From: Escherichia phage FFH2
DNA: 64,000 nt
Sequence record: KJ190158
Strand: one strand, 5' to 3'
Shown here: one piece after another, positions 1 through 64,000 of the stretch
Numbering within the stretch: the stretch's first letter is position 1
How the letters are laid out: the number at the start of each line of letters is the position of its first letter
Notes under the pieces: generated by a model
The model's input: the letters and a program-made list of their open reading frames with translations, nothing else
Database searches by the model: none
What the model was told of the DNA's origin: nothing
Translations under genes and position numbers: made by a program

Positions 1-479
1 CTGCTGAGCGTATTGACTGGATCTGCAAACAGGTCAGATATTATATCCACACGCATCACGTTGACACCGTGGTTATGGAAGGGCTTTCCTTTGGATCACG
101 CGGGGATGCCACACGTGAACTGGCTGGGTTGTTTTACGGTCTTGAAATTATGCTTTGGGATGCCTTAGCTGATTGTGAAAATGACGGCCTGTTTAAGGTC
201 CACACAGTGACACCAACAACTGCCAAAAAGTTTGCTCGTAGTCATCTTCCTGAAGAACTTGCTTTTGAGGAGAAGAAAAAGCTTGACAAAAAGACAGGTA
301 AAGAGCATACTGTGAAGAAACCTGTTACAATGGATAAAAAGTTGATGGTTAAGGCCTGCGAAGTATCTGAACCTGGGTTCCTAGACGGGATCAATTTGGT
401 ACAAGGTAAGGCCGATCTCGCAGATGCTTATTGGATAGGCAGGGCTCATCTGGAGGGATTATCGCAAAGCGTAAAATAA
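1..479 (+). CDS. RuvC-like Holliday junction resolvase, 5' end outside window
   Basis: Frame open to position 3; C-terminal GKADLADAYWIG resembles RuvC DAADALAIA acidic pair. Confidence 0.5.
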   Translation, partial: AERIDWICKQVRYYIHTHHVDTVVMEGLSFGSRGDATRELAGLFYGLEIMLWDALADCENDGLFKVHTVTPTTAKKFARSHLPEELAFEEKKKLDKKTGKEHTVKKPVTMDKKLMVKACEVSEPGFLDGINLVQGKADLADAYWIGRAHLEGLSQSVK

Positions 480-1036
480 GAAAGAAAGCTGTCAAAGCCC
501 CAGTTCATAACGGGTGGTTAAAAGATTCTAAGGACATAGCCAACTTTCGAAAAGAATTGTCAGAGGAGCAGGATGGTCTTGATCCGATCTTGTGCGAGCC
601 ACTTCGTAAGCCTTGTTTAGATCATGATCATCTGACTGGTCGTTGCAGGGGTGTTTTGTCTCAATGCACTAATACCTTTGAGGGGTATGTGCTTAAATAC
701 TGGATGAAATACTGTAACGAGTATACAGATTGCAGTTTATCAGAGGCGTTGCGCCGGATGGCTGACTATTTGGAGAAAGACTACAGCGACTTCCCGCTCC
801 ACAAAAACTACAGAGATGATATGACAAAGTTCTTGAGGAGATGCTCTAAAGCTACGATTATTGCACGAGCAGAATCAGATCTCAATCTTGTCATTGATCC
901 GGAGTGCACCAAGCATGAGGCTATTGAGTTCTACATGCAAGAGTTTATAAAGAAAACTGAGGAGAGAGATTTCTATGGGGATGAAAAAGGTATTCAATCC
1001 TTGCGACTCGGTCCTGATCAGGATGAAATACCGTAA
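431..1036 (+). CDS. Recombination endonuclease VII-like
   Basis: CLDHDHLTGRCRGVL..CTNTFEG matches T4 EndoVII core; start uncertain (TTG 431 overlaps upstream ORF, no ATG). Confidence 0.65.
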   Translation: MDRQGSSGGIIAKRKIRKKAVKAPVHNGWLKDSKDIANFRKELSEEQDGLDPILCEPLRKPCLDHDHLTGRCRGVLSQCTNTFEGYVLKYWMKYCNEYTDCSLSEALRRMADYLEKDYSDFPLHKNYRDDMTKFLRRCSKATIIARAESDLNLVIDPECTKHEAIEFYMQEFIKKTEERDFYGDEKGIQSLRLGPDQDEIP

Positions 1037-1196
1037 CTGGAAAGGTGTTGTTGCAGATCGCTGCGTTACTGAGCCTAATTTATGGTTTGGCTCTACAGAG
1101 TATCATAAAGAAGAGCAGTGGTTGATGCGTGCCTTCGATGTAGACAAGGGCGAATATCGTGACTTCGCTTTAAAAGACATTCTTCAGTTTTACTAA
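975..1196 (+). CDS. hypothetical protein
   Basis: ORF only; overlaps EndoVII end; start may be ATG 1023. Confidence 0.3.
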   Translation: MGMKKVFNPCDSVLIRMKYRNWKGVVADRCVTEPNLWFGSTEYHKEEQWLMRAFDVDKGEYRDFALKDILQFY

Positions 1197-1208
1197 GGAA
1201 TCTTAACG

Positions 1209-2192
1209 ATGATGACAAAGTTAACTCTTGAGCAAATTTTAACACTAAAGCAACAGGGATACACTAATAGACAAATTGCTCGTGAATTTTTAGGCCGTGA
1301 GTCACGTGAGAGCTGGATCCGACTGCAGCTTAAACGTGCACAAGAGAATATGTCAGAGATTGTAGGAGAAGCAACGGAGCGCTTCCTTGAAGAGCACAAA
1401 GGTGCTAAAGTTTGGGTGTATGATACAGAGACATCTCCAACAAACGGCTGGTTCTTTGGGCACTATAAGACCAACATTCAAACCTGCGGTATTGAAATTA
1501 TGCCATATATGCTAACTTTCGCAGGTAAGTGGTTAGACAGTCCTAGTGTGGTTGACTGCGCTCTTCCTGATTATAAAATGTGGAGCGAAGATATTCACAA
1601 TGATCTTGAATTGATTCAGGACTTGTGGTATTATCTTGATAAATGCGATGTAGCAGTAGCCCACAATTCAGGTTTTGACTGTGGGTGGGCCAACCAACGA
1701 TTTGCATTTCACGGGTTGCCTCCAACAAGCTCCTACAAAGAGGTTGACACCCTTAAAATGATCAAGAAGGCATTCCGTTTGAATGCAAACACTTTAGAGT
1801 ATGCATGCAAATACTTCCAACTGGCCCGACAGAAACTGATTGACCACACATTTGAAATGTGGATCAAGTGTGTCCATGGCGATCTTGAGGCATTTAAACA
1901 GATGCGGGAGTATAATGTTGGTGATATCCTGTCTCTGGAAGGCTTGTATTTGCTGGCTCGCCCGTTTGCTAAGCAGCACCCAAACATGTCATTGTACTAC
2001 CAGGACGAGGAGCCAAAGGTTCGTTGCCCACGCTGTGGTGGAGAACACCTTCACGAGGAAGAAGCTTTGGCGTATACTCAGCTGAGTGCATTTAAAACAT
2101 ACCGCTGCGAAGGTTGTGGATCTGTTGTTCGTGATCGTAACAACATCCGTACCAGAGAAGAGATGAAAAACACCCTGATTCAGATAATCTAA
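1209..2192 (+). CDS. DEDD-family 3'-5' exonuclease (DnaQ-like)
   Basis: Exo motifs VYDTETS, AHNSGFDCGW, YNVGD. Confidence 0.65.
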   Translation: MMTKLTLEQILTLKQQGYTNRQIAREFLGRESRESWIRLQLKRAQENMSEIVGEATERFLEEHKGAKVWVYDTETSPTNGWFFGHYKTNIQTCGIEIMPYMLTFAGKWLDSPSVVDCALPDYKMWSEDIHNDLELIQDLWYYLDKCDVAVAHNSGFDCGWANQRFAFHGLPPTSSYKEVDTLKMIKKAFRLNANTLEYACKYFQLARQKLIDHTFEMWIKCVHGDLEAFKQMREYNVGDILSLEGLYLLARPFAKQHPNMSLYYQDEEPKVRCPRCGGEHLHEEEALAYTQLSAFKTYRCEGCGSVVRDRNNIRTREEMKNTLIQII

Positions 2193-2198
2193 CAAGTA

Positions 2199-2228
2199 GA
2201 GGGAGGCTTGCGCCTCCCTTTTCCTTTT
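2199..2228 (+). terminator. Intrinsic terminator hairpin gggaggc-ttgc-gcctccc plus T-tract
   Basis: Perfect 7-bp stem followed by ttttcctttt directly after exonuclease stop. Confidence 0.6.
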
Positions 2229-2237
2229 GGAGGCACT

Positions 2238-3056
2238 TTGAGCAAGAAAGAGTCTAACGACAAATACTACACAAACCCTGAGTATGCAGAATATCTTGTT
2301 GGTAGAGTAAAAGACAAGTATGGGAATTGTGCATACGTTGAGCCTTCTGCTGGAAGGGGTTCTTTTTCAAAACTATTTTCAGAGATACTGTCGTACGATC
2401 TAGTACCAGATCCTGAATTTGAAGGACCAACACCGTGCATTCAGGCAAACTTCTTGGAGGTGCATCCCAAGGCAGATGTCTTCATAGGTAACCCACCATT
2501 TGGCAAGAATTCATCTTTAGCTTGCAAATTCTTTAACCATTGTGCATCGTTGCTAGATCTTGGCGGGGCTATAGCCTTCATCTTGCCACGGACATTTGAA
2601 AAAATATTTTTTGCAAACAAACTGGACATGTCTATGCACCTTGTCTACAGCGAAAGGTGCCCTAAGAACTCGTTTTTACTTAATGGCAAACCTTATGACG
2701 TGCCATGTGTTTTCCAAATTTGGGAGAAAAAGGCGTGCAATAGGGATCCTGTAGAGATTGGAGAGAATAGGTTATTTTCTTTTAGCACACCAGATGACTA
2801 CGACTTCTGTGTAAGACGTGTTGGGTATAATGCTGGAAAAGTATTGGGTGATGATGACCCAAAATCTAAAGAATCTACATATTTCATAAAATCTTTAGTT
2901 GACGGTGTTGACAGAGTGTTTGCTGAATGCTATTCTTCTTTTCAAGAAGAAGCAGGTAAGACTGCTGGAATGAAGAGTATAGGCAAGAAAGAACTACAAT
3001 ACATTTTGGAGACCCGGTATGATCAAAAGTATAGACTTGACCAAAGAACTTACTGA
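2238..3056 (+). CDS. DNA N6-adenine methyltransferase, gamma-class
   Basis: Motifs YYTNPEY, VEPSAGRGSF, IGNPPFG; TTG 2238 after GGAGG; table start 2208 lies inside terminator hairpin. Confidence 0.7.
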   Translation: MSKKESNDKYYTNPEYAEYLVGRVKDKYGNCAYVEPSAGRGSFSKLFSEILSYDLVPDPEFEGPTPCIQANFLEVHPKADVFIGNPPFGKNSSLACKFFNHCASLLDLGGAIAFILPRTFEKIFFANKLDMSMHLVYSERCPKNSFLLNGKPYDVPCVFQIWEKKACNRDPVEIGENRLFSFSTPDDYDFCVRRVGYNAGKVLGDDDPKSKESTYFIKSLVDGVDRVFAECYSSFQEEAGKTAGMKSIGKKELQYILETRYDQKYRLDQRTY

Positions 3057-3477
3057 TGCAAAAGCTTTTGGTGAGACAGCAGTACAAAGGGGGCAGGCGA
3101 TGGGACTGGCACTACCTTTCGTCTTAAAAGAGCACTTTACAGATTTTCAACTTATCAAGGGTGATAAGGGAATGCTTATCCTGGAGCATAAGTTGAGTAA
3201 GAAACGCTATAAAGTTGTTTTTAATTCTAAAGCTCCAACAAAACTGGGATTCAGAACTTACAATCTTAACCCATCCTACACTAAGGGTGTTGGAAGGGTA
3301 GAACAACAGCATTTCAGTGCCAGAGCTTCTTTAGCCCCTTTGATGCTAAATTTCTCAGGGGTGGCTTTAGGATACCTTGATAAGAAAAGAGTTCTTCATG
3401 TCCGTTTCACAGACTTTGTAACGCTCTTAGCTAACAACGAGGTTGATGAAAAGGGACGTGTAAAAACAAACTTCTAA
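3019..3477 (+). CDS. hypothetical protein
   Basis: ATG with GGAG upstream; no recognised domain. Confidence 0.45.
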   Translation: MIKSIDLTKELTDAKAFGETAVQRGQAMGLALPFVLKEHFTDFQLIKGDKGMLILEHKLSKKRYKVVFNSKAPTKLGFRTYNLNPSYTKGVGRVEQQHFSARASLAPLMLNFSGVALGYLDKKRVLHVRFTDFVTLLANNEVDEKGRVKTNF

Positions 3478-3504
3478 TAACGCATAGTATGATTGGAGAC
3501 CGAA

Positions 3505-3696
3505 ATGACACTAAAGTTAACAATTCCAGACAGCTTTTCAGAAAACTTTATCCCAGAAATGATGAGTAAGATGCGATCATTGCTTGATCAGATTGAGGAG
3601 GCTGTTTGGGAAGACGATGCTGTAGTGGCTAACGAGCTGGTAGATAAGTGTAAAAGTATTATTGATGCAGTTGAAGAATACCACGGAGGTTTTTGA
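3505..3696 (+). CDS. hypothetical small acidic protein
   Basis: ATG 3505 preceded by ggagac; table TTG 3493 less likely. Confidence 0.4.
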   Translation: MTLKLTIPDSFSENFIPEMMSKMRSLLDQIEEAVWEDDAVVANELVDKCKSIIDAVEEYHGGF

Positions 3697-4310
3697 TGGA
3701 TATTATTGTTCTTAACGCCCCACCCAGCAGTGGTAAGGATCACATTGCAGATCTCTTGTTGGAAGCTATTCCTAACTCACACCACCGCGAGGTTAAGGAG
3801 ATGCTCTTTAGTGTGGCAATTAAGGCAGCTGGTGTAACTCCTCAACTCTGGAATGCACTTTATGACCGCCACTACAAAGAAGAGCCTTGCCCTTTCTTAA
3901 TGATAGACGGCAAGCATGTTTCTCCGCGAGAATGGATGATCCATTGTAGTGAAAATCTGATTAAACCTATCTTTGGTGAAGATGCTTTCGGTAAAGCCGC
4001 AGTCGCATCTTTGAAGAAAGATTTCCCTAAAGGTAAAGGGGTTGTTGTTTACTCCGATGGTGGATTCAAAGAGGAGCTGGCATGCCTTAGCGAGTACGCA
4101 TACAGCACAGGTGGAGATCTGTTGTTGTTCCGTATTCACCGTGTCGGATATGACTGGGGAAATGATTCCAGAACCTATCTAAGTCTGGAAAAGAACGGAA
4201 TAAAAGGAATTGAGTTTGATGTTGTAAACCCTGAAGGTGCACCTTGGGAATGTGCATCGGAGATTGTGTGCAAGTATATTGATGCTAAAGAGGCCCAAGA
4301 AGAATGTTAA
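3696..4310 (+). CDS. P-loop kinase, putative deoxynucleoside monophosphate kinase
   Basis: N-terminal LNAPPSSGKDHIADL P-loop like T4 dNMP kinase; ATG 3696 after GGAGG. Confidence 0.5.
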   Translation: MDIIVLNAPPSSGKDHIADLLLEAIPNSHHREVKEMLFSVAIKAAGVTPQLWNALYDRHYKEEPCPFLMIDGKHVSPREWMIHCSENLIKPIFGEDAFGKAAVASLKKDFPKGKGVVVYSDGGFKEELACLSEYAYSTGGDLLLFRIHRVGYDWGNDSRTYLSLEKNGIKGIEFDVVNPEGAPWECASEIVCKYIDAKEAQEEC

Positions 4311-4897
4311 TCGGAATTGATGTAGATTTGACACTGGTAGATTCAGGAACAGCATGGTGGGAGTGGTTGGAGCGTTTGTATGGTCCAGCCAGTAAGACAG
4401 TCGCTAAACCTTCTAATGGACTGATGTATTACGATCTGTCAAAGTATTGGCCTGATCGCCCCAAAGAAAACATCATAGGGCCTTTTGATTTCTGGAGTGA
4501 CCCATTCCTCTACGACTTTCTTAAGCCTGAAGAGGGGGCTATTGAGGTTATGAAAGATTTGGTGGCTCGTGGTCACAAGCTTGCATTTATCTCGGTATGC
4601 AAGAAAGGTCACCTTGCATCTAAATCAAGGTTCTTAAAGCGTTGGACCAGTGATTTTATGGATCTGGACGATCACACCCAGGGTCACGGCTTCTACGCCA
4701 CACATTTCAAAGGAAATGTGGCTGTAGATGTTATAATTGACGACAGGCATGAATACCTTAACCAATTCGCTTCACGACCTGAAGTTATTAAAATCCTAAA
4801 AGATACGCCTTATGAGCAATTCGAGGAGTTAAAGGTCAGTGTTGACTATACCGCTAATAGTTGGTATAAAATAGGAAAGTTTTTAGAAGGTATTTGA
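4304..4897 (+). CDS. HAD-family 5'(3')-deoxyribonucleotidase-like
   Basis: N-terminal GIDVDLTLVD DxD motif typical of HAD nucleotidases. Confidence 0.55.
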   Translation: MLIGIDVDLTLVDSGTAWWEWLERLYGPASKTVAKPSNGLMYYDLSKYWPDRPKENIIGPFDFWSDPFLYDFLKPEEGAIEVMKDLVARGHKLAFISVCKKGHLASKSRFLKRWTSDFMDLDDHTQGHGFYATHFKGNVAVDVIIDDRHEYLNQFASRPEVIKILKDTPYEQFEELKVSVDYTANSWYKIGKFLEGI

Positions 4898-4898
4898 A

Positions 4899-5099
4899 AT
4901 GGGCAGATGTTCTAAAGGTGGCGATCCTGTAGTCAGATACGGTGACTGGCTGGAGGTATATGATCTGGGGGGTAAGCTAGTGTATGCCTCCAGGATCACC
5001 CAAGATATGTGCTCTGATATGTTTAACAGATACCTTGCATTTAAGGCCAATATAAACCCAGACGAAATTTCCAAAATTAAAACAAGGAGAGCTAAATAA
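4899..5099 (+). CDS. hypothetical protein
   Basis: ORF only. Confidence 0.4.
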   Translation: MGRCSKGGDPVVRYGDWLEVYDLGGKLVYASRITQDMCSDMFNRYLAFKANINPDEISKIKTRRAK

Positions 5100-6082
5100 T
5101 GCTAAAACTGTGCACTGCAAAGATCATTGCTGACAGCATTTCCGAGAAAGGTAAGCGTATCACCACTTTTGAACTAGAGTATCCTCGAATTATTCACTCA
5201 GAGCTTATGACGCACCGAGTATTCAGCCGAAACGCCATGTCTTCCCGTGCAGTGCCTGTCGGCAAGATGCTGCAGCAGATTGTGGAGAATCCGGCAATGC
5301 CAGTTCGCTTCGGTGTAAATAAGCGAGGGATGGAAGATGGTGGGGAACACGATCAAAAGATCCGTGTAGAGTACACTGACATGGAGCTAACCCCTGAAGA
5401 GTTTTGGAAAGAAGCTGCAAAAAACGCCGCTTGGCATGCAGAGAAGTTCGCCCTTGCTGGTTACCATAAACAAGTATGTAACCGCTTAGTGGAGCCGTTT
5501 CAGCGCATGAAAACAGTTGTAACAAGCACAGAGTGGAATAATTTTTTCCATCTCCGTTGCTGGCACGATGCGGATCCTACGATTCAGATGTTGGCTAATT
5601 GTATGTGGGAAGCTCTTGTGAATAGCACTCCTGAAATCCTTAAACCAGGTCAATGGCACACTCCATATGTAGAGCACGTTTATTTGGACGGAGAGTTTAA
5701 CTACGCTGTACGTGACACAGAAGGAAAGCTCTGCATTCTTGATACTAAAGAAGCTCTGTCTATTAGTGCTAGTTGCTGTGCACAAGTATCTTATCGAAAT
5801 ATTGACAGCACGTTTGAAAAGGCAGACAGTGTGGCTAAAAAATTGATTGGTGGGGATCGTATTCATGCAAGCCCTTACGAACACCAGGCAACACCTATGG
5901 ATCATGATAACGCAATGGAACGTTTAAACTACTACCTATCTTCATGTGAAATCACACAAGACATTAGTACTTGGCAGGAAGGTGTAACCCATCAAGACCG
6001 TGATGGTAAATTCTGGTCTGCCAACTTTTGTGGGTGGGTTCAGCACAGACAACTGCTTAATAACCACTTCGTGAAAGGTTAA
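5099..6082 (+). CDS. thyX: Flavin-dependent thymidylate synthase ThyX-like
   Basis: THRVFSRNAMSSRA matches ThyX RHRxxSxNxxSxR signature; RBS aaggaga. Confidence 0.6.
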   Translation: MLKLCTAKIIADSISEKGKRITTFELEYPRIIHSELMTHRVFSRNAMSSRAVPVGKMLQQIVENPAMPVRFGVNKRGMEDGGEHDQKIRVEYTDMELTPEEFWKEAAKNAAWHAEKFALAGYHKQVCNRLVEPFQRMKTVVTSTEWNNFFHLRCWHDADPTIQMLANCMWEALVNSTPEILKPGQWHTPYVEHVYLDGEFNYAVRDTEGKLCILDTKEALSISASCCAQVSYRNIDSTFEKADSVAKKLIGGDRIHASPYEHQATPMDHDNAMERLNYYLSSCEITQDISTWQEGVTHQDRDGKFWSANFCGWVQHRQLLNNHFVKG

Positions 6083-6111
6083 TCCTATCACAGCGATAGG
6101 TAACTTTTGTG

Positions 6112-6140
6112 TTGACTAATAGTATCAGATAATCTATAAT
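6112..6140 (+). promoter_or_regulatory. sigma70-type promoter TTGACT-N17-TATAAT
   Basis: Near-consensus -35 and -10 hexamers with 17-bp spacer, upstream of ATG 6181. Confidence 0.6.
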
Positions 6141-6180
6141 AATGGCTCACTTTGTTGGTGAGCCAGAAATGGAGACAGAT

Positions 6181-6642
6181 ATGAGTAATGTTATGATTCC
6201 TAAAAAGACATTTATTTCAGTTACTTTAGATTTCCTAGCTACCGTCCCTGGGTTTAACGTTCGCACACGAAACGGTCTCCGAGCTGCACTCTTCGCCGTA
6301 GGGTTTGATTTAAAAAATATTGATGTTCTTCGTGGAAAAAACGTTAGATGCAAAAATAAGCCAACCCATTATCGAAAGGCAGATGTATTTGCTGGTGTCA
6401 TGCGTGCAGACTTTAGATACCCACAAATGTATAACGGTGTAGATATTTTAGATGTAGATAAAGCACCTGGTGAGGCAATGCTTGTTCAAGATCTTCCGTA
6501 TGATATCCCTGTAGAGGATCGTGTTAATGTAAGAAAGTATACAAAACAATCTGAAAAGGCTGAAGATATTCATATTGTTGATGAACCTTTCAATTTTGAA
6601 GATCTGCATCGCCTAGAAAAATTATTCGGTATTGAAAGCTAA
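6181..6642 (+). CDS. hypothetical protein
   Basis: ATG 6181 with ggagaca RBS downstream of promoter; earlier ATGs lie upstream of predicted transcript start. Confidence 0.5.
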   Translation: MSNVMIPKKTFISVTLDFLATVPGFNVRTRNGLRAALFAVGFDLKNIDVLRGKNVRCKNKPTHYRKADVFAGVMRADFRYPQMYNGVDILDVDKAPGEAMLVQDLPYDIPVEDRVNVRKYTKQSEKAEDIHIVDEPFNFEDLHRLEKLFGIES

Positions 6643-6652
6643 GGTGGTGAAG

Positions 6653-6883
6653 ATGAGTCATAACTCCAAGTGGAAGGATCTTGGTTTTGCAAGTCGGGCA
6701 GAATATGTTGGCTGGCTTTGGTTCAACGGCCTGACAAACGATATTAAAATGTATGATGATGTTTATTATGACGAGTATACAGGTAAAATTATAAATATCT
6801 CTGTAGAAGAGGATACCTTTGTCCAGCAAGATACTGATACCTGCCTTGATAAATACGTTAATGAAGCGGAGGAAGCAAATTGA
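6653..6883 (+). CDS. hypothetical protein
   Basis: ATG 6653 after aaggtgg RBS. Confidence 0.45.
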   Translation: MSHNSKWKDLGFASRAEYVGWLWFNGLTNDIKMYDDVYYDEYTGKIINISVEEDTFVQQDTDTCLDKYVNEAEEAN

Positions 6884-9195
6884 TCACCAAGGTAATTAAA
6901 AGCAACGGATGTGAAGTGGCATTCGATCCAGAACGTTTAAATAAGGCAGCTATTTTCGGTGACGACGGTAACGGCAATTGGTCACACATTGCACTGGATG
7001 CATACAAACGACTGTATGATGGATGTACAACCAAAGAAGTTAACCAAGCTATCATAGACTCCTGTGTTAGCCGTAAAGACGAAGCACATTCCCGTATGGC
7101 TGGTCGTGTTCTTATTGGTCAGATTTATAAAGAGGCTTTTGGAGGGTTTACAAAGATCCCTTCCTTACCATCATTCTACAATACCATGGTTGAGAAAGGG
7201 TATTGGGAGGATATGGGCTATAGCTTTACCGAGCTAAACACTTTAGACGCTGTTATTGACCACAGTAAAGATCTCGGTTATGGCTATGCAGTCCTTAAAC
7301 AGTTTCGCGACAAATACGGGATCAAGGATACTCTTAAAGACACCTTGTTTGAATCTCCCCAGATGATGTTTATGGGGATAGCAATGGCTGTCATGAAGAA
7401 TATGCCGAAAGAACGTCGTATCAACGATGTTGTAAAATTATACACTTATCTGTCCGACTTAAAGATCAATGCCCCGACACCGTACTTAAACGGGCTGCGC
7501 ACAGGTAAGACAGGGTATGCATCTTGTTGTGTAATAAAAGCTGATGATACAGCAAAATCTATTGGTGTGGCACGTGAAGTTGCGTACACAATGACGGTTA
7601 ACCAAGCAGGTATCGGCTACTATTTATCATCAAGATCTGCAGGCGATGGTGTTCGTGGTAACACTATTAAACACATGGGTAAGATTCCATATTATCGAGG
7701 TATTGATGCTGGGGTTAAGGAGAACAGACAACAATCACGTGGCGGTTCTGCAACAGTATCATTCCTTGCACTAGACCCGCAGATTGATGAGCTAATCCGT
7801 TTGAGAAACCCTATGACTGTTGCTTCAAAAAGAATCAACACCATGGACTACTCTATAGGTATTAATAGGTCGTTTATCAACCGTGTGGCTAAGAATTTAG
7901 ATTGGATGCTTGTTTCTTATAAGCACGCGCCTCAACTGCATGAAGGTATCTTCACCATGTCTATGGAGGAGTTTGATGCAGAGGTTGATCGTATCGCTAA
8001 AGATGACAGTATTCCTAAAACATGGATCCGAGCTAGAGATCTTGCTGTTGAACTGCTCACGCAGCGTATTGAGGTTGGAAGGCTGTTCGTATACTGGACA
8101 GACGAGATGAATAGACATACACCTTTTAAAGATGTGATCTATTCAAGTAACCTGTGTGCAGAAATAGCCCTCCCGACAAAAGGCTATTCAGATATGCGTA
8201 ATATCTTCAAGCACGATGTTGATGATGGCGAAGTTGCATTGTGCTTCCTGTCATCACTTGTAGCTGGAAGGGTTACCCCAGAGGAGTATGAGGATGTTGC
8301 ATATTACACGGTGCTTATGATTGACAATGTTATGGAAATCATGACATATCCGTATGAAAATATGGAGAGCACTGTTAAAAAACGCAGATCCATCGGAGTT
8401 GGCCTTACCAATGTTGCACATTTTATTGCCAGCCACAAGGTTACTTACGGATCTCCTGAAAGTAAACAGCTTGTTCACGATCTTGCAGAACTTCACAGCT
8501 ACAGCTTGCATAAGGCAAGTTTACGGTTGGCAAAAGAGCGTGGTGTCTGCGAGTGGATGCATAAAACAAAATATCCAGAAGGTTGGTTACCAATCGACAC
8601 CTATAACAAAGAGGTCGATAGCGTGGTGAAAGATCCTTCTCTTAAACAGGATTGGGAAGGGTTACGTAAAGAAATCATTGAAAATGGTGGGCTACGTAAT
8701 AGCGTTCTTGAAGCATATATGCCTAATGAAAGCTCTTCGCTGGCAACAAACACCACTAATGGGGTTTATCCTGTCCGTGAGCACATTATCTTTAAAAAAT
8801 CGCCACAAGGGCAGGTGCTGTTTATCGTTCCTGACTATGATGAGTTGAAAGAGTATTACACCTCGGCTTGGGACGTTGATACTAACGACATGATCGATAT
8901 GTATGCTGTGATTCAAAAATTCACAGGTCAGGCAATCAGCGCGGATTTATACATAGACTACACCAAGTTGAAAGATGGTAAAATTTCAATGAAGGAGCAG
9001 CTAGGGTATCTTATCCGTGCCACTAAATTCGGGATGAAGACATGGTATTATTTAAACTCCAGGGTTGGTGCTGGTGACTCCTTGGCAGAGGAACTTCATG
9101 CCAAGAAACAGGCTGAAGATGAAACCAGAAAGAACTATCCTTTGATTGCAGATAGTTCAGTTGAAGATCCGTATTGCGAAAGTTGTGCACTATAA
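6880..9195 (+). CDS. nrdA: Ribonucleotide reductase class Ia large subunit
   Basis: 771 aa; N-terminal ATP-cone; NLCAEIALP active-site region; TTG start after GGAGG. Confidence 0.9.
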   Translation: MITKVIKSNGCEVAFDPERLNKAAIFGDDGNGNWSHIALDAYKRLYDGCTTKEVNQAIIDSCVSRKDEAHSRMAGRVLIGQIYKEAFGGFTKIPSLPSFYNTMVEKGYWEDMGYSFTELNTLDAVIDHSKDLGYGYAVLKQFRDKYGIKDTLKDTLFESPQMMFMGIAMAVMKNMPKERRINDVVKLYTYLSDLKINAPTPYLNGLRTGKTGYASCCVIKADDTAKSIGVAREVAYTMTVNQAGIGYYLSSRSAGDGVRGNTIKHMGKIPYYRGIDAGVKENRQQSRGGSATVSFLALDPQIDELIRLRNPMTVASKRINTMDYSIGINRSFINRVAKNLDWMLVSYKHAPQLHEGIFTMSMEEFDAEVDRIAKDDSIPKTWIRARDLAVELLTQRIEVGRLFVYWTDEMNRHTPFKDVIYSSNLCAEIALPTKGYSDMRNIFKHDVDDGEVALCFLSSLVAGRVTPEEYEDVAYYTVLMIDNVMEIMTYPYENMESTVKKRRSIGVGLTNVAHFIASHKVTYGSPESKQLVHDLAELHSYSLHKASLRLAKERGVCEWMHKTKYPEGWLPIDTYNKEVDSVVKDPSLKQDWEGLRKEIIENGGLRNSVLEAYMPNESSSLATNTTNGVYPVREHIIFKKSPQGQVLFIVPDYDELKEYYTSAWDVDTNDMIDMYAVIQKFTGQAISADLYIDYTKLKDGKISMKEQLGYLIRATKFGMKTWYYLNSRVGAGDSLAEELHAKKQAEDETRKNYPLIADSSVEDPYCESCAL

Positions 9196-9202
9196 TTTTA
9201 AA

Positions 9203-9222
9203 GGGGCTTCGGCCCCATTTTA
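9203..9222 (+). terminator. Intrinsic terminator ggggc-ttcg-gcccc plus attttag
   Basis: GC stem-loop and T-run immediately after nrdA stop. Confidence 0.6.
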
Positions 9223-9234
9223 GAGGTTAGAATA

Positions 9235-10323
9235 ATGGCTGTATTTAATGCTGAGAACACCGCTCATAAAACTGGTGACTATCCGCTGTTTCTAGGACAG
9301 CAAATGGGTATGTACGACTCTATCAACAAAAAATATCCACAACTGTTTGAACTATACAAAAAACAAAAAGAACAAGACTGGGCAGAGGATGAAGTGGATT
9401 TGTCGCAATCTATTTCAGATTTTGTAACATGCTCCAAGTCAACTTATGATGTGATGGTGCAGACCTTGATGTGGCAATGGGAGGCTGATAGCGTTGCGGC
9501 AAGATCGATCATCTGCCTCTTTTCACCATTCATCACTAATAGTGAGCTTTTCACTCTATTGATGAAACAGTCAGAGATTGAAGTTCTTCACGCACTAACT
9601 TACTCAGAGATTGTTAGACAATGCCTCCCCAATGCCCGTGAGATTATAGAAGAGATTCAGGAAAACCAAAACGTTCTGAGCAGATCTGGCGTTATTGTCA
9701 AATACATGCAAGAGCTTGAGGTTATTGGTGCAAAATACCGACTGGATCCTTCTAGTGTTAAAGAAGATATTGTGCGGAAATGCATTCTTAGAGCGCTTTT
9801 TGCACTTTTAGCCCTGGAAAGTATTGAGTTTATTGCAAGTTTTGCATGCACTTTCGCAGTAGCTGAACAGGGTATTTTTGTTCAGGTGGCGCAGCTTGTT
9901 CAAAAAATCATGCTTGACGAAATGCTACACTCGAAAGGTGATTTTGCCATCATTGATATCCTGCTTAATGATCCGGCATGGGAGAAAAGCTTCCTTGAGA
10001 TAAAAGGGGAGTTAAAAGAGATTCTTGATGAAGTACGAACCAAAGAGTACGGTTGGAGTGACTATATTTTCAGCGAAGGAAGAGCGATTATAGGTCTTAA
10101 CTCACCGTTGCTTAAAGAATGGGTTGACTATAACTGCTCACCAATTTATGATTACTATGGCATCGACAAAGACTTTGTGCCGCCAACAAAGGACCCTCTA
10201 CCGTTTATGCAGGTGTGGATGAAACCTTCATTGCAACAGACGGCGAACCAAGAAATGTCGAACACTGACTACCGCGTCAACACAACTGTTAACGACGCTG
10301 AAGAAGAAATTTGGGAGTTTTAA
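9235..10323 (+). CDS. nrdB: Ribonucleotide reductase class Ia small subunit
   Basis: 362 aa directly downstream of nrdA, R2-like length and composition. Confidence 0.8.
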   Translation: MAVFNAENTAHKTGDYPLFLGQQMGMYDSINKKYPQLFELYKKQKEQDWAEDEVDLSQSISDFVTCSKSTYDVMVQTLMWQWEADSVAARSIICLFSPFITNSELFTLLMKQSEIEVLHALTYSEIVRQCLPNAREIIEEIQENQNVLSRSGVIVKYMQELEVIGAKYRLDPSSVKEDIVRKCILRALFALLALESIEFIASFACTFAVAEQGIFVQVAQLVQKIMLDEMLHSKGDFAIIDILLNDPAWEKSFLEIKGELKEILDEVRTKEYGWSDYIFSEGRAIIGLNSPLLKEWVDYNCSPIYDYYGIDKDFVPPTKDPLPFMQVWMKPSLQQTANQEMSNTDYRVNTTVNDAEEEIWEF

Positions 10324-10326
10324 TAT

Positions 10327-10605
10327 ATGAGCTGTGAAAAATCTTTTTTCTTTATTATTTACGGTAAAGATAACTGCCCACATTGTGTAAGAGCAAAAGA
10401 ATTTGCAGTCAGTAAGGGTCTGCCTTTTGTATATAAGACACTTGGCGAGGGTTACACAAAAGAAGAGCTTATTGAGAAGTGCAGTCCAATCGTACCCAGA
10501 ACGTTGCCGCAGATCTTCTTAGAAAGTAATCTTGAAAGTGTCCATATAGGCGGTGCCGACGATTTCATCTCTTTTGTTAAAAATGGTTTTGGAGAGAAAA
10601 AGTGA
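10327..10605 (+). CDS. Glutaredoxin/thioredoxin-like redoxin
   Basis: CPHC redox motif in a 92-aa protein inside the nrd cluster. Confidence 0.7.
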   Translation: MSCEKSFFFIIYGKDNCPHCVRAKEFAVSKGLPFVYKTLGEGYTKEELIEKCSPIVPRTLPQIFLESNLESVHIGGADDFISFVKNGFGEKK

Positions 10606-11462
10606 AAGTTGTAAAACGGGACGGTAGAGAAGAGTTCTATAACGGAATTAAGGTGATCAAGGCGGCAGAGTCCGCCTTACTTGAGTCTGGACATACTGAA
10701 GAAGAAGCTTACCGGATCGCCTGCGCGGTTAATGAAGTTGTTGCTAACAATCTACCAACCGACCAGTGCACGATCTCTGTAAAAAATATCCATATCCTTG
10801 TTGAAGACGCTCTTATGGATATGGGTTTAAAATGTGCAGCCAGAGAATACATCCAGTATAGGCAGACAAGAGATAATAACAGAGAGGCAGGTGGAAAACT
10901 GCTTGCAGATATTAGTGGCTTCTTGGATCGCACTTGTGATGAATTTACAAAAGAAAACGCAAATAAGCCTACCAATCATGTACACACTCATCGTGACCTG
11001 CTTGCAGGCATCCTTAGCAAACACCTTGCATCAACACAGATCCTGACAGACCGTGTCTCAGAAGAGCACAATAAAGGCTTCATCCATGTGCATGATCTTG
11101 ACTACTTGATCAGTCCGTTAACAAACTGTTGTTTGGTAAATTATCCAGATATGTTGGAAAACGGATTCAACATTGGTAACGCCCATGTCAGTAAGCCGAA
11201 GTCAATAGGGGTTGCAACAACAATCCTTAGCCAAATCTCTAGTGCAGTAGCTAGTGCTCAATATGGAGGTCAGACTATGAGCCATATTGATCATTATCTG
11301 GCACAGTATGCTGAAGCGACCTATGAGAAGAACCTTAAATTTTGCCAGGAACATTGGTTGCCAGATGCTGAGACTGTTGCAATGCAAATGACAGATAAAG
11401 ACGTATTTGACAGCATGCAGACTTTGCTCTATCAAATCAATACGTTAACCTCTGTCAACGGT
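10602..11462 (+). CDS. nrdD: Anaerobic ribonucleotide reductase NrdD, exon 1
   Basis: ATP-cone VVKRDGREE; ends ...NTLTSVNG matching NrdD ...NTLHTANG before conserved QTPF. Confidence 0.8.
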
Positions 11463-12260
11463 TAACAAACTGGCCGTTGTAAAACTCTCCTAACCTCATA
11501 AGAGGGGTCGGTAAATCCGGCTAACGGGGAACGCTAAGGCGAAAGCTATGCCAATCCCGTGACTAGTTCTTACAGGAGTTGGAACGGTTGTAACGACTAA
11601 CGAAAGGCAGAGATGCTTGACAAACATTTCTGAACCAAGTAGTGTAGAGGTTAGTTGAAATACTAACTTCGAAATGGAGAGGCTCTATGAAAAAGATCAT
11701 TCTTAATGGTGAAGAATCAAACTATGTGATTGATGAGGTTGGAAACGTATACGGAAAACGTGGAATGCTACACCCAATATTGTGGGGAGGTTATGGAAAA
11801 GGTAACAAGCATGTTAAACGCCGTTATATGTACTCTTTCAACCACAAAGGTAAAAAGATTCGAATCCAAACCTCAAGGATTGTTGCCTTGTATTGTTTGC
11901 CAGATGTCCCAGAAGACCCTGAAAACTGGGAAGTGAATCATAAAGACGGCAATACATTGAATGATCATCCGTCTAACCTAGAGTGGGTTTTGCCGGAAGA
12001 TAATAAGAGACATGCTTTCCGAACAGGGCTTTGCCCAGGCAAGTGCTATAGGAAAGTGCAGGCATACAAAGGGAAAACCTTGGTGGGTGAATATCCTTCA
12101 CTCTATGCCTGTGCAAAAGCCTTAAATTTGAACGTAGGTAACGTTCATAGGGCTATCGAAGGAAATGCCGAAGGTAAGCATCTCACAATAAAGGGTTATT
12201 ATCTTATTGAAGTAGAGTAAGAGATAGTCTGGCCCTGTGGAAACACAGGGGAGGAGACAG
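11463..12260 (+). mobile_element. Group I intron interrupting nrdD, carrying an HNH homing endonuclease ORF
   Basis: Exon 1 ends on U, insert ends on G, splicing restores in-frame NGQTPF; P7-like gactag/tagtc pair; in-frame stop at intron start. Confidence 0.7.
11687..12220 (+). CDS. HNH homing endonuclease (intron-encoded)
   Basis: EVNHKDGNTLNDHPSNLEWV HNH motif; ggagagg RBS. Confidence 0.75.
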   Translation: MKKIILNGEESNYVIDEVGNVYGKRGMLHPILWGGYGKGNKHVKRRYMYSFNHKGKKIRIQTSRIVALYCLPDVPEDPENWEVNHKDGNTLNDHPSNLEWVLPEDNKRHAFRTGLCPGKCYRKVQAYKGKTLVGEYPSLYACAKALNLNVGNVHRAIEGNAEGKHLTIKGYYLIEVE

Positions 12261-13523
12261 CAGACTCCATTCATCACATTAAGTTTAGGACTGGATACCT
12301 CGGTCTTTGGTAGAATGATTACCAAAAATTACTTGAAAGTCCACAAAATGGGTCTTGGTGAAGAACGTATCACACCTGTGTTCCCTAAAGTGCTGTTCTT
12401 CCTAGAAGAGGGTGTCAACATGAACCCTGGAGATCCTAACTATGATTTGAAAAGATTGGCTCTGGAATGCTCTGCAGAGCGGATTTATCCTGACTTTGTT
12501 TCTGTTCCACTAAATCGTAAAGTGACAGGCTCGACAGATGGTAAAGTAACGAGCATGGGTTGCCGGAGTTTTCTTAGCAAATACAATGACTTGGAAACAG
12601 GCGAGGAGAAATACCTTGGCAGATTTAACTTAGGCGTTGTTAGCCTTAACCTGCCAATGATTGCGGCAAAAGCTAAAACGGAAGGTGTTGATTTCTTTGC
12701 AGTTCTTGACGAATACTTGGATCTTGCATACGAGGCTCACCTTGTAAGGGTTAACCGTCTAAAAGGAACAAAGGCAGGGCAGAACCCTATCATGTGGTGT
12801 GAAGGCGCTCTTGCTCGCCTGGATCCTGAAGAGAGTATTGATAAACTCTTCTATGACGGGTACGCTTCCATCAGTATTGGGTATATTGGTGTGTATGAAA
12901 CCTGTCAGATTTTGGGCAGAGAGGGTGACAAGGCTTTAGCTCTTGGAATCCTTCAGCACATGAAAGATGCTTGTGAGCGATATAAGAAGGAAAGTGGACT
13001 AGCATTTAGCTTGTACGGCACCCCTTCTGAGAGTTTATGCTATAAAGCTGCAACCTGTCTGGATCGTGAATATCCAGAAGTGTTGAAGCACGAGCATGAA
13101 TACCTCACCAACAGTTTCCATCAGCCAGTATGGATCAATAGTTCACCTTTTGATAAGTGGAAGTATGAAGAAGGTTTTGCTATGATCTCTTCTGGTGGCA
13201 ACATTGGATATATAGAGACACCTAACCTGAAAAACAACCTGGATGCTTTAGAGGCTCTTGTTGACTTCGGGTATAAACACATTATGTATTTTGGTATTAA
13301 CCAACCTGTGGATAAATGTCTCAAGTGTGGTTTCTCTGGTGAGTTCAGTGCAACAGCTAAAGGCTTTGTATGCCCAGAGTGTGGAAACCATGAAGAGGGA
13401 ACGATCAGTGTAATTCGACGTGTGTCCGGATACCTTTCCAGTCCTAACTCCCGTCCTTACAATAAAGGTAAGCAAGCGGAAGTTATCGAGCGAGTTAAGC
13501 ACTATGGAAGTTGTAGTTGCTGA
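12261..13523 (+). CDS. nrdD: Anaerobic ribonucleotide reductase NrdD, exon 2
   Basis: Begins QTPFITL; C-terminal Zn-ribbon CLKCG..CPECG and glycyl-radical motif RRVSGYL. Confidence 0.8.
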   Translation, partial: QTPFITLSLGLDTSVFGRMITKNYLKVHKMGLGEERITPVFPKVLFFLEEGVNMNPGDPNYDLKRLALECSAERIYPDFVSVPLNRKVTGSTDGKVTSMGCRSFLSKYNDLETGEEKYLGRFNLGVVSLNLPMIAAKAKTEGVDFFAVLDEYLDLAYEAHLVRVNRLKGTKAGQNPIMWCEGALARLDPEESIDKLFYDGYASISIGYIGVYETCQILGREGDKALALGILQHMKDACERYKKESGLAFSLYGTPSESLCYKAATCLDREYPEVLKHEHEYLTNSFHQPVWINSSPFDKWKYEEGFAMISSGGNIGYIETPNLKNNLDALEALVDFGYKHIMYFGINQPVDKCLKCGFSGEFSATAKGFVCPECGNHEEGTISVIRRVSGYLSSPNSRPYNKGKQAEVIERVKHYGSCSC

Positions 13524-13526
13524 TAC

Positions 13527-13556
13527 TTGACAAAAGCTACAAGGATGTGGCATATT
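13527..13556 (+). promoter_or_regulatory. sigma70-type promoter TTGACA-N18-CATATT with TG extended -10
   Basis: Consensus -35 and extended -10 between nrdD and downstream small ORF. Confidence 0.45.
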
Positions 13557-13586
13557 ATTGACACACAGTGAGCTAGGAGGTACAGT

Positions 13587-13703
13587 ATGTCTACAGGTAT
13601 TTATAAAATTTGCAAGTGTGGTTGTCGTTGCAATCTTCGTTGGTGCAAGGCACTGGACGATTTTATTTGGCATTGCCCTAAATGTGATGCGGAGTATCTA
13701 TGA
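13587..13703 (+). CDS. Small Cys-rich protein (38 aa), putative zinc ribbon
   Basis: aggagg RBS then ATG; MSTGIYKICKCGCRCNLRWCKALDDFIWHCPKCDAEYL; stop overlaps nrdG ATG. Confidence 0.4.
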   Translation: MSTGIYKICKCGCRCNLRWCKALDDFIWHCPKCDAEYL

Positions 13704-14173
13704 ACATTGCCGGATACACAGAAATATCTTACACCGAAGGACCAGGTATTAGAACTGCCTTATGGGTATCTGGGTGCCCACACGCTTGCCCTGGTTGCTT
13801 TAATCAGGCATTTTGGTCAAAAGATAAGGGGAGAGAGTTTACTGAAGAAGATTTGCAAAAAATCTTGTCAGATTTAGATAACCCGTCTGTGTGCGGTATC
13901 TCTCTGCTGGGTGGAGAACCATTAGCATACTATAATGAGCCAGATATTATTAGCCTGATGGAGAAAATTAAGGAAAAATTTGGTGACAAGAAAACTATTC
14001 TTGTATATACTGGGTTCACATTTGACCATATCTCTAGTGATGTTCTTAAACTGGCTGATATCATCATTGACGGTAAGTATGTAAAAGATTTACCAACCAA
14101 GAAACCGTTCCGAGGTAGCGATAACCAAAGAATGTTTAAAAAAGTAGCAGGCGGTTGGGTTCAGGTAGACTAG
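13700..14173 (+). CDS. nrdG: Anaerobic RNR activating enzyme (radical SAM)
   Basis: CPHACPGC radical-SAM cluster motif; follows nrdD. Confidence 0.8.
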   Translation: MNIAGYTEISYTEGPGIRTALWVSGCPHACPGCFNQAFWSKDKGREFTEEDLQKILSDLDNPSVCGISLLGGEPLAYYNEPDIISLMEKIKEKFGDKKTILVYTGFTFDHISSDVLKLADIIIDGKYVKDLPTKKPFRGSDNQRMFKKVAGGWVQVD

Positions 14174-14176
14174 TTG

Positions 14177-14206
14177 TTGACAAAGCTTTGTTTAGATAGG
14201 TATAAT
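14177..14206 (+). promoter_or_regulatory. sigma70-type promoter TTGACA-N18-TATAAT
   Basis: Consensus hexamers after nrdG stop. Confidence 0.55.
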
Positions 14207-14237
14207 TATCGTAAAATGAAAGAAGAGGGGGTGCCAA

Positions 14238-14351
14238 ATGGCTAAAAAAGCCTTGAAGAAGGCGTACAAAAAAGAGATTGCGCTTGAGCTTAAGAAAAAA
14301 CACAAGCGTGAAAAGAAATATCATGAGGATGAAGAGGGGGTGCAACAGTGA
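14238..14351 (+). CDS. Small basic protein (37 aa)
   Basis: RBS gaagagggggtgc then ATG; Lys-rich; below ORF-track size cutoff. Confidence 0.35.
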   Translation: MAKKALKKAYKKEIALELKKKHKREKKYHEDEEGVQQ

Positions 14352-14698
14352 CACAAGAACGTATCGATTTGGCTAATAAGTTTGTAGATCTCATTTTGCC
14401 ACGGTTAGTTACTCAACATGCAGATGCTATTTCTACTAATCTTGATGGCTTACGTCTAATGCTGAATCGCACAGATGACCCTCGTATTCGGGCTGATTTA
14501 GAAGCCTCTGCCAACAAACTGGAAAAGTTCTTGCAAGTGGACACGCAAGAAGCCTTGCACAAGATCATGGTGGAAGGTTTCTCTAAAGAATTTACCGTTA
14601 AAGAGCTTAAGGAGCTGATCCACCAAGAAGAGATGAATATCCGAGTTCAGGCTGTTGCAAGCAGCATGGAAGCGGCTATTGAAAAACTGTTGCAGTAA
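14348..14698 (+). CDS. hypothetical protein
   Basis: GTG start after second copy of gaagagggggtgc. Confidence 0.45.
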   Translation: MTQERIDLANKFVDLILPRLVTQHADAISTNLDGLRLMLNRTDDPRIRADLEASANKLEKFLQVDTQEALHKIMVEGFSKEFTVKELKELIHQEEMNIRVQAVASSMEAAIEKLLQ

Positions 14699-14736
14699 AA
14701 GTACTTGGCACATCTCAATCTGAAAGGAGTCCCAAC

Positions 14737-15525
14737 ATGGGTCGAGCTAAAGAAACAAAACGCATGCGTGATGAAGCTAGAGAGGCTCGCAAATCTGATC
14801 GCCTGCGTAAGGCTGCTGAGAAATTTGCTGACGAAAGAGAGCACACTGCTCCAGCTCTCCGACCAATGAATAAGAAGCAGCAAAAGTATCTTGATTATCT
14901 AGGGTCACGTAAGATTATTATTGTAAACGGTGTGTTTGGATCCGGTAAGACGTTCATGGCATCTGCATATGCAGGTGATCTTCTGCGTAAGAACGAGATT
15001 GATAAGATCATTGTTGCACGTCCTTACGTTCAGACAGGAAAGACTTCAGGATTTAAACCTGGAAATGCAATGCAGAAACTGTGGCCCTATCTTCGAAGCA
15101 TGATGGACACGATTTGTCGTCGTGTTGGCAAAGGTGCTTTTGCCGCAATGCTGGGAGACGGTCAGAACAGCCGTATCGAGATTTGTGAGGTTGAAAGCAT
15201 TCGTGGTCGTAGTTTCGATGAGCGATGCTTTGTCCTGATTGACGAGGCACAGCAAACTAACCCTGAAGAAATGTTGTCAATTATCACAAGGATCTCTGAT
15301 CAGGCCACCCTTGTAATTATGGGCGATAATAGCCAACGTGACATCCCTGGTAAATCTGGCCTTGCATGGGTGACGGATTTCTTTACTCGTCATCCAGATC
15401 CTGAGGTTGGAATGATCAGCTTTGATAGTCCAGACGATGTTGTTCGTTCCGGGTTGGGTCGTCAGATTGCACTCAATCTTATTGAGGATCGTGCAAATCA
15501 TATTTGGACCCCTGTTTCCGAGTAA
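14737..15525 (+). CDS. phoH: PhoH-like ATPase
   Basis: Walker A GVFGSGKT, Walker B VLIDEAQ, PhoH-like architecture; RBS aaaggag. Confidence 0.85.
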   Translation: MGRAKETKRMRDEAREARKSDRLRKAAEKFADEREHTAPALRPMNKKQQKYLDYLGSRKIIIVNGVFGSGKTFMASAYAGDLLRKNEIDKIIVARPYVQTGKTSGFKPGNAMQKLWPYLRSMMDTICRRVGKGAFAAMLGDGQNSRIEICEVESIRGRSFDERCFVLIDEAQQTNPEEMLSIITRISDQATLVIMGDNSQRDIPGKSGLAWVTDFFTRHPDPEVGMISFDSPDDVVRSGLGRQIALNLIEDRANHIWTPVSE

Positions 15526-15569
15526 TACAGAAGGGTGGTTATTCCACCCTTAGATATCTAAAACAGCTG

Positions 15570-15598
15570 TTGACAAACAGGTAAGATTTAGATATTAT
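15570..15598 (+). promoter_or_regulatory. sigma70-type promoter TTGACA-N17-TATTAT
   Basis: Consensus hexamers upstream of ATG 15629. Confidence 0.55.
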
Positions 15599-15628
15599 TA
15601 CCGGACAAGACAAGGAGAAGGAGATAGT

Positions 15629-15940
15629 ATGGCTACAATACAAGAGAGGCTGAATAAAATATACTGCCTGTTTGTCTATAACGGCGAGACAATTTTGGCA
15701 TATAAAGGATCCAAGAATGTATGGATCAAGGACAGTGGTGGTAATATAATCAACTTAGCGTTGCTACGTGAGCGCCGACACAGATTCTTTATCGAGTCTC
15801 GGATTATTGAAAGCAACACCTGCTACAGAACAGGCGATAAAGTGATTGTTGACAATGATACGTGGTATGTGGTAGACTGGCAATCATTGAGCTGTGATGC
15901 TTCTGACAATCGTAAGTATTCCCTAGTGATTGCTAAATAA
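15629..15940 (+). CDS. hypothetical protein
   Basis: ATG with aaggag RBS. Confidence 0.5.
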   Translation: MATIQERLNKIYCLFVYNGETILAYKGSKNVWIKDSGGNIINLALLRERRHRFFIESRIIESNTCYRTGDKVIVDNDTWYVVDWQSLSCDASDNRKYSLVIAK

Positions 15941-16000
15941 AGGTAAATGTGAATCAGGTTTAAATAAATAGCTTTCAACTTCCAATATTAAGGATTTCTC

Positions 16001-17050
16001 ATGAATTTAACACCTCGCAGCACCATGGTACACGGCATGAAAGAAAAACAGAACGGTTTCGAACCTATGAGTAATAAAATGTTTGGTATGCCGGGTGGTA
16101 TTATGGAAACATACAGCTACCCAACACCTGTTGTTGACCACGTTCTTTATATCGACGATTTGGAAGACTTACAAGATCATATGTCTCGTCTGCAGACGAT
16201 CCGTATGGCTCAGCCGGAAGAAAGCATTCGGGTGATCATCAATAGCCCTGGGGGTTGCGTGCACATTGCAATGGCTTATCTGCAGGCATTCCGCGAGTCT
16301 CAGGCAAGCGTTGTTGCACATGCCGAAGGGATGTGTTGCTCTGCTGGAACAATCTTATGGCTTGGTTGCAAAGAACGTACTGTGGCTCCGGACACAGAAT
16401 TTATGTTCCACTACTATCAAGGTGGCACTTATGGTAACGGTGTGAACATGAATACTCAGGTCAGCTACTGGAAAAAACGTTTTGAACGCCTGATCGAAAA
16501 ATACTACGGTGGGGTGCTGACAGAAGATGAGATCGCATCCATCACAGCTGGTGGCGAAGTGTGGTTGGACGGAGAAGAGCTGGCAGCACGCACTGGAGCT
16601 ATTATTCTGGATGAAGGCAACATACAACGCATCCAGAACGGACAAAAACCGAAAAAGCTTCTGGCAAAAGGTGATGAGGAAGGCGTGTTAGGTGAAGCAG
16701 GTCTTCCGGAGATTCACCAGTGCACATCTTTAGATGAGTTAGTTCATGCTGTTGAATCTGCAAAAGCGGGCGGTTCGAAAGGTGATGTTCACACCGTGTT
16801 CCTGAACCTGCAGATGGAAAGTGGCGAGACCGTCAGAATTGCCCTGGGTGAAATTACTTCAGAAGATCTGCAGAGATTCTCTGTCGTTGAACTTCAGGAT
16901 ATTCTGTCTCAATTGAAGACTACTCTGAACGGCGGTGAAGAGGTTAAGGTGAAAGATAAGACTCGCAAGCGTCTGGTGGATAATATTATTAAAACAGCAA
17001 AAGAGCTCAATGAAAAAATCCTGGGTGCAGGAATTGTCGAAGAAGTTTAA
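16001..17050 (+). CDS. ClpP-like serine peptidase (S14) with long C-terminal extension
   Basis: INSPGG, GMCCSAGT (Ser) and MFHYYQGG (His) align with ClpP catalytic motifs. Confidence 0.75.
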   Translation: MNLTPRSTMVHGMKEKQNGFEPMSNKMFGMPGGIMETYSYPTPVVDHVLYIDDLEDLQDHMSRLQTIRMAQPEESIRVIINSPGGCVHIAMAYLQAFRESQASVVAHAEGMCCSAGTILWLGCKERTVAPDTEFMFHYYQGGTYGNGVNMNTQVSYWKKRFERLIEKYYGGVLTEDEIASITAGGEVWLDGEELAARTGAIILDEGNIQRIQNGQKPKKLLAKGDEEGVLGEAGLPEIHQCTSLDELVHAVESAKAGGSKGDVHTVFLNLQMESGETVRIALGEITSEDLQRFSVVELQDILSQLKTTLNGGEEVKVKDKTRKRLVDNIIKTAKELNEKILGAGIVEEV

Positions 17051-17062
17051 ACATTAATTCTA

Positions 17063-17086
17063 AAGCCCTCTTCGGAGGGCTTTTAT
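17063..17086 (+). terminator. Intrinsic terminator gccctc-ttcg-gagggc plus tttt
   Basis: Stem-loop with T-tract after protease stop. Confidence 0.6.
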
Positions 17087-17101
17087 GATCTGGAGATTTG
17101 C

Positions 17102-17635
17102 ATGACTTGTGCTAGAAAACCTGATGAACAACGTAACGCCTACGATGAGTATGTGACACCGGAGTGGTGTGCAGAAGGGCTGTATGACCTTATTCCGTTC
17201 CCAGAAGACTGGACCTACTTAGAGCCTTGCAGGAATAGTGCCTCAGGTGTGTTCTACTCCCGTATGCCGTTAGGATCTGCATGGGGAGAAATCCAAGAAG
17301 GTGTTGACTATCTGAATACAGAATACAACCATGTTGACTGTATTATCACCAACCCACCATACAGCTTGGCTCGTGAGTTTGTAGACAAGGCGTTGAAAGA
17401 TGCTGACGTAGTTATTATGCTTTTACGTCTTAATTTTCTGGAAAGCAAAGCCAGATTTGAATGGTGGCTTGATAATGCACCTACCACTGTGATCACAATA
17501 TCTAAGCGTCCATCATTTCAATCAAATGGTAGAACTGACGGGCAAGCATATGCATATTTTGTATGGGACAAGAAAAACCGTCTAGACTTGCCGCCATTTA
17601 TGTGGTTGGCACCACCAGAGGCAGATTTGAAATGA
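17102..17635 (+). CDS. Phage-type DNA N6-adenine methyltransferase (small Dam-like)
   Basis: YVTPEW, LEPCRNSASG and catalytic ITNPPYS motifs. Confidence 0.65.
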   Translation: MTCARKPDEQRNAYDEYVTPEWCAEGLYDLIPFPEDWTYLEPCRNSASGVFYSRMPLGSAWGEIQEGVDYLNTEYNHVDCIITNPPYSLAREFVDKALKDADVVIMLLRLNFLESKARFEWWLDNAPTTVITISKRPSFQSNGRTDGQAYAYFVWDKKNRLDLPPFMWLAPPEADLK

Positions 17636-17916
17636 AAATGAGTGCTAAGGACAAGTTGCACCAGTTAGCGCTAAAACGTCCTGTAACGCTCCCTGACGAG
17701 CTTAACTCCATTTATGATGCGATTGTAGGGGAGATACAAAATAAAGCGTTAGCAGGCTTTCTGGGATGCGGATTTTCGATAAATCTACCCTCGCATCTCT
17801 CAGATTACTTCCCGCACATTGTTGGGGATTTGAGGGCAGGAGGTCTGCAGGTGGATGTTGTTGGCATCTCTCCGGAGAAAAATAACACAGTTGCCTACTT
17901 GACAGTGACCTGGTAG
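17632..17916 (+). CDS. hypothetical protein
   Basis: ATG overlapping upstream stop (ATGA). Confidence 0.4.
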   Translation: MKMSAKDKLHQLALKRPVTLPDELNSIYDAIVGEIQNKALAGFLGCGFSINLPSHLSDYFPHIVGDLRAGGLQVDVVGISPEKNNTVAYLTVTW

Positions 17917-17951
17917 TAGTGTATTTTGTTTTCAACAAGAGGGGGTCATTT

Positions 17952-18191
17952 ATGTACAAGTCATTCTCAATCTACTCAAGACAGGCGAAACACTACACAG
18001 AGATCCTGATCACTCAGAAAAAGTCTGTAGAAGGTGAGTGGGAGTATCACCATAAAATGTTGCGTCCAGATTGGGTTTTTGATAGACTTATTGCTATGAT
18101 CCCTCTTGGAGAAGTATACCCTCTGACAGGTCATAGGGATGCTTGGGATTTAATTGATTACATAGATTCATTTAAGGAGCCCAGTGTATGA
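17952..18191 (+). CDS. hypothetical protein
   Basis: ATG 17952 after agagggggt RBS. Confidence 0.4.
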   Translation: MYKSFSIYSRQAKHYTEILITQKKSVEGEWEYHHKMLRPDWVFDRLIAMIPLGEVYPLTGHRDAWDLIDYIDSFKEPSV

Positions 18192-18586
18192 AGATTGAGA
18201 TCACTAAAGAAGGTAAGAAAGTGTCTGGAGACTATGCAACAGTAATTCGAGATTTAATGTTTGAAACCACCAAGTTCGGCACATCTAAAGTTGGTCAAAC
18301 TGTTAGTGTGCAAGGCAATATCACCACAGGGGAGAAGATAATCATCGTGATCAAAGGACAAGATCCTGTGGAAGGAACAGTGGGCCGAGGAGGCTACCTG
18401 TGCATTTCTGAAGAACCGCGCATGCTGGTTGCTGATAACTCCACAGGTAAAAAGCGGGTATGTAACACGGACGAGGTGATGATTATCTATCCAGTCAATC
18501 CAGATGATCCGGCAACATGGATTGTGGGAAATGAAATCTTCTCTTTAGAAGAGTTATCCTTTCCAGCTCCGCGCTCTGTTCAGTAA
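18188..18586 (+). CDS. hypothetical protein
   Basis: ORF, coupled start. Confidence 0.5.
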   Translation: MKIEITKEGKKVSGDYATVIRDLMFETTKFGTSKVGQTVSVQGNITTGEKIIIVIKGQDPVEGTVGRGGYLCISEEPRMLVADNSTGKKRVCNTDEVMIIYPVNPDDPATWIVGNEIFSLEELSFPAPRSVQ

Positions 18587-18625
18587 TAATTTATCTTACC
18601 AGGGACGGTAGAAGTAGGAGGTAGC

Positions 18626-18859
18626 ATGAAAGTTAAATTTCTTACAGATTTAGGGTACCCTTCCTTGGTTGACTGCATTGGTAAAATTGTGGAAGCAAAA
18701 CGGCTATCTGCAAACGATAATGTTGTCATGGTTAAGGGAAAAGATTTATTAGCTGCAGGTGCAGAGTCTGGCAGGATCTCTCCTGACTATACATATTACT
18801 TATCTTTAAGTAATCTACCAGAACGAGGCGGCAAAGGCCTTGAAGTTGTGGAGGAGTGA
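18626..18859 (+). CDS. Small acidic protein, MKVK-family paralog
   Basis: MKVKFL N-terminus, KGKDLLAAGA core, EVVEE C-terminus shared with 22289-26674 array. Confidence 0.5.
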   Translation: MKVKFLTDLGYPSLVDCIGKIVEAKRLSANDNVVMVKGKDLLAAGAESGRISPDYTYYLSLSNLPERGGKGLEVVEE

Positions 18860-19401
18860 CAGGTATGCTTCTGATTAACTGGGAAGACCTCTATGGGGAC
18901 AAAGACCCTGTTGCGTTTGTTGATCGTAGATGGAGATACACTGAAGAACAACTGGCTGCAAAAAATTTAACTGCGAAACGCAGAAAGATCATCCAGTGCA
19001 AGTACAAATACGCACAATTTGCTGCAAAAGTGTCTCCACAAATCGAGAGTTTTGTACTTAAATTGTATGACGAATACCTCAAGTTCAAATTGGATTTTGT
19101 ACAGGTGTACCGTGCACAGGTACGCCCAGATACCAACATATGTAGATGGAAGGTTGTTTGTGACGGTAAAGATTTGCCGCTCAGCTTGACAATTGAGTGG
19201 CGTTATGGGTATCATGAGTGTGGTCTGTATGATACTTGGGATGTCATTGTAGATCCTGCTAAGTACCTGAACACAGAGGAGCTGGAATATATCAATAAGG
19301 TTATTCTCGATATGTTTTTCAGATACACCCGTGAAAACTCTGAGAAAGAACGGGATGATTTTCTTGACACCATCAGCAACCATCTGCAGTATACAATTTA
19401 A
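18856..19401 (+). CDS. hypothetical protein
   Basis: ORF only. Confidence 0.5.
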   Translation: MTGMLLINWEDLYGDKDPVAFVDRRWRYTEEQLAAKNLTAKRRKIIQCKYKYAQFAAKVSPQIESFVLKLYDEYLKFKLDFVQVYRAQVRPDTNICRWKVVCDGKDLPLSLTIEWRYGYHECGLYDTWDVIVDPAKYLNTEELEYINKVILDMFFRYTRENSEKERDDFLDTISNHLQYTI

Positions 19402-19419
19402 CCTACAAAGGGAGGGCTA

Positions 19420-19644
19420 ATGAGTATAAATGTTGTGCTAATAGGCTACCTGGTAATAGCCGTTATAACAGCGGTATTCTTGACAGGTATATGCATCGTG
19501 TCTAGACGAAAGGTGAAGTTTGATGATTTTATCACCATCATCACTGCTGCACCTTTTTGGCCTATTGTTATCTTCATCGTAATAATGTGCCTAGTTGATT
19601 ACTACAAGAATATTCGTAAGGAGAAAAAGGAGAGTAGGGATTGA
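19420..19644 (+). CDS. Small membrane protein (2 predicted TM)
   Basis: Hydrophobic segments VLIGYLVIAVITAVFL and FWPIVIFIVIMCLV. Confidence 0.5.
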   Translation: MSINVVLIGYLVIAVITAVFLTGICIVSRRKVKFDDFITIITAAPFWPIVIFIVIMCLVDYYKNIRKEKKESRD

Positions 19645-19875
19645 GACCGCACCTAAAACTGTTTATACTGTTCTTAAAGAGATTGCGTTCTACGCAGATC
19701 TTAGCCAGGCACCTTTATGGGAAAAGAGCATGTATTTAAAATGGTGCGTTAATTTAGGGAGACCTTCCAGTGTTTCAAGCCATGTTTATTGAGATGCTAT
19801 CTGGGGTATTGTTACTGGTAGCCATCTTAGGTGGTGCAGTTCTGATGTATAACTATCTTGAAAAAGGAGACAGCA

Positions 19876-20061
19876 ATGGCAAAAAATAAATCTTTAGAGC
19901 AGGCTGAAAACCTTCTCCACGAGCTGGTAAAGGAGTGGAAAGTTGAATACTCAGATTTTAATGCACGAGAGGGTGAAGATTATTGGCCTACGGAGCGCTC
20001 AGAGGGCGAATGGTATCAAGATTTTATAGAGTGGTTATATCAGACGTGCGATGAGGGGTGA
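19876..20061 (+). CDS. hypothetical protein
   Basis: ATG 19876 after aaaggaga. Confidence 0.4.
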   Translation: MAKNKSLEQAENLLHELVKEWKVEYSDFNAREGEDYWPTERSEGEWYQDFIEWLYQTCDEG

Positions 20062-20063
20062 CG

Positions 20064-20519
20064 ATGTTTGTTAAATATGTAAAAACGTGCCTCAACAGTC
20101 TTGGCAGAGAGCATTGGTACACCTTACTTGAAAAAGGAGAAATTTTAACAAAATCTGGAAAGATAACTTTGATACCCTTGGACGATAAAGACCCGTCACT
20201 CCTTGTCATAGATGATTACGTTACAGGTGTGTCGTACGAGGTCTCTGTGGAGAGGTTAATACGCAGAGCTGGCGGCCCTTGTGATCAAAGAGAGTATGTT
20301 TTCGATTCCGTTACAGAGAGGGATCATCCGTCTTTAATGTTCAGGATGGTAATCAGGGATATGAGGTCATCTATAGATAGGATCGTAAAGGACATTAAGG
20401 AACCTTTTAGGGTAAAAGTTAAGAAGTTTTTTGATTCTAAGATTAACATACTTGCTGTTGTGCTAGGCGTAATTCAACTTCTGTTAATTTTGCACTATTT
20501 TGAACTGTTGTTTAAGTAG
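20064..20519 (+). CDS. hypothetical protein with C-terminal TM helix
   Basis: ATG after gagggg; hydrophobic C-terminus. Confidence 0.45.
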   Translation: MFVKYVKTCLNSLGREHWYTLLEKGEILTKSGKITLIPLDDKDPSLLVIDDYVTGVSYEVSVERLIRRAGGPCDQREYVFDSVTERDHPSLMFRMVIRDMRSSIDRIVKDIKEPFRVKVKKFFDSKINILAVVLGVIQLLLILHYFELLFK

Positions 20520-20579
20520 TGTGCAACAAGGCACAAAGGATGTGCCATAATTAAACAAATTAAGAAAGAGGTAGAGAGA

Positions 20580-20927
20580 ATGTCAAAGATTAAATCGATA
20601 TTAATGTGGGTAGCTGTTGTGGCTTTTGTAGGATACTGGACTTGGGAAACTGAATTAAAAGATATCGGATATACCAGTCTTGAGAGCAAGGCATGCATTG
20701 GCATAACCGATGCATTCAGGCAAAATGCTATGGATCACGAATGTGTCGATGCAGATATAGATGAGAAACTGTCTAAGGACAAGGATTTTTACCATGGTCA
20801 TGCCTTGCTTGATAGTGGTGACACTGTAGAATTCTGGTCGTGGTTCCGTGAAGATGGAACAATAAAGACAGCAGTAAAGATTTCCAACAAAGAGTTAATG
20901 CTGTTGCAGCAGAAGGAGGTGCAATGA
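20580..20927 (+). CDS. hypothetical protein with N-terminal TM/signal anchor
   Basis: RBS agaggtagag; N-terminal ILMWVAVVAFVGYW. Confidence 0.5.
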   Translation: MSKIKSILMWVAVVAFVGYWTWETELKDIGYTSLESKACIGITDAFRQNAMDHECVDADIDEKLSKDKDFYHGHALLDSGDTVEFWSWFREDGTIKTAVKISNKELMLLQQKEVQ

Positions 20928-21211
20928 TTTGGATATCCTACACTGATGGCACCATGCTGTATACTGCAGGTACTAGGTATGAAGTTCAGGAGGACGATAA
21001 AAAATTTATCGTAAAAACATTTGACAAGGACGACAACCTTTTGTTAGAATTGACTTACAAGGTTGGGGAGGTATCTAGCATCCAATTGGATTGCGGTCAT
21101 AAAGATAACCCGCTCAAGAAACCTGGGGTAGGTAAAGCTTCAGAAGAACGCCTGTCTCGTATTGCAGAAAGCGTTTCTGCACAAAAATCTAAGAAGAGGA
21201 TTAGAAAATGA
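20924..21211 (+). CDS. hypothetical protein
   Basis: ORF, coupled start. Confidence 0.45.
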   Translation: MIWISYTDGTMLYTAGTRYEVQEDDKKFIVKTFDKDDNLLLELTYKVGEVSSIQLDCGHKDNPLKKPGVGKASEERLSRIAESVSAQKSKKRIRK

Positions 21212-21408
21212 GTGACAAAATTCTTAAATTTAATACCTACTATGAGAATGATTTGAACGATCTGTATTATATAGTGCGTAGCGAAAACCCAAATGTAGTA
21301 CTGTTTTGCCGAGAACCTTTCAAAAAAGAGGAGATTGAATCTACCATGGATGTGGATCAGATTTCACACCTGCTGCTCCTTGGATCATTAAAAGAGGCAG
21401 TATTCTAA
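21208..21408 (+). CDS. hypothetical protein
   Basis: ORF, coupled start. Confidence 0.45.
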   Translation: MSDKILKFNTYYENDLNDLYYIVRSENPNVVLFCREPFKKEEIESTMDVDQISHLLLLGSLKEAVF

Positions 21409-21427
21409 ACCAGGATGGAGGGTTTTT

Positions 21428-21613
21428 ATGAAGCACTATTGTCTGTCTGGTAGAATGGGTGCAGATTGTGATTGGGTTTTCTTAAAACTTGTCAGCATTC
21501 GAGAGTCCATTTCAGAGGAAGAGCAAGAAAGTGAGCTAATGTCCTGGATCAACCATTACGGTAACACTTTTCGGCATGTTAAGGTAGAAGAGTTGCCAAG
21601 TGAGGCTGATTGA
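21428..21613 (+). CDS. hypothetical protein
   Basis: ORF only. Confidence 0.4.
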   Translation: MKHYCLSGRMGADCDWVFLKLVSIRESISEEEQESELMSWINHYGNTFRHVKVEELPSEAD

Positions 21614-21615
21614 CT

Positions 21616-21705
21616 ATGATTGCATCAATATTAACGTTTATGGGTGGCGTGGCATTCGGATTCATTGTTTGCCTGTTTATAGTGATTATGTCTATGCGAG
21701 GCTGA
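21616..21705 (+). CDS. Small hydrophobic peptide (29 aa)
   Basis: MIASILTFMGGVAFGFIVCLFIVIMSMRG fills gap between two ORFs. Confidence 0.3.
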   Translation: MIASILTFMGGVAFGFIVCLFIVIMSMRG

Positions 21706-21708
21706 ATT

Positions 21709-22005
21709 ATGAAACTTTTTGAGTGGTTTAAAAAGTTTAAATATAAAGCTGTAGCCATCGTGCCGTGGTCCATTCAGTGGGTTGATGAAGGTGGTCTACC
21801 AATACCTGGTGACAAAGATACTGGGTACTGGATTATGATGGAGAACGGGTTTGGAAAGCGAAAGTATACGTGCACAAACTCTACTCGATCTGCGCTTAAT
21901 AGAGTGCCTGGTTACAAACTTATGGTTGTGTGGAAAATGTCAGGCGTGCCTCCAGCTAATGCTCAATTTCTTACTGACAATCCGACCACGGTAGAGGAAG
22001 ATTGA
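21709..22005 (+). CDS. hypothetical protein
   Basis: ORF only. Confidence 0.45.
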   Translation: MKLFEWFKKFKYKAVAIVPWSIQWVDEGGLPIPGDKDTGYWIMMENGFGKRKYTCTNSTRSALNRVPGYKLMVVWKMSGVPPANAQFLTDNPTTVEED

Positions 22006-22007
22006 TA

Positions 22008-22289
22008 ATGAAAAAGATTAACAGTGGTGAAGTTGAGTTTAAACTTGTCGGGAAAGGCACTTACTGGGAAGTTCGTCAAAAGGTATATTTGTTCGGTCTT
22101 ATTCCCTATTGGTCTAAATTCTACTGGGGAGCTAACGAGTGGGGAAGATACGCCACCAAATCAATGGCACTTATTGGTATAGCAGAGTACATTGCAGCCA
22201 GAGATAGGGTTGGAGACACTTATTACTATACTGCGGACGATATTCGTAACAGTGTTTACGTCCCACAACCACCTGATGGAGACCGTTGA
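22008..22289 (+). CDS. hypothetical protein
   Basis: ATG 22008 after gaggaag. Confidence 0.45.
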   Translation: MKKINSGEVEFKLVGKGTYWEVRQKVYLFGLIPYWSKFYWGANEWGRYATKSMALIGIAEYIAARDRVGDTYYYTADDIRNSVYVPQPPDGDR

Positions 22290-22513
22290 TGAAAGTTAAA
22301 GTTTTAGATTCAAGCTTCTATATTGGTCAGGAGCCTTTAGTAGGAAAAGTGTTTACTGCTGTCCCTAACGAAGATTACCCTGACCTTTTAAAAATAAAAG
22401 GAGCAGATCTTATTGCCGCTGGTGCATCTCAGGAATGCTTTGACAGTCAGTGGACCTACAACTTTGCCCTAGGTGAGGATGTAGAGGTAGTGGAGGACGA
22501 TCATGAAGGTTAA
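22289..22513 (+). CDS. Small acidic protein, MKVK-family paralog
   Basis: MKVKVLDSSFYIGQ..IKGADLIAAGA..VEVVEDD. Confidence 0.5.
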   Translation: MKVKVLDSSFYIGQEPLVGKVFTAVPNEDYPDLLKIKGADLIAAGASQECFDSQWTYNFALGEDVEVVEDDHEG

Positions 22514-22757
22514 AATTCTTGATTCTAACGTCTACTTGGGACAATCCTTCCTGAATGGAAAGGTCGTTCCTGCGGTATACTTTGAAGGGTTGCCGTGGGA
22601 TGATCCTGTGCGGCAACATCACAGTTATGTAGGCCACAACGTGGTGTTTATCTTGGGATCAGACCTGATCACCGCTGGTGCACCTGAATATTATTTCGGG
22701 GAAGAGTCCTACTATGCCTTTGGGGTAGGGTCAGATGCAGATATTGTAGAGCTGTGA
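22503..22757 (+). CDS. Small acidic protein, MKVK-family paralog
   Basis: MKVKILDSNVYLGQ..LGSDLITAGA..DIVEL. Confidence 0.5.
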   Translation: MKVKILDSNVYLGQSFLNGKVVPAVYFEGLPWDDPVRQHHSYVGHNVVFILGSDLITAGAPEYYFGEESYYAFGVGSDADIVEL

Positions 22758-22769
22758 TGGGTAACCGTT

Positions 22770-23168
22770 GTGAAAAATAAACTGTTTAAAGTTACAATGA
22801 AAATTCGCGGGGCTTGGAGCGTAAAGCAAGGGCGTATTCCAGAATTTGAGAAAGACTTCTACGTAGTCTCCACCTCGGAGGAGGCTGCATGCTGGCAGGC
22901 TGGCTATGCCTATGCAAGAACCTGGTACGAAGGGTACCAGACTGGGGGCTATGACGGAGAAATTATCAGCAAGGGTGTAGAAGAAATTAATGTGTTGACA
23001 AGTGAAAAAGTTTTTGTTATAGTGCATCCAGATTCCAGAGTGAAGCATTACTGGAATGCCAGAACAAAAACTTGGACACCGTTTGCAGATTCTGCTACGC
23101 CACTTTTAAACCAGAAAGCTCTTGACTCTGCCCCAAGTTATGGGGTTGTTGAAGAAAAGCTAAACTGA
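22770..23168 (+). CDS. hypothetical protein, paralog of 24975-25370
   Basis: Shares VIVHPDSRVKHYWNARTKTWTPF with VMRHPHSNIAYYWDVLNNEWTPDL. Confidence 0.5.
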   Translation: MKNKLFKVTMKIRGAWSVKQGRIPEFEKDFYVVSTSEEAACWQAGYAYARTWYEGYQTGGYDGEIISKGVEEINVLTSEKVFVIVHPDSRVKHYWNARTKTWTPFADSATPLLNQKALDSAPSYGVVEEKLN

Positions 23169-23185
23169 AACAGTGAGGTGTCACC

Positions 23186-23476
23186 ATGATGGATTTAATT
23201 CTAAATATTGATAACGCAGGAGAGTTTAAAGACGATGGTGTAACAAGCATGGACAAACCCTGCTCTGCTAAGGTTGACTCAAAATGGACCTACAAGTTTG
23301 ACGGAGAGATCTTCGCAAATGATGAGAAGGTTGTAGATGCTGCAGCCATTTTAAACGCTCTAGGGTACGACCCTGTGAATTCTTTGATCAAGGATCCTGT
23401 TGAGTTTGCAGAGTATGTTCGAAAAATGGCAGATCTTGCTGTGGATATTTTAAAAACTATCGACAACAAGCTGTAA
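23186..23476 (+). CDS. hypothetical acidic protein
   Basis: ORF only. Confidence 0.45.
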   Translation: MMDLILNIDNAGEFKDDGVTSMDKPCSAKVDSKWTYKFDGEIFANDEKVVDAAAILNALGYDPVNSLIKDPVEFAEYVRKMADLAVDILKTIDNKL

Positions 23477-23482
23477 AAACTG

Positions 23483-23511
23483 TTGACACAACGCTTCAGA
23501 TTTAGTATCAT
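23483..23511 (+). promoter_or_regulatory. sigma70-type promoter TTGACA-N17-TATCAT
   Basis: Consensus -35; followed by hairpin 23521-23544 and hpf ATG 23559. Confidence 0.5.
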
Positions 23512-23558
23512 TGTTTTCAAAGAGGGTTTGGTTCCCTCTTCTTTAAAAGGAACACGTT

Positions 23559-23876
23559 ATGCAAATTGAAATCACTGGCAACGTAGAAATCACTGAAGGT
23601 ATGGTGTCTTTCATTTCCCACAAAATGTCTAAGCTGGAGCGTTTGCACCCCTCTGCCAACTATGCACGTGTGAGTGTAAAAGTTGAAAATGATCACCAGG
23701 AAGTTATGGCGCTCATTTTTGACAATTCTGGAAAAGAAGTTATTGCCAGGGCTAAAGGTAGTGATGCTTACGAGGCAACTGACCGTATGGTAGATGTTGC
23801 AGCACGTCAGCTGGCTAAATGCGGTGGAAAGAAAGGTAAGGGGAAAGGCAAAGTAAAGATTGACTTTGGAGAATGA
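23559..23876 (+). CDS. hpf: Ribosome hibernation promoting factor / RaiA (YfiA) family homolog
   Basis: MQIEITGNVEITEGM..KLERL..VSVKVEN..GKEVIARAKGSDAYEATDRMVDVAARQLAK aligns along full length with E. coli HPF/RaiA. Confidence 0.8.
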   Translation: MQIEITGNVEITEGMVSFISHKMSKLERLHPSANYARVSVKVENDHQEVMALIFDNSGKEVIARAKGSDAYEATDRMVDVAARQLAKCGGKKGKGKGKVKIDFGE

Positions 23877-24013
23877 GGTGCTACAATGGGCGTGATTAAG
23901 AAACTAGTCCCAAATGTAGAGATTGCATGCTTTGAAATTATGTTTGCAATCGCAGTTGTAGTTAATGTGTTAGGTTACGGCTATTAATATCAAATAATTG
24001 AGGAGACCTCTAA

Positions 24014-24283
24014 ATGAAAATTAAATTATTCAAAACTGAGCTGGCAGACAAAAACTGTGGACTGGTTGAAGGCATGATTGTCGAAGCACGACCAGTTGAC
24101 TATATGAAGGTGGTTCGTGATGCCCTGGGTGAAGGTTTTGATCTGATGGAGCCAGCTCTGCGAGAAGATGTTATCGAGATGGCTAAAAAGCACACACCTG
24201 AAGGAATGGTGGTGTTTGTTGCACCAGGTAACGGAGAAGAGTTGATTGTAACTCCGGATGTGTATGAGATTGTAGAGGAATAA
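24014..24283 (+). CDS. Small acidic protein, MKVK-family paralog
   Basis: MKIKLFKTEL..YEIVEE. Confidence 0.5.
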   Translation: MKIKLFKTELADKNCGLVEGMIVEARPVDYMKVVRDALGEGFDLMEPALREDVIEMAKKHTPEGMVVFVAPGNGEELIVTPDVYEIVEE

Positions 24284-24374
24284 TCCTGCTTGGATTAGCA
24301 TACTTCCTCGACAAGGAAGGTTTGTAATTATTTGTGGGAAAGGAATCCCAATCTCTTACCATAGGTGATACTAT

Positions 24375-24638
24375 ATGATTGTTTATTTTAAAACTTCAGG
24401 TGGATACCCTGATTCTCAAAGCTTGATCGGAAAAACGTGCACAGCATACTCACCTCTTGATGAGGAGGTAGGCGATATTCTACGAAATATGTATCGGATT
24501 GATCCCCAAGAAGCCTTTGATCAAAACCTTGTATTTGTCAAGGGCTCAGACATGAAGTCTTTGGGAGCATTCCCTGAAGCAGATGATGATGCCGTTTATT
24601 CGTTCATGACCCCTTTTGAAGCTATGGTTGTCGGGTGA
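24375..24638 (+). CDS. Small acidic protein, MKVK-family related
   Basis: IGKTCTAY..VKGSDMKSLGA core. Confidence 0.45.
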   Translation: MIVYFKTSGGYPDSQSLIGKTCTAYSPLDEEVGDILRNMYRIDPQEAFDQNLVFVKGSDMKSLGAFPEADDDAVYSFMTPFEAMVVG

Positions 24639-24642
24639 TAAT

Positions 24643-24975
24643 ATGAAAGTACGCTTTATTGGTGAAACAATTCCTGTGCATCTCCGGTCGCCTGAAGATT
24701 CTGCAGATCTTGCATCTCAGAAGGCGAGAGGTTATGATAAGAAAGTAATCTCAACCGATGTAGAACTTGAGGCTACTAGTCTACCTGACCCTGCTGCATT
24801 CTTTAATCATTATGGATACTATTTCAGCAATCTGATGAATATCGGTGAGCTTGTGTTTATTAGTGGTGGAGAAATTGTTAGCAAGCTTGGCGGCGATCCG
24901 GATGTCTTTCATGAAACCTGTCCTTTTGCATTTGTGGTAGGTTCAGATGTGGAAGTTATTGAGGAGGTGCGGTAA
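24643..24975 (+). CDS. Small acidic protein, MKVK-family related
   Basis: ATG 24643; C-terminal GSDVEVIEEV. Confidence 0.45.
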   Translation: MKVRFIGETIPVHLRSPEDSADLASQKARGYDKKVISTDVELEATSLPDPAAFFNHYGYYFSNLMNIGELVFISGGEIVSKLGGDPDVFHETCPFAFVVGSDVEVIEEVR

Positions 24976-25370
24976 TGGTAAGCCTATACCGTGTTGAGTA
25001 TAGCTCAGATACTGTGTACAACGTAAGAAGCAAAGATCGCAGCGACAGAGTGCAAGAAATGTATGTTCTTGCCGACAGTCCGTTATCTGCAGCGTTCAAG
25101 GCAGGGGCTCTTGCATCTCGTTGGAAATTTGAAGGCGGATCTTTCTATGAAGAAACCCTTGAAGATTCTGTTGTTATTTCTTCTGTAGAGGTTTCAGATG
25201 ACTACGAAGGGAAAAAGTTCGTAATGCGGCACCCACACAGCAACATTGCGTACTACTGGGATGTTCTGAACAACGAGTGGACCCCAGATCTTCAGAAGGC
25301 TACTGTGCTAACACCGTTTTTGGCAGATAAGTTCCCACCAGAAGGTAATTTATCCGCACTGTTTCAGTAA
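24975..25370 (+). CDS. hypothetical protein, paralog of 22770-23168
   Basis: Shared HPxS..YW..WTP block. Confidence 0.5.
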   Translation: MVSLYRVEYSSDTVYNVRSKDRSDRVQEMYVLADSPLSAAFKAGALASRWKFEGGSFYEETLEDSVVISSVEVSDDYEGKKFVMRHPHSNIAYYWDVLNNEWTPDLQKATVLTPFLADKFPPEGNLSALFQ

Positions 25371-25388
25371 TTTTCTTGCACACAGGTG

Positions 25389-25417
25389 TTGACAACACCA
25401 ACCCTGTGTGAAATAAT
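25389..25417 (+). promoter_or_regulatory. sigma70-type promoter TTGACA-N17-AATAAT
   Basis: Consensus -35 with A/T-rich -10. Confidence 0.45.
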
Positions 25418-25449
25418 ACCTTCATCTTAACAAGACGGGAGACTGATTG

Positions 25450-25707
25450 ATGAAGATTAAACTGAAAAACCTTGAAATGGCAGAGATTCAGGATGGTGTT
25501 GATTTCCGCTCTAAAGATGGTGACATCTTAGAGGTAAATCTTCCAACCTACGAGCTGATTAAAGGTTTTGGCAACGTTCAGGAAGAGGATATTCCAGAAA
25601 TTCTTATGATGTTGATTCTTGACGGAACTGTGTTTGTAGGTGAAGGTGAGAACGCTATTGCAATCCCAGGCCATTTTTATGAAGTAGTTGACGAAGAGGT
25701 GCTGTAA
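25450..25707 (+). CDS. Small acidic protein, MKVK-family paralog
   Basis: MKIKLKNLE..FYEVVDEEVL; ATG after gggag. Confidence 0.5.
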   Translation: MKIKLKNLEMAEIQDGVDFRSKDGDILEVNLPTYELIKGFGNVQEEDIPEILMMLILDGTVFVGEGENAIAIPGHFYEVVDEEVL

Positions 25708-26058
25708 ATGAAAGTAGAAATTACCGGTTTTGATGTGAATGTGGTTCCGGAAGATATTTTAGCTAAACTTCCAGAAGGTTTTGGTAACGGCGTTGTGGTG
25801 GATGCTGTTCCTCCTACCAAAGACATTCTGCTGCAGTATGGTGTAGCAGAGGAAGATGTCGATAAAGTTCTTACAATGATGGCAATCGATCGTGTTGTCG
25901 TTGTTAAAGGTCTCGATAATTTTGAGAGTGATCCACTGATTATTCGTGGAGATGACTACAAAATCATCGATAATGAAGGCCAAGAGTTCTATGAGCCTTG
26001 TGCAGAAGATATTCTTAACTTATTACTGGAAGCAGGCACCGAAGAGGAGGACGAATAA
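25708..26058 (+). CDS. Small acidic protein, MKVK-family paralog
   Basis: MKVEITGFDV..; strongly acidic tail. Confidence 0.5.
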   Translation: MKVEITGFDVNVVPEDILAKLPEGFGNGVVVDAVPPTKDILLQYGVAEEDVDKVLTMMAIDRVVVVKGLDNFESDPLIIRGDDYKIIDNEGQEFYEPCAEDILNLLLEAGTEEEDE

Positions 26059-26387
26059 TGAAGATTGACCCGTTACTGAAGGCTCGTGCAGAAAAAGCGT
26101 ACACCATTAAGTTGACCAACTTGGTTCCTACTTGTCATCCGGATGTAGGTTGGCCCGAAGGTTTGGTGGAGGGAACTGTAACAGCTGCATACCTTCCTAA
26201 CATCAAATACCTCATGGAAATCTTGGAGCTGGATGAGGAAACGGCAGAAGAGTTCCAGTTGGACATGAAACAAAGTGGGACTCTGGTTATTCACGGGTGG
26301 TATAATACTAAAGATGCAGAAGACCCTCTGGTAACTTCTAATCTGGCATATGAAATCTTAGGGCCTTTGAACCTGGAGGAAGACTAA
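26058..26387 (+). CDS. Small acidic protein
   Basis: Coupled ORF in array. Confidence 0.5.
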   Translation: MKIDPLLKARAEKAYTIKLTNLVPTCHPDVGWPEGLVEGTVTAAYLPNIKYLMEILELDEETAEEFQLDMKQSGTLVIHGWYNTKDAEDPLVTSNLAYEILGPLNLEED

Positions 26388-26674
26388 TGAAAGATCTGGT
26401 TAAGATTAAGATTAAAGATACCAATGGAGAACTCAGTCATTTTGGAATTAATGATGGTGACGAGCTGATCGCACACCTGCCTACCAAGGAGGTTGTAAGC
26501 AAAGCAGTTGCCGGAGAAGAAGCTGCAATGCAGGCTGCAGGTGTGGATGAAAACTATGTAGCTATGTGCATGTGCCGAGATCAGGTTGTTCTGTATAAAG
26601 CGTATCGACCAAACGGAGCCACGGAGTGGCTTGTATTCCGACCCGAAGGATATGAAATCTTAGAGGCACTATGA
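26387..26674 (+). CDS. Small acidic protein
   Basis: Coupled ORF in array, C-terminal YEILEAL. Confidence 0.5.
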   Translation: MKDLVKIKIKDTNGELSHFGINDGDELIAHLPTKEVVSKAVAGEEAAMQAAGVDENYVAMCMCRDQVVLYKAYRPNGATEWLVFRPEGYEILEAL

Positions 26675-26763
26675 TAAATCTTGCCAAGGTTGCAACGGCA
26701 CTGTTAATTATTTGCTGGTCAGTAACCTTAACACTGTGTCTTGTATTTCAGTGAGGTGCTTGT

Positions 26764-27027
26764 ATGAACATCCTGATGTGGGTTATAGCAGTGGCGTTTG
26801 TTGCATGTTTTTGCTGCTGGGTTGCGGTGAGGATTTCTGTAGCTACCCTTCGGAAGTTGGGGTTCTCAGAATGGGATATTAATATCCTTTCTTTTCGCAA
26901 TGAAACAATCTCAGCCGCCCTGCTTTGTAAGAAATTTAAGTGGGAACCTTGTGAGGTCATGAGCTATCTAAGAACAGGCGATATCCCTGAAAGATTTAAA
27001 AAAGTTCTTGACGGCAAGGATAAATGA
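26764..27027 (+). CDS. Small membrane protein
   Basis: N-terminal ILMWVIAVAFVACFCCWVAV TM segment. Confidence 0.45.
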   Translation: MNILMWVIAVAFVACFCCWVAVRISVATLRKLGFSEWDINILSFRNETISAALLCKKFKWEPCEVMSYLRTGDIPERFKKVLDGKDK

Positions 27028-27182
27028 CAGTATAGTGACTAACAAGAGGTGAGGGGTGACTGATTTTACTGAAGCTTTAATGATGGCCTTGTCTGTTTTA
27101 GCGCTATCGGTGTGTTTTGGGGCGTTATTCACATCTCTGGTTAAAGTTTTACATACAGTATTATTACCCAAGGAGCGCAGTA

Positions 27183-27434
27183 ATGACGAAGATTGACTTG
27201 AATGCTGGTGATCATGTTGTTGTCAAATGCATTGGAGATTATCTTGGATTCACAATCGGCAATACTTACGAGGCGGTAGTGGCGAAGGTTTATCATGATA
27301 AAGTCCTCAGTCTTGTATTTGACTGTGATGATGACGGAGATGACCGTTACGTCTGTGAGGTGCTGGCTCGTGACGATAGTGAAGACCAGAAATTCCTGGT
27401 TATTGAACTGAACGGTATTTTTGTAGAACGTTAA
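27183..27434 (+). CDS. hypothetical acidic protein
   Basis: ATG 27183 after aaggag. Confidence 0.45.
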   Translation: MTKIDLNAGDHVVVKCIGDYLGFTIGNTYEAVVAKVYHDKVLSLVFDCDDDGDDRYVCEVLARDDSEDQKFLVIELNGIFVER

Positions 27435-27462
27435 TTTAAAACAACATAAGGAGACTCTTACT

Positions 27463-27768
27463 ATGGCTAAATCTAAAGTTGAACTGTTCACCTCTCTTCC
27501 TTCTGACACTGCAGAGCGTGATCGCCTTCGCAAAACAATCGAAGAACTGGTGGAACTCCAACTTCAGATTAAAGATCTGAAAGATGCCATTAAGGATATC
27601 ATTCTCGTTGAGAAGCAGGATCACCTGTATTCTCCTAAATTCATCAAATCTCTGGTTGCTACCGAGTTTGATATTCGCTATGAGGCTGAAAAACGTCGAG
27701 CTAAAATCGAAGAAGAGGTTGAGCACATGTCCGAGGCAGACATTCTGTTCAAACGCTCTGTAGAATAA
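27463..27768 (+). CDS. hypothetical coiled-coil protein
   Basis: ATG with aaggaga RBS; followed by strong terminator. Confidence 0.5.
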   Translation: MAKSKVELFTSLPSDTAERDRLRKTIEELVELQLQIKDLKDAIKDIILVEKQDHLYSPKFIKSLVATEFDIRYEAEKRRAKIEEEVEHMSEADILFKRSVE

Positions 27769-27774
27769 TGACAA

Positions 27775-27800
27775 AGAGGGGGGCTTGGGCCCCTCTTTTT
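27775..27800 (+). terminator. Intrinsic terminator gagggg..cccctc plus ttttt
   Basis: GC-rich stem-loop and T-run. Confidence 0.6.
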
Positions 27801-27823
27801 ACTATCTATGGAGGAGATTTAAG

Positions 27824-28156
27824 ATGGGTATACCGATCACTGTAAAAGAATTGAATGAACGTGATGCAGGTGGTCTATGGCCTGCACGAAAAATACGCTG
27901 CATCCGTATGAAAGAGAACCTTGAGCATCTTGAGCAACAGAAACGGATTGAGGTTGGCGATATTTTCGAAGTATTTTATTCTGATCGCCGTAACTGGGAA
28001 ACCATTCAACCTTCCGGTTTTGTTCTTGCTAAGCTTGACACTGGAGAAGTGATTGTTCCTGGGTTGGATATTGTCTTCGAAATTATACAGGAGTGGGATC
28101 CGGACAAGATTAGATACGAAGAGCTATTCGGTGAAGGTATTATCAAACCTGTGTGA
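27824..28156 (+). CDS. hypothetical protein
   Basis: ATG 27824 after ggaggag. Confidence 0.5.
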   Translation: MGIPITVKELNERDAGGLWPARKIRCIRMKENLEHLEQQKRIEVGDIFEVFYSDRRNWETIQPSGFVLAKLDTGEVIVPGLDIVFEIIQEWDPDKIRYEELFGEGIIKPV

Positions 28157-28164
28157 GGTGGATT

Positions 28165-28464
28165 ATGTCTACAAAGGCGGCTAAATACTCCTATATGCCA
28201 TCAACCTCTGCAGAGGTAGACTTTAGTTTCGATGTGTTTCCACTGTTTGAGGTGGTTCTGGCATACCCAACAATACTATCTACTCCTGAATCACTTGTGC
28301 CTGTTAAGTTGCAGAACGCTATGCATTACATGCACTACAACAACAAATGTAGGCACAGATGGTGTCAGGACGAGGAAAAAGATTTGGATAGTTTGAGAGA
28401 TTTTGACAGTCACCTTTTGACACCTTTCAGCTACTCCAACCTTGATAAGCCCTCGTGGGTATAG
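28165..28464 (+). CDS. hypothetical protein
   Basis: ATG 28165 after gaggtgg. Confidence 0.45.
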   Translation: MSTKAAKYSYMPSTSAEVDFSFDVFPLFEVVLAYPTILSTPESLVPVKLQNAMHYMHYNNKCRHRWCQDEEKDLDSLRDFDSHLLTPFSYSNLDKPSWV

Positions 28465-28488
28465 CAAAATATCAAATTTAAGACACCT

Positions 28489-28515
28489 AGGACGCTCTGT
28501 GGCGTCCTTTTCTTT
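28489..28515 (+). terminator. Intrinsic terminator aggacgc-tctgtg-gcgtcct plus T-tract
   Basis: 7-bp stem and T-run after stop at 28464. Confidence 0.55.
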
Positions 28516-28726
28516 ATCTGGTGCACGATTGCATACCTTGGGTAGTTAATCTCATTACAGAGCGTTTAAGAGCTCCCTACAAACAACTCCATATTTCGAG
28601 CGTAGCGAGAACGCACGTCCGTTTTGACCCAAATCACCATACGCTCGGATTTTAACCAAACCCTCGCGGCGTTTCTGTGGACACATTACCGATCCAGTGA
28701 TAGTATCCACACATAGTTTGTAGAAT

Positions 28727-28828
28727 ATGGAGTACACAATGAGAACATTGTCCGAAGTTTTAGTGGTGATCCTGATGATCATTACGTCCATAGCGGCTGT
28801 TGCCGGAATACTCACGGGTGGAACATGA
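28727..28828 (+). CDS. Small hydrophobic peptide (33 aa)
   Basis: MEYTMRTLSEVLVVILMIITSIAAVAGILTGGT; stop overlaps next ATG. Confidence 0.3.
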   Translation: MEYTMRTLSEVLVVILMIITSIAAVAGILTGGT

Positions 28829-29037
28829 TCAACACACATGCATCTGAAGAGACATCCGAAGGAGTTACCATCTGTCCCTTGGCTGAGCCAGTGAAAGAGG
28901 AAAACTTCGATTCTGAAGATTATCCATCTCCGTCCCAGGTAGATCCTGAGGCTGATGACCTAACGTGGGAAGACATCGTAGATATCTGGTTCTCTATTAT
29001 GCCTGAGCACGAAGAGTTCAGGGGTGGTAGACTATGA
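28825..29037 (+). CDS. hypothetical acidic protein
   Basis: ORF only. Confidence 0.45.
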   Translation: MINTHASEETSEGVTICPLAEPVKEENFDSEDYPSPSQVDPEADDLTWEDIVDIWFSIMPEHEEFRGGRL

Positions 29038-29156
29038 AGCACCGAGCCCACACAGGTTCCTCATACTAAAGCATGGCCTGAAGAGGCAAACGTGCATAAT
29101 TCCTGCGCATTTGGACGTATAATCCTGTTCACACTCTCATTTCCAGAGGAGATTTT

Positions 29157-29372
29157 ATGAAGATAGAAATATTTGGTGGAGCTGACAACACTCGTGGCCT
29201 GATTTACCTTGAATTTGATGAATCATACCTGCCAGAGGTGTTAAATATAGACTCTGTTGCTGAGGCTTTGGGAGTAAACCCTAAAGAACTCCACTCTTGT
29301 GCTGAGATCGATGGTTGGGAAGAGACCATGAACATTGATTTCAGTGAAGTAGAGGATGAACCGCTGGACTGA
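29157..29372 (+). CDS. hypothetical acidic protein
   Basis: RBS agaggag; last rightward ORF before ORF-free region. Confidence 0.45.
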   Translation: MKIEIFGGADNTRGLIYLEFDESYLPEVLNIDSVAEALGVNPKELHSCAEIDGWEETMNIDFSEVEDEPLD

Positions 29373-29499
29373 CACACAATTAGCTGCCCGGCTAAAGTGC
29401 TGGAAGCACCTATAACACATCTTTCAACTAAATTTCCTACCACCACAATCACTTACCTCCCACACATGACTGTTTGCTTGTTTAGTGAGCAGTCATGCC

Positions 29500-29527
29500 T
29501 TGACATTCTTGCCTATCCTGATAAAAT
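29500..29527 (+). promoter_or_regulatory. sigma70-type promoter TTGACA-N16-TAAAAT with TG extended -10, firing into ORF-free region
   Basis: Consensus -35, extended -10; preceded by 8-bp inverted repeat catgactg..cagtcatg; no ORF downstream. Confidence 0.5.
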
Positions 29528-30841
29528 TAAGTTCTTCTCTTTTCTTTTACCGAGTAATTCGGGTTTTCTGTTCTCTTCGGTTTGAAGGGGTATAGAGATA
29601 CACCTGAGTGAACAGGGTGAACAACCGAACATTTGGCTATGGCATTAGCATGGCGAAGCGGACGGGTGACGAAAGAGGGGCCGGAGGACACCAGTCACTG
29701 CCATATGATATATGGGTGATAACCTGAAGAGTCTGAATAAGTGTTTAAGTACCAGTCAGAGGAAAAGGTGAATGGTAGCCGAAGGGGGAGGGGGGTTTCT
29801 TGTATCTTTAATTTGTATATTATGTATACACTTGTAAACCAATCTCATCTGAATTTGTTTACCACACAAAGTGGATAGGGACAAATATTACCTATTAAAC
29901 TTGAATTATTTATAGAAATACCACAACACCACTTAAGTCTTTGATTTTACACACAAATCCTACAGATATTCACCCTCCATATTTAACATACCTGTAACAT
30001 ATTCCATACCCTACCTGACCGATCAATTCACCCAACTACATCCCCATATTTTCCCTGTCTGTACTACCCCTGCCCCGCCGGGAGTCCCGTCATATCTGGC
30101 TTTCCAGCAAATATCACACCCACAAATATCATTGCCTGAAGAGGGTTTCATCCCATAATACATGCCTTACCTGAAGAGCGCTTCATACACCACGTAAATT
30201 TTTTAATTGACCCCCTCCCCGCCGCCGGAGAGGTTGGCTTTTCCCACACAGACCTGAAGAGTCAGCCAGAAATATCTGAACAGGTCCAGCTATGCCACGA
30301 TTTTGTGCTTGTCCTACAGGAGTGCCTCCCTGTCAGGAGCCGGTAGCGACTGGAGTGCTGCCAGGCGGACGAAATGGGAATCATTCTCATTCTTATAACA
30401 ATTCTCAAATATCGAGGCAGTGAGGCAAATTAATAGGTGAGGCCGTTCACACAATGGCACAACATTTGCAACCTATCTTGTGGGAGTGAATGAGAATACC
30501 TATCATTGTGAGAATAGTTATCATTACGGGCAATTTAACATAATACCCATTATGCGCACCACTGGCGATCCATACAGGGATTGATAACATGGGTTACTGT
30601 TTACACACATAACAATTATATTTCTTACTATTTGTGTGGGATATAGTTAGCAGCCGATAGATTAGATATTGACCTGTAGACTTCCAACCGTCCAGACGTC
30701 TAAACGCCCACACAACAAGGGTTATACATACACAACTGAATGTAAACAGGGCCGCAAAAATGCTACCATACAAGCTTGTAAATTTTTCATGCAGCACTTG
30801 ACAAAGAGGAGGAAAACTTGTCTGACACTTTAGACACAATA

Positions 30842-30888
30842 GTGACATAATATGACATAATGGTGACACTGAACATAATTGACATGCC
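30842..30888. repeat. Tandem 10-bp iterons (G/A)TGACA(T/C)(A/T)AT
   Basis: gtgacataat-atgacataat-ggtgacactg-aacataattgacatgcc. Confidence 0.55.
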
Positions 30889-30992
30889 TGACTGTTTACA
30901 TAGCTAACTATTCATACAGAAATGATAAGCCATGCCATTCGTTTGCATGATAATAATTAACTTGTTTACAATAGATGACATAATATAAAAGC

Positions 30993-31025
30993 AGGGCAAC
31001 TATTAGAAGATCTATAGTTGCCTTG
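30993..31025. repeat. Near-perfect palindrome around GGCAACTAT / ATAGTTGCC
   Basis: agggcaactat-tagaagatc-tatagttgccttg; 9-mer recurs at 31052 and 31159. Confidence 0.55.
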
Positions 31026-31774
31026 CTTGTTATGTCATGATTAACTAAATACAAGGCAACTATGATCTGATTAATAGTTTGCAGACAAACTATCACGGGG
31101 GTGATGGTTACTGCTTTTATATTATGTCGCGACTCCGTCGCGCCATGCCATTCGTTTGCATAGTTGCCTTATTGTTACAGATAAAATAATTGTATTGTTA
31201 ATTATTTCTTATCTTTCTCTTAGTCATCTAATGATTCCAGTCAGTATAGTAATGTACAGTAAACATTAGACGACTAAAGATTTCTCTGTTTATTATAACT
31301 TACCGTGACAATTTCAGGCTGTTTACGAAAAATGTTGACACCTGGGCCGATTTATGTTATGCAGTTTACACGAATAATTATTTTATGCAGGTATTGACTA
31401 TTCCGTTATTCTATGGTTGGAATAAATACTTAGCAGACTATAGAATGGTGAGCGTACGTAAATTCTGAGATCTGGCGGCTATAGTTATACTCGATTTTTC
31501 ACGTAGAACACGCTTTTGTTAGTGTGTAAGTGTATGACTTATAAAGATTTTTAGTTGTTGACAAGATATTGAAGATGTGCATCAGGTTAAATTTTGTGCA
31601 ATAGCGGCATTACGTGCAATTTTGAGAGAGAAAACGGGTAAAAATGGCCTTGCTATCACACAATGAAAAATTATGCAATAGTTATTTTACATGTATGTTT
31701 GTACAGTGTGTGGGATTGATGGCTAGTCAATTATTCCACTTGCCAGGCTGGGCCGTTTGTGGTAGGAGAAATAC

Positions 31775-31806
31775 AGACAAAAAGAAAGGGGCCTTTTAAA
31801 GCCCCT
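31775..31806 (-). terminator. Intrinsic terminator for leftward cluster
   Basis: aggggc..gcccct stem followed on minus strand by ttctttttg. Confidence 0.55.
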
Positions 31807-31824
31807 GATAGTTTAGTTAAGAAA

Positions 31825-32244
31825 TTATAATGATTCGTATATTTCATAGATTCGATTTGCCAGGTCGTTACGGTAGCGGAATTTTTCCTCACGTTTGATC
31901 ATCAGATCTTTAAAGCCATATTCTTTAAGCACTTCATTAACTTTATGGCGGCATACCTTCATATTATCCTGTGCGTCACCAATAAACCTGTTGCTATGGT
32001 GCATGGCTTTAATTTCTTCTTCCAGGACCAGAGCAACTATGCGGACCGGATCAAGCTGATAGGCGGTAACATCCATGCGGCATTGTAAACGACTTTTTAC
32101 GTCTGCCACCGGATATACTGCAACCTCTTCCCCGTCAACATTGACAATAATTAGTTTACCATCGATTTCGAATCCTTTCGCCGCCGGACCGTGACAAAAA
32201 GCGTTATCAAAGCTATATGCCGGATTATTAGATTTAATGTTCAT
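31825..32244 (-). CDS. hypothetical protein
   Basis: ORF with own promoter (32294-32322) and terminator. Confidence 0.55.
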   Translation of the reverse strand: MNIKSNNPAYSFDNAFCHGPAAKGFEIDGKLIIVNVDGEEVAVYPVADVKSRLQCRMDVTAYQLDPVRIVALVLEEEIKAMHHSNRFIGDAQDNMKVCRHKVNEVLKEYGFKDLMIKREEKFRYRNDLANRIYEIYESL

Positions 32245-32293
32245 GGTGTTTTTACCTCTTAGTTAATTTTCTTACAACTTCCCTTCAAAAAAG

Positions 32294-32322
32294 AATATAG
32301 CAAAACTGCCGATCCTTGTCAA
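32294..32322 (-). promoter_or_regulatory. sigma70-type promoter TTGACA-N17-TATATT (minus strand)
   Basis: Reverse complement gives consensus -35 and -10 upstream of gene 31825-32244. Confidence 0.5.
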
Positions 32323-32390
32323 CCAAGGATAGCATAATTTTTATGTGATCAAGGGGCTTTATTGCCCCCCTGATCGTGCAACTTGTTGTA

Positions 32391-32654
32391 TTATTTGTTG
32401 CTCATCCAGTTTTCCCAAGCTGCCTGATAATCTGCCTCACTGCGGCGGATCTCTTCTTGTTCTTCAAGCCGGATCTCTTCTTCCAGGTACCCCAGGATAT
32501 CGGCTTTTTTGGTCTGGCGTAACATCCAATCATCTTTTTTACGAGTAAAGATCTTATAAGCTTTCTCGCAAACCTCTTTTTTGCTACCTTTTTGGACTTC
32601 AAGAACACGATAAGCCATATATTGAACTAGTTTGAGCTGGTCAAGACGTTTCAT
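32391..32654 (-). CDS. hypothetical protein
   Basis: RBS aaagaggaaaac; flanked by GC hairpins. Confidence 0.5.
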   Translation of the reverse strand: MKRLDQLKLVQYMAYRVLEVQKGSKKEVCEKAYKIFTRKKDDWMLRQTKKADILGYLEEEIRLEEQEEIRRSEADYQAAWENWMSNK

Positions 32655-32714
32655 AGTGTTTTCCTCTTTGTGCGGTTCTGATTAGTGGGCCTTTTGGCCC
32701 GTGTCATTATCTTA

Positions 32715-32987
32715 TTACTTATGGCGGCAGAATTCAAGCGTTTTTAATTGATAATCTTCCTCAGCCTGGAGTACTACCGCCTCGATCATTTCGTTGGCAT
32801 TGTTAAAGCCATAACCTTTAGCGAACTCATCCGCGCCACCTTCGTGATCATGTTCTGCGTTCATCGCTTCCACAAAATGGAATTCCAAATTGTTGAGGTA
32901 GGGGCTTGATGTTCCGTCCTCTTTTTCGATGAGATCCCAGATAGCATTAAAACGTGATTCGACTTCTTGATTAATCCAGCTTGACAT
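32715..32987 (-). CDS. hypothetical acidic protein
   Basis: RBS agagaggaaaac. Confidence 0.5.
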   Translation of the reverse strand: MSSWINQEVESRFNAIWDLIEKEDGTSSPYLNNLEFHFVEAMNAEHDHEGGADEFAKGYGFNNANEMIEAVVLQAEEDYQLKTLEFCRHK

Positions 32988-33198
32988 AATGTTTTCCTCT
33001 CTTCTGGTTGTTGTGTGGGCACTTTTGCCCCTTCAAGATAAATGTTACCCCACCCCCTGGCAGATGTCAACGGTTTTTATAGTTCTTATATGACAGGCAG
33101 GCCCGGTGATTGTCTCCCCCCGTCGCCAGGTGCCTGCCGTTGAATAAGTATAACAAAAAACAGGACCATTGCAAGCCCTGTTTTCTAGTCAATAAGGA

Positions 33199-33390
33199 TT
33201 ATATTTTTTCGCCTATGTAGTCCGGTCGGTTTTTCTCTGTCATGCGCTTTAGCAATTCTTGCATGTTACTTATGGCTTGTAGTGTATCCCCTTCCAGGCT
33301 TGAATCAACATAATCAGGATCGTCTATGACCTTTCTATGATTATGATAACGCAGTACCGCTAATACCTTTCTAACTTGTTCGATATTCAT
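33199..33390 (-). CDS. hypothetical protein
   Basis: ORF only. Confidence 0.4.
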   Translation of the reverse strand: MNIEQVRKVLAVLRYHNHRKVIDDPDYVDSSLEGDTLQAISNMQELLKRMTEKNRPDYIGEKI

Positions 33391-33402
33391 TTTTACCGCT
33401 CT

Positions 33403-33537
33403 TTAAAACAAGGTGCCAACCGTTTCCAATAGATCACTGACTACCAGGACAATACTGATCAGCACATACCTAACCATAAGGGGAAAGAGCGCCAGCGATC
33501 CCGCCACAATCCCCAAGGTGATGATTATCTTTCTCAT
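33403..33537 (-). CDS. Small membrane peptide (44 aa)
   Basis: MRKIIITLGIVAGSLALFPLMVRYVLISIVLVVSDLLETVGTLF; starts 2 nt after upstream stop. Confidence 0.3.
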   Translation of the reverse strand: MRKIIITLGIVAGSLALFPLMVRYVLISIVLVVSDLLETVGTLF

Positions 33538-33539
33538 GG

Positions 33540-33824
33540 TTAACGGTTTACGTAAGCTTTACCGTTTACGGTGATGGGCAGATCTTCCAGGTCTGGATCT
33601 TCCTTAAGGTCGCGAGCAAGCTCACCGCACCGGATACCCTCGAATCCGTAGTACTCTGTCGTGCCGTCCTGGAAAGTTTTAGCGGCAAGGCATAAGCGAT
33701 AAGTAACCCCGATTTGATTGACGGCATGAATATCCGTTAGATTAACCTCTTTTGCCAGCTCTTTAGCCATTACAGGCGCATTAAGTCCAACAACCAGGGC
33801 AACCACTGCGATCATCTTTTTCAT
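33540..33824 (-). CDS. Small secreted/periplasmic protein
   Basis: N-terminal MKKMIAVVALVVGLNAPVMA resembles Sec signal peptide. Confidence 0.5.
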   Translation of the reverse strand: MKKMIAVVALVVGLNAPVMAKELAKEVNLTDIHAVNQIGVTYRLCLAAKTFQDGTTEYYGFEGIRCGELARDLKEDPDLEDLPITVNGKAYVNR

Positions 33825-33915
33825 TGTGTCTATCCTCTTTCTGCTACGTTTAAGGCGGCGGTAACCGCCTGTTTATGCTTTGTTGGTTAATTTTCGGGTA
33901 TCGGTATAAATTAAA

Positions 33916-34131
33916 CTATGCTGTACGCTCAACTATAACAACGGTTTGGGGGATCTCCCCTTCCACCACTAGTAAGGCCTTTTTCTGCGTGATAGATATC
34001 TTTACCCGTTGCAGCGTGGCGGTGAAGTCTTTCATTTCGTCACGTGGTGTTTTAGTGCAATGCCAGATTTCAGGCTTGCCGATCTGTAAGTTGCGTAAAA
34101 ATTCTGTTTTTCCTGTTTTGTTAGTGATCAT
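33916..34131 (-). CDS. hypothetical protein
   Basis: ORF only. Confidence 0.4.
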   Translation of the reverse strand: MITNKTGKTEFLRNLQIGKPEIWHCTKTPRDEMKDFTATLQRVKISITQKKALLVVEGEIPQTVVIVERTA

Positions 34132-34140
34132 TTGTCAACC

Positions 34141-34245
34141 TCACCCGATACCGTTGGAAGACAAGATCACATTAGCCATGGTTGCAATCAGGCCAATACC
34201 TAAGGCAATAACCAGGATCACAGCATCAATTAATTTTTGTTTCAT
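34141..34245 (-). CDS. Small membrane peptide (34 aa)
   Basis: MKQKLIDAVILVIALGIGLIATMANVILSSNGIG. Confidence 0.3.
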   Translation of the reverse strand: MKQKLIDAVILVIALGIGLIATMANVILSSNGIG

Positions 34246-34322
34246 GGTGTTTATTCTCTTCTGTTAGTAACCTTATTCATGGGGCCGTAGCAGCGGCCCC
34301 AGGGTAAGGCGGCTATATGCTT

Positions 34323-34568
34323 TTAGTGTTTCATTCCAACCATCGCGGCACGGATCGCCGTAGTGCTGTACTTGAAGCCGTCCGGGGTCTTATCTTGTCC
34401 GGTTAGCTCCAGAAAAAGCATCATATCCCGCGCCGCATCATTACGATTAGCATTGGCGTTAATAAAGCCTTGGGCCAACCGGTACAATGACTCATCGTTA
34501 TTAATCCAAAGGCTTACATTCCAATGAGTTTTGTTTTTGTAACCGTTATAACCTTTATTGCTTTTCAT
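34323..34568 (-). CDS. hypothetical protein
   Basis: RBS aagaggtaaac. Confidence 0.45.
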   Translation of the reverse strand: MKSNKGYNGYKNKTHWNVSLWINNDESLYRLAQGFINANANRNDAARDMMLFLELTGQDKTPDGFKYSTTAIRAAMVGMKH

Positions 34569-34659
34569 GGTGTTTACCTCTTCTTTGTTCCAGGTGGCGG
34601 ATCATTCTACCACCTTATGTATTATGCTTTGTTAGATGGTTGTTTGTTGTCAAACTATT

Positions 34660-34839
34660 TTAACGATAATCATCATATGCTTTATTGACCTGGCGAATAT
34701 AACATTCAAAAGCTAGATCAATAGATTTATATTCACGGATATATTCACCGTAGGAAACCACATACATTTCTATAGCTTCCTCATATGCGAGTAGAATAGA
34801 ATCTAAGCCTACGATCTCAGTCTTTGCAATAATAGCCAT
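34660..34839 (-). CDS. hypothetical small protein (59 aa)
   Basis: ATG after aaagagga RBS; below ORF-track cutoff. Confidence 0.4.
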   Translation of the reverse strand: MAIIAKTEIVGLDSILLAYEEAIEMYVVSYGEYIREYKSIDLAFECYIRQVNKAYDDYR

Positions 34840-34914
34840 GATTTTTATCCTCTTTGTGGTTGGTGGGGCTTGTTGCCCCCTTTGATTTATATATTACAGT
34901 CTTATATGGTCATG

Positions 34915-35148
34915 TCAACTATTTTCAAAAAATTTTTCTGCTGTGATATTCTTCCCGGTAGGGTTCGCTACTTTCAAAATTTTATCATGCACTGGACGCC
35001 CAAAAGAATAAGCGCCGTACACAGTAAACCAATAATCGCCGTCAGGTTGTACTATTACCGCCGCATATGGTACGCCTTTTTCGTTTTTGCTGACAAAATA
35101 GATCACATTGCCATTAATAGCCTCAGCGCGTTTAATTTGTTCCATCAT
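34915..35148 (-). CDS. hypothetical protein
   Basis: RBS aagagagg. Confidence 0.45.
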   Translation of the reverse strand: MMEQIKRAEAINGNVIYFVSKNEKGVPYAAVIVQPDGDYWFTVYGAYSFGRPVHDKILKVANPTGKNITAEKFFENS

Positions 35149-35202
35149 GATGATTTACCTCTCTTTATTTTCATAATTGGGGCCTTTTCGGCCCCGCCAG
35201 GT

Positions 35203-35487
35203 TTATTTATTGATAGCGTGCAGTGGGAAAGGTACGCCAGGTTGATAAATAACCTTTACAACCTCATCAGGACAAAAGAAGTTGCAGAACTCACCGCAAT
35301 ATGCCTCATCCTCTTTCAACTCTTCATCAACATACTCAAAAAAGTAGTCGATGCTTGGATAATCCTGGCCGGGATTATAGTCAACCATCGTTAATAATAA
35401 CTCTTGATCATTCCGTAGGATGTGCATACCCGCTTTTAAGTATTTTGCTTCCATTTCTACTACATCGCCAGCGGTAACAATAGCCAT
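35203..35487 (-). CDS. hypothetical acidic Cys-containing protein
   Basis: ORF with RBS. Confidence 0.45.
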   Translation of the reverse strand: MAIVTAGDVVEMEAKYLKAGMHILRNDQELLLTMVDYNPGQDYPSIDYFFEYVDEELKEDEAYCGEFCNFFCPDEVVKVIYQPGVPFPLHAINK

Positions 35488-35689
35488 GATTTTAACTCCT
35501 ATCTATCTGGTCAACGATTGGGGGCCTCCCCCTCGACAACTCTTATTATCCATATTGTCGGGAATGATGCAAGTACTTCTTTAAAAATTTTTTAAGCGCC
35601 CCGTATGCCGTTGTAACGCCAAAATAATAAAGGCCATGCGGTTGCATGGCCTTTATGTGATTATATTGCTGCAGGCCCTGCTAGGGGCC

Positions 35690-36040
35690 TTATTTTGCAT
35701 TCTTGCCTGTATTGCCGCCACGGTACCAGCGTCTGCGGTGAAAATGGTAATAATCACCCTCGGCATTAAACATCAGATGATTTTCAATAACCAGCTTACG
35801 AAGGTAGGCCGGATCTTGTTCCATTCTTGCCAGATTCCAGCGGCTGTTACGTAAGCGTATAAATTCCATATTCAGGCCGTTGATTGCAGTATGGATGTCA
35901 AAGTAACCACCTTTGAGACGTTCACGCATGGCGTTAAGCTCAACACAATATACAGATTTCTCACAAATCAAGGTATTAGCTATGGCGCGGACCTGGGCAA
36001 GGGGGTTAAGCTCATTAAGGTAATATAGTTTTATTTTCAT
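35690..36040 (-). CDS. hypothetical protein
   Basis: ORF with RBS caggtg. Confidence 0.45.
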   Translation of the reverse strand: MKIKLYYLNELNPLAQVRAIANTLICEKSVYCVELNAMRERLKGGYFDIHTAINGLNMEFIRLRNSRWNLARMEQDPAYLRKLVIENHLMFNAEGDYYHFHRRRWYRGGNTGKNAK

Positions 36041-36057
36041 AAAATCACCTGCTGAAA

Positions 36058-36366
36058 TTAGTTTGAGAAAACATCGTTCACAATAGCGATCACAATGCCG
36101 CCCACCTTGTCACGGTCAACAACGCACAAATCACCATAGATCATGCGGTAGTCTGGATGATCTTTCACAGAATAGTCAATAAGTGTTTTCTTGTCGTCCA
36201 GCTTCGTAACTTCCATTCTCATAACGATATGAGAATCATCAAAGGCATTATTCCGAAAAGTCATAGCCTGACCGCCAGGGCACCCGGTGATCTCCACTTC
36301 CACACCATCTACGATCTGACCATCAAAGAAATAAAGATTATTAGCCTGGATAAACATGTCTATCAC
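36058..36366 (-). CDS. hypothetical protein
   Basis: RBS aaggagtg; conserved 45-bp element upstream. Confidence 0.45.
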   Translation of the reverse strand: MIDMFIQANNLYFFDGQIVDGVEVEITGCPGGQAMTFRNNAFDDSHIVMRMEVTKLDDKKTLIDYSVKDHPDYRMIYGDLCVVDRDKVGGIVIAIVNDVFSN

Positions 36367-36450
36367 TCCTTGTTAACTGCGTGGTCTTTTAACAGGGTTT
36401 AAATTTACTTTATTGATGGCCCTGAAGTCAAGGCCATCTAAAAATAAATT

Positions 36451-36651
36451 TTACAGGCCTACAATCTCTTTGATTCGTTTAACCGCCGCCTCAGCGCCTT
36501 GGGGGTAAAAATTATGGTAACCAATCACGCGAGTGATACTAATCGCCGTTTGATGATCTTCATAGTCGCCCTTGAAGATTTCTTGACCGTCAATCAGCAC
36601 GGCAATTTTTTCTTCTTTTTTGAAGTTAATAACGCGGATATTGTTGCTCAT
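36451..36651 (-). CDS. hypothetical protein
   Basis: RBS aaaggagaaac. Confidence 0.45.
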   Translation of the reverse strand: MSNNIRVINFKKEEKIAVLIDGQEIFKGDYEDHQTAISITRVIGYHNFYPQGAEAAVKRIKEIVGL

Positions 36652-36930
36652 TTTTGTTTCTCCTTTCTGGTTTTTGTGTTGGTGGGGATGTTTCCCCGTT
36701 GATTGTTATTATCCATATTGCGGACCAGATTGCAACACCCTGGAAGAAAAATTTTTTGAAAAAGTTAAGCCCCCATGATCGGGGGCGTTATCAGTTACTT
36801 ATAGCAATAAAGTACATTCCTACCCCTAACAATATTTCAAGGGCGATGATCTCAAGCCATACCATAACACGGCGCACCTTATCAGCGCATGGCTTATCCT
36901 TGGTTGTCATCGTCTCCCCCTTCCCTCCTG

Positions 36931-37152
36931 TTAGTAGTGACGTGGTTTACAATGGCCCCCAGGAGTCCTATCACCACGCACACCACAAGAAAAATTATCT
37001 CCGCTGTTGTTCGATCCATTGTTATAAAATTCCTCAAGATCAGGCCTGAAAATAAAGCGTTCGTTATTGAATCCGTCACGCCAGGCGGCTGGCTTCAAAT
37101 CTTCACTAAAGGGATTAATTAACGTGACGTTATTTAAACGGCTGGTCCACAT
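36931..37152 (-). CDS. hypothetical protein
   Basis: ATG 37152 after gagagga; alternative overlapping frame 36894-37016 encodes a TM peptide. Confidence 0.35.
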   Translation of the reverse strand: MWTSRLNNVTLINPFSEDLKPAAWRDGFNNERFIFRPDLEEFYNNGSNNSGDNFSCGVRGDRTPGGHCKPRHY

Positions 37153-37503
37153 ATTTTCTATTCCTCTCAAATAGGCGATCCGCCTCAGTTAAACATATCT
37201 CATGGGCTTGGTCTCTGGTTTTAGCCTCATCAAAAACCTGTTGTGCCAGGCTGCAGCGTAGGGAGACTGGAAGATCACTATAATAGGCGTTGACAAACGT
37301 TTGTGCGTCATACAGGTCGGAAAACACTTTACCCTTTCTATTATCGCCCTTGTCAACAATTGCAAGGATAACCAATACAATAGTTGCAACCACTCCCAGG
37401 AAAATAGATATAACAAACCATAGAAAAGCGGATCTACCTATCTTGCCAGCGATCCAGGCGTTGAACAAGGCAACTACTACAGCCAAAATAATAAATTCCA
37501 TTC
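37130..37503 (-). CDS. Membrane protein (2 predicted TM)
   Basis: ATG 37503 after aaagagg; hydrophobic N-terminal half. Confidence 0.45.
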
Positions 37504-37565
37504 TATGTACCTCTTTTGCAGTTCTGTTTAACAATAAGGCGGCAAATATGCCGCCTGTTACCTGA

Positions 37566-37946
37566 TTAAAAATTATCGCCGTAAATCTTTCCGCTTTCTG
37601 CCCACACCACCACGCGGGGCATGTTATCCCATACATCTTGTTTCAGATTTAACGCGTGCAATTCTTCGGTGGTGCTCATACCAGGCACGGGCTGATTGTA
37701 TACTGCAAAACGACCACCTGCATAATCATAGGCCAGGGTTAAATCACACTGAATCATCTTTTTGATCATGGCGTTGAGCATAGCGTTAGCCGCATACTGG
37801 TCACGTTTTAAAGGCAACTCTTTGATTAGTTTGCGATAGTTTTCAATGTGATCGCACACTGTTTCACGTGGAAGATCTTTCATATCCTCGCGAAAGGTAA
37901 CCAGGTTAAACATAACGGTGTCAATAGCTTTAGTAGTGTTTTTCAT
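37566..37946 (-). CDS. hypothetical protein
   Basis: RBS aagaggaaaac. Confidence 0.5.
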   Translation of the reverse strand: MKNTTKAIDTVMFNLVTFREDMKDLPRETVCDHIENYRKLIKELPLKRDQYAANAMLNAMIKKMIQCDLTLAYDYAGGRFAVYNQPVPGMSTTEELHALNLKQDVWDNMPRVVVWAESGKIYGDNF

Positions 37947-38035
37947 AATGTTTTCCTCTTTGTTTTGTGTGGGGCAAACGTCTTGCCCCCTTGAGTTTTA
38001 ATATAGCAGGTTTTTAGATTATTGCAACACTTTAT

Positions 38036-38659
38036 TTATGAAAAACTCATCTCTCCATATTCATCTACATCAAACCGCCAATCATTGGCCTCAATAAGGC
38101 CGATCAGGTTTTCGGTAGTGAACTGCTCTAGATAGGCCTCCTCCAGGTCTACGTAAACCTTGCGGGATAGCTCCCGTACCGTCTCGGTGATCAGCTCTTC
38201 CAGGTCTTCCACTTTGTTTTCTTGTTTGGCGGTCAGATCTAGCCAGGTGGTATCAATGTATCCGCTTACAGTGTTTTCATGGCTGTAATGGCTGTACTTG
38301 TCGCGTTCAATACTGGCTGATAACTCGCCATCGTGCATTGTGCCGAACAAGTGACGAATTGATCGGAACTTGGTCAGGGCCTTTACTTTACGCAAGAATT
38401 TTTCTAAATCCACGTTTTCAGCACTGATTGACGCGCCGTCACCCTGGCACCAAAAGCCGGACCAATGTACATCGGTATCTTCAAGGCCGTACTCTGGAAA
38501 AACTTGTTCTTTATAATATTCAATTACACTTTCTGCGAAAAAATCCTCTCCGCTGTGTTCTTCTCTTTCGCGGACCATTTCAATAGCTTTTTCTTTTTGT
38601 TCGTCGGTCAGCACGTCGAAAGATAAATTGCAACCTGTGGTAATGTTAACGGTGGTCAT
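38036..38659 (-). CDS. hypothetical strongly acidic protein (207 aa)
   Basis: RBS aggagaaaat; very high Asp/Glu content. Confidence 0.5.
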   Translation of the reverse strand: MTTVNITTGCNLSFDVLTDEQKEKAIEMVREREEHSGEDFFAESVIEYYKEQVFPEYGLEDTDVHWSGFWCQGDGASISAENVDLEKFLRKVKALTKFRSIRHLFGTMHDGELSASIERDKYSHYSHENTVSGYIDTTWLDLTAKQENKVEDLEELITETVRELSRKVYVDLEEAYLEQFTTENLIGLIEANDWRFDVDEYGEMSFS

Positions 38660-38733
38660 GATATTTTCTCCTGTTTTCTTTGTTAGTGGCGGGAAGTTTT
38701 CCCGCCTGTGTGTTTAATTATACTTATTGAGAT

Positions 38734-38994
38734 TTACTTGTCAACACTATTTTTTAAATTATTGTGGCGCAAAATGTTTAAAATCTCTTCAACGTCATCA
38801 ACACGGCGGCAATTTTTAAACGCTACCAATTGCCCCATGATTTTAATCACTGGGCGGCCTTGCCAGTGCCCCTGGAGAAAGCGCGCCTTGACTTTATCGG
38901 TGGGACTATCACGCCACCAAATGGCCTTGTTATTGCAGTAGTAAAAATTATTCAGGACAATATCAACTTTATCAAAATTTTTTAATTTACGCAT
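38734..38994 (-). CDS. hypothetical basic protein
   Basis: RBS aaggagtaaac. Confidence 0.45.
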   Translation of the reverse strand: MRKLKNFDKVDIVLNNFYYCNNKAIWWRDSPTDKVKARFLQGHWQGRPVIKIMGQLVAFKNCRRVDDVEEILNILRHNNLKNSVDK

Positions 38995-39239
38995 AGTGTT
39001 TACTCCTTCCTTCTTGCTTTGATGTGGTTAGTATATCCGGACTATTCCAAGGTGTCAAGCTTTAAATAAAATCACTGTCAATGATATTTTTAACACCATA
39101 AAACGGCCCTAGGCGATGTTTTCAGGTTAATAAAGGGGATTGCATAGGTAGGGGCTTTTGTGGCGTTTGTGGGGCCAACCAGGGGCGCTATTCGTAGGAT
39201 AGAAATAAAAAGCCCCGCACAATGGCGGGGCGTTGGTTG

Positions 39240-39437
39240 CTATTTGTCTTTGTGGCGGTATCGTTCCGCCTGTCGTTCACGTTCCAAAAGCAGGCCCGGT
39301 AATTTGCGATCATAGTGATTTCTCCAGATCTTCCCGAACCTTTTCGGTTTATTCAGTTTATTGTTACGCTGGCGGCGTTCCGGCAGCTCTTCGGAATCGT
39401 GGGGGCGCTTTACAATTTTTTCGAAATTAATTTTCAT
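39240..39437 (-). CDS. hypothetical basic protein
   Basis: ATG 39437 after aagggggcg. Confidence 0.4.
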   Translation of the reverse strand: MKINFEKIVKRPHDSEELPERRQRNNKLNKPKRFGKIWRNHYDRKLPGLLLERERQAERYRHKDK

Positions 39438-39780
39438 AAACGCCCCCTTTACTGATCTCAATATTTGCCTGAATCGCCCGGATACGACGTTTTATAGTCT
39501 CCTGATCCTTGCAATCATATCCCCAAAAGTCTACGATTTTTGCGCCGCCAGCCTTTAAGCGGTATAATGTTTCTTGCATCTTGTAAGCTGGGATCGGTCT
39601 CGGTGTTACCTGGTCCCCTTTCCCATCCTTGTACTTGATAATGTAGTCTTCGTTGTCGTTGAATACCCAAAATGGGTATTCTGTAAGCGCGTTGCTCTCT
39701 TTTTCGTTTTTGGATTGGATCTTGTTTACAATTAAAGCCGTAGCAATAGCGCCAATAATAAAACTTGCCCCGCTGATCAT
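39427..39780 (-). CDS. hypothetical protein with N-terminal TM helix
   Basis: ATG 39780 after aaaggagaaag. Confidence 0.45.
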   Translation of the reverse strand: MISGASFIIGAIATALIVNKIQSKNEKESNALTEYPFWVFNDNEDYIIKYKDGKGDQVTPRPIPAYKMQETLYRLKAGGAKIVDFWGYDCKDQETIKRRIRAIQANIEISKGGVYEN

Positions 39781-39856
39781 GTTACTTTCTCCTTTCATTG
39801 TGCTGATAAACTATCTTTATAGATGGCCCTGCCACCAGGACCACCGAAAAAACAGT

Positions 39857-40102
39857 TTATTTGACGATACCGACAAAACAGATCCCGCCTTCCCCTATAT
39901 AGGCAATATCGGTAATTTTATAATTTGTCAAGATCCGCGTGTTCAGATCATTAATAAAATCGGTCATCGCGTTGGTGTAGTTGTCTTCCGTGTCTAAGGC
40001 ATAATCCCAGGTGTAAACCTTTTTACGTCCGAAGCCTTTTACCATGATACGGGCGCTTTTGGTGTTGGTAGGGGCATAATATTTGGTAATTAGTGCGGCC
40101 AT
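39857..40102 (-). CDS. hypothetical protein
   Basis: RBS agaggag. Confidence 0.45.
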   Translation of the reverse strand: MAALITKYYAPTNTKSARIMVKGFGRKKVYTWDYALDTEDNYTNAMTDFINDLNTRILTNYKITDIAYIGEGGICFVGIVK

Positions 40103-40191
40103 TGTTTTAACTCCTCTATATTAGTTCAGTGTTAACAGTGTAAAGTTTACTTTATTGATGGCCCTGGAGTCAAGGCCATCTAAAAATAAAT

Positions 40192-40533
40192 TTACTCGTT
40201 TTCTTCCAGTTCTGCAAGCTCTTCTTTCACTTCTTCAAGCTCTGTCTGTAATTCTTGGTATTCTTCATCGTCCTCAATATCCAGGCTGTCGATGTAGTCG
40301 CTAAATCCGCAGCGGTAAGCGATAGGATCTAGCTCCTTGAGGATACGCGACGGAAGAAAAGAAATGTTTCCGATCATAATTTCGCCGTAGATCTCGTCTA
40401 ACCATTCATCATAGTTTTCGTCGTACTTGTCCTCGTCGATTTCAAAGTTATCGATCTTATTCTCAAGGTCTGCGATCTGTTTTTTCAGCGCGGCGATCTG
40501 CATGGCTTTTTCTGCGGCGGTCATAGTAGTCAT
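40192..40533 (-). CDS. hypothetical acidic coiled-coil protein
   Basis: RBS aaaggagaaaac. Confidence 0.45.
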   Translation of the reverse strand: MTTMTAAEKAMQIAALKKQIADLENKIDNFEIDEDKYDENYDEWLDEIYGEIMIGNISFLPSRILKELDPIAYRCGFSDYIDSLDIEDDEEYQELQTELEEVKEELAELEENE

Positions 40534-40611
40534 GGTGTTTTCTCCTTTTGTGTGTTCTGGGAAGTTTTCCCGTTTATGTGTTTAGTATACTGATCTAAGT
40601 TAGCTTGTCAA

Positions 40612-40731
40612 TTAAAAGTTTAAGAAAAATTTTGCGATACCGTTGGCGCTACCCATCAACATTTGCGCCAGGATGTAACCAATGATGCAAACGATAATAG
40701 TTACCTTTGTGTGCTGGCGTGTAGTACTCAT
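40612..40731 (-). CDS. Small membrane peptide (39 aa)
   Basis: Strong RBS aaaaggagg; MSTTRQHTKVTIIVCIIGYILAQMLMGSANGIAKFFLNF. Confidence 0.4.
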   Translation of the reverse strand: MSTTRQHTKVTIIVCIIGYILAQMLMGSANGIAKFFLNF

Positions 40732-40810
40732 CTTCAAGCCTCCTTTTAGCTTAACTGGGATTAGTTTACTTTATTGATGGCCCTGGCGTCAAGACCATCT
40801 AAAAATAAAC

Positions 40811-41206
40811 TTAGTAAGTTTTCAGTACTTTCCCGTCCAATCTGTCAAGCTGGATCTCGATAGCTGCAGAAAACCTATTATAAACCACATCGCCCATGGA
40901 GTCCAGCCAATCTATGACGTTATACACCTGCTCTTTATTCTTGCAAGTCCGGATCCGTTTCATTACGTAAGACGGATCAATATTAGTGCTCTCGTTGTTG
41001 TGGTCATGCGCCTGGCCTGCTGCATTAGTTATAGATTTTACAACCACCTGAAAGGGCTTTAAGGTGCCTTTTGCGTTCATCTCACGCGCTTTTGCGGCGC
41101 GGTTGTTATATGTTACACAACGGCGGCAAATGTTGACCAAATGCATATCAATAATTTTTTCATCGTTTGCCAGTTCGTTCATGATGCGGCGTACGTTCTT
41201 ATTCAT
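40811..41206 (-). CDS. hypothetical protein
   Basis: RBS aaaggaaaaag. Confidence 0.45.
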   Translation of the reverse strand: MNKNVRRIMNELANDEKIIDMHLVNICRRCVTYNNRAAKAREMNAKGTLKPFQVVVKSITNAAGQAHDHNNESTNIDPSYVMKRIRTCKNKEQVYNVIDWLDSMGDVVYNRFSAAIEIQLDRLDGKVLKTY

Positions 41207-41292
41207 GATCTTTTTCCTTTGTGTTGGCGGGAAACATTCCCGCCTTTTGTGCCCAGTTTACTTTAATTTTGCAGCGTGTCAATAATTTTTTT

Positions 41293-41691
41293 TTATTCGT
41301 GGGCGCATGTCACAATGTGCTTTTTATACCCCAGGTGGGCAGCAAGTGCTGACAAAAACTCATCTTCATAGATCCAGCCGTTGGCAGTGATCCCCATAGC
41401 ATTTAACGCGCTTTCAAGTGCTGCATTGGCCTTATCATAACCGTGACCGCTCGCCTTGCCACCAGTATAACCGTACTTGTTGTTCTTGCTGTCGTGCATC
41501 CAAAAGACGCAATAATGAGTGTTACCGCTGGAGGCGGCATAGTACCGGATCTCCGCTACTTCGTGCAAATTATTATCATCGTCCAGGCCAACCAGATTAT
41601 AAGCCTTGTAAAATCCACGATCACGGCGGCAGTTCTTGACATCAGAAAAAGAGAAGTCGGCATTGTCAAAATTAAAGGTTGTGGTTTTCAT
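41293..41691 (-). CDS. hypothetical protein
   Basis: RBS aagaggataaaatc. Confidence 0.45.
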   Translation of the reverse strand: MKTTTFNFDNADFSFSDVKNCRRDRGFYKAYNLVGLDDDNNLHEVAEIRYYAASSGNTHYCVFWMHDSKNNKYGYTGGKASGHGYDKANAALESALNAMGITANGWIYEDEFLSALAAHLGYKKHIVTCAHE

Positions 41692-41755
41692 GATTTTATC
41701 CTCTTAGTGTCTTTTGTGATTTCAGTATATTTTGTGTCGGGGCGTATGTCAATAC

Positions 41756-41953
41756 TTATTTTTTATTAAACCAGTGATTGATCTGACCTTTTGTCAGGGC
41801 GCAACGATTAAGTTGGTGCCGGGTATAGCTCTGACCGCGACGGAATTTATAAAGGCCTTGCCCGTTGTTGATGGTTACGTCCACCTGGCAAACCATTTGA
41901 TCGGTGACCACCTGGCGAGCGTTGCGACGTACTTTGATTCCGTAGGCGTTCAT
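41756..41953 (-). CDS. hypothetical basic protein
   Basis: RBS gagaggataaaaaatc. Confidence 0.45.
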   Translation of the reverse strand: MNAYGIKVRRNARQVVTDQMVCQVDVTINNGQGLYKFRRGQSYTRHQLNRCALTKGQINHWFNKK

Positions 41954-42038
41954 GATTTTTTATCCTCTCTGTTAATTAGTGTGGTGTTGTTCACCTTGCG
42001 AGGATAAGAATAACAAGAACTGTCCGAGCTGTCAACTA

Positions 42039-42215
42039 TTAGTTAAAATTATTTTTTGGGCGGAATTCTCCAGCCGCCGCCCCTGCCAGGTTAACCATCA
42101 TTTTTTCGTACTCTTCTTTATATTCCAACGCTCCCGCTATAGCCTTTTCAACCAGGGCGATAGCCTCAGCGTCATTAATAGCTACATTTTCCAGGGGGAT
42201 CATATTACCTTTCAT
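42039..42215 (-). CDS. hypothetical small protein (58 aa)
   Basis: Strong RBS agaggaggtacaaaa then ATG; first gene downstream of repeat region on minus strand. Confidence 0.45.
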   Translation of the reverse strand: MKGNMIPLENVAINDAEAIALVEKAIAGALEYKEEYEKMMVNLAGAAAGEFRPKNNFN

Positions 42216-42474
42216 TTTTGTACCTCCTCTTCAATTGTTACCTATCCTATAGCATAGGCCCACCAGGTTTACAAGCCTTCATTCTCTCCTACCTGGTCAG
42301 TTAGGTCCTGCCAGGCTGGCCCCACTAGGTTGCAGCGGTTAGTGCATCAGGTTAGAAAAATTTTTTGAAAAGTGTTGACAGCGGCCCCGCCAGGTGGCAC
42401 AATATACCTATCGAAAGGACGGCAGGCACCGGTGACGGGGGAGACAACCACCGGGGATGGGCGCTGCATAAAAT

Positions 42475-42497
42475 GAGAACGGTTATCATTATCATTT
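42475..42497. promoter_or_regulatory. Fur-box-like site
   Basis: Reverse complement aaatgataatgataaccgttctc matches GATAATGATAATCATTATC at about 16 of 19. Confidence 0.4.
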
Positions 42498-42610
42498 AAA
42501 AATTTATGCAAAAAATCCTTGCTTTCTTTGTCCTGTGTGATACTATAATAACAAGCCGGGGCAACAGGGGCCGGGAGACAATCACCGGGCCTGCCCGTTA
42601 TTCTGCAAAC

Positions 42611-42627
42611 GAGAATGATTATCATTC
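42611..42627. promoter_or_regulatory. Fur-box-like site
   Basis: gagaatgattatcattc / rc gaatgataatcattctc matches Fur consensus at about 15 of 16. Confidence 0.4.
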
Positions 42628-43231
42628 AAAATTCTAAATGAGAACTCCTCGCATTTAATAAATTTAATTAGCACGCTAATTACACTCCGTAACAATTTAC
42701 TATAAAATAGTATCCACTAAAATATTCCCATATAGAAATTTTAAAAATCCATTTCTGAAAACGAAAAATCGATTTCGTCCCTAAAAATTTCAGGCCTAGA
42801 TCCGGAACGATTTCCAGAAAATCCGATTCAGAAAACGAAAAACAGATCGAGTACTGAGAAATTTATCGAGAAAAATTTTCAGAAAATCCAAGCCCTGAAA
42901 TGAAAAGTAGATCGAGTACCTGGAAAGCTGCACCGCAACTTCAAGATAGTGGTTAGATTGTTACCATAGAAGGTCAAGGGTAAGTGGAGGAAGTTCTAGT
43001 AGAGGGAGGTTAGCATGTGTGGGAAATCTATAATGGTGGCCTGGAATATAGTGCAAACGATAGGATGAGTTATTCAGCTTGTCGCGCCTACTCTGAAAAA
43101 TCCATTTTAGTTTTCGATCCATTTTCTGATTTTCTAAGAATTTTAAAATATCCGGCCCGGTGAAATATCAAAAGGAGGAAATCCATTTTAGAAATCCCCC
43201 TTATACTTGATATGCCAGGAATTTTCAAGTA

Positions 43232-43561
43232 TCAGCTGTCTTTGTTTTTAGGTTTGTACATGCGCAGAGGTATGGTCTTTGTAACATTCCATTTCCTCAA
43301 CCCTTCCCAGCTCCAGTTGTGGGCGTGATACCCGGTTATGCATGCACTGCTGGCGTGATCATAAGCATAAGAGAACGCTATGTGCACCAGGTGGGGCCAG
43401 TCCTTCCACGGCTGTGGACCGTAAGCCTTTCTCCAACACCGACACAAACTAATTGTCTCAAGAATAGGGAGAATAACAATTCCATATACCACCACCAGAA
43501 TGGTCAGTGCAATGATTGTCAGGAACACATACCCTGCAGTTGAAATGATGATCTCTGTCAT
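43232..43561 (-). CDS. Membrane protein
   Basis: N-terminal TM segments IIISTAGYVFLTIIALTILVVVYGIVILPIL. Confidence 0.5.
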   Translation of the reverse strand: MTEIIISTAGYVFLTIIALTILVVVYGIVILPILETISLCRCWRKAYGPQPWKDWPHLVHIAFSYAYDHASSACITGYHAHNWSWEGLRKWNVTKTIPLRMYKPKNKDS

Positions 43562-43761
43562 TTGTCGTCCCCTTTCTTACGAATATAGATGTGAGAGCCT
43601 GCCTGTATATAAATTTCTCGACCATCCTCTGCAAAGATATGAAATACACGATCACCTTCGTACTCGATACGAGATATCTTCATAATGGTCTTTCCACCTG
43701 GGATACGGATCTCGTCCCCCACAGCGATGTTCCATGCAGATTTAAGCTTAAACATCTGCAC
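43558..43761 (-). CDS. hypothetical protein
   Basis: RBS aaggaggg. Confidence 0.45.
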   Translation of the reverse strand: MQMFKLKSAWNIAVGDEIRIPGGKTIMKISRIEYEGDRVFHIFAEDGREIYIQAGSHIYIRKKGDDK

Positions 43762-43993
43762 CCTCCTTTGGGAACTTGAACTCTGGCATAGCCATATACG
43801 CTACAACAGGGTTGTGATCAAAGTAGAACTGACCGTTAATTATCCCGGTTTTGTCCACATAGTTACCAGATCCTGCAAGAACAACCTCGCAAGCTCCGAA
43901 ATCCACATTGCCATTCTCATCTGCCATGGCTACAATATACTTTCCTAGAGGCATGTTTTTAACGCCGTCTACAAATGTCCACCCTTTGTTCAT
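43748..43993 (-). CDS. hypothetical protein
   Basis: RBS aggagat. Confidence 0.45.
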   Translation of the reverse strand: MNKGWTFVDGVKNMPLGKYIVAMADENGNVDFGACEVVLAGSGNYVDKTGIINGQFYFDHNPVVAYMAMPEFKFPKEGADV

Positions 43994-44014
43994 AACTTTA
44001 TCTCCTGGACTTTC

Positions 44015-44347
44015 TTAAGGTAACCAGTAAACAATTTCGCCTTTCAGTTCCATGTCGTTACCGACATAGATTTTCCAGCCATCCATTTTAGCCACTGCAG
44101 GAGTGAAGTCCGAAGAACCACTAACCTCTTTCCAAGTCCCGTAGTCAGGTTGCCAGATATAGAATCCACCTTCCTTGTCCCATGCTCCATATACCACATC
44201 GAGCAGGTTGCCCATTGCAACAATAGTAGGCCGTGGGAACAATGCATCTACAGATGCGCCACAATATCTAGTATCTTTTAAATTGCACTCCCAAAAGATG
44301 TCTGCCAGTGTGGCGGCGATAGCTTTACGTCTTTCTAATGTTACCAT
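44015..44347 (-). CDS. hypothetical protein
   Basis: ORF only. Confidence 0.45.
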   Translation of the reverse strand: MVTLERRKAIAATLADIFWECNLKDTRYCGASVDALFPRPTIVAMGNLLDVVYGAWDKEGGFYIWQPDYGTWKEVSGSSDFTPAVAKMDGWKIYVGNDMELKGEIVYWLP

Positions 44348-44354
44348 ATCATAC

Positions 44355-44546
44355 TCACTTGTTGTTGATAAGTTCTAAAACTTTCTGTCTTACTTTGTCA
44401 AGGTCTGTGGATTCAAAAACTGTACGATATCCCCAACTTTGCCCATAGGAGTGACTGCAATCCCCGTAGCACCATTGCTCAATTTGATAGTATTCAAGGA
44501 ACGGGTGCTGTCTAACTATGATACCATCCCGGTTAAAAATTACCAT
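44355..44546 (-). CDS. hypothetical protein
   Basis: ORF only. Confidence 0.4.
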   Translation of the reverse strand: MVIFNRDGIIVRQHPFLEYYQIEQWCYGDCSHSYGQSWGYRTVFESTDLDKVRQKVLELINNK

Positions 44547-44609
44547 AATACATCACTCTCTGTTAGTTTATGCATATATTATACACTGCAGTTTTCAGAT
44601 GTCAATCTT

Positions 44610-44804
44610 TTACAGGTTACTCCAGTATAATCGGCATTTACATTTTGGGCAATAAGGTTCTTTTATGTAATAACCATCAGTCTTTGGAACACTTTTTGGT
44701 GCAGTTTTAAGATTGTACCTGGTAAAACATCGGAAGCAGGTTACCTCTCCCACCTGTTGATCGTTGATCCACTCACCAGAGTAAAGCTCTTTCTTGTTTC
44801 TCAT
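44610..44804 (-). CDS. Small C4 zinc-ribbon protein
   Basis: ATG 44804 after gggagag; CFRCF..CPKCKC. Confidence 0.45.
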   Translation of the reverse strand: MRNKKELYSGEWINDQQVGEVTCFRCFTRYNLKTAPKSVPKTDGYYIKEPYCPKCKCRLYWSNL

Positions 44805-45054
44805 AATTCTCTCCCAAATCCTCTGCAATCTTATACCAAAATCTCCAGCCAGAAAGCACACGGGAACACTTTGAGGATTGAATCTTTACTTGGCTCGGAA
44901 GTTCTTTTTCCGTATGGTAGGTAGAAATACCCTCCTGCAGACTCTAACACAGCCCCTTCGGTTGTATCTATCACAGCCAGAATTAAGATTTTAGTCTCCA
45001 TAGTGCTCCCTCTCTCAATCGTTGTGGTGACTATACCATCTCAAAAACCAGCTG

Positions 45055-45552
45055 TCAACACTTTTTGTACTCCACCACGATAATATCCATATCAAAAGTG
45101 GCAAGGTTAATAACGTCCTCTACGTGCTCCCACTTCAAACCGCCTATGCCGCACCCGATCTTAGGGATGTAGAATGGTAAAGTCGATCCACTGAATACCT
45201 CATTGACTAGCTCAAAGCCTTTCAGGATTGAGAAATATTCAGCATTAGGTCCTGGGTAGAACTGAGTATACAGATTGATTCCGTAGACAATACCTCTCGG
45301 AGATAAGTGCTCCCATCGGGAGAACGCACCCAGTTTACTTAGGCAACCATGTCTGGTCTCTTTGTCAGCTGCCAATGCTTGAGGGAACTCACGGGCAATC
45401 TGTTTTGCTATCCCCTTGCCCATTGTGTGGAAGCAGTTACAACCGTGGATCAGGTGACCAGCACCACTCTTAAAAAGGGAGATTAAATCTCCCTCTACAG
45501 TATCAATAATCACGGTATGCCAGCTCCTCTTCCACAATTTCAAAAAACTCAT
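45055..45552 (-). CDS. Macro-domain protein (ADP-ribose binding/processing)
   Basis: GDLISLF..HGCNCFHTMGKGIAKQI and IPKIGCGIGG fit macro-domain Gly-rich motifs; start ATG 45552 assumed. Confidence 0.55.
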   Translation of the reverse strand: MSFLKLWKRSWHTVIIDTVEGDLISLFKSGAGHLIHGCNCFHTMGKGIAKQIAREFPQALAADKETRHGCLSKLGAFSRWEHLSPRGIVYGINLYTQFYPGPNAEYFSILKGFELVNEVFSGSTLPFYIPKIGCGIGGLKWEHVEDVINLATFDMDIIVVEYKKC

Positions 45553-45928
45553 CCCAACCTTGTGGCATATTTGAGTTACCGAAGTGGCTTTCATAGTAAA
45601 GGTTCTTACCGCTAGGAAGGTAGAAATCTGTTACCTCATAAAATCCACAATCGTCGCACTCACCTTCTTCAAACTTGGCCTTAACCTTAATACCGAGGAA
45701 GGTGAAAAGTTTATGGACATCTTCAGTTTCGAACTCCCAGGGAATGTTGTTTTCCGCATCGGTGTAGAACTGGATCAGCAGACCATTGTCCAGTTTACCA
45801 AAATACTCTGTGAAGTAACTTCCTTCCCAGAAATCTTTATGACAAATAATATCCATGCGTTTGCCCATAATAATGGTGTGAGCGTTTTGGGCATCGTCAC
45901 GAATCAGTTTTGGCATTTCATAGATCAT
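45503..45928 (-). CDS. hypothetical acidic protein
   Basis: ORF; overlaps macro-domain start. Confidence 0.45.
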   Translation of the reverse strand: MIYEMPKLIRDDAQNAHTIIMGKRMDIICHKDFWEGSYFTEYFGKLDNGLLIQFYTDAENNIPWEFETEDVHKLFTFLGIKVKAKFEEGECDDCGFYEVTDFYLPSGKNLYYESHFGNSNMPQGWDEFFEIVEEELAYRDY

Positions 45929-45996
45929 CTTAGTTCTCCGGGTTCAACAGGTGGTGGCGCTACAGGAAGATCATAAAACATAGCTATCACAGTCTC

Positions 45997-46194
45997 TTAC
46001 ACAGGAATTGCTTCAAACAGGCCGTTATCTATACCGTCCTTCAGATAGAGATTATATTCTATGTCGGTATCTGTGTAAAGGGCAGCATCCAGCATTCTAT
46101 CTGTGAGTCCATCCATTGGGTGGAGAAACCACCACCCACGCCAGTCAAAGTAACAGCCTGGTGCATCTTCTCTTACACGGATTCGATAAATCAT
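45997..46194 (-). CDS. hypothetical protein
   Basis: RBS aggaggcc. Confidence 0.45.
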   Translation of the reverse strand: MIYRIRVREDAPGCYFDWRGWWFLHPMDGLTDRMLDAALYTDTDIEYNLYLKDGIDNGLFEAIPV

Positions 46195-46290
46195 GGGCAG
46201 TGGCCTCCTGTTAGTTATACATCCCAGTTTTCTTCGTTCATCACGTCCTCCCGTTCTATGAAGTTATAATTGCACACCTTTCAACCTGTG

Positions 46291-46707
46291 TCAACAGAAA
46301 ACTTCAACAAATTCTTCCACAGTTTTAATGTCGTGGGAAAAAGGTTTACGGCTATAACGGGCAATAGCACTATCAACCACCGCCCGGTACTCTAAATCTT
46401 CAGAGTATTTCATGAAGCATTGTAGCGTCTCTGGACAGATAGCTAAATAGCTCCACCACCCCTCTTCAGATTGGTAGTCGAATCCCATACTCTCCAACCA
46501 TGAAGCGTACACACCTGCACCCTCTAGCCAGTGGGTATTTTCATCAAGAAATTTATTCACCGACATGTGTGCTTCCAGGCACTCGTCAAGCTCTTTTCCG
46601 TTAACCAGCCATGCACTGACTGTGGCGCATCCGAGGTCTACAGATTGAGTTGACAGGTTGTATTGGTCATAGTTCTCAGGTTTAACAATGATATCTTCTA
46701 ATGTCAT
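46291..46707 (-). CDS. hypothetical acidic protein
   Basis: RBS aaggagatctgaaa. Confidence 0.5.
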   Translation of the reverse strand: MTLEDIIVKPENYDQYNLSTQSVDLGCATVSAWLVNGKELDECLEAHMSVNKFLDENTHWLEGAGVYASWLESMGFDYQSEEGWWSYLAICPETLQCFMKYSEDLEYRAVVDSAIARYSRKPFSHDIKTVEEFVEVFC

Positions 46708-46721
46708 TTTTCAGATCTCCT

Positions 46722-46754
46722 TATACAAAAATGCCCCACCCTTTCGGGCAGGGC
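46722..46754 (-). terminator. Intrinsic terminator gccctgccc-gaaa-gggtggggc plus T-run
   Basis: 9-bp stem with GAAA tetraloop followed by attttt after SSB stop; identical copy at 58445-58474. Confidence 0.6.
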
Positions 46755-46769
46755 TATGTTAACTAGATG

Positions 46770-47996
46770 TTAAAACGGTATGTCATCATCAAAGGCGTAC
46801 TGTGCTGGATTCTGATCCATCGGGTCATCTTCCTCATCATTTACAGGAGGAGCGTCTACAGTGTTTTGCTGTGGAGCTGCTTCCTGTTTGGCAGCCTGAG
46901 GTTCTTGATGGTCAGTTGACCCAGCACCGTTCTTGATCCAATCGTACAACGGCTCAGCCAGATTAGTCAAGACATCTTTTGCTTCTGCAGTAATTGCCAC
47001 TGCAAAATCATCAACTTTCGTTTTCTTGTCAATACGGCGACAAGCGTTCAACACCGCATTACCGACACTGGCACCTACTTCATCTTCAGTTCGGTTGGTG
47101 GCTTGAGCATACTCTTTCTTAAGCTCAATGGTGACTACGTGCAGTGTTTTAGCCACTCCCAGTGGGTCGTCTACCTTAAACCCGCGATCCAGGATGATCT
47201 GCAACGCATTGATGCTATGCCCCGTTTCCACACCGATAGGGTCGTAAGAGGATTTACGCTTGCCACCAGATCCTTGAGTGCCGTTCTCTGCCTTAGGGGG
47301 ATAGGCCTTGAAACCACTGATAATGTTTCCGGTGTCTTTGTCAACAATGGCTGCAACACGACCACCTACCACCAGGTCTTTAAGCTGCTCATCAGTTACA
47401 ACCATAGCACCTTCGCCAATCTTGTGGTCATTAACAGTAACCACGTTGCCAACAATCTGAGTCACATCACCATAGATGCGTAAAACGTCCTGATTGGCAT
47501 TCTGCTGAGGTTTCTGCTTCTGGCCTTGTGATTGTGCACCTTGTTGCTGTTTTTGCTGCTGAGTCGCTGCTGGAGCCTCTCCTGCACCCAGCTTAACCAT
47601 CTTAGCCAGTGAGCCCTTGTAATAGGTCTTACCGTTATGCTCGTTTGCCTTCAAAGGGATATTTACGATCCATCCTGGCGTTACGGTTTCCCACTTGTCA
47701 TCAATCTTAACAGAGACAGAGTCTTGATGACCTGGTTTAAGCAGCTTATCACCCATGCTGATCCAGACTTCTTCACCACCTTGAAGCAGGTTATCAGAGG
47801 AATCCAGTTCAGAAATCAGTAAAGAGATGGTGTGGCTGGATTCAATTTTCTTACCTTGCCACACAGTGGTTTTAATACCTGTTGTAGGATCAGCACCTTT
47901 AATAGGCTTGATGCTAACACGTTTAATCATGCCGTGAGCTAGTAAAACAGTTTCACGCGGATTCATTGGGTTAGCGAATTGTTGAATAACGCTCAT
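46770..47996 (-). CDS. ssb: ssDNA-binding protein with SSB-type acidic C-terminal tail
   Basis: Ends DDDIPF identical to E. coli SSB tail; Gln/Gly-rich linker; N-terminal domain not assigned. Confidence 0.6.
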   Translation of the reverse strand: MSVIQQFANPMNPRETVLLAHGMIKRVSIKPIKGADPTTGIKTTVWQGKKIESSHTISLLISELDSSDNLLQGGEEVWISMGDKLLKPGHQDSVSVKIDDKWETVTPGWIVNIPLKANEHNGKTYYKGSLAKMVKLGAGEAPAATQQQKQQQGAQSQGQKQKPQQNANQDVLRIYGDVTQIVGNVVTVNDHKIGEGAMVVTDEQLKDLVVGGRVAAIVDKDTGNIISGFKAYPPKAENGTQGSGGKRKSSYDPIGVETGHSINALQIILDRGFKVDDPLGVAKTLHVVTIELKKEYAQATNRTEDEVGASVGNAVLNACRRIDKKTKVDDFAVAITAEAKDVLTNLAEPLYDWIKNGAGSTDHQEPQAAKQEAAPQQNTVDAPPVNDEEDDPMDQNPAQYAFDDDIPF

Positions 47997-48361
47997 TATT
48001 TGTCTCCTTGTTCTTCGTTAGTGCTTGCCGTGTGTGCGAACCCTGCTTGAATTAATTTGTCCTGAACTTGAGCCAACAGGCCCATTGCAAAACTTGTGGT
48101 CCCAGAGAGGGCCATCAGCATATCCCGTTGTTGAGCTACCCAACCTAAGGCATAGTCCAAACGACGATATTTTTCTTCTTCACGCAGAGCCTGAAATAAT
48201 TGTTCAGCCTCCGGTTGTTGTGTGAGCTCCTGAAGTCTTCCCATGAAAGAAGAAAGCACTAGCAAAAGAGACACTTGATCTTTACTTAACCCTAAGAAAA
48301 ATTCTTGAGGTTGTTCTTGCTCGTTCATCGCAACCGACTCTTGATCGTTCATTTGTTCCAT
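47996..48361 (-). CDS. hypothetical protein
   Basis: Stop overlaps SSB start. Confidence 0.45.
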   Translation of the reverse strand: MEQMNDQESVAMNEQEQPQEFFLGLSKDQVSLLLVLSSFMGRLQELTQQPEAEQLFQALREEEKYRRLDYALGWVAQQRDMLMALSGTTSFAMGLLAQVQDKLIQAGFAHTASTNEEQGDK

Positions 48362-48444
48362 TATGGAATCTCCGATTTTATTTGAACAACATAGAAGGAG
48401 ACACTATTTTAGCATCCCCTTCTGTAAATTACAATAGGTATTTG

Positions 48445-48690
48445 TTAGCCAATCACTTCGAAAGTTCCCCAATTCCCGTCCAGCAGGCAGGTGATCGGAT
48501 CCCCATCGTCGTCAAAGATTTCAAAGTTTTCAGCATCCAGGATGTGGCCCTCGAACACAATACTTTCGTCGCCACCACCAGAGATAACAGCGTATTCCTT
48601 ACCTTGAGTCAAGTTTTGACACCCTTTGCCACCAAAACCTACTTCAACACAACGTACTTTCTGTCCTGCGCGAGCAACTACTTCAGTCAT
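48445..48690 (-). CDS. hypothetical protein
   Basis: RBS aggagacc. Confidence 0.45.
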   Translation of the reverse strand: MTEVVARAGQKVRCVEVGFGGKGCQNLTQGKEYAVISGGGDESIVFEGHILDAENFEIFDDDGDPITCLLDGNWGTFEVIG

Positions 48691-48707
48691 CTTAAGGTCT
48701 CCTGATA

Positions 48708-49028
48708 TTAATCGTCAAGTTCAAAATAGATTTTAACAGCTTCATCGAAGATTGGAATCCCGATGTTGTTGATAAGCTGCCAAACTACCATATCTTTACC
48801 TGGATCTGGGAGAATGTCAACCTTTCTCCATGCGCTGTATACCCAGTTCGGACCGCCTTCTGCACTAACTGGCAGATTTTCACCAGCCTCCTGTAGATAC
48901 TTATACAGCAAAAGATATTCTGGATACTCCAGAACACTGTCCTCTGTAGTATATAGCAGTTCACGGTATACTTTTAAGAACCCTGCTGGGGTGATGTTTT
49001 CAGTCTTCATTTGCTGCTTCTCCTGCAT
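48708..49028 (-). CDS. hypothetical protein
   Basis: ORF only. Confidence 0.45.
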   Translation of the reverse strand: MQEKQQMKTENITPAGFLKVYRELLYTTEDSVLEYPEYLLLYKYLQEAGENLPVSAEGGPNWVYSAWRKVDILPDPGKDMVVWQLINNIGIPIFDEAVKIYFELDD

Positions 49029-49389
49029 TCATCAGATCTGCCATAGCGTCACCCACGAAGAGAACAACCACATCGTTTACCGCGTCAGCATCATCTTTGT
49101 TGACGTTGCTGAATTTAGGACACACAGCAATAATCATATAGACACCGTTACCCACCTGAACTGTCCGTGTGGTGCACATCATGGCGGTATTTGTGCCTTC
49201 TTTGAAGGCGAAGCCTTGAAGACGCTCCTCTAGAGTGTTACCGGTAGACTTCAGAAGCGCCAGCTCGTCCAAGGCATAGATGATATCTCCGGAAGTTAGT
49301 GTTGCCTTGCCATCAGACACCATAATCACTCCATCAGCACCGTCAAGCTTAGAGGCTTCAAAGATATCAATATCCCAAATATTTTTCAT
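49000..49389 (-). CDS. hypothetical protein
   Basis: ORF only. Confidence 0.45.
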   Translation of the reverse strand: MKNIWDIDIFEASKLDGADGVIMVSDGKATLTSGDIIYALDELALLKSTGNTLEERLQGFAFKEGTNTAMMCTTRTVQVGNGVYMIIAVCPKFSNVNKDDADAVNDVVVLFVGDAMADLMNAGEAANED

Positions 49390-49721
49390 TACGCTTCCTC
49401 GTCGTCTAAGTAATCATCAAGAGAGGTGAAGATTTCACCGAAGTATTCTAAGATTTCTAGCTCACGTGTGGTGCAGCAAACATAATCGCCTTGGTCGTCC
49501 TTAATAGTGGCCTCTTTACCCAGAATATCTACTTCAAGTTCATCGTTCAACAGGACGGCCCCTGTGTAAACTTTGTCAGCTGTGCAGTCCCGAAAAGCAG
49601 AGTCCTTCTCCAGATAGTCTGGCTTAACCTTGGCTTTAATTCGTTGGTATTGTTTGGTCATTGTTGTGGTCCCCTTTCGTTTTGATAGGACCATTGTATT
49701 AGGTCCTATCGCTGTTGTCAA
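49389..49721 (-). CDS. hypothetical protein, paralog of 49725-49979
   Basis: Shared KVKPDY..AFRDCTADKVY vs ITLKPEC..AFKDCTVGAIY. Confidence 0.45.
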   Translation of the reverse strand: MTTAIGPNTMVLSKRKGTTTMTKQYQRIKAKVKPDYLEKDSAFRDCTADKVYTGAVLLNDELEVDILGKEATIKDDQGDYVCCTTRELEILEYFGEIFTSLDDYLDDEEA

Positions 49722-49724
49722 GTA

Positions 49725-49979
49725 TTAATGTTCAGGTTTTACAAAAACGACTTCATTAACAGTGCACCAGACAGAGTCTCCTTCATCATCTTTAAAGGTA
49801 AGGCACTGTGCTGAGTTTTCCAGCTCATCGATCTCTTCTTGTGATAAAGGGGCCCCTTCTTCCAGAAGGGCTTTTACCAGAGGGTTCTCACAAAACTCTG
49901 CTTCATAAATTGCACCGACTGTGCAATCTTTAAAAGCTCGGTCATTTGCAACGCATTCTGGCTTCAAAGTAATTTTCAT
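49725..49979 (-). CDS. hypothetical protein, paralog of 49389-49721
   Basis: See paired gene; RBS aaggagactg. Confidence 0.45.
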   Translation of the reverse strand: MKITLKPECVANDRAFKDCTVGAIYEAEFCENPLVKALLEEGAPLSQEEIDELENSAQCLTFKDDEGDSVWCTVNEVVFVKPEH

Positions 49980-50055
49980 CTTGGCAGTCTCCTTAGTTAT
50001 TTAAAAATCACCGATCTGTTTGTGTGAAGCATCTTATATCTAATCTTACTTCTTG

Positions 50056-50427
50056 TCAATGGCTATTTTCAATCAGCCACACAGGGTCGAGGTAAATTTG
50101 TTGGCGTGTTGCCCAATGACAAACTTCATTGTACATCTGAATCTCTTTGTCCGTCAGTTCACGAATAGGCTCATCTATACCCTCATTTTTGTGGTAATCC
50201 CAGTCGGCATCGATTTCCCACAGCCATGACTTGTTGTCACCACGCTTACGCACACAGAAGTCACCGGGACGGCCTGCCAATGCATTTAAGAACTCGTTCT
50301 CCGCTCGCTCTTGGAGAATACTAAGGAGCAAAACGTTAGAACATGACCGTAGAATATGCTTCAGCTCACAATCATCAATCTCAACTTCAATACGTTGTTT
50401 GACTGTGTGGGTACCTTTTACTAACAT
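50056..50427 (-). CDS. hypothetical protein
   Basis: ATG 50427 after gaggagg. Confidence 0.45.
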   Translation of the reverse strand: MLVKGTHTVKQRIEVEIDDCELKHILRSCSNVLLLSILQERAENEFLNALAGRPGDFCVRKRGDNKSWLWEIDADWDYHKNEGIDEPIRELTDKEIQMYNEVCHWATRQQIYLDPVWLIENSH

Positions 50428-50437
50428 CCTACCTCCT

Positions 50438-50632
50438 CTAAACGAACTCTGCAAGGGTTGTGTTGTTCACTGCACCGCAGTAAATGGAGTATCCCAGCCC
50501 ATTAGAGTGCAGAAACCACGGCGTTCCGAAATTATCTTTCACGTAGACATCGCCGTTGCTTGTAAAGGGCCAATATTCTTCGCCAAGGGTAAAATACCTA
50601 CTCATACCTTCAGCAAGATACTTTACTTTCAT
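50438..50632 (-). CDS. hypothetical protein
   Basis: ORF only. Confidence 0.4.
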   Translation of the reverse strand: MKVKYLAEGMSRYFTLGEEYWPFTSNGDVYVKDNFGTPWFLHSNGLGYSIYCGAVNNTTLAEFV

Positions 50633-50856
50633 AGGTCCTCTTCTACAGCTACAAACTTGGCAAGCAGGGTGGTTCCGTAGATATGATACTCACCGTTTGC
50701 CAGATGGGAGATAAACCAGGCAATCCCTTCCTCGTCTTTAATCATCTTGTTTGCACGATTTTTATCGTAATAAACCTCGTAGGTCTTTCCTTCTTTAAAG
50801 AATGACAGGTCTGTCATCTTTTCTTCTACAAAAGTAGCTTTAACCAAAGTTGTCAT
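50629..50856 (-). CDS. hypothetical protein
   Basis: ORF only. Confidence 0.4.
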   Translation of the reverse strand: MTTLVKATFVEEKMTDLSFFKEGKTYEVYYDKNRANKMIKDEEGIAWFISHLANGEYHIYGTTLLAKFVAVEEDL

Positions 50857-51170
50857 TGATCGGTCTCCTTCTTGTTAAGTCTGAATACTGCAATAATAAC
50901 ATTCCCAAGGTGCAGTGTCAAATCATTTCCAAGATACCACAACATTCCACGGTCATCTTTGATGAAAGGGTAACAATCTGGTGCCTTCCAGACATTGTAC
51001 ACTTTCCCAACCTGAAAGAAATCAGGCCCTGTTGGGATTTTGGTACCAGGCCACACTTGAGATACCTGAACACACTCCACCTGCATAATAACAGGGATAG
51101 TCATAGATGTAAATGTTTTTGTTGGTTCTACTACCATAAAAGTCTCCTCTTTGCTCAACAACACTTCCAT
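50853..51170 (-). CDS. hypothetical protein
   Basis: ORF-track GTG start 51227 would overlap polymerase exon 2; ATG 51170 chosen, no clear RBS. Confidence 0.3.
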   Translation of the reverse strand: MEVLLSKEETFMVVEPTKTFTSMTIPVIMQVECVQVSQVWPGTKIPTGPDFFQVGKVYNVWKAPDCYPFIKDDRGMLWYLGNDLTLHLGNVIIAVFRLNKKETDQ

Positions 51171-51186
51171 GTGTTGATAGTTTACA

Positions 51187-51540
51187 TTAGTGACAATCAC
51201 CCCAATTACGACCACACAAGTATTCACCTGTGATCTGGAACGGGACTCCCATCATTTTAGAAGCTTGCCAGAAGCAATGTACCACCATTTCGCCCACAGG
51301 ACTCCAGATAAGTTCAAGCTTTCCGTCATCGTTCAAGATAGGATCGTACACCGTGTTTCCGTCTCTGTCAACCACTTCGTTTCCGTCCTCATCCTTGCGT
51401 GCCTTTTTGTACTTATGACCGTCGAACACATGAAGTTTGGCCTCCTGCTCTGCCTTAAATGCTTCCAGTTCTTCGATTGTGTCGAAGGTGTACACAGTCT
51501 TATACTTCGGTGTGTCAGGGACTTGAAGCTGATATTCATC
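51187..51540 (-). CDS. DNA polymerase family A, exon 2 (C-terminal, begins DE of motif C)
   Basis: Begins DEYQLQV completing YYH-DE; ends GRNWGDCH like T7 pol terminal GPNWAICH. Confidence 0.75.
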   Translation of the reverse strand, partial: DEYQLQVPDTPKYKTVYTFDTIEELEAFKAEQEAKLHVFDGHKYKKARKDEDGNEVVDRDGNTVYDPILNDDGKLELIWSPVGEMVVHCFWQASKMMGVPFQITGEYLCGRNWGDCH

Positions 51541-52383
51541 CATCTGTTCAGGTAGGTCGTTAAGCTACCCCGCACCATTACGTGCATAGCCATACAGTTT
51601 CCTGTATGGATCGGACTACCTCACTGCCTTGGTAACAAGGCACCTCCCATTTCGACCGCACTTGCTGGCCTACTCTACTCGCTTCTTCACACCAACCTAT
51701 GTTGGAGCTATGCTTTCGATAGTCTCTGAACGTTACTACCAGGTGTAGTTTTTAGAGATATGTTTCCACTGTCTTCTTTGCTTTATAGCCCTGACGGTCT
51801 CATAAGGATATCCAAGATCCCTAATCTCGCATTGTCGTAGACCACTCTGCAACAGTTCGCAAATCTCTATTACCTCATCTTCTGTCAGCACAGCGTTAGC
51901 ATTATACTCACCAACTGGCCTTACTCTGAGGTCATTATCATAGGCGTGCTTGATATTTCCACCAGGGGTGGTCCATTCTAGGTTCCAGTATGCATTGTTG
52001 TACTTATTCCCATCCTTATGGTTCACCCATGTGAGTCTTTCAGGATCTGGGTTTGATACAAAGCATTCAGCAACCAGGTGGTGGACACCTTTTGTGCACT
52101 GCTTCCCCTCGATTAGCATGGTTACGCAAAGGTAACCTCTACCATTATCAAAACAAAACATTGTTGTATGATCACGTTTCGATAAAGGTATTGTTCCATC
52201 ATCAAACACGGTATACCCGTGATAATCAGCTGTTCTAGCCATTTTAACTACACCCCTTTAGTCTTCGCTGCGGATTAGCATATTGAGCTTTTACCATACT
52301 CAGGTGTAAAAGTCAACTTAGCTTCCCCGTCAATTAAAGAGGTTATTCGACATAGATTACTCTATGAAGCCACAATGTTATTT
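51541..52383 (-). mobile_element. Group I intron in DNA polymerase gene, carrying an HNH homing endonuclease ORF
   Basis: Insert splits HDE motif; exon 1 ends on U, insert ends on G; agacta/tagtc P7-like pair in 195-nt 3' core. Confidence 0.7.
51736..52242 (-). CDS. HNH homing endonuclease (intron-encoded)
   Basis: VNHKDGNKYNNAYWNLEWTTPGGNIKH HNH motif; RBS aaagggg. Confidence 0.7.
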   Translation of the reverse strand: MARTADYHGYTVFDDGTIPLSKRDHTTMFCFDNGRGYLCVTMLIEGKQCTKGVHHLVAECFVSNPDPERLTWVNHKDGNKYNNAYWNLEWTTPGGNIKHAYDNDLRVRPVGEYNANAVLTEDEVIEICELLQSGLRQCEIRDLGYPYETVRAIKQRRQWKHISKNYTW

Positions 52384-54807
52384 ATGGTAATAAATAATAC
52401 GACGAACACCTTCATCGTACCACCCACGCTTCACCATTTGGTGGTGCATGAGTATCCCAACTAAGTCACACAACGATGCACCACCATTTTGTTGGTATGC
52501 ATTAAGTAAAGAGTGTTTAGATCGGGTCCAGATGGCATGACCATCAAAAGAGTAGATAAACTTCTTACCCGTTGCTTCCCAGAATTTCTCCAGATCCTCT
52601 TTACGGCCCTTAAGACCAGGGTTGGCATCCCAAAGCGCATCGATTACCCTTTGTCCCAACTCTGGAGAGATGTCCAGCATATCTGCAACTTTATCTTTTT
52701 GTGCCCCGTACATAACCCCATACGTGATAGGTTTACCGTCGTTACGGGACACCTCTCTGCCTGCTACTTTTGTATATGCCTCAGCATTGTTTTGGTGTGC
52801 GTCTCCGTTACTTACAACATCATAATACAAGCCGTTGTCGAACTCAAAGGCACCCCAAGCCCCGATAAGCTGCTCTAAGTTGGACCCGTCAATACCGATC
52901 TCAAAGTATCCAGGAGGAACACCCCACAGACTACGCATCTCTTTACCCATAACCACTTTAGGAGATGGTTTAGGCATGTTTGCACAAATACTGTGTTTCT
53001 GTCTGGAAGTGTTTGTTAATCCAGAGCTTTTAGCAGGAAGCTTATGGTCAATCTTCAAACGTGGGTGATTAAGAAGACCAGTGTCAACCTTATCCTCCTT
53101 GATTGGATCAAGTACCGATCTGCGGTTTCGCAATGATAACCATAAGACGATATCTTTAGCCATCTCTCCGTTCAATTTTTCAAGATTCGGACACAGGTGT
53201 CCAAACGTATCTTTCAGTTGCGGAGAAGTAATAAGTGCCCTAGCTTTTCTACGTATTTTCCCGAATACTTCCTTTTTAATCCTTTCGGAGTTAGGAAAGC
53301 TTCGGAACTTGTGCACTGTTGTCTGAAACTTAGCATCAGTTTTGTTCCAGAAGTTGATAATTAGGTCACAATACTCTGACTCTAAAAGCTCGTCCATGTA
53401 TGCATATACTCGTGCATCAACATCTGCATCAGGTAGAGCTTTCTTCTTGCTGTCTTTAGTTACATCCTTAGTTCTCCACATTGTCGGAAGCCAACCAGCA
53501 CTGATCAGGTATCGCTTAATGTCGTCCTGATTGCTGATTTTCATAGGTATCTTGCAGTCAGGCATTCGCTTCTGCTGCAGATCGCTTATTGCCTGATCCA
53601 TCAGCTCTTTAGGCAAAGGTTGTGGTGTGGAGGTGCCCTTAATATAGCCTCTCAAGAAATCAGCCATCTTATCGTGGTCTTTGCAGCCCATCTCTTCACA
53701 CCATTTTATCCCCATTTTACTGACATCTCCTGTGGAGGTAAATGCTCGCTTAGGTGGGGCTTTGAACTCTAAAGCGCTCATGTCTACAGGATAGCCAAGC
53801 TTATCTTTTAACCATTTCCAACCATTATTGGAGATTGTCCCATCTTGGTTAAACGGCTTTTCAGGGAACTTGGGCCGCTGAGACATTGACAGCTCTTTTA
53901 AAGGTAGTTGTGGTTCAACACGATCAGCTATTTCTTTCATCCACGCATCGCAACGGTCACGTAAAGCAATAGCCCCGTCTATGTCGAAATACACACCCTG
54001 ACGGGCCTGCAGCTCCATCAGGAAGTGCTGCAGCATGCCTCGACGTAGTGCGTTCTTCCAGGTGATCTTCTTGAACCCTTTCGGCTTCTCTTTGGCTGGA
54101 TCGTACATAAAGTTCTGCATGTCAGATTTGCCGTAGAATACACCTTTTGATTCCGCTACCAGCTCTTTCCAGAGCAGCTCCTGGATGATAACGTCCTCGA
54201 ATACACGATCCACATACTTCCACAACGGAAGATCGCGCCAGTCATCAATTTGAACTTTCTGGTTACCAAGGGCGTAGCCCCATGCCATAAGGCCGTGAGG
54301 ACCAACAGGCTGCATTTTCTTAGTAACCGGGTTGAATACAGAGTCCGGACAACCTTTTGGTAAAGGGCGATCAGGCCACAAGATTCGGCTCATCGCCAAC
54401 GTATCAAACAGGTTAACCTGGTGGTCGTTGATAGTCCCCATACATTTAGGATCACGGAACATATCAAAATGAATACCGGATAATCTCTCCATCAGCATAA
54501 AGTCATAACTGTAGCAGTTATGGCAGTTCAAAGCTGTTGGTGACCAGTCGGAATTGCCTGTAAGCCAACCCTCCAACTCCGAAAAATCTGCTATGCGAAC
54601 TTCAAAATCCTTATAAAGAGTTTTCTTTGCCAGAATAAAGTTCTTAGCCTTCTCTATATCCTCCTCGGAGTAGTGTGTGCGGTCATTTAGAGGAAGGAAC
54701 AGCATAAAACGGTTCTTATTCAGCTCTTTAAACAGGCCGCAATGATAATAAAGATCTGGGTCTTCCAAAAGCCCTGAGGCCTCCAGATCGAAGCACCAAT
54801 TACTCAT
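52384..54807 (-). CDS. DNA polymerase family A, exon 1 (3'-5' exo and polymerase motifs A/B)
   Basis: Exo I CFDLEASG; motif B KPITYGVMYGAQ; region QQNGGASLCDLVGIL..KRGWYDEG aligns with T7 pol just upstream of HDE. Confidence 0.8.
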
Positions 54808-55538
54808 ACTGTCTCCTCCTGTGTCTTCTCAGCATTCTTTCTTGCAGCTATTGCATCGTCCCTGTTCTTGAAATACCCAAGGCATTTCCTTTTACCATCT
54901 ACATGAATTCTGGCTACCCATCTTTCATGGGTTTTATCCCAATTCACCCCTGAGCAACCGCTGGTGTTATTATACTGCACGGCTCTTCCACTCTTGTGCG
55001 AAAAACCATTATCTTCGAAGAACTTTCTTGCCCACTCTGCCTCTTCAAAAGTTCTGTACTGGCCTAGCCAGACCCTTTCACCTACAGAGTCTGTGCCTTG
55101 AGCTACCCATGCCCCTCTTTCTTCAGAATAGTGCACCCCGACCCTGCCAGATTTGTTGTTGCTACGAGGTATCTTGCAACTTTTCTTTTTGTTATCTGTA
55201 GGTTCGAGTAGTTGCAAATTATGAATACTGTTGTCAGCCACACCACCTGTTTCCCTTATCTCCTTGATGTGGTCAACCTCATACCCTTCCGGTACAGGAC
55301 CGTTAAACATTTCCCAGATTATAACGTGGGCACCTTTAGTGCAATGCTTTCCTAGACTAACCACAGGCCTGCCATCAGCATCTTGCCCCTTGTCAGCTCT
55401 GGAGCCTGCTGAAGTTTTAACATATCCTACACCGCTGCCTGCCAGAATGTCTATCTTCCAAAAAAGATTTTGACCGTCATACTCCAATATTTCTGACCAC
55501 AAGTGATTAGCTACACAGTGATCTCTGAACTCGTTCAT
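54804..55538 (-). CDS. Free-standing HNH endonuclease with AP2-like DNA-binding repeats
   Basis: YEVDHIKEIRETGGVADNSIHNLQLL HNH; two GV(H/N)..ERG/W..WVA AP2-like repeats. Confidence 0.65.
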   Translation of the reverse strand: MNEFRDHCVANHLWSEILEYDGQNLFWKIDILAGSGVGYVKTSAGSRADKGQDADGRPVVSLGKHCTKGAHVIIWEMFNGPVPEGYEVDHIKEIRETGGVADNSIHNLQLLEPTDNKKKSCKIPRSNNKSGRVGVHYSEERGAWVAQGTDSVGERVWLGQYRTFEEAEWARKFFEDNGFSHKSGRAVQYNNTSGCSGVNWDKTHERWVARIHVDGKRKCLGYFKNRDDAIAARKNAEKTQEETV

Positions 55539-55596
55539 AAAGTGTTCTCCTTAAAGGGGAGGCGGTTGTACTACCCCTCCCACTCTTTGTTAAACA

Positions 55597-57675
55597 TTAA
55601 AAAGGTGTTTCATCATCCTCAAAACCAGGGACCGGATCAGAGGATGGATCATCGTATTGGAGGTCTTCCTGCGTGTCAATAGGCTTGACAGTGGGTGTTA
55701 CAACCTTATCAGCCACAACCTTGCCCATAGGTGTTTCTACAACTGCATGCTCTTGATCCTCAAACATAGCCTGAGGTCTCCAAACAACCTCCCCACCTTC
55801 TCCGTCTGTAAACATTTGCATTTCTTTGTCCCAGTACCAATTACTGGCATCATGGAACTTACCTGTGTGCGGGTCCATAACTAAAGTGTCAGCAATACCT
55901 AAAGTTTTTGCTGGACGGTTCTTAAGACCTACCAGACGGACACGTCCACGAGAACGATCCACCATTTCTTCGGCCTCGACACCTATGACTACCCAACTCA
56001 ACTGTTCAAGCCCAGCCGATCCTCGCAAATTCTCTTTTCGCACAGGATACCAGAAAGGTAACGGGTTACCATCTTTGTCCTTAGGAGGCACAATCTCTGT
56101 ACGTTTGAGGTGAGCGATCACCAAGATAAACACGTTAAACTGCTTACAAAACGCAGCCAGTTGGGTCATAGCCATGTCCAGTTCTTTTCGCTCATCCTTA
56201 ACATTAAGCCCTGAAATTACCATGGACAGGTGATCCAGCACAATATAACGACAATAGTACAGGCAAACCATTTGCTTAAGCTTGGTAATCAACTCGTCCA
56301 CCGGAATAGACCCGAAATGTTTGAACACTTTGATTTTTCCAGCTTTTGCCCATGATTGGTGAATCTCTGCGTGTTCTTGATCAGTTAAAAACTGGCTAGG
56401 ATCTTCAACAAACTCTTTAACATCAAACCCTAACTGGTTTGCATACAAGGAGTTAATTGCTTCCTCTGGATCCTCCTCAAGATGGATCATGCATAGACGA
56501 TCATCCTCTTCATAGTCATCGGCCTTCGGGCATGTCGGGTCCATTAAGTATCTTGCAATACAGTGTTCCAGTTTTTTAGCCACGGTTGTTTTACCGCCGC
56601 CTGATGGACCTGTAAGCATTACGAGTGTCCCTTTGTGCAAGCCTTTTAGCATTTTTTGCAGTTTTGGGAACTCTGCACTGATATCTACCCCGTTGGAAGT
56701 CTTTTTCCGCAAAGACTCGATAGAGAAGTCTTCTAAATCCGACACAGCATCAGGCACATATTTAACAGGGTGCCGGAACATGTTGACAATATCTTCCAGC
56801 TTTTTAGCCTTCAGCATGTCTCGGATATCTTTTACACCGTCAGGGTCATTTACTTCACCAGGGTATTCTACGTGGTAAACGTTATCAGCCATCAAAAATG
56901 CTGCGATATTGTGCGTGGCCTCAACACCTTTAATGACGTGTTTTTGCTTCTCTACCTCGTTAGCTGCATCGTTATCCATTGCCAGCACAACTGTTCCATA
57001 GCTACGGATAAACTTCTCATTGTTTGCAAAAGTATCTACTGCGTTTGCACATCCACAGTTAATTCCAACAAAAGGCAGGCAGGGTTTTCCTGCCAGATCA
57101 CCACCGTTGATAACTGCGTCGATCCCGTCCTGGACCTCTTTAGCCCACTGCTTCACCTTTGCCGGGGCTTTAGCGTTGGTGAGAATCCCTTTTACTTGTA
57201 TCTGATATGCAGCCTGCCATGCTGCAATAACATCACCTTCTCCCTCACAAACGTTAATCTGCTTACGGTTGTTGGAAGATGCACACAGCTTTTGACCAAA
57301 CATCTGGGAGTTGGCCTTTACGATGCCAACAACGGAGAAATGGCCCCTTTGCTCTTTAGGAATAGTCCAGTCACGCTTTTTGAAACCAGACAGATTTCCG
57401 TAGCGGTCGTAATATGGGAAATATGTTGCAGTGACTGTCACACCGTCTTCTTGGGACAATGCTGATCGCACACCAAAATATTGTGCAGCCATCAGACCGA
57501 TATTTTGTTGTGGGACAGGGACAATTTTAGTATTTTCTAAAACAGTCTCTACAGTTTCAACTTCTTTTTCATCACGATAGTCTCGTTTCACACTTCCCCC
57601 ACTTTTATACTTAGTTGCTTTCGGGTTTGGCTCACCGAAACGGTTGTATGCAGATGCCATAAATTTACTTCCCAT
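55597..57675 (-). CDS. Primase-helicase (T7 gp4-like)
   Basis: Walker A LTGPSGGGKTT in C-terminal helicase half; N-terminal primase-like half; start may be ATG 57660. Confidence 0.75.
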   Translation of the reverse strand: MGSKFMASAYNRFGEPNPKATKYKSGGSVKRDYRDEKEVETVETVLENTKIVPVPQQNIGLMAAQYFGVRSALSQEDGVTVTATYFPYYDRYGNLSGFKKRDWTIPKEQRGHFSVVGIVKANSQMFGQKLCASSNNRKQINVCEGEGDVIAAWQAAYQIQVKGILTNAKAPAKVKQWAKEVQDGIDAVINGGDLAGKPCLPFVGINCGCANAVDTFANNEKFIRSYGTVVLAMDNDAANEVEKQKHVIKGVEATHNIAAFLMADNVYHVEYPGEVNDPDGVKDIRDMLKAKKLEDIVNMFRHPVKYVPDAVSDLEDFSIESLRKKTSNGVDISAEFPKLQKMLKGLHKGTLVMLTGPSGGGKTTVAKKLEHCIARYLMDPTCPKADDYEEDDRLCMIHLEEDPEEAINSLYANQLGFDVKEFVEDPSQFLTDQEHAEIHQSWAKAGKIKVFKHFGSIPVDELITKLKQMVCLYYCRYIVLDHLSMVISGLNVKDERKELDMAMTQLAAFCKQFNVFILVIAHLKRTEIVPPKDKDGNPLPFWYPVRKENLRGSAGLEQLSWVVIGVEAEEMVDRSRGRVRLVGLKNRPAKTLGIADTLVMDPHTGKFHDASNWYWDKEMQMFTDGEGGEVVWRPQAMFEDQEHAVVETPMGKVVADKVVTPTVKPIDTQEDLQYDDPSSDPVPGFEDDETPF

Positions 57676-58429
57676 TAATTCTGCTCCTTACTACAGGCTC
57701 GTTTGCTAAGAATACGGCTTTTGCCCAGCCACGTGGTGTGAGGCTTCGGATCATCTTCGTTCTTGCACTCTTTCCACCCAGCTTGGCGTGTTGCATGGAA
57801 TACCCGCTAACCGCGTCAACTATTTGCGGGACAGGTTTTGTGGCCGGGATTATAAATCCATTACCTATCCAGCCGCAAGTTATTTTTGGATAGGCATCAC
57901 GTGGAGCTATAAATTCAGGAAACCAGGGGTTTACATCATCCTCCGGTAAATACCCGCCATAGTCAGAAGGGTGAAAACGGTAATCAGGTTTGCGCCACAG
58001 TGTGGACATAACACCCACAGGATTCTCTACATGCCACGGGCAATCGTAAATCTCTCCCAACTCTTCTGCAACCCGAGCATCCTTTACAGCATTAATCTGG
58101 ATCAGCGGGTCCTTAGCCAGCTTCTTCTTAAAGTGTGCAGCACCTGACACCGCTAAGTGGGTGCACGGAGGAAATGCAAGAACAAAGTCCGGAGCGGGGT
58201 ACATGCAGAAAGTTTCCTGAGGGAACCATGGATCAATCCAATAATCTACATAGTGAATATTTGGATGATCGGTGATCACCTCTGCATAACTGCCGTGGTC
58301 AGCACCTTCTGCATTAAAGCACAGGCACAGGTACCCAGCTTTTGCCCAGTCAATAACTGCACCACCAGACCCGTCAAATAGGCTCCACACAACACCTTTG
58401 TGGTAGTGTTCTTTGTAGATGAATTTCAA
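57665..58429 (-). CDS. DNA cytosine-C5 methyltransferase-like
   Basis: Motif I LFDGSGG, motif IV FPPCT, motif VI HVENPVG; TTG 58429 after ggagac; table GTG 58459 lies in terminator stem. Confidence 0.6.
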   Translation of the reverse strand: MKFIYKEHYHKGVVWSLFDGSGGAVIDWAKAGYLCLCFNAEGADHGSYAEVITDHPNIHYVDYWIDPWFPQETFCMYPAPDFVLAFPPCTHLAVSGAAHFKKKLAKDPLIQINAVKDARVAEELGEIYDCPWHVENPVGVMSTLWRKPDYRFHPSDYGGYLPEDDVNPWFPEFIAPRDAYPKITCGWIGNGFIIPATKPVPQIVDAVSGYSMQHAKLGGKSARTKMIRSLTPRGWAKAVFLANEPVVRSRINGK

Positions 58430-58444
58430 TTTGCTGTCTCCTAA

Positions 58445-58474
58445 TGCAAAAAGCCCCACCCTTTCGGGCAGGGC
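58445..58474 (-). terminator. Intrinsic terminator, identical to 46722-46754 hairpin
   Basis: gccctgcccgaaagggtggggc then tttttg on minus strand. Confidence 0.55.
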
Positions 58475-58480
58475 CTAATG

Positions 58481-58963
58481 TTAAACCCGGATACCTATTG
58501 TATACTCGGTGGATACCAATGTCAAATCTAAATTTAAAATTTCTTGCATCTCATAGTATGCGTCCAGGGTGAGATACATTTCCCCATCCTTTTCTACATA
58601 TTTGTCCAAGTGCTTGAGGCATTTCGGATAACTATCAAGTGCAGCTTTCAGGCACTCAAACTCTGTGCTGTTGATGAACCCTTCCATCTTGGCTACCCGT
58701 TCTGGGGTAACGATAGCACTGTAGTGAGATTTAGCTTCCTGAATGCAATGCGTCCAAGCATCAACCTTCTCTTCGAAAAGCCCGAAGAACTTCTTTTTGG
58801 TGAGCTTCAGATTCTTCAAGTGCTTAAGCACTCGGTTGCCGATTACAGCCACATCACGAAACTTAAGGATCACCTTGTCGATATCCTCGCGGCCTATTTT
58901 CACAAAGCAGGCTTCGCACATTTCAGGGGCTGCGTAACCTACTTTCCACATAAAATCTGACAT
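58481..58963 (-). CDS. hypothetical protein
   Basis: RBS aaggagaagg. Confidence 0.5.
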   Translation of the reverse strand: MSDFMWKVGYAAPEMCEACFVKIGREDIDKVILKFRDVAVIGNRVLKHLKNLKLTKKKFFGLFEEKVDAWTHCIQEAKSHYSAIVTPERVAKMEGFINSTEFECLKAALDSYPKCLKHLDKYVEKDGEMYLTLDAYYEMQEILNLDLTLVSTEYTIGIRV

Positions 58964-58975
58964 ACCGCCTTCTCC

Positions 58976-59371
58976 TTATTCCTTAAAAGCTATGATATCA
59001 TAGGAACTTGCAGATGATTCTGGTGAAGAATGACTCCAGTCCAGGTCATCAGAATAGTCAGCGTACTGTGCGCCACTACGCAGTTTGTATTTTACCCACT
59101 TACCTGGTGCAGGGTTTTCACCACCTTCCCATACTTCCCAGCCTTCTGGCAGGCCGTCCTGAGCGTAGTCATCCACCTCACTAATGATCTTAGGGTTTGG
59201 CACCAAGATCCCCGCAGGCTCTTCCTTCCGGATAAGTGTCCACACAGCGTAGGTGTCTGAGCAGGCGCATGATAGTAAAGTATATCCACTATTCAGAACT
59301 TCTGCAAGCTCTTTTTCAGCATCTTCCAATTTGGTTAAGTGGTATTGGATAATCTTCACACCTGTAATCAT
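58976..59371 (-). CDS. hypothetical acidic protein
   Basis: ORF only. Confidence 0.45.
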   Translation of the reverse strand: MITGVKIIQYHLTKLEDAEKELAEVLNSGYTLLSCACSDTYAVWTLIRKEEPAGILVPNPKIISEVDDYAQDGLPEGWEVWEGGENPAPGKWVKYKLRSGAQYADYSDDLDWSHSSPESSASSYDIIAFKE

Positions 59372-59676
59372 CAGAAACCTCCCACTTCTTCAGCAAATGC
59401 AGCTGCTGTCGTCGCTGCATCCAGATATGACTCTAGTTCACGGGCTGCACGTTTGTAAATTGAGTGGCGCATATCGTTTGGCAGTTGGTGGAAGTCCACC
59501 TCTTCACCGTTGTGGTAAACATGCACATCAGTGATTTGTCTAAATCCATAATAGTCAACATCAGAATCACGGCACTCTGGGTCTGGCAACTGGACAACTG
59601 CCTGAGCTTCCACAGTGAACATATCGTCAAGTTCGAAATCGATTTCAAAAGTGTATGGTTTATAACGTTTCATCAT
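59371..59676 (-). CDS. hypothetical protein
   Basis: RBS aaagagtac. Confidence 0.45.
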   Translation of the reverse strand: MMKRYKPYTFEIDFELDDMFTVEAQAVVQLPDPECRDSDVDYYGFRQITDVHVYHNGEEVDFHQLPNDMRHSIYKRAARELESYLDAATTAAAFAEEVGGF

Positions 59677-59689
59677 TTGATTGTACTCT

Positions 59690-61015
59690 TTATTGATCAG
59701 ACTTATCTTTCGTAATTAAGGTCGGAGTAAGTTTGTAATAGCGGAAGCCACCACCACCTTGCCAGTTTACAGACTTAGAAATACCCCCTTGATCTTCACC
59801 ATCGATCACTTTTTCCAAGCGCGGAATAATATGGGTATGACAATGATCACCTAGCTCGATTGAGATCCAACGTCTTTTCATCTTGTGAGCTACAGCAGCA
59901 GTAGTTCCCGAACCACCGAATGAATCCAATACCAAATCGCCTTCTAGCGTACACATTTCGAAAATCCGCTTCAAAAGAGCTTCTGGTTTTTTCCCATTTT
60001 TGAAACTAACGCCGCCTTCATTTGCTATTCCATTCCAACTAATGTCTGTCCAAACATCAGTTATTAGTTCTGCAGGTTGCATCTCACCGTCAATTTCCAA
60101 AAGTCTATTGGAGTAAAAGACCATTTGCCTACCATTTGCGATATAAAATCCTTCAACATCCTCATTTGGATGTACATAAACCTTATTCCTATCTCTCTTT
60201 GACTTCTCGATAGTTTCTTTTCTCTTTATTTTAGCTCCACCACCAATTGCAACAGATTGAAATACACGTTCTGCATTATCAATTGCGAATTGTGCTAATT
60301 CATCATCGAATGTATCAGGCAGTTTTTTCTTGGCTTCTTTTGCATCTTTATAGCCATTGGCCTTTGCAAACGCATCGGCAATACCGCACCACGTCCAATT
60401 TTTATAATGGTCGTCCGGGTTTAATAAGTATTTGTTATACCCTGTATCATACCCTTTAGGTATATAGATTTTGTTAAGCGGTTTCTGGGTGCGATCTTTT
60501 GCATATACAAGCAAAAAGTTTGCTGTGGAGAAAACTGTAGCTCCTGTTGCCTTAAATCCTGAAGGGGAGTTTGTGGTCATCGATATGGTATTTAACTGAT
60601 TTGCACGACCAAAAATCTCGTCCATCAAAACTTTTAAATACGCCATTTCGCAATCATCTAAGTGAACGAATATTACCCCATCATCACTTAGAAGATTACG
60701 AATTATTTCTAACCTATCCCTCATTAAGCCCAGCCAAATGGAATGCTCCAGGCTATCATCGTAGTGCTCAAAAGCCCTTCCGGTATTGAATGGTGGGTCG
60801 ATGTAAACACACTTCACTTTGCCTGTATACTCTTGCTCTAGCGCCTTCAATGCTAATAAGTTATCTCCAAAAATCAGTTTATTATCAAAAATATCGTTTT
60901 CGGTCACTTTCTGGCTGCGGTAAGACTTGCTCGAATCTTCTAACAAAATGTGCGGCTCTAGCTTTTTGCGCTCGTTTTTACCTATCCAGGTAAGTTCTAA
61001 TTTAGTTTTGCTCAT
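59690..61015 (-). CDS. DNA methyltransferase, beta-class amino-MTase (Type III Mod-like)
   Basis: Catalytic IDPPFNTG precedes AdoMet motif DSFGGSGTT; N-terminal LTWIGK. Confidence 0.7.
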   Translation of the reverse strand: MSKTKLELTWIGKNERKKLEPHILLEDSSKSYRSQKVTENDIFDNKLIFGDNLLALKALEQEYTGKVKCVYIDPPFNTGRAFEHYDDSLEHSIWLGLMRDRLEIIRNLLSDDGVIFVHLDDCEMAYLKVLMDEIFGRANQLNTISMTTNSPSGFKATGATVFSTANFLLVYAKDRTQKPLNKIYIPKGYDTGYNKYLLNPDDHYKNWTWCGIADAFAKANGYKDAKEAKKKLPDTFDDELAQFAIDNAERVFQSVAIGGGAKIKRKETIEKSKRDRNKVYVHPNEDVEGFYIANGRQMVFYSNRLLEIDGEMQPAELITDVWTDISWNGIANEGGVSFKNGKKPEALLKRIFEMCTLEGDLVLDSFGGSGTTAAVAHKMKRRWISIELGDHCHTHIIPRLEKVIDGEDQGGISKSVNWQGGGGFRYYKLTPTLITKDKSDQ

Positions 61016-61076
61016 CGTTTGGTGCTCTCCTTAGTTTTTGTGGGGAGGAGTGCCTCCCCTTTATACTCACATCTTA

Positions 61077-61418
61077 CTACTCAAGGTCTTCAGAGTCAAG
61101 CTCAAAAAGAATCAAACTGTGCATGCCTGCAGAGAGATCAACACACCCTGCAACAATAAGGGTCTGATAGTAAGGTTCAGCACCCTCAATGTCTTCGTTA
61201 AAATCTACAACAAGATAGTCACCTTTGTTAAAGGTGTATTTGTCCGATGTAAACGCAAAACCTGCCCAGTCCCCGACTGCAGGATCTTTATCAGTCACCT
61301 TTGTTAGCAGCAGGTCTTTTTCACGAGATCTTTTAGTAAAATCGTGAATCACAACATCCTTCTCTTCAGGAGTTGGATTGCCACACACGTAGTTAACTAT
61401 ATTTCTCCACAAACTCAT
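61077..61418 (-). CDS. hypothetical protein
   Basis: Stop overlaps downstream start. Confidence 0.45.
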   Translation of the reverse strand: MSLWRNIVNYVCGNPTPEEKDVVIHDFTKRSREKDLLLTKVTDKDPAVGDWAGFAFTSDKYTFNKGDYLVVDFNEDIEGAEPYYQTLIVAGCVDLSAGMHSLILFELDSEDLE

Positions 61419-62785
61419 ACGTCCCCCTCTTCTGCTCTGGTTTCAAAATCTTTCCTGACAATTTTGTCTAAGTCAGGGAATGTTGTATTGTAAAACTCTA
61501 CGACTCGCGGGTCAACAATAATGTCAACTTCTCTTAGTGGACGCAACAAGTTTATTCCTTGTATTGTCTTAACTCTACTCAAAGCGACATACGTCATCCC
61601 AGGAGAGAAAGCTCCGTTCTTTCCAAGGTCTAGGTTGTAACAATCTAGCGTAAGTCCTTGACTTTTATGAGATGTTACGGCGTACCCAGATTTCAGAGGA
61701 AGTTGCTTGTATGACCCAATCACTACCCTCTCTATAAACTTCTCCATCTTCCTTTCTGCAATGTTGTATCTTTGAGAGGGCTTATACTCGTTATTCTCCC
61801 ACAACCTCTGCTCTATGTCAACCTGTGTTCCATCTTCAAGCTCTACCACCACCGCCTTGTTCTTAAATTTAACAATTGTGGCACGTGTTCCGTTAACATA
61901 ATAAGGTACTTTGTGCGTCGGGTCAACATCGTTGGCGGTTATCATAACTTTCATGCCAATTTTCAACTTCATCTCCTGCTCAACTGGCAGGGTGGAGGGA
62001 AACTTACCCTTCATTTCACCAGTGTATACCTTCTCTGGGGCGTTGATGGCATCATAGAACCTTCTGTTTACTTCCTCTGCTTGTTTGTTGGTGGCGCAAA
62101 TTGTGAGAGCATCTGTTGGTACACCACCTTTGTAACAGCGAGCATTAAGTTCTGCTACAACCTCTTTTATGCGACGACCCTCACGAACACAGTTGAGCAT
62201 TGTGGCAAATCGAATAGACTCCTGTCGGAACTGATCTATTAGGGCTATGTTGTGGAGGTCAAGCTCTTTCCAAGATTCGGTGTAGCAACACAGGTCCGTA
62301 TGGTAGAAGTTGAAGTAGGCTTCCTTCTCCATAGAAGAGACAACAGGAGGTGCCTGGTAAAAATCGCCAAACAATATGACCTGTATGCCTCCGAAAGGTT
62401 TGTCATTTTTTCGAAGGAAGCGGAGTTTCCTATCCATCTCTATAAACTTATCAGCACGGATCATAGAGATTTCATCGATAATTAGGATGGTAAATGCCTT
62501 GCTTTTCAAAGGCTTTGCTGTTTTTGCCCTTATTGCGGTCCAGTCCGACTCCATGCTCACACCTGCTGCAAGATCGAATGTTCGGTGTGCTGTTGCTCCA
62601 TTAACGTTTAAAGCGGCTACCCCTGTCGGGGCAACCGTTATGCAAGAGTCTCCATACATTGACTGGATCATGTTGATGAGATACGTCTTCCCACAACCTG
62701 CAGGTCCTGAAACGAAGACATTCTCACCGCTCATGATTGCAATGAGGGCAGCATCTGTGCCTACGTCATACTGCCCTTTTTCCAT
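61415..62785 (-). CDS. SF1 helicase, Dda/RecD-like
   Basis: Walker A VSGPAGCGKT, Walker B LIIDEISM, motif VTSHKSQGLT. Confidence 0.75.
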   Translation of the reverse strand: MEKGQYDVGTDAALIAIMSGENVFVSGPAGCGKTYLINMIQSMYGDSCITVAPTGVAALNVNGATAHRTFDLAAGVSMESDWTAIRAKTAKPLKSKAFTILIIDEISMIRADKFIEMDRKLRFLRKNDKPFGGIQVILFGDFYQAPPVVSSMEKEAYFNFYHTDLCCYTESWKELDLHNIALIDQFRQESIRFATMLNCVREGRRIKEVVAELNARCYKGGVPTDALTICATNKQAEEVNRRFYDAINAPEKVYTGEMKGKFPSTLPVEQEMKLKIGMKVMITANDVDPTHKVPYYVNGTRATIVKFKNKAVVVELEDGTQVDIEQRLWENNEYKPSQRYNIAERKMEKFIERVVIGSYKQLPLKSGYAVTSHKSQGLTLDCYNLDLGKNGAFSPGMTYVALSRVKTIQGINLLRPLREVDIIVDPRVVEFYNTTFPDLDKIVRKDFETRAEEGDV

Positions 62786-63990
62786 TACGCCTCCTCGTAG
62801 ATAATGTCGATGATGTTACCATCACGGTCAACTACGTATTCAATCGGATCGCCATCTTTGCGTGATTCCGGTGCTGCTACGATTTCGTAGCGGCATGCAC
62901 GGCACTTAGCACTGTTGTGTTGGTATGGCACACTAACCACATCCGCAGGGTCAACCATAACCATCATTACAGTGCCATAGCCCGCTGCATACTCTTTGCT
63001 GGCGCAGTGCAGGCCATAAGAACACGCAGCTTCCGGATCATCTTCTACAAAGTTACGAGGCATGGACACAAAAGCACCCTGGTATTGTGGAACTTTACCG
63101 CTGTGCCAATCCACCCACCTGCTCCCGTTAAACTGAACCCCCTTATAGCAAATGATTCGACCATCTTCTGCAACCTGGATGTCATTAGCCTGCATGAAAT
63201 CGTAGAGCATGTTCACAGATTTTGCAGACGGGTTGCGTAGCAGACGGACAAGGAATTTAACATATCGGTCGTCCAGTGTTCCATCTACATAATCTTCCTC
63301 AATTTTCTTTGCAATGGTGGATCGCATCTCTACACCGTAGTAGTAGAGCTTACCATCTTTCATGATCAGGTTGTCTGCAAGTGTGGTGAACTCATTCTTG
63401 CGTTCCAGCCAGACAAGGATTTCACCAATTGCCTCGTCATATTCCTGAACAGAGATATGATCGAAGACTTTCTGGTAAACTTCCTCACTTTCGCTGCGGC
63501 GAATTTCAAAAATGCCTTCGTTGCAGGTGATCTGGAGGAGTTCCCCGCAAATAACTACCAAAGGCTCGATGCTTCGAGTCTGTTGCTGAGACACACTGCT
63601 CACCACCTCCAGCACCGGATCTTTGACTTCTACTAAAGGTTCTTCTGACTTGATTGCCACTCCAGTGAACCCCACACCGTGAACAACACACAGTGGGTAT
63701 ACCACACCCCAACGTTTAACGGAACCTTCCCCTAAGTCTAAGATCATGGCGTACTTACCGTTATCTTCCAGCCCATATCGAAATAAACGGGCCTCTTCAC
63801 GGGTTTCAAAATCCTCACGGGTGTAGCAGACGCTGTCACGGTCAGGATCGAACAGCTCTGGGGCACCTACTGCCAGTGTCCAGGTTGTGTCACCTTTCTC
63901 AATGGCACATGTGAAACCCTTCTTCTCAAGTTCTGCACGGCGGTCGCGTGCTTCTTTACGAGTTTTGAAATGTTCGTAGATGAAAATCAT
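62785..63990 (-). CDS. hypothetical protein (401 aa)
   Basis: Large ORF heading replication block; no motif recognised by eye. Confidence 0.5.
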   Translation of the reverse strand: MIFIYEHFKTRKEARDRRAELEKKGFTCAIEKGDTTWTLAVGAPELFDPDRDSVCYTREDFETREEARLFRYGLEDNGKYAMILDLGEGSVKRWGVVYPLCVVHGVGFTGVAIKSEEPLVEVKDPVLEVVSSVSQQQTRSIEPLVVICGELLQITCNEGIFEIRRSESEEVYQKVFDHISVQEYDEAIGEILVWLERKNEFTTLADNLIMKDGKLYYYGVEMRSTIAKKIEEDYVDGTLDDRYVKFLVRLLRNPSAKSVNMLYDFMQANDIQVAEDGRIICYKGVQFNGSRWVDWHSGKVPQYQGAFVSMPRNFVEDDPEAACSYGLHCASKEYAAGYGTVMMVMVDPADVVSVPYQHNSAKCRACRYEIVAAPESRKDGDPIEYVVDRDGNIIDIIYEEA

Positions 63991-64000
63991 CTTGGTCTCC

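Follow-up and report, generated by a model that had tools for sequence, protein, structure and literature searches.

HPF-type factors occupy vacant ribosomes, and do so irrespective of whether the mRNA awaiting translation is that of a phage or of the host; in E. coli both HPF and YfiA bind vacant ribosomes in this manner, and high-salt washes strip both of them. Residues K80, R83, K87 and K91 form the ribosome contacts common to the two proteins, with further contacts provided by K89 and by K26 and Q29, whilst H55 and E60 touch the C-terminus of uS9 (bioRxiv 10.1101/2025.10.07.680626). In solved complexes the C-terminal end of helix alpha-2 contacts uS7, and it is from the end of this helix that the tail of YfiA leaves in the direction of the RMF site (bioRxiv 10.1101/2025.10.07.680626).

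Members of this family are also found in phages; a preprint of 2025 that traces how hibernation factors evolved makes no mention of phages. The protein ABI79209 of phage rV5 was included by Mizuno et al. (2019, Nat Commun, PMC6375957) among virus-encoded ribosomal proteins, as a viral HPF. When it was expressed from pBAD24 in E. coli, its peptides were detected in the crude extract, but none were present in the high-salt-purified 70S or 100S ribosomes of these growing cells, and the level of 100S particles was unchanged (PMC6375957). Growth phase, lost binding and stripping by salt were given as caveats by the authors, who suggested that the viral HPF might compete with the host factor and thereby prevent the formation of dimers (PMC6375957). 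As the cells were growing and the washes were of high salt, the negative mass spectrometry result is compatible with ribosome binding: such conditions are poorly suited to hibernation factors. No later functional work on the gene was found in the literature searched. Proteins of about 110 aa with the S30AE fold are also encoded by three jumbo phages, namely Cronobacter phage GAP32 (K4F6Q6), Escherichia phage PBECO4 (L7TII8) and Xanthomonas phage XaC1.

The locus studied here lies in a 64,000 nt stretch of Escherichia phage FFH2 (KJ190158), which is referred to throughout as the window. An earlier note on this DNA had described a phage-encoded HPF/RaiA protein with its own promoter, and had delimited the locus from position 23483, which is the start of the -35 hexamer. 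Over the 3 kb surrounding the gene, the sequence is about 98-99.5% identical to 119 records of rV5-type phages of the genus Vequintavirus, 117 of which encode the HPF protein at 90% identity or more; the window thus derives from an isolate closely related to rV5, with DNA identities of 99.5% (record 'C7'), 99.4% (O157 typing phage 14) and 98.4% (rV5). In the rV5 annotation (DQ832317) the gene is ORF144, a 'sigma 54 modulation factor', and the promoter is marked as 'Sigma70-type promoter; P144', with the labels HPF, RaiA or 'ribosome hibernation factor' being used in other records. The product of the rV5 gene, gp144 (ABI79209), is 98% identical over 105 aa, with L52F and R64K the only changes; rV5 and the window also agree in promoter P144 and in the genes to either side, and nothing of substance differs between the two loci. 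Given the rV5 annotation and the work of Mizuno et al. (2019), the finding is already known: the gene, its family and its promoter are all in GenBank, and the gene and family were published in 2019. What is added here is that the promoter is one of about 20, that the gene is under purifying selection, that a sister lineage exists, that contact residues have been lost and that the protein has a basic tail.

Two irregularities were seen amongst the matching database records. Several name the HPF gene 'ATP-dependent protease La type I', a misannotation, and 18 records labelled 'Campylobacter phage' (MG0656xx) match positions 22500-25500, with identities of 97.9-99.5% among the matches listed. Since this level of identity equals that of E. 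coli rV5-like phages, the Campylobacter host label is doubtful.

Table 1. Features of the hpf locus, in coordinates of the window
Feature	Position	Strand	Details
Sigma-70-type promoter, equivalent to rV5 P144	23483..23511	+	TTGACA (23483-23488), 17-nt spacer, TATCAT (23506-23511)
Stem-loop	23520..23540	+	7-bp stem (AAGAGGG / CCCTCTT), 7-nt loop; situated where the transcript is predicted to begin
Shine-Dalgarno-like AAGGA	23547..23551	+	7 nt 5' of the ATG; read from the sequence
hpf-type ORF	23559..23876	+	105 aa; opens at the first start codon past the upstream stop
Coding part of the S30AE-type domain	23559..23822	+	PF02482 match, AlphaFold2 model, Foldseek
Residues 89-105 and stop codon	23823..23876	+	Lys/Gly-rich basic tail GGKKGKGKGKVKIDFGE, ending K-I-D-F
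Second promoter-like site	23860..23887	+	TTGACT-16 nt-TACAAT; 10/12, TG before the -10; consensus match only

The phage gene is a real, diverged copy of that for the bacterial ribosome hibernation factor HPF, and its membership of the HPF/YfiA family is very nearly certain. A profile search, one of the checks that the earlier note had put forward, exceeded the curated cut-offs of both family models: PF02482 (Ribosomal_S30AE) matched residues 3-88 in the Pfam search at 48.2 bits (E = 1.8e-12; cut-off 23.7 bits), and TIGR00741 scored 46 bits (cut-off 40.9 bits). A phmmer search of PDB sequences retrieved the E. coli HPF entries 2rql, 4v8h and 6h4n with E values of about 5e-12. The claimed alignment to bacterial HPF was likewise recovered, with residues 1-89 of the phage protein pairing with residues 1-89 of the E. 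coli protein (phmmer E = 5e-12), and all of the motifs that had been quoted in its favour lie within this alignment (MQ.ITGN.VEITE, KLE, KVE, A.G.D.Y and ARQL.K). Scores against the equivalog models are much lower relative to their cut-offs, being 55.5 bits against 125 for the short HPF of the E. coli YhbH type (NF007780) and 17.4 bits against 158 for RaiA/YfiA (NF007654); by these two scores the phage protein is nearer to HPF than to RaiA. The C-terminal dimerisation domain of long HPF proteins, about 60 aa in size, is absent from the 105 aa phage product, in which Pfam finds PF02482 only.

The predicted structure was also that of the family. An AlphaFold2 model computed from a 25-sequence alignment had a pLDDT of 82, with strands predicted at residues 2-7, 33-43, 46-55 and 60-67 and helices at residues 13-29 and 70-92. 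When this model, rather than a solved structure, was used as a Foldseek query against the PDB, all 36 matches at E <= 1e-3 were HPF, YfiA or pY chains, the best of them superposing with an rmsd of 1.0-1.1 Å and TM scores of 0.79-0.93. These included HPF of Vibrio cholerae (4hei_A; rmsd 1.0 Å) and ribosome-bound HPF of E. coli (6h4n_x; rmsd 1.1 Å, 42% identity), hence the model and the experimental HPF structures agree to about 1 Å in the second check put forward in the note. Neither of the two outcomes that the note had named as refuting its claim, the lack of a significant profile match or a fold different from that of HPF, was therefore obtained. Ranks 37-50, which follow the HPF matches, include weak similarities to dsRNA-binding domains.

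Alignment of the phage protein with 21 bacterial relatives allowed a comparison of individual residues. All six of the near-invariant positions of the family (T12, K22, A63, D69, Y71 and D75) are retained, as are R83, K87, K91, K26 (K25 in the phage protein) and E60 of the contact set, which the phage protein therefore has in common with E. coli short HPF (YhbH; 2rql, 4v8h, 6h4n). It differs from the latter in lacking R17, K80 and K89, in having a Lys/Gly-rich disordered tail, in scoring only 55.5 bits on the equivalog model with the 125-bit cut-off, and in having been expressed without promotion of 100S formation. The three basic residues are replaced in both of the phage lineages considered below, R17 by V, K89 by G or S, and K80 by V in the window protein and by T in its sister. 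The core substitutions M70A, I74T and L41V introduce residues found in none of the 21 bacterial relatives.

The Lys/Gly-rich tail reported in the earlier note is present as residues 89-105, with a net charge of +4. Within it, residues 91-105 have a pLDDT below 50 in the AlphaFold2 model and on this basis are predicted to be disordered. E. coli HPF, at 95 aa, ends 7 residues past position 88, such that the phage protein is the longer by 10 residues, and a K/G tail was found neither in the 21 aligned bacterial relatives nor among the 24 proteins detected by an exhaustive phmmer search. The tail of the sister lineage has a different sequence, SKSKGIDKRTAKWDY, with a net charge of +3 and an end of K-W-D-Y; both tails thus share a terminal K-[IW]-D-[FY], and the KIDF end is retained by the variants within the genus. 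E. coli RaiA/YfiA (protein Y; 1n3g, 4v8i) has the same fold and resembles the phage protein in extending past helix alpha-2, an arrangement that in YfiA goes with 70S rather than 100S hibernation. However, the likeness in sequence between the two is weak (17.4 bits against a cut-off of 158; E = 0.5 in the PDB search), and the YfiA tail, of 25 residues, is acidic, with a net charge of about -3, whereas that of the phage protein, of 17 residues, is basic. In this position a disordered polybasic tail would be well placed for binding rRNA near the RMF site, where a clash with RMF is to be expected, and it could compensate for the lost K80 and K89.

Relatives of the protein are few. When 1.84 billion representative proteins were searched exhaustively with phmmer, just 24 matches were obtained at E <= 1e-3, and a word-indexed protein search recovered only five proteins. 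The closest relative is a protein of 103 aa with 63-64% identity (P0004), which defines the sister lineage; beyond it the best match is an HPF of the E. coli type at 45% identity, with the closest bacterial HPF proteins lying at 42-45%. Small ORFs in a collinear arrangement surround the sister gene, which was found on contigs ranging from 44 to 137 kb (L002-L005, with the gene at 6001-6312), one contig carrying it being contained within the E. coli assembly GCA_012894635.1, and no record in the phage collection searched carries this version. A scan of IMG/VR viral contigs with the single protein added only two more contigs, both from the same genus. The jumbo-phage proteins are far more distant: those of GAP32 and PBECO4 are 20-22% identical to the window protein in a fold alignment and were not matched by it in the sequence search. 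GAP32 was placed elsewhere in the HPF tree by Mizuno et al. (PMC6375957), and the jumbo-phage and rV5-type genes look like independent acquisitions.

Comparison of the two lineages also gives an indication of the selection acting on the gene. Across its whole length pN is 0.26 and pS 0.77, the latter being saturated, which gives a pN/pS of about 0.33; by region, pN is 0.22 for the domain (pS 0.78) and 0.46 for the tail. That pN is so much lower than pS indicates that the gene is under purifying selection. The two versions are 63% identical, and identities for the adjacent ORFs range from 27% to 65%, so by this measure the gene is as conserved as its early-type neighbours, or more so. Transfer from a bacterium that was 'relatively recent', as proposed previously (PMC6375957), was considered and rejected, being disfavoured by this selection and by the divergence from bacterial HPF proteins, the closest of which are only 42-45% identical.

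A consensus promoter had been described about 50 bp upstream of the gene, and this too was found as claimed: the site matches the consensus at 11 of 12 positions, and 47 nt separate the end of its -10 hexamer from the ATG. The -35 hexamer and the eight bases preceding it are identical in the sister lineage, in which the remaining intergenic DNA has diverged. Across the 64-kb window there are 20 sigma-70 sites matching at least 11 of 12 positions, compared with 1.8 +/- 1.3 once the sequence has been randomised; the + strand carries nine of them, at 6112-29500, and the - strand 11, at 32322-58525, all 20 being oriented with the neighbouring ORFs and spread over both early-type gene blocks. With so many more sites than would occur by chance, each pointing in the direction of the local genes, the hpf promoter is very probably real. 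The idea that it is special to this gene was rejected, since about 20 sites of the same quality, this one included, are present in the window. The paper describing rV5 reported 33 promoters near to the E. coli consensus, which agrees with the many sites of the window. The literature searched yielded neither transcripts nor a timing of expression for the gene, and no transcript data for any Vequintavirus.

The stem-loop in the leader begins about 2 nt past the predicted transcription start. Its exact pattern occurs twice in the window, where 0.02 occurrences would be expected, and the leader as a whole folds with an energy no better than that of shuffled sequence (z = -0.6). The second arm of the stem falls within a stretch of 26 nt for which the sister lineage has no equivalent. 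A role as a regulatory RNA or terminator was rejected on the grounds of this absence, the shuffled-like energy and the lack of any match in Rfam; the hairpin is better viewed as a minor, lineage-specific feature, for which stabilisation of the mRNA is a possible role. At 27773-27798 a GC-rich hairpin, AAAGAGGGG...CCCCTCTTT, has the appearance of a terminator on both strands and coincides with an annotated rho-independent terminator of rV5; its stem resembles that of the hpf leader. The second promoter-like site listed in Table 1 overlaps the 3' end of hpf, points at the small ORFs downstream and is unannotated in rV5.

Taken together, these observations suggest a protein of the HPF type, bearing a tail, that binds idle 70S ribosomes without driving the formation of 100S particles. 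As the Vequintavirus (rV5-type) homologue of bacterial short HPF, the gene would belong to an extended block made up of small early genes, and its near-consensus sigma-70 promoter would probably be used early in infection by the host RNA polymerase. The product would then bind vacant host ribosomes at the HPF/YfiA site, in the tRNA/mRNA channel of the 30S subunit, through contacts that may involve K25 (E. coli K26), E60, R83, K87 and K91, and the 17-residue tail would extend from the C-terminus of helix alpha-2 toward the RMF pocket, as does that of YfiA. Idle ribosomes would in this way be held not as RMF-dependent 100S dimers but as protected, reversible, RMF-free 70S particles that can quickly be used again, and in hosts that grow slowly or are under stress the phage would still have translation capacity at its disposal. 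We infer the ribosome binding, the path of the tail, the antagonism toward 100S formation and the benefit to the phage, and give the mechanism as a whole a probability of roughly one half. The unchanged 100S level upon expression (PMC6375957) fits a factor that does not promote the formation of 100S particles. Counting against the mechanism are the negative high-salt fractions, the loss of R17, K80 and K89, the core substitutions M70A, I74T and L41V, and the low equivalog score.

The first two of these points carry over to a proposal of the earlier note, which had also suggested that the protein could shut down or protect host ribosomes. That it belongs to the HPF/YfiA family and is encoded by a phage stands, on the strength of the profiles, the predicted fold, the 117 Vequintavirus records and the conserved promoter; the functional part stays conjectural, in view both of the absence of rV5 HPF from salt-washed ribosomes, with 100S levels unchanged, in the only published test (PMC6375957), and of the loss of three basic positions conserved in the family.

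The same fold and tail may be read in other ways. The protein might instead act against hibernation or dormancy, occupying the HPF site whilst its polybasic tail blocks the RMF/anti-Shine-Dalgarno pocket, a reading that taken whole we consider unlikely. Were it true, RMF-driven 100S formation would be prevented, including under DRT2 defence, RMF having been reported to rise when this system acts against phage; the A site, and likewise the 3' terminus of 16S rRNA, would be shielded from nucleases or from abortive-infection toxins that target the ribosome; replication would be possible in stationary-phase or defence-arrested cells; and the terminal K-[IW]-D-[FY] would represent a docking element for a ribosomal protein. 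It is likewise doubtful that the ribosomal function has been lost and that the HPF fold, itself similar to a double-stranded-RNA-binding domain, has been reused, for instance in binding RNA of the phage or of the host or in luring some host protein as a decoy, with the tail supplying a new affinity. Such reuse would accord with the detection of the protein in the extract but not in purified 70S or 100S ribosomes, with the loss of R17, K80 and K89, the lineage-specific core substitutions, the weak matches to the folds of dsRNA-binding domains at Foldseek ranks 37-50, and the isolation of the protein, which has only 24 matches among 1.84 billion proteins at E <= 1e-3 and no bacterial relative nearer than 45%. 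However, most contacts (R83, K87, K91, K26 and E60) and all six near-invariant positions are kept, the model superposes at 1.1 Å on HPF in its ribosome-bound form (6h4n_x), and the mass spectrometry negative stems from high-salt ribosomes of growing cells.

The unchanged 100S level upon expression bears on the proposition that this is a canonical short HPF, which together with host RMF turns 70S ribosomes into 100S particles and so drives hibernation during infection. Although the HPFs of E. coli and Vibrio are the best matches and the HPF equivalog model is nearer than that of RaiA, no change in 100S particles could be discerned when it was expressed in E. coli (PMC6375957), the score lies far under the equivalog cut-off, and the 17-residue tail leaving the end of helix alpha-2 is without counterpart in the 95 aa HPF; a lytic phage would, moreover, presumably gain little from dimerising ribosomes that it needs. 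We consider this improbable. A role in host shut-off, with the protein produced in excess at an early stage so as to silence translation either generally or selectively, would suit the host-type, near-consensus promoter and the early-looking block of small genes, but arabinose induction left ribosome profiles unchanged with no toxicity reported (PMC6375957). Factors of the HPF type cannot, in addition, separate phage from host mRNA. We consider this reading, too, improbable. Hardest to credit, and already disfavoured, is a functionless passenger gene of recent capture: Mizuno et al. did take the similarity as a sign of relatively recent transfer (PMC6375957), but identity to the closest bacterial HPF proteins is only 42-45%, 117 records and a collinear sister lineage carry the gene, its pN/pS ratio, obtained with saturated synonymous sites, is about 0.33, and the promoter is conserved.

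A virus that carries a ribosome hibernation factor of its own offers an interesting example of how phages control translation in their hosts. As rV5-like phages serve as biocontrol agents, such a factor could bear on the infection of non-growing bacteria in a manner relevant to phage therapy. Handles on the function of the protein are provided by the absence of K80, K89 and R17, by the conserved motif at the end of its basic tail and by the strong purifying selection.

HPF is the sole recognisable gene in its stretch of the genome: all ten of the flanking ORFs belong to PHROG families without assigned function, and none has a Pfam match. Neither tRNA genes nor Rfam families were detected in the 64-kb window. 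Paralogous small ORFs surround the gene, at 22286-22757, 22770-23168, 24375-24638 and 24975-25370, and in its vicinity are two or three copies of phrog_5009 and two of phrog_7379 (131-132 aa), the latter positioned one on each side. Directly 3' of hpf is an ORF encoding a hydrophobic protein of 33 aa (23886-23987; phrog_15151, rV5 ORF145), which is absent in the sister lineage. Further downstream, the region at ~29600-31800 is poor in ORFs and partly AT-rich (GC 0.34-0.37 at 30.5-32 kb), and sits at the point where the promoter-like sites switch strand; it has no match in Rfam and corresponds to rV5 104013-106618, reported to have 'no observable ORFs'. This region is possibly a replication origin or the source of a non-coding RNA.

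Follow-up and report, generated by a model that had tools for sequence, protein, structure and literature searches.

In this study, we revisited a stretch of 64,000 nt of the genome of Escherichia phage FFH2 (KJ190158), referred to below as the window, which comes from a Vequintavirus (rV5-like) genome. At the locus of interest two small ORFs (28825–29037 and 29157–29372), the last ones on the + strand here, are separated by a 119-nt spacer and followed by a 2.45-kb ORF-free gap (29373–31824). The gap holds a promoter, a candidate structured RNA and the direct terminal repeat of the phage, and copies of a 9-mer, CCTGAAGAG, accompanied by boxes of the sequence CAAATATC, are spread from the small ORFs to the repeat (Table 1). 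The repeat was placed by mapping the coordinates from a published PhageTerm analysis of phage LL12 (PMC6658697) onto the window. The GenBank record of bov11CS3 begins at the equivalent of 30364, the records of Gotham, YN3, ECP2303, EdH4 and HdK5 end at the equivalent of 30822, and the Gotham record annotates a 459-bp repeat_region. A Pfam search of eight neighbouring small ORFs gave no domain, and no small terminase gene has been recognised in rV5-like phages. An 87-aa neighbour is labelled 'DNA translocase FtsK' in some records.

Table 1. Features around the CCTGAAGAG cluster (columns: feature, position in the window, strand, remark)
Degenerate sixth site TCTGAAGAG	28843..28851	+	CACACA just before; in 5' end of 70-aa ORF 28825–29037
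Copy 1	29077..29085	+	In spacer between last two small + strand ORFs
Sigma70-type promoter	29500–29527	+	11/12 positions matched, TG extension
Candidate structured RNA, about 270 nt	29534 to about 29800	+	Contains copy 2
Copy 2	29723..29731	+	Within ultra-conserved candidate ncRNA block
Two CAAATATC boxes	30108–30115 and 30123–30130	+	Accompany the motif
Copy 3	30135..30143	+	Immediately 3' of second CAAATATC box
Copy 4	30170..30178	+	Local duplicate of copy 3, 35 nt away (family D6: 20 nt, 85% identical)
Copy 5	30253..30261	+	Terminus-proximal; starts 111 bp left of repeat border
Direct terminal repeat, 459 bp, physical genome ends	30364..30822		LL12 PhageTerm mapping and GenBank record ends

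The original prediction held that CCTGAAGAG occurs five times within 1.2 kb, twice in the longer form ACCTGAAGAGTC, and that the copies lie in non-coding DNA; no further occurrence in the window had been noticed. The five exact copies were confirmed, each on the + strand, and the longer form is found at 29722–29733 and 30252–30263; the degenerate sixth site had been missed. However, the motif is not confined to the cluster, as four further copies are located at 4526, 5393 and 12825 (+) and at 61370 (−), each of which reads in frame as CCT-GAA-GAG (Pro-Glu-Glu) within a long ORF, on its coding strand. Copies 2–5 lie in the ORF-free gap, and copy 1 lies outside it in the 119-nt spacer. In total nine copies were observed in the window against 0.67 expected from dinucleotide shuffles, so that the frequency is above chance. 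CCTGAAGAG ranks first among the 9-mer clusters of the window, and in 300 simulated sequences of 64 kb (third-order Markov) the biggest 9-mer cluster per 1.2 kb had two to four members and never five. Bases 1–109687 of rV5 contain eight copies, all on the + strand, of which five form the cluster and three are coding. The cluster is non-random. A variant form of the motif is CCACAGAG.

The original prediction had also named the equivalent loci of related phages as a place to look, and there the motif is kept, both within Vequintavirus and in the divergent L005/L040/L053 lineage. Copy 1 is retained wherever a Vequintavirus locus extends over the site, and L005, L040 and L053 have it at the homologous place; copy 3 is exact at the homologous position in the same three. 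Copy 2 is exact in L005 and L040 despite differing flanks, is lost through a 25-nt deletion in L053-type relatives and is changed to CCTGAAAAG in L097, while the L005 lineage lacks copy 4, which some Vequintavirus genomes carry in mutated form. In KPP-1, GACCTGAAGtGTCAGCC matches copy 5 plus flanks at 16 of 17 positions, and Murica has an exact CCTGAAGAG at the sixth site, where FV3 and HMD-6 have CCTAAAGAG. At the four sites homologous between the window and the L005 lineage, all 36 motif bases are identical, whereas the 40-nt flanks of these sites are about 63% identical after optimal alignment (P ~ 8e-8), a difference that shows CCTGAAGAG itself to be under purifying selection. Every genome retains three to six copies on one strand, though individual copies are mutated or deleted, and sister lineages carry new copies at new positions. 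The Septuagintavirus-like phages A73 and A5-4 have no DNA alignable to the window in this region, yet each has one exact CCTGAAGAG, at −106 and −109, respectively, ahead of the homologous terminus CTGCCA|GGC, at which the UPEC06 record ends exactly. In addition, these two phages carry the related 9-mers CCTAAAGAG, CCTACTGAG, CCCACAGAG and TCCACAGAG in a direct-repeat array with a spacing of 21–23 bp, which is two helical turns and a DNA-type geometry. Attempts to find further lineages by IMG/VR pattern scans gave mostly chance matches, and a metagenome scan returned only two lineages, both already known. A tblastn search with a 71-aa neighbour protein gave matches in Vequintavirus only, blastn in distant mode detected no DNA homology outside the genus, and the matches of a literature search for the motif were primers, with no paper mentioning CCTGAAGAG.

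The copies could be relics of local duplication that have no function of their own and are kept through the conservation of the whole block. Copies 3 and 4 are a local duplication, the sixth site and copy 5 share a longer similarity of 23 nt (family D5), and much of 29423–29800 and 30073–30272 is conserved anyway. However, the 9-mer is exact where its flanks are diverged or unalignable, sister lineages gain copies, strand and copy number are preserved despite this turnover, and the simulations never reached the observed cluster size. This explanation is already disfavoured and we consider it very improbable. That part of the original prediction which proposed a sequence-specific recognition site is borne out as far as a selected, strand-fixed word is concerned, by a conservation of the 9-mer that exceeds that of its flanks across lineages. 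Thirteen of 13 sites have a purine at −1, which is the sole informative flanking position, and no RNA fold or other flanking context common to the copies was found. The motif, extended to R-CCTGAAGAG, is on this comparative evidence a well-supported putative recognition site, short and asymmetric, for a sequence-specific factor, situated in the gene-poor and presumably cis-acting right-end region of rV5-like genomes.

Because of where the repeat lies, the motif copies are situated 111–1287 bp left of the genome terminus, with copies 3 and 4 starting 229 and 194 bp left of the repeat border; the cluster adjoins the physical end of the genome. Relative to the terminus, the start of the nearest copy falls at −106 to −111 in the window, LL12, A73 and A5-4, at −77 in rV5, at −127 in navn, at −133 in L005 and at −188 in L040. 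The CAAATATC box occurs only three times in the window, all at 30108–30130 or inside the terminal repeat, the third one at 30406, where its AAATATC is at +43 from the left border. AAATATC is found at +39 to +44 in the terminal repeat of every lineage examined, across three clades, and boxes equivalent to CAAATATC are present in L005, L040, L053, A73, A5-4, KPP-1 and Phapecoctavirus. On the right side the repeat is followed by an array of TGACAY words (30823–30885; copies at 30823, 30843, 30853, 30864 and 30880), and both flanks of the repeat vary among relatives. The Phapecoctavirus genomes Mt1B1_P17 and L006 have the same terminus layout with a direct repeat and AAATATC at +44, but CCTGAAGAG was not found in either of them, and therefore ends of this type can form without the motif. 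The genes on the left side of the repeat point away from it in Phapecoctavirus; the phages that bear the motif are those with genes transcribed toward the terminus.

Based on these observations we propose, tentatively and as the likeliest of the explanations considered, that the CCTGAAGAG copies are candidate DNA sites for a sequence-specific protein that would help to organise the concatemer junction for terminus formation or packaging. A phage-encoded protein would bind the copies as double-stranded DNA, and the bound copies together with the CAAATATC boxes would form a nucleoprotein complex at the concatemer junction, left of the 459-bp repeat. Such a complex could help the packaging or terminus-forming machinery to locate the junction and act on it, serving as an accessory 'pac-like' recognition array, and the distant copies (28843, 29077 and 29723) may be extra, partly redundant loading sites. 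Action on DNA rather than RNA, a phage protein as the binder and terminus formation or packaging as the process are what we infer here. The proposal is consistent with the position of copies 3–5 within 111–229 bp of the repeat border, with the exact copy near the terminus of A73 and A5-4, with the identity of all motif bases to L005, and with the adjacent AAATATC boxes at fixed offsets from the terminus in three clades. The loss of single copies from genomes that all keep several on the same strand suggests redundancy, as expected of a site array. In favour of DNA are the phased array of A73 and A5-4 and the lack of an RNA fold shared among the copies; moreover, in these two phages the last gene is followed by a stable hairpin with a T-run (−19 kcal/mol) and the array lies downstream of it, with no promoter predicted for the array strand, and hence little sense transcription is expected over the array. 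Against the proposal stand the variable distance between the last copy and the cut, and the three sites 0.6–1.5 kb from the terminus, one of them in an ORF and one in the candidate ncRNA, such distant sites being unusual for a pac signal. The absence of the motif from Phapecoctavirus despite an equal terminus layout also counts against it, as do the unphased spacing of the window copies (646, 412, 35 and 83 bp) and the lack of a Pfam-recognised binder among the eight neighbouring small ORFs. Finally, every copy is in sense orientation relative to the upstream operon and the 29500 promoter, and the restriction of the motif to phages that transcribe toward the terminus fits a transcription- or RNA-level role too.

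Two known kinds of arrangement resemble the proposed one. In T7 and T3, short-repeat arrays (SRL and SRR) and pacB reportedly flank a 160-bp terminal repetition, and to our knowledge the function of the T7 arrays is still unclear. The likeness lies in a non-permuted genome with a short direct terminal repeat and in same-strand words of 7–9 bp in non-coding DNA on both sides of it, in the window CCTGAAGAG on the left and the TGACAY array on the right. In addition, the variant CCTAAAGAG of the relatives contains CCTAAAG, which we take to be the T7 word. However, rV5-like phages belong to a different family and are myoviruses that use the host RNA polymerase, and the window copies are fewer and far more dispersed, up to 1.3–1.5 kb from the repeat and into the operon. 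The R sites of lambda cosB, the pac hexamer repeats of P1 and pacL/pacR of SPP1 are terminase recognition arrays, and they too consist of several short asymmetric sites within a few hundred bp of the cut that makes the virion end, with redundancy that tolerates the loss of single sites. These arrays are compact (about 100–200 bp) and their binding by the small terminase or a host factor is proven, whereas here the distance of the motif to the cut varies between genomes and Phapecoctavirus lacks the motif.

Alternatively, the motif could act in + strand transcripts, that is, in read-through RNA of the last early operon and in the RNA that starts near 29534, where an RNA-binding protein would bind or an RNase would cut it, or where it would pair with CUCUUC stretches in the 5' portion of the candidate ncRNA. 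The block 29534–29800, a candidate sigma70-driven ncRNA, is 98–100% identical in 16 genomes compared with 80–95% for the neighbouring genes, and the stem of its 5' hairpin differs in sequence between lineages while the pairing is retained. The covariation rests on only two lineages, with part of the RNA misaligned by MAFFT, and its solid part consists of the 5' hairpin and one G–C to C–G swap. The position of copy 2 in this block is in favour of an RNA-level role, and so are the location of copy 1 and the sixth site within the last operon and the sense orientation of all copies relative to the upstream genes and the promoter. CACACA, a frequent neighbour on the 5' side of the motif, shows 11-fold enrichment on this strand and elsewhere occurs in the 5' leaders of early genes; furthermore, no canonical terminator was found between the last gene and the copies in the window, nor did the rV5 authors find one, and the motif is missing in Phapecoctavirus, where the genes run away from the repeat. 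However, the copies have no secondary-structure context in common, the clean deletion of copy 2 in L053-type relatives leaves the remainder of the element intact, the A73 and A5-4 array follows a strong terminator hairpin and its helical phasing is meaningless for RNA, and Rfam gave no match in the region, either for the candidate RNA or for the hammerhead models. We regard an RNA-level function as possible but doubtful.

A role in transcription itself was also considered, in which a phage or host regulator would use the sites as operators for the ncRNA promoter and the terminal early genes, or as a roadblock that halts convergent transcription into the repeat and packaging site. Sites are found close to where the last two ORFs begin and immediately 3' of the 29500 promoter, there is no obvious + strand terminator ahead of the repeat, the uniform orientation is what would be expected of a polar block, and only lineages whose transcription converges on the terminus have the motif. 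On the other hand, the spacing to −10 and −35 elements is inconsistent, A73 and A5-4 keep the array and the terminus-proximal copy although a terminator is present, and no regulator gene was recognised nearby. Only copy 3 overlaps a promoter-like match (TTGCCT-16-CATAAT), and in LL12-type genomes the loss of its TTG abolishes this match. We think this explanation unlikely. A sigma70 promoter or activator box was rejected, as no other copy overlaps a promoter-like match and there is no common distance to a −10 element.

Similarly, the repeats could be iterons for a phage initiator, perhaps with host DnaA as a partner, and with the non-coding region serving as a replication origin. As in iterons, the direct repeats have one orientation, and those of A73 and A5-4 have an iteron-like periodicity. 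L005-type relatives have three perfect DnaA boxes (TTATCCACA) in the region equivalent to the repeat, the + strand of the region has a 2.6-fold excess of DnaA-box-like words, and a skew change at 104425–105475 was pointed out in the rV5 work. However, the window copies are dispersed rather than arranged in a tandem, phased array, the word is only 9–10 bp long, no initiator gene is adjacent (Pfam, eight neighbouring ORFs), most of the DnaA-like matches in the window contain mismatches, and the skew change coincides, according to the rV5 authors themselves, with the switch in gene orientation. An origin at this site seems improbable to us. T5-like phages have a non-coding, repeat-rich terminal region (injection-stop) as well as 10-kb repeats and two-step injection. 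The window region shares with it an ORF-free end region on the kb scale, direct and inverted repeats and DnaA-box-like words, but there is no sequence similarity, and we know of no two-step injection or 10-kb repeats in rV5-like phages.

Several other identities were tried and rejected. Nothing speaks for a methyltransferase or restriction target, since CTGAAGA, the core embedded in the motif, recurs all over the window (20 + 10 copies); the type IIS sites CTGAAG and CTCTTC are likewise common genome-wide. The CUGAAGA of the motif fits the CUGANGA core of hammerhead ribozymes, but neither a GAAA strand nor a stem III was seen by eye, and Rfam gave no hammerhead at the gathering threshold over the window and none at E up to 10 in 28800–32000. 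A Shine–Dalgarno or small-ORF start signal would require start codons, which follow only copy 1 (GTG at +6, 22-aa ORF) and copy 2 (GTG at +9, 45-aa ORF) and none of copies 3–5. An Hfq-type sRNA family with a shared seed was dismissed since the GC-rich segments ahead of copies 3 and 5 form no stable hairpins; their variation among 16 genomes is not compensatory, and the absence of copy 4 from a sister lineage also speaks against it. A common RNA hairpin around the motif was rejected as the context differs from copy to copy. FtsK-gamma/KOPS-like sites were considered on account of nearby GGGNAGGG tracts, but Pfam found no FtsK domain, and Chi-like protection was discarded as the motif is unlike GCTGGTGG and the single true Chi of the window lies elsewhere.

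The rV5-like phages of the genus Vequintavirus are among the most often isolated coliphages and among those most used for therapy and biocontrol, and yet the 2.4–2.6 kb 'non-coding' box in their genomes has lacked an explanation since the rV5 genome paper. This box now holds a placed terminal repeat, and the placement gives mutable targets around it, namely a 9-mer family under selection and fixed AAATATC boxes. These targets could be used in studies of packaging and end formation, for engineered or rebooted genomes with correct ends and for annotating the termini of new isolates. It is conceivable, though rather unlikely, that CCTGAAGAG and AAATATC together form a new bipartite signal for end recognition, used in short-terminal-repeat packaging by a large group of myoviruses, or, alternatively, that CCTGAAGAG is a handle for a phage protein on terminal transcripts, with 29534–29800 representing a new class of structured RNA. 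If the motif acts on RNA, it would point to an undescribed phage RNA–protein system.

The five exact copies of CCTGAAGAG on which the original prediction rested are present, all on the + strand, and the longer form ACCTGAAGAGTC does occur twice. The impression that the 9-mer is absent elsewhere in the window was mistaken, as four further copies lie outside the cluster; all (4/4) are read in frame as CCT-GAA-GAG codons, each from the coding strand of a long ORF. Set against expectation, the frequency is nevertheless high, with nine copies in the window where 0.67 are expected. CCTGAAGAG forms the top cluster among all 9-mers of the window, of which only two others reach four copies in 1.2 kb, and when the sequence was simulated 300 times with a third-order Markov model, no 9-mer ever clustered in five copies, the best clusters comprising two to four. 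Bases 1-109687 of rV5 contain eight copies, all on the + strand, namely the cluster's five plus three of the coding copies. A sixth, degenerate site is an exact motif in Murica and reads CCTAAAGAG in FV3 and HMD-6. The 22-aa ORF that begins just past copy 1 may be a coupled leader peptide, since its stop overlaps the start of the 71-aa ORF (ATGA).

By megablast, 120 phage records match 28700-31000 at 90-99% identity, all of them rV5-like coliphages of the genus Vequintavirus. Among these are about 19 GenBank MG0656xx records entered as "UNVERIFIED Campylobacter phage" (e.g. L012, L014, L017); because they match this coliphage region at 90-95% identity and carry a Vequintavirus classification, their Campylobacter host labels are probably wrong. 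In rV5 the homologous region is a 2604-bp stretch from ORF163 (+) to ORF164 (-), at which two gene blocks converge. It has been drawn merely as a grey "non-coding" box, in which the authors expected bidirectional terminators, yet did not find them (PMC3606486), and the gap is also mentioned in the Murica genome announcement. Neither the motif CCTGAAGAG nor a function for the box was found in the literature searched. In the 87-aa ORF downstream, Pfam gave neither an FtsK domain nor any other significant match.

Features of the terminal region and of related contigs (window coordinates unless a contig is named)
Feature	Position	Strand	Remark
Sixth site, TCTGAAGAG	28843	+	CACACA in front; within 70-aa ORF
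CCTGAAGAG copies 1-5	29077, 29723, 30135, 30170, 30253	+	start 1287, 641, 229, 194, 111 bp left of left repeat border
22-aa ORF	29092-29160	+	GTG start 6 nt past copy 1; TGA stop
71-aa ORF	29157-29372	+	left boundary of ORF-free gap
ORF-free gap	29373-31824		
Sigma70 promoter	29500-29527	+	TTGACA-16-TAAAAT with TG; near-consensus
CAAATATC	30108, 30123, 30406	+	only three copies in 64 kb
GAAATATC	30269		companion element
Direct terminal repeat	30364-30822		459 bp
Tandem 18-nt repeat TGAGAATAnnTATCATT	30491-30525		within terminal repeat; presumably Fur-box-like
TGACAY words	30823-30885		about 10-20 bp apart; adjoin right repeat border
Dense repeats	30929-31180		right of terminal repeat; several palindromic units GCAACTAT/ATAGTTGCC
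Identical 20-mer	30929, 31142		
Perfect 18-nt inverted repeat	30977-30994, 31111-31128		
139-aa ORF	31825-32244	-	right boundary of ORF-free gap
87-aa ORF	32391-32654	-	"DNA translocase FtsK" in several GenBank records
CACACA in early-gene leaders (examples)	38712, 42539, 37971, 33017	-	
Three DnaA boxes, L005	about 2530-2580		reverse complement
Three DnaA boxes, L040	about 11960-12000		
Three DnaA boxes, L053	about 9455-9500		reverse complement
HNH_3 homing-endonuclease ORF, L005	6716-7486	+	Pfam E = 1.6e-18
Element of about 50 nt (cactggctacgccaggtgg...), L040	about 10053, 11537, 12478, 12530		repeated

The physical genome ends lie inside this "non-coding" box, where the direct terminal repeat was located by aligning the published PhageTerm termini of LL12 (PMC6658697) to the window. 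GenBank record ends give independent support to this placement: bov11CS3 and bov25_3 start at the equivalent of 30364, and Gotham, YN3, ECP2303, EdH4 and HdK5 stop at the equivalent of 30822, Gotham also annotating a 459-bp repeat_region. With the left border at 30364, the motif copies therefore occupy the final 1.3 kb of unique sequence on the right-hand side of the virion chromosome. Variation in the region peaks at 30273-30372, immediately left of the repeat, and at 30823-30922, immediately right of it, column identity just outside both borders being 59-75%. The TGACAY array is highly variable within Vequintavirus, and a sister lineage has other short repeats instead (TAGGCATACTT twice). 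The tandem TGAGAATAnnTATCATT inside the terminal repeat has similar words, 'aatgagaataattatcatt', as counterparts in the repeats of the Klebsiella phage KPP-1 (L065) and of Phapecoctavirus (L006).

The motif recurs at equivalent loci of relatives, the five sites being kept in the same places in almost all of 16 aligned Vequintavirus genomes; L011, L012 and L015 each lack one exact copy (copy 4 or 5). In these genomes 29423-29800 is 98-100% and 30073-30272 is 96-99% identical, and the flanking genes are only 80-95% identical. Because the motif flanks are so conserved inside the genus, the telling comparison is that with the divergent sister lineage, represented by the IMG/VR and metagenome contigs L005, L040, L053, L096, L099, L103 and L105, in which islands alone can be aligned, at about 77% identity. 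The homologues of copies 1, 2, 3 and 5 read exactly CCTGAAGAG here, and additional copies have appeared at other positions. All motif bases (36/36) agree at these four homologous sites, as against 63% of the optimally aligned 40-nt flanks (P about 8e-8 for the contrast); that the motif has persisted by pure hitch-hiking is very unlikely. Single copies do turn over: a 25-nt deletion has removed copy 2 from L053-type contigs, copies 2 and 4 are CCTGAAAAG and TCTGAAGAG in L097, and in some relatives the copy nearest the terminus reads CTTGAAGAG or TCTGAAGAG. Despite this, three to six exact copies are kept per genome, always on the same strand. A purine stands at -1 in 13/13 sites, whose flanks hold no other information. 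The relatives' non-coding region has been invaded by mobile DNA, and in L005 the homing-endonuclease ORF adjoins an extra motif copy. In the sister lineage, the region equivalent to the repeat also contains three tandem DnaA boxes, all perfect (TTATCCACA); DnaA-like words in the window's repeat region are imperfect only.

A second element, CAAATATC, clusters round the left repeat border. In the window, in LL12, rV5, navn, L005, L040 and L053, and likewise in A73, A5-4, KPP-1 and Mt1B1_P17, the repeat has AAATATC at +39 to +44 bp from its border, and one to three further copies lie 34-278 bp left of the border (loci L065, L091, L106, L005 and L107 were among those compared). The exceptions are A73 and A5-4, in which the exact left-side AAATATC is further out and a near-variant, AAATATATC, is close to the last motif copy. 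Because its offset is fixed across two subfamilies, AAATATC, likely a core end-recognition element, is a better candidate for that role than CCTGAAGAG, which would be a clade-specific addition in its neighbourhood. On the + strand of 28700-31824 the word CACACA shows 11-fold enrichment (12 copies), often just upstream of CCTGAAGAG; elsewhere it is found on the sense strand, where it directly follows a -10 box or a hairpin and precedes the ribosome-binding site of a small early gene.

The Septuagintavirus-like phages A73 and A5-4 have only the downstream genes in common with the window, and none of their DNA could be aligned to its motif region. Homology puts their terminus at gcactgctgcca/GGCAYGG, the counterpart of ggagtgctgcca/GGCGGAC in the window (the slash marks the terminus), and the UPEC06 record ends exactly there. 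To its left, past the last gene, follow a stable hairpin with a T-run (-19 kcal/mol), two AAATATC boxes, a direct-repeat array of related 9-mers spaced 21-23 bp apart (CCTAAAGAG, CCTACTGAG, CCCACAGAG, CCTATCGAG, TCCACAGAG and others) and, last, a single exact CCTGAAGAG, whose start precedes the terminus by 106 bp in A73 and by 109 bp in A5-4. No promoter is predicted on the motif strand of the array region. In KPP-1 (Mydovirus), with its repeat at 116316-116829 (PMC9862379), CACACAaatgggttgaCCTGAAGtGTCAGCC, a 16/17 match to copy 5 plus flanks, and CACACACAatCTGAAGgG lie left of the repeat. Phapecoctavirus (L006, Mt1B1_P17; Stephanstirmvirinae) has the 139-aa neighbour in common with the window and a 328-bp record-borne repeat; CCTGAAGAG was not found in these two phages, and the genes left of their repeat are transcribed away from it.

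These comparisons establish CCTGAAGAG as a selected, oriented, context-free putative recognition word of 9-10 bp, tied to the terminal cis-acting region. We tentatively favour, as a possible reading, that its copies would be bound as DNA by a protein and, as an array, serve in forming the terminus or in packaging, since they adjoin the cut and the terminus-proximal copy is deeply conserved, since AAATATC boxes accompany the motif and the sites are redundant, and since a helically phased array stands behind the terminator in A73 and A5-4. The absence of the motif from Phapecoctavirus, its variable spacing to the cut and the three sites lying far off, within an operon or a candidate RNA, count against this. 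The main rival, action at the RNA level, is in our view only slightly less probable; it would be consistent with every copy being on the sense strand of transcripts that run towards the terminus, and with the motif occurring only where transcription converges on the repeat. Operator or roadblock sites, and equally origin iterons, are less likely readings.

The candidate RNA follows the sigma70 promoter, in whose place the sister lineage has TTGCAA-17-TATAAT. The block of about 270 nt past this promoter is almost invariant (98-100% identity in 16 genomes), exceeding the conservation of the neighbouring genes. In the first hairpin past the start site, CCGA/UCGG is replaced by CCAGAAG/CUUCUGG in the sister lineage with pairing kept, a U-rich run follows in both lineages, and a longer-range helix keeps its pairing through a G-C to C-G swap; the whole 279 nt fold with z = -2.0. 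The region has no Rfam family match, and the block no conserved reading frame, the sister lineage having a 5-nt indel and an early stop. Judged from two lineages only, 29500-29800 is a credible candidate for a new structured phage RNA or leader, with copy 2 in its deletable part.

The nearest analogue is presumably found in T7/T3, whose terminal repetition is flanked by short-repeat arrays and pacB; the terminase recognition arrays of lambda cosB, P1 pac and SPP1 pac presumably come next. Membership in any of these families cannot be claimed, because one group sharing this end layout lacks the motif and the spacing of the sites to the cut varies; for the terminase arrays, in contrast to CCTGAAGAG, binders are known. 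The CCTGAAGAG sites are a real, conserved and previously undescribed family of putative cis-elements next to the genome terminus in an important genus of phages, and one that is directly testable.

Follow-up and report, generated by a model that had tools for sequence, protein, structure and literature searches.

A 64-kb window of Escherichia phage FFH2 (sequence record KJ190158; the window is the whole stretch of DNA that was analyzed, 64,000 nucleotides) contains 2.4 kb without genes (29373 to 31824), toward which a rightward and a leftward gene block converge. What is this stretch for? The source phage is a Vequintavirus, an rV5-like myovirus of Escherichia coli, and the rV5 paper shows the stretch merely as a grey "non-coding" box in a genome assumed to be circularly permuted. 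A sequence-only reading of the window had described an ORF-free region holding a promoter and several families of repeats, and had proposed a replication origin or protein-binding array and/or one or more noncoding RNAs (ncRNAs). The promoter and repeats are located where that reading placed them. The largest ORF of the gene-free stretch encodes 91 amino acids, the ORFs there remain unbroken in just 1 to 7 of 17 related genomes (except those within a near-invariant block), and none of these ORFs matches a PHROG family. Neither conserved nor assignable to a family, the small ORFs were rejected as genes. Most GenBank relatives carry no annotated feature here, and a tRNA/tmRNA search found none. 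The view that the region is noncoding, cis acting, and very likely protein binding is supported, and an ncRNA within it is plausible, while the replication-origin interpretation is not supported. Neither the terminal junction described below nor the dif-type XerCD site within the repeat had been recognized in that reading. The features of the region are compiled in Table 1.

Table 1. Coordinates of features in and around the gene-free region of the FFH2 window. A slash marks a virion end.
Feature	Position(s)	Strand	Sequence or remark
Sigma-70 promoter	29500-29527	+	TTGACA, 16-nt spacer, TG, TAAAAT
Candidate ncRNA, 264 nt	29534-29797	+	G-rich: G 0.32, C 0.16
AT-rich stretch, 72% AT	29798-29960		Directly after the RNA block; a DNA-unwinding element is one reading
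C-rich right arm	29961-30345	+	CCTGAAGAG copies, GC modules, indel hot spot
Left-end cut-site motif	30346-30378		..GAGTGCTGCCA/GGCGGACGAAATGGG; predicted virion left end, 30364
Direct terminal repeat (DTR), 459 bp	30364-30822		By alignment to the annotated repeats of Gotham
Tandem 18-mers	30491-30525	+	TGAGAATACCTATCATT / TGAGAATAGTTATCATT; separated by 7 nt from the XerD arm
dif-like XerCD core	30533-30560	-	GGTGCGCATAA-TGGGTA-TTATGTTAAAT
XerC arm	30550-30560	-	GGTGCGCATAA
Centre	30544-30549	-	TGGGTA
XerD arm	30533-30543	-	TTATGTTAAAT
Right-end cut-site motif	30797-30822		CTTGACAAAGAGGAGGAAAACTTGTC/; predicted virion right end, 30822
Tandem short-repeat arrays	30823-30975	+	TGACAYWWT about 10 to 11 bp apart, then YTRTTYAC (CTGTTTAC) about 16 to 17 bp apart
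20-mer, two copies	30929-30948 and 31142-31161	+	GCCATGCCATTCGTTTGCAT; copies bracket the inverted-repeat element
Palindromic element	30977-31128		Closed by a perfect 18-bp inverted repeat; encloses GGCAACTAT hairpins
GC-rich motif, then second 20-mer copy	31126-31161	+	GTCGCGACTCCGTCGCGCCA; from cross-genus comparison
Intrinsic terminator	31787-31806	-	8-bp stem, then TTCTTTTT; ends the leftward gene block

The two gene blocks converge here, each running out toward a chromosome end. Terminal repeats of 459 bp (PMC7471380) and 458 bp (PMC6563267) have been reported, the former with one fixed packaging start that is the same for all virions. Gotham, EdH4, and HdK5 are relatives for which a 459-bp DTR has been reported. 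The terminal repeats of Gotham (1 to 459 and 136567 to 137025) are identical to each other and align without gaps to 30364 to 30822 of the window at 94.8% identity. The repeat is single copy in the FFH2 record because assembly collapsed both copies, and the FFH2 termini are placed by homology to relatives that are 92 to 97% identical. Records from several laboratories begin or end at the same two bases; those of bov11CS3 begin at base 30364, and five from different laboratories end at base 30822. The gene-free 2.4 kb is almost certainly where both ends of the virion chromosome meet, and in replicating DNA it would be the concatemer junction.

Both ends are fixed and sequence specific, with conserved cut motifs alongside (left, ..GCCA/GGCGGAC; right, CTTGACA-purine-rich-TTGTC/). 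Both motifs are kept in the 17 genomes; hypervariable sequence lies directly upstream of the left motif and begins exactly outside both DTR boundaries. No nucleotide homology to the whole region or to the RNA block was found outside the genus, so the comparison between genera was limited to motifs, the dif core, and the inverted repeat. KPP-1 has a 514-bp DTR, determined by coverage and PhageTerm and classed as T7 type by PhageTerm, in a largely noncoding gap at the end of a rightward gene block, and Hena1 has 519 bp that are identical at both ends. The left cut motif is shared by KPP-1 (..gcta/GACGGACAG) and Hena1 (/GACGGACAAC), and their right ends (CTTGACAAGGAGAGAGAATTGTGTT/ and CTTGACAGGAAGATAGAAAAGTGTT/, respectively) are cut 24 to 25 nt after the start of TTGACA. 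The cut motifs are common to all three genera with known ends, Vequintavirus, Mydovirus, and Henunavirus. Words of the GAATGAGAAT type, akin to the tandem 18-mers, occur in the DTRs of other genera, e.g., KPP-1, and the Navn and pangalan records carry a repeat_region annotation at the 18-mers themselves. In other genera, the rV5 gp153-like regulator lacks synteny with the ends, and a search of IMG/VR with a flanking 71-amino-acid protein returned three loci only.

The DTR contains a 28-bp core with the architecture of chromosomal dif, in which 6 bp separate an 11-bp XerC arm from an 11-bp XerD arm. Both arms are identical to those of E. coli dif (reference sequence from PMC3025954), with no mismatch at 22 arm positions, and the 6-bp centre alone differs from that of the host (TGGGTA versus TGTATA). 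The match is unique in the 64-kb window, where none is expected by chance. No arm position varies among 17 Vequintavirus genomes. A dif-like site was present in 26 of the first 29 loci examined, and it is kept in 10 lineages, 9 of them Vequintavirinae and the other a contig (L030). Across these lineages the XerD arm is exact and the XerC arm has zero to two mismatches, while the centre varies freely without ever equaling that of the host and the flanks cannot be aligned; exactly 6 bp separate the arms in every lineage examined. Selective constraint is thus seen on the arms and not on the centre or flanks, both within the 17 genomes and across the 10 lineages, and the XerD arm is the better conserved of the two, which is also the case in bacteria. 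In each of the three genera whose ends have been mapped, the site falls within the DTR. Each DTR copy holds the 28-bp site, and therefore every virion DNA has two sites in direct repeat, as is seen in Gotham and Hena1. The site is very probably a genuine XerCD-binding site under selection. No paper in the literature searched links Vequintavirinae phages with a dif site. A composite of a DTR junction and a functional Xer site in the DTR is, in our judgment, the probable nature of the region.

The DTR is flanked by arrays of short repeats that would fit a role in packaging. In the right arm, where a hypervariable indel hot spot lies at about 30273 to 30345, the GC-rich modules noted in the sequence-only reading are found at 30066 to 30080 and 30210 to 30224. 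The five copies of CCTGAAGAG in that reading exist (29077, 29723, 30135, 30170, and 30253), although the one at 29077 is outside the span to which it assigned them. This word occurs nine times in the 64-kb window versus 0.67 expected, but it was rejected as a window-wide signal because four of the nine copies are in-frame Pro-Glu-Glu codons. KPP-1 and A5-4 likewise have C(C)TGAAG(AG)-type words in the right arm. On the other side of the DTR, column identity is 52 to 82% over the tandem arrays, and copies counted by eye across a multigenome alignment number about 3 to 8 for TGACAYWWT and 2 to 12 for YTRTTYAC; TGTTTAC is enriched locally. Exact copies of TGACATAAT are present at 30843, 30853, and 30976. 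The copy number of this word, described earlier as an iteron, differs between relatives, and its one-mismatch family is not enriched across the 64-kb window. The word reported as a duplicated 19-mer is indeed duplicated but is a 20-mer, starting at 30929 and 31142, and A5-4 has an analogous duplicated word, CCATACTCTGGCAAT.

A close parallel to this arrangement is the T7/T3 junction, with a short exact terminal repeat (160 bp in T7/T3), fixed ends, the phiOR and phiOL promoters, and a short word arrayed on one strand both within the repeat and directly beyond it. Dunn and Studier reportedly named the T7 arrays SRL and SRR in 1983. The T7 word CCTAAAG occurs three times in the repeat, eight times to the right of the left repeat, and twice to the left of the right repeat; some copies occupy the place that corresponds to the right-arm words of FFH2, and CACCTAAAGAGGG resembles TGCCTGAAGAGGG of the FFH2 window. 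Both phages also have a rightward promoter a few hundred base pairs upstream of the right repeat (phiOR in T7), and in both, packaging must duplicate the repeat, for which a hairpin form has been reported in T7. FFH2 differs in its noncoding arms of roughly 1 kb each, other array words of unstable copy number, a large covarying inverted repeat, and genes that converge on the ends, whereas T7 genes run left to right and T7 has no dif-like site. By analogy, the FFH2 terminase would recognize the cut motifs and the adjoining arrays (C(C)TGAAGAG in the right arm, TGACAYWWT and CTGTTTAC in the left arm), and its processing would, like that of T7, regenerate a pair of DTRs from each junction.

The inverted repeat reported in the earlier reading is real, with arms at 30977 to 30994 and 31111 to 31128 that are 100% complementary, and all four exact copies of GGCAACTAT in the 64-kb window fall within 30995 to 31168, in both orientations. 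As single-stranded DNA, the element folds at -41.1 kcal/mol on the plus strand (z = -11.7) and -38.8 kcal/mol on the minus strand (z = -11.3). A perfect inverted repeat of 16 to 21 bp is found 415 to 610 bp from the dif-like site in nine of nine phages, which represent at least seven lineages, and its arm sequences differ between these phages. Covariation, suggested earlier as a check on the repeats of the region, is evident in this element; 13 of 16 pairs change on both sides with no G-U pair, and none of 500 shuffles matches this. The absence of G-U among 128 pair cells together with equal folding on both strands fits DNA better than RNA, and an RNA element was judged less likely than a DNA hairpin. 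The covarying repeat just inside the left end may form a DNA hairpin or cruciform that acts in processing or priming. In the FFH2 window, KPP-1, A5-4, LTH01, 4MG, and ChuuTotoro, the inverted repeat is followed by GTCGC..CGCGCCA, variants of which occur in CR8, phiTE, and Erw55.

At the other end of the region, the promoter predicted earlier stands in every detail (TTGACA at 29500 to 29505, TAAAAT at 29522 to 29527 after N16, and TG at 29519 to 29520; an extended -10 promoter scoring 11 of 12). Neither hexamer varies among 17 genomes; variation is confined to the spacer, at seven positions and in a 2-nt insertion. The promoter is predicted to make a conserved 264-nt RNA, a candidate whose 5' CUUCUCUUUUC pairs with 3' GAAGGGGGAGG (29781 to 29791), followed by a U-run. 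Identity over this block is 99 to 100% in the 17 genomes and 97 to 99.7% in 116 Vequintavirus records, and a search beyond Vequintavirus found no copy of it. Conservation runs from the predicted start site to 29797, at the terminator-like helix. This coincidence of limits makes the proposal of a discrete RNA downstream of the promoter plausible. Folding is stronger on the plus strand (z = -2.09) than on the minus strand (z = -0.40), three of the four paired positions that vary retain their pairing on the plus strand via G-U, and the block has no codon-position bias. Rfam, to which the sequence-only reading had pointed, gave no match at the gathering score over the whole 64-kb window; the sole match over 28900 to 32400 was the terminator-like suhB (E = 0.15), and this weak suhB/mmgR match is just the hairpin of the terminator that ends the leftward gene block.

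Could these elements instead constitute a replication origin? The promoter at 29500 could make a G-rich transcript that ends at G5AG6 beside the 72% AT stretch and primes DNA synthesis, for which ColE1 RNA II, T4 oriF/oriG, and T7 phi1.1 are R-loop parallels, or the TGACAYWWT and CTGTTTAC repeats and the inverted repeat could form an iteron origin. A strong conserved promoter, the ultraconserved 264 nt downstream of it, the shift in composition from G-rich to AT-rich to C-rich, and repeat arrays with a stable palindromic element are all in keeping with an origin. However, the region has no cluster of DnaA boxes (one TTWTNCACA in the region; seven in the window versus 8.4 expected), the number of supposed iterons is not fixed (about 2 to 12 in close relatives), and cumulative GC skew is at a maximum, which is terminus-like, and not at a minimum, a position confounded by gene orientation. 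Moreover, other genera share the remaining architecture but have no RNA block, and the rV5 authors were unable to place an origin from skew. We consider an origin here unlikely; in its RNA-primed form it is possible, given the promoter, the G-rich transcript, and the 72% AT stretch. The origin and DTR/Xer readings are mutually compatible. It is more doubtful still that the main content of the region is regulatory ncRNA acting in trans on host or phage targets, i.e., the 264-nt plus-strand RNA and possibly a structured RNA from the inverted repeat. The match of conservation boundaries to the start site and the terminator-like helix, strand-asymmetric folding, and G-U-compatible variation favor such RNA, but it belongs to no Rfam family, offers almost no variation on which covariation could be tested, and accounts for about 11% of the region, and the inverted-repeat element folds alike on both strands with the G-U count given above. 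Finally, broken ORFs in most relatives and variable array copy numbers are what decayed coding sequence, or a neutral spacer between convergent transcription units with repeats arising from slippage, would leave behind. Blocks of 95 to 100% identity, above that of the flanking genes, and the retention of motifs and the inverted repeat across genera whose flanks cannot be aligned make this explanation barely credible.

We return to the DTR junction and its dif-type site, and to what the site might do. XerCD recombination may be used for circularization or monomerization of phage DNA, a role to which we give slightly less than an even chance. Put more broadly, and somewhat more tentatively, the whole virulent subfamily Vequintavirinae could hijack the chromosome dimer resolvase of its host through a dif-type site in each terminal repeat, so that the linear chromosome is circularized or multimers are cut to unit circles with no need of a phage recombinase or homologous recombination. 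After injection, host XerC and XerD would pair the two sites and recombine them, yielding a circular genome with one DTR and a released 459-bp linear stub. This reaction could also serve to reduce circular multimers or to cut unit circles out of concatemers, and the resulting circles would feed rolling-circle replication. The mismatch of the centre to that of host dif would favor exchange between phage sites and disfavor integration at host dif. Circularization of the P1 type depends on recombination between terminal repeats, and the 64 kb of FFH2 contain a single Chi site, with none near the ends. Counting against the model, phages with DTRs of the T7 type manage without circles, and packaging substrates would be lost if junction sites recombined late in infection.

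XerD must be activated by FtsK at chromosomal dif. Among 24 small proteins encoded nearby, we found none that is FtsK-gamma-like, XafT-like (DUF3653), or a recombinase. A neighbor of 87 amino acids that GenBank calls "DNA translocase FtsK" was rejected as an Xer activator, having no Pfam, PDB, or homologue support, and 20 small left-end proteins besides this one likewise included no FtsK-gamma, DUF3653, or recombinase. KOPS show no polarity toward the site (five permissive versus four nonpermissive). Plasmid sites of the cer/psi type have about 180 bp of accessory sequence beside the XerC arm, bound by PepA with ArgR or ArcA, and the centre of cer is 8 bp. No homology to such accessory sequences was found in FFH2, and BLAST similarity to plasmids was restricted to the core. 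The 262-bp flank of the DTR on the XerC side may serve as an accessory region.

Another explanation is integration at host dif, as by integrative elements that exploit Xer, and with it a hidden lysogenic or carrier state. Filamentous phages integrate in this way through dif-like sites, and one E. coli isolate assembly includes a complete Vequintavirus as a circular "plasmid" of 137,565 bp. That molecule, the single match in a plasmid database, is free and not integrated, however, and assemblers circularize genomes with DTRs anyway. No copy of the region is present in 5,426 complete E. coli genomes, the centre never equals that of the host, and the phages are described as lytic, with the words integrase, recombinase, and lysogen absent from the rV5 paper; integration is thus very improbable. 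Somewhat less remote, but still improbable, is binding of XerCD with no recombination, which would tether the DNA ends, block exonuclease or FtsK, or titrate XerCD and so leave host chromosome dimers unresolved and division stalled. Perfect conservation of the binding arms would suit such a role, XerCD at dif is described as halting FtsK translocation (PMC2800217), and a high phage copy number would be expected to titrate XerCD. A decoy, however, needs neither a location in the DTR nor the exact 6-bp spacing seen in every lineage examined.

Recombination between the sites in the DTRs, which we prefer over these two alternatives, has precedents that each match FFH2 in part. In P1, a site-specific recombination site also lies in terminally repeated DNA, and two direct copies can circularize a linear molecule; Sternberg and Hoess are said to have found that loxP copies recombine injected linear DNA to a circle and also resolve dimers. 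P1 redundancy is 5 to 10 kb and permuted, and only some genomes have two loxP sites, whereas FFH2 would have two in every genome, within an exact repeat of 459 bp. P1 encodes Cre, whereas the FFH2 site is of the host's own dif type, and no phage tyrosine recombinase was found among the neighbors in the 64-kb window of the approximately 137-kb genome. Like chromosomal dif, the FFH2 site is located at a switch in GC skew; unlike it, the site has another central 6 bp and no KOPS polarity and is part of the terminal repeat of a virulent phage. The cer and psi sites place a dif-like core on a nonchromosomal replicon for the conversion of multimers to monomers, and BLAST searches match such plasmid cores to the core of the phage, but an accessory region is recognized there and none by similarity in FFH2. 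The integrative mobile elements CTXphi, VGJphi, and TLCphi likewise use a dif-like site to exploit the XerCD of the host, and TLCphi is described as supplying its own XerD activator, XafT (PMC9226527). These small phages, filamentous or satellite, insert themselves at dif, and their XerD arms are often degenerate, in contrast to FFH2-type phages, which are 137-kb virulent myoviruses with a perfect XerD arm, no XafT/DUF3653 nearby, and no integrated copies found.

A blank stretch of the genome map is thus replaced by defined cis elements: two cut sites, a terminal repeat, an Xer site, arrays, a hairpin element, and a candidate RNA. For annotation, we suggest that Vequintavirinae records begin at the conserved GRCGGAC end and that the small ORFs of the region be left unannotated. 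If the proposed recombination is true, Xer hijacking would reach lytic phages of 135 to 150 kb, beyond small integrating filamentous phages, and virulent tailed phages would have their first known case of Xer exploitation, equivalent to P1 Cre/loxP but run by a host enzyme, by which a genome is circularized along a route without a phage recombinase. If the dif-type site is functional, a large set of virulent coliphages would depend on XerC and XerD, among them O157 typing phages and candidate therapeutic phages, which would be a new host dependency of phages for therapy and typing.

A total of 120 phage records matched the 2.45-kb stretch at ~88 to 97% identity, all of them from Vequintavirus, the rV5-like Escherichia coli myoviruses of ~137 kb. 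The rV5 counterpart (104014-106617) lies in the gap that separates rightward ORF163 from leftward ORF164. Most matching records carry no annotation there, and the rV5 genome paper merely marked the stretch as "non-coding," took the genome as circularly permuted, and gave gene orientation as the cause of the local skew change. The sequence-only reading had described the region as free of ORFs, and it is non-coding: of 17 relatives compared, most carried disrupted ORFs, invariant sequence excepted, and none of the ORFs matched a PHROG family. Nineteen UNVERIFIED "Campylobacter phage" records (MG0656xx; e.g., loci L012 and L014) are Vequintaviruses 88 to 95% identical to the FFH2 region, and their host label is doubtful.

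Several GenBank records start or stop within the region. Those of Gotham, YN3, ECP2303, EdH4, and HdK5 end at 30822, and those of bov11CS3 and bov25_3 start at 30364. The repeat regions annotated in Gotham (1-459 and 136567-137025) are identical and align ungapped to the interval between these positions at 94.8%. Terminal repeats of 459 bp with a single specific packaging start are described for Gotham (PMC7471380), and Korf et al. gave redundancies of 458 bp for EdH4 and HdK5 (PMC6563267). For Mydovirus KPP-1, coverage and PhageTerm analysis by its authors gave a direct terminal repeat (DTR) of 514 bp and of T7 type; this repeat lies directly beyond the end of the rightward gene block, in a stretch with no annotation other than two small ORFs. 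The two contig ends of Henunavirus Hena1 have 519 identical bases in common. Because relatives' record ends and terminal repeats map there, the convergence point of the gene blocks is almost certainly the pair of physical chromosome ends, collapsed by assembly onto one DTR copy. One E. coli isolate, recovered from cattle faeces, has among its deposited sequences a complete Vequintavirus with one DTR copy, entered as a circular, non-mobilizable 137,565-bp "plasmid" (L150; CP057073.1, pRHB39-C03_2); a carrier state, contamination, or closure of the DTR by the assembler could each account for it.

Features of the terminal region and its surroundings
Feature	Position	Strand	Sequence
Right arm	29373-30363
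Candidate RNA block	29534-29797	+
FtsK-orienting word	29785-29792	+	GGGNAGGG
FtsK-orienting word	30068-30075	-	GGGNAGGG
FtsK-orienting word	30213-30220	-	GGGNAGGG
Indel hot spot	30273-30345
DTR	30364-30822
Word recurring in DTRs	30369-30390		GAAATGRGAATCATTC-type
dif-type site	30533-30560	-	GGTGCGCATAA-TGGGTA-TTATGTTAAAT
Left arm	30823-31824
Inverted-repeat element	30977-31128
Inverted-repeat arms	30977-94 / 31111-28
139-aa ORF	31825-32244	-
87-aa ORF	32391-32654	-
GC hairpin and CACACAA	33012-33018	-	CACACAA
GC hairpin and CACACAA	37966-37972	-	CACACAA

Ends were aligned across the three genera with known termini. The left cut (slash) reads gcca/GGCGGACGAAA in the window, gcta/GACGGACAGC in KPP-1, and /GACGGACAACC in Hena1; the right cut reads CTTGACAAAGAGGAGGAAAACTTGTC/, CTTGACAAGGAGAGAGAATTGTGTT/, and CTTGACAGGAAGATAGAAAAGTGTT/, respectively, and falls 24 to 25 nt past the start of TTGACA in all three. 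In a 17-genome alignment, the DTR was 90 to 98% conserved, and the region's most variable sequence, with large indels, lay immediately beyond both DTR boundaries. Just upstream of the left cut is an indel hot spot, where relatives carry alternative inserts of ~40 to 60 bp bearing small hairpins, e.g., CTAGCTTTCAGCTAG. A GAAATGRGAATCATTC-type word recurs within DTRs of different genera at varying distance from the dif-type site; it sits at positions ~4254-4272 of locus L010 and just past the XerC arm in L024 and L025.

All of the region that aligns across genera is ~30 nt, and among the matches to this segment were Vibrio phage features that carry the annotation dif or attB. The host XerCD recombination site, E. 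coli dif, is GGTGCGCATAATGTATATTATGTTAAAT (PMC3025954). The 28-bp dif-type site of the window (XerC arm, 6-bp centre, XerD arm) was identical to it at 22 of 22 arm positions and unique in 64 kb even at up to three mismatches, with none in shuffles. In 17 Vequintavirus genomes the arms were invariant, the centre had one variant, and the bases flanking the arms varied. We then compared nine phages (the window, KPP-1, A5-4, LTH01, 4MG, CR8, phiTE, ChuuTotoro, and pEa_SNUABM_55), adding PVP-SE1-, CR3-, Hena1-, and Av-05-sized contigs from the viral contig database IMG/VR. ATTTAACATAA was exact in all, the XerC arm had 0 to 2 mismatches, and the flanks were unalignable. Centres were TACCCA, AACACG, TACAAC, TACACG, or TACACC, and never the host TATACA. 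The centre of an Xer site is free to vary if partner sites match. Judged by alignment, this pattern, in which conservation is stronger in the XerD than in the XerC arm and the centre is free, is the signature expected of an Xer site; the XerD arm is the better conserved in Xer sites (PMC3025954). In each of the three genera whose ends are mapped, the site lies within the DTR, and each virion DNA therefore carries two direct-repeat copies. The T7 genome has no dif-type site. The site found here carried no annotation in the GenBank records among the matches listed, and full-text searching of the literature turned up no paper that connects Xer or dif with Vequintavirinae or rV5.

More than 120 IMG/VR viral contigs (L030-L149), mostly of 4 to 45 kb, contain ATTTAACATAA-N6-TTATNCGNAC, with centres that include TATACA (host dif; 26 contigs), TGGGTG (26), and TGGGTA (11). 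These contigs probably represent prophage ends or elements that exploit Xer. Those of at least 120 kb with Vequintavirinae-type centres are as large as Vequintavirinae genomes, and partial contigs L063 and L104 (83 and 98 kb) have a Mydovirus-type centre.

All items listed by the sequence-only reading were found at or near the coordinates it gave. Its right-arm promoter matched consensus at 11 of 12 positions with an extended -10, and the hexamers were invariant and the spacer variable in 17 genomes. The 264 nt from the predicted start were 99 to 100% identical in these genomes, exceeding the conservation of flanking genes, and 97 to 99.7% identical in 116 records; no match was found in other genera. 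The block folded better than shuffles on the + strand (z = -2.09) but not on the - strand (z = -0.40), its pyrimidine 5' end pairs with GAAGGGGGAGG followed by a U-run, and three variable paired sites stay paired via G-U. We read it as a candidate genus-specific non-coding RNA. Beyond it come 163 bp of 72% AT and a C-rich segment with three CCTGAAGAG copies 111 to 229 bp ahead of the DTR. Only the local CCTGAAGAG cluster is remarkable, because four of the nine window copies (0.67 expected) are in-frame Pro-Glu-Glu codons. All four exact window copies of GGCAACTAT fall inside 175 bp, and the duplicated 19-mer proved to be a 20-mer. In T7, CCTAAAG copies, including CACCTAAAGAGGG, lie 78 to 107 bp ahead of the right repeat, and the distance from that repeat back to the phiOR promoter is 549 bp; C(C)TGAAG and CCTAAAGAG words occur in the right arms of KPP-1 and A5-4.

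Straight after the right cut, the left arm carries TGACAYWWT units ~10 to 11 bp apart and then CTGTTTAC-type units ~16 to 17 bp apart. Their copy numbers vary widely among close relatives, and the arrays resemble the CCTAAAG array right of the T7 left repeat. The 18-bp inverted repeat noted earlier is perfect, and all nine compared phages have a perfect inverted repeat of 16 to 21 bp, 415 to 610 bp from the dif-type site, with a 71- to 184-bp spacer, differing arm sequences, and a GC-rich GTCGC..CGCGCCA motif or variant following. Changes affected both sides in 13 of 16 pairs and one side in none (0 of 500 shuffles matched), with the arms pre-selected as inverted repeats, so that the weight of the covariation lies in recurrence, position, and flanking motif. 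As single-stranded DNA, the window element folded equally strongly on both strands (z ~ -11.5) and had no G-U pairs; a DNA hairpin or cruciform thus seems to us more likely than an RNA. The element may serve in repeat duplication, because T7 concatemer processing involves a hairpin form, or in priming.

Of 16 related genomes, 5 (Gotham, FV3, SYGMH1, HMD-6, and one IMG/VR contig) lack the 139-aa ORF adjoining the left arm, a chromosome-end cassette that is either present or absent. Several GenBank records label the 87-aa ORF "DNA translocase FtsK"; Pfam, PDB, and homologue searches gave no support for this identity, which suggests that an annotation error has been copied across records. The FtsK-orienting word GGGNAGGG sits in the G5AG6 run ending the RNA block and in both GC-rich modules of the sequence-only reading, with no orientation bias across the window. 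CCACACA occurs 24 times in the window versus 9.4 expected, and six CCCACACA copies lie within or beside the terminal region (29047-31714). At the two tabulated positions, leftward genes are preceded by a GC hairpin (GGGGCA..TGCCCC), after which come CACACAA, a run rich in A, and a Shine-Dalgarno sequence.

On the linear molecule, a pair of dif-type sites in direct repeat lies 170 and 262 bp from the ends, the geometry of loxP in the P1 terminal redundancy. Recombination between them, the favoured mode of action, would yield a circle with a single DTR and a 459-bp stub, and terminal-repeat recombination is required for growth in P1-type phages. With a centre unlike that of the host, exchange with chromosomal dif should be disfavoured, and a search of 5,426 complete E. 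coli genomes found no integrated copy of the region. No FtsK-gamma-like or XafT-like protein or recombinase was found near the phage ends, KOPS words had no polarity in the window, and no cer/psi-like accessory homology was found. Exchange could alternatively be XerC-first, as in CTXphi, and be finished by replication or a phage resolvase. That XerCD binds without recombining, tethering the ends or being titrated, we consider improbable.

The DTR location was already known from databases and two short papers. The dif-type site with its subfamily-wide conservation, the conserved cut motifs, the ultra-conserved RNA block, and the co-varying hairpin element appear to be new, and the finding is more interesting than the "origin or RNA" proposed from sequence alone. 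We think it reasonably likely that the region combines T7-type ends with Xer exploitation. A site-specific circularisation route would be useful to the phage, because the repeat, at 459 bp, is short and the window's single Chi site lies 14 kb from it.
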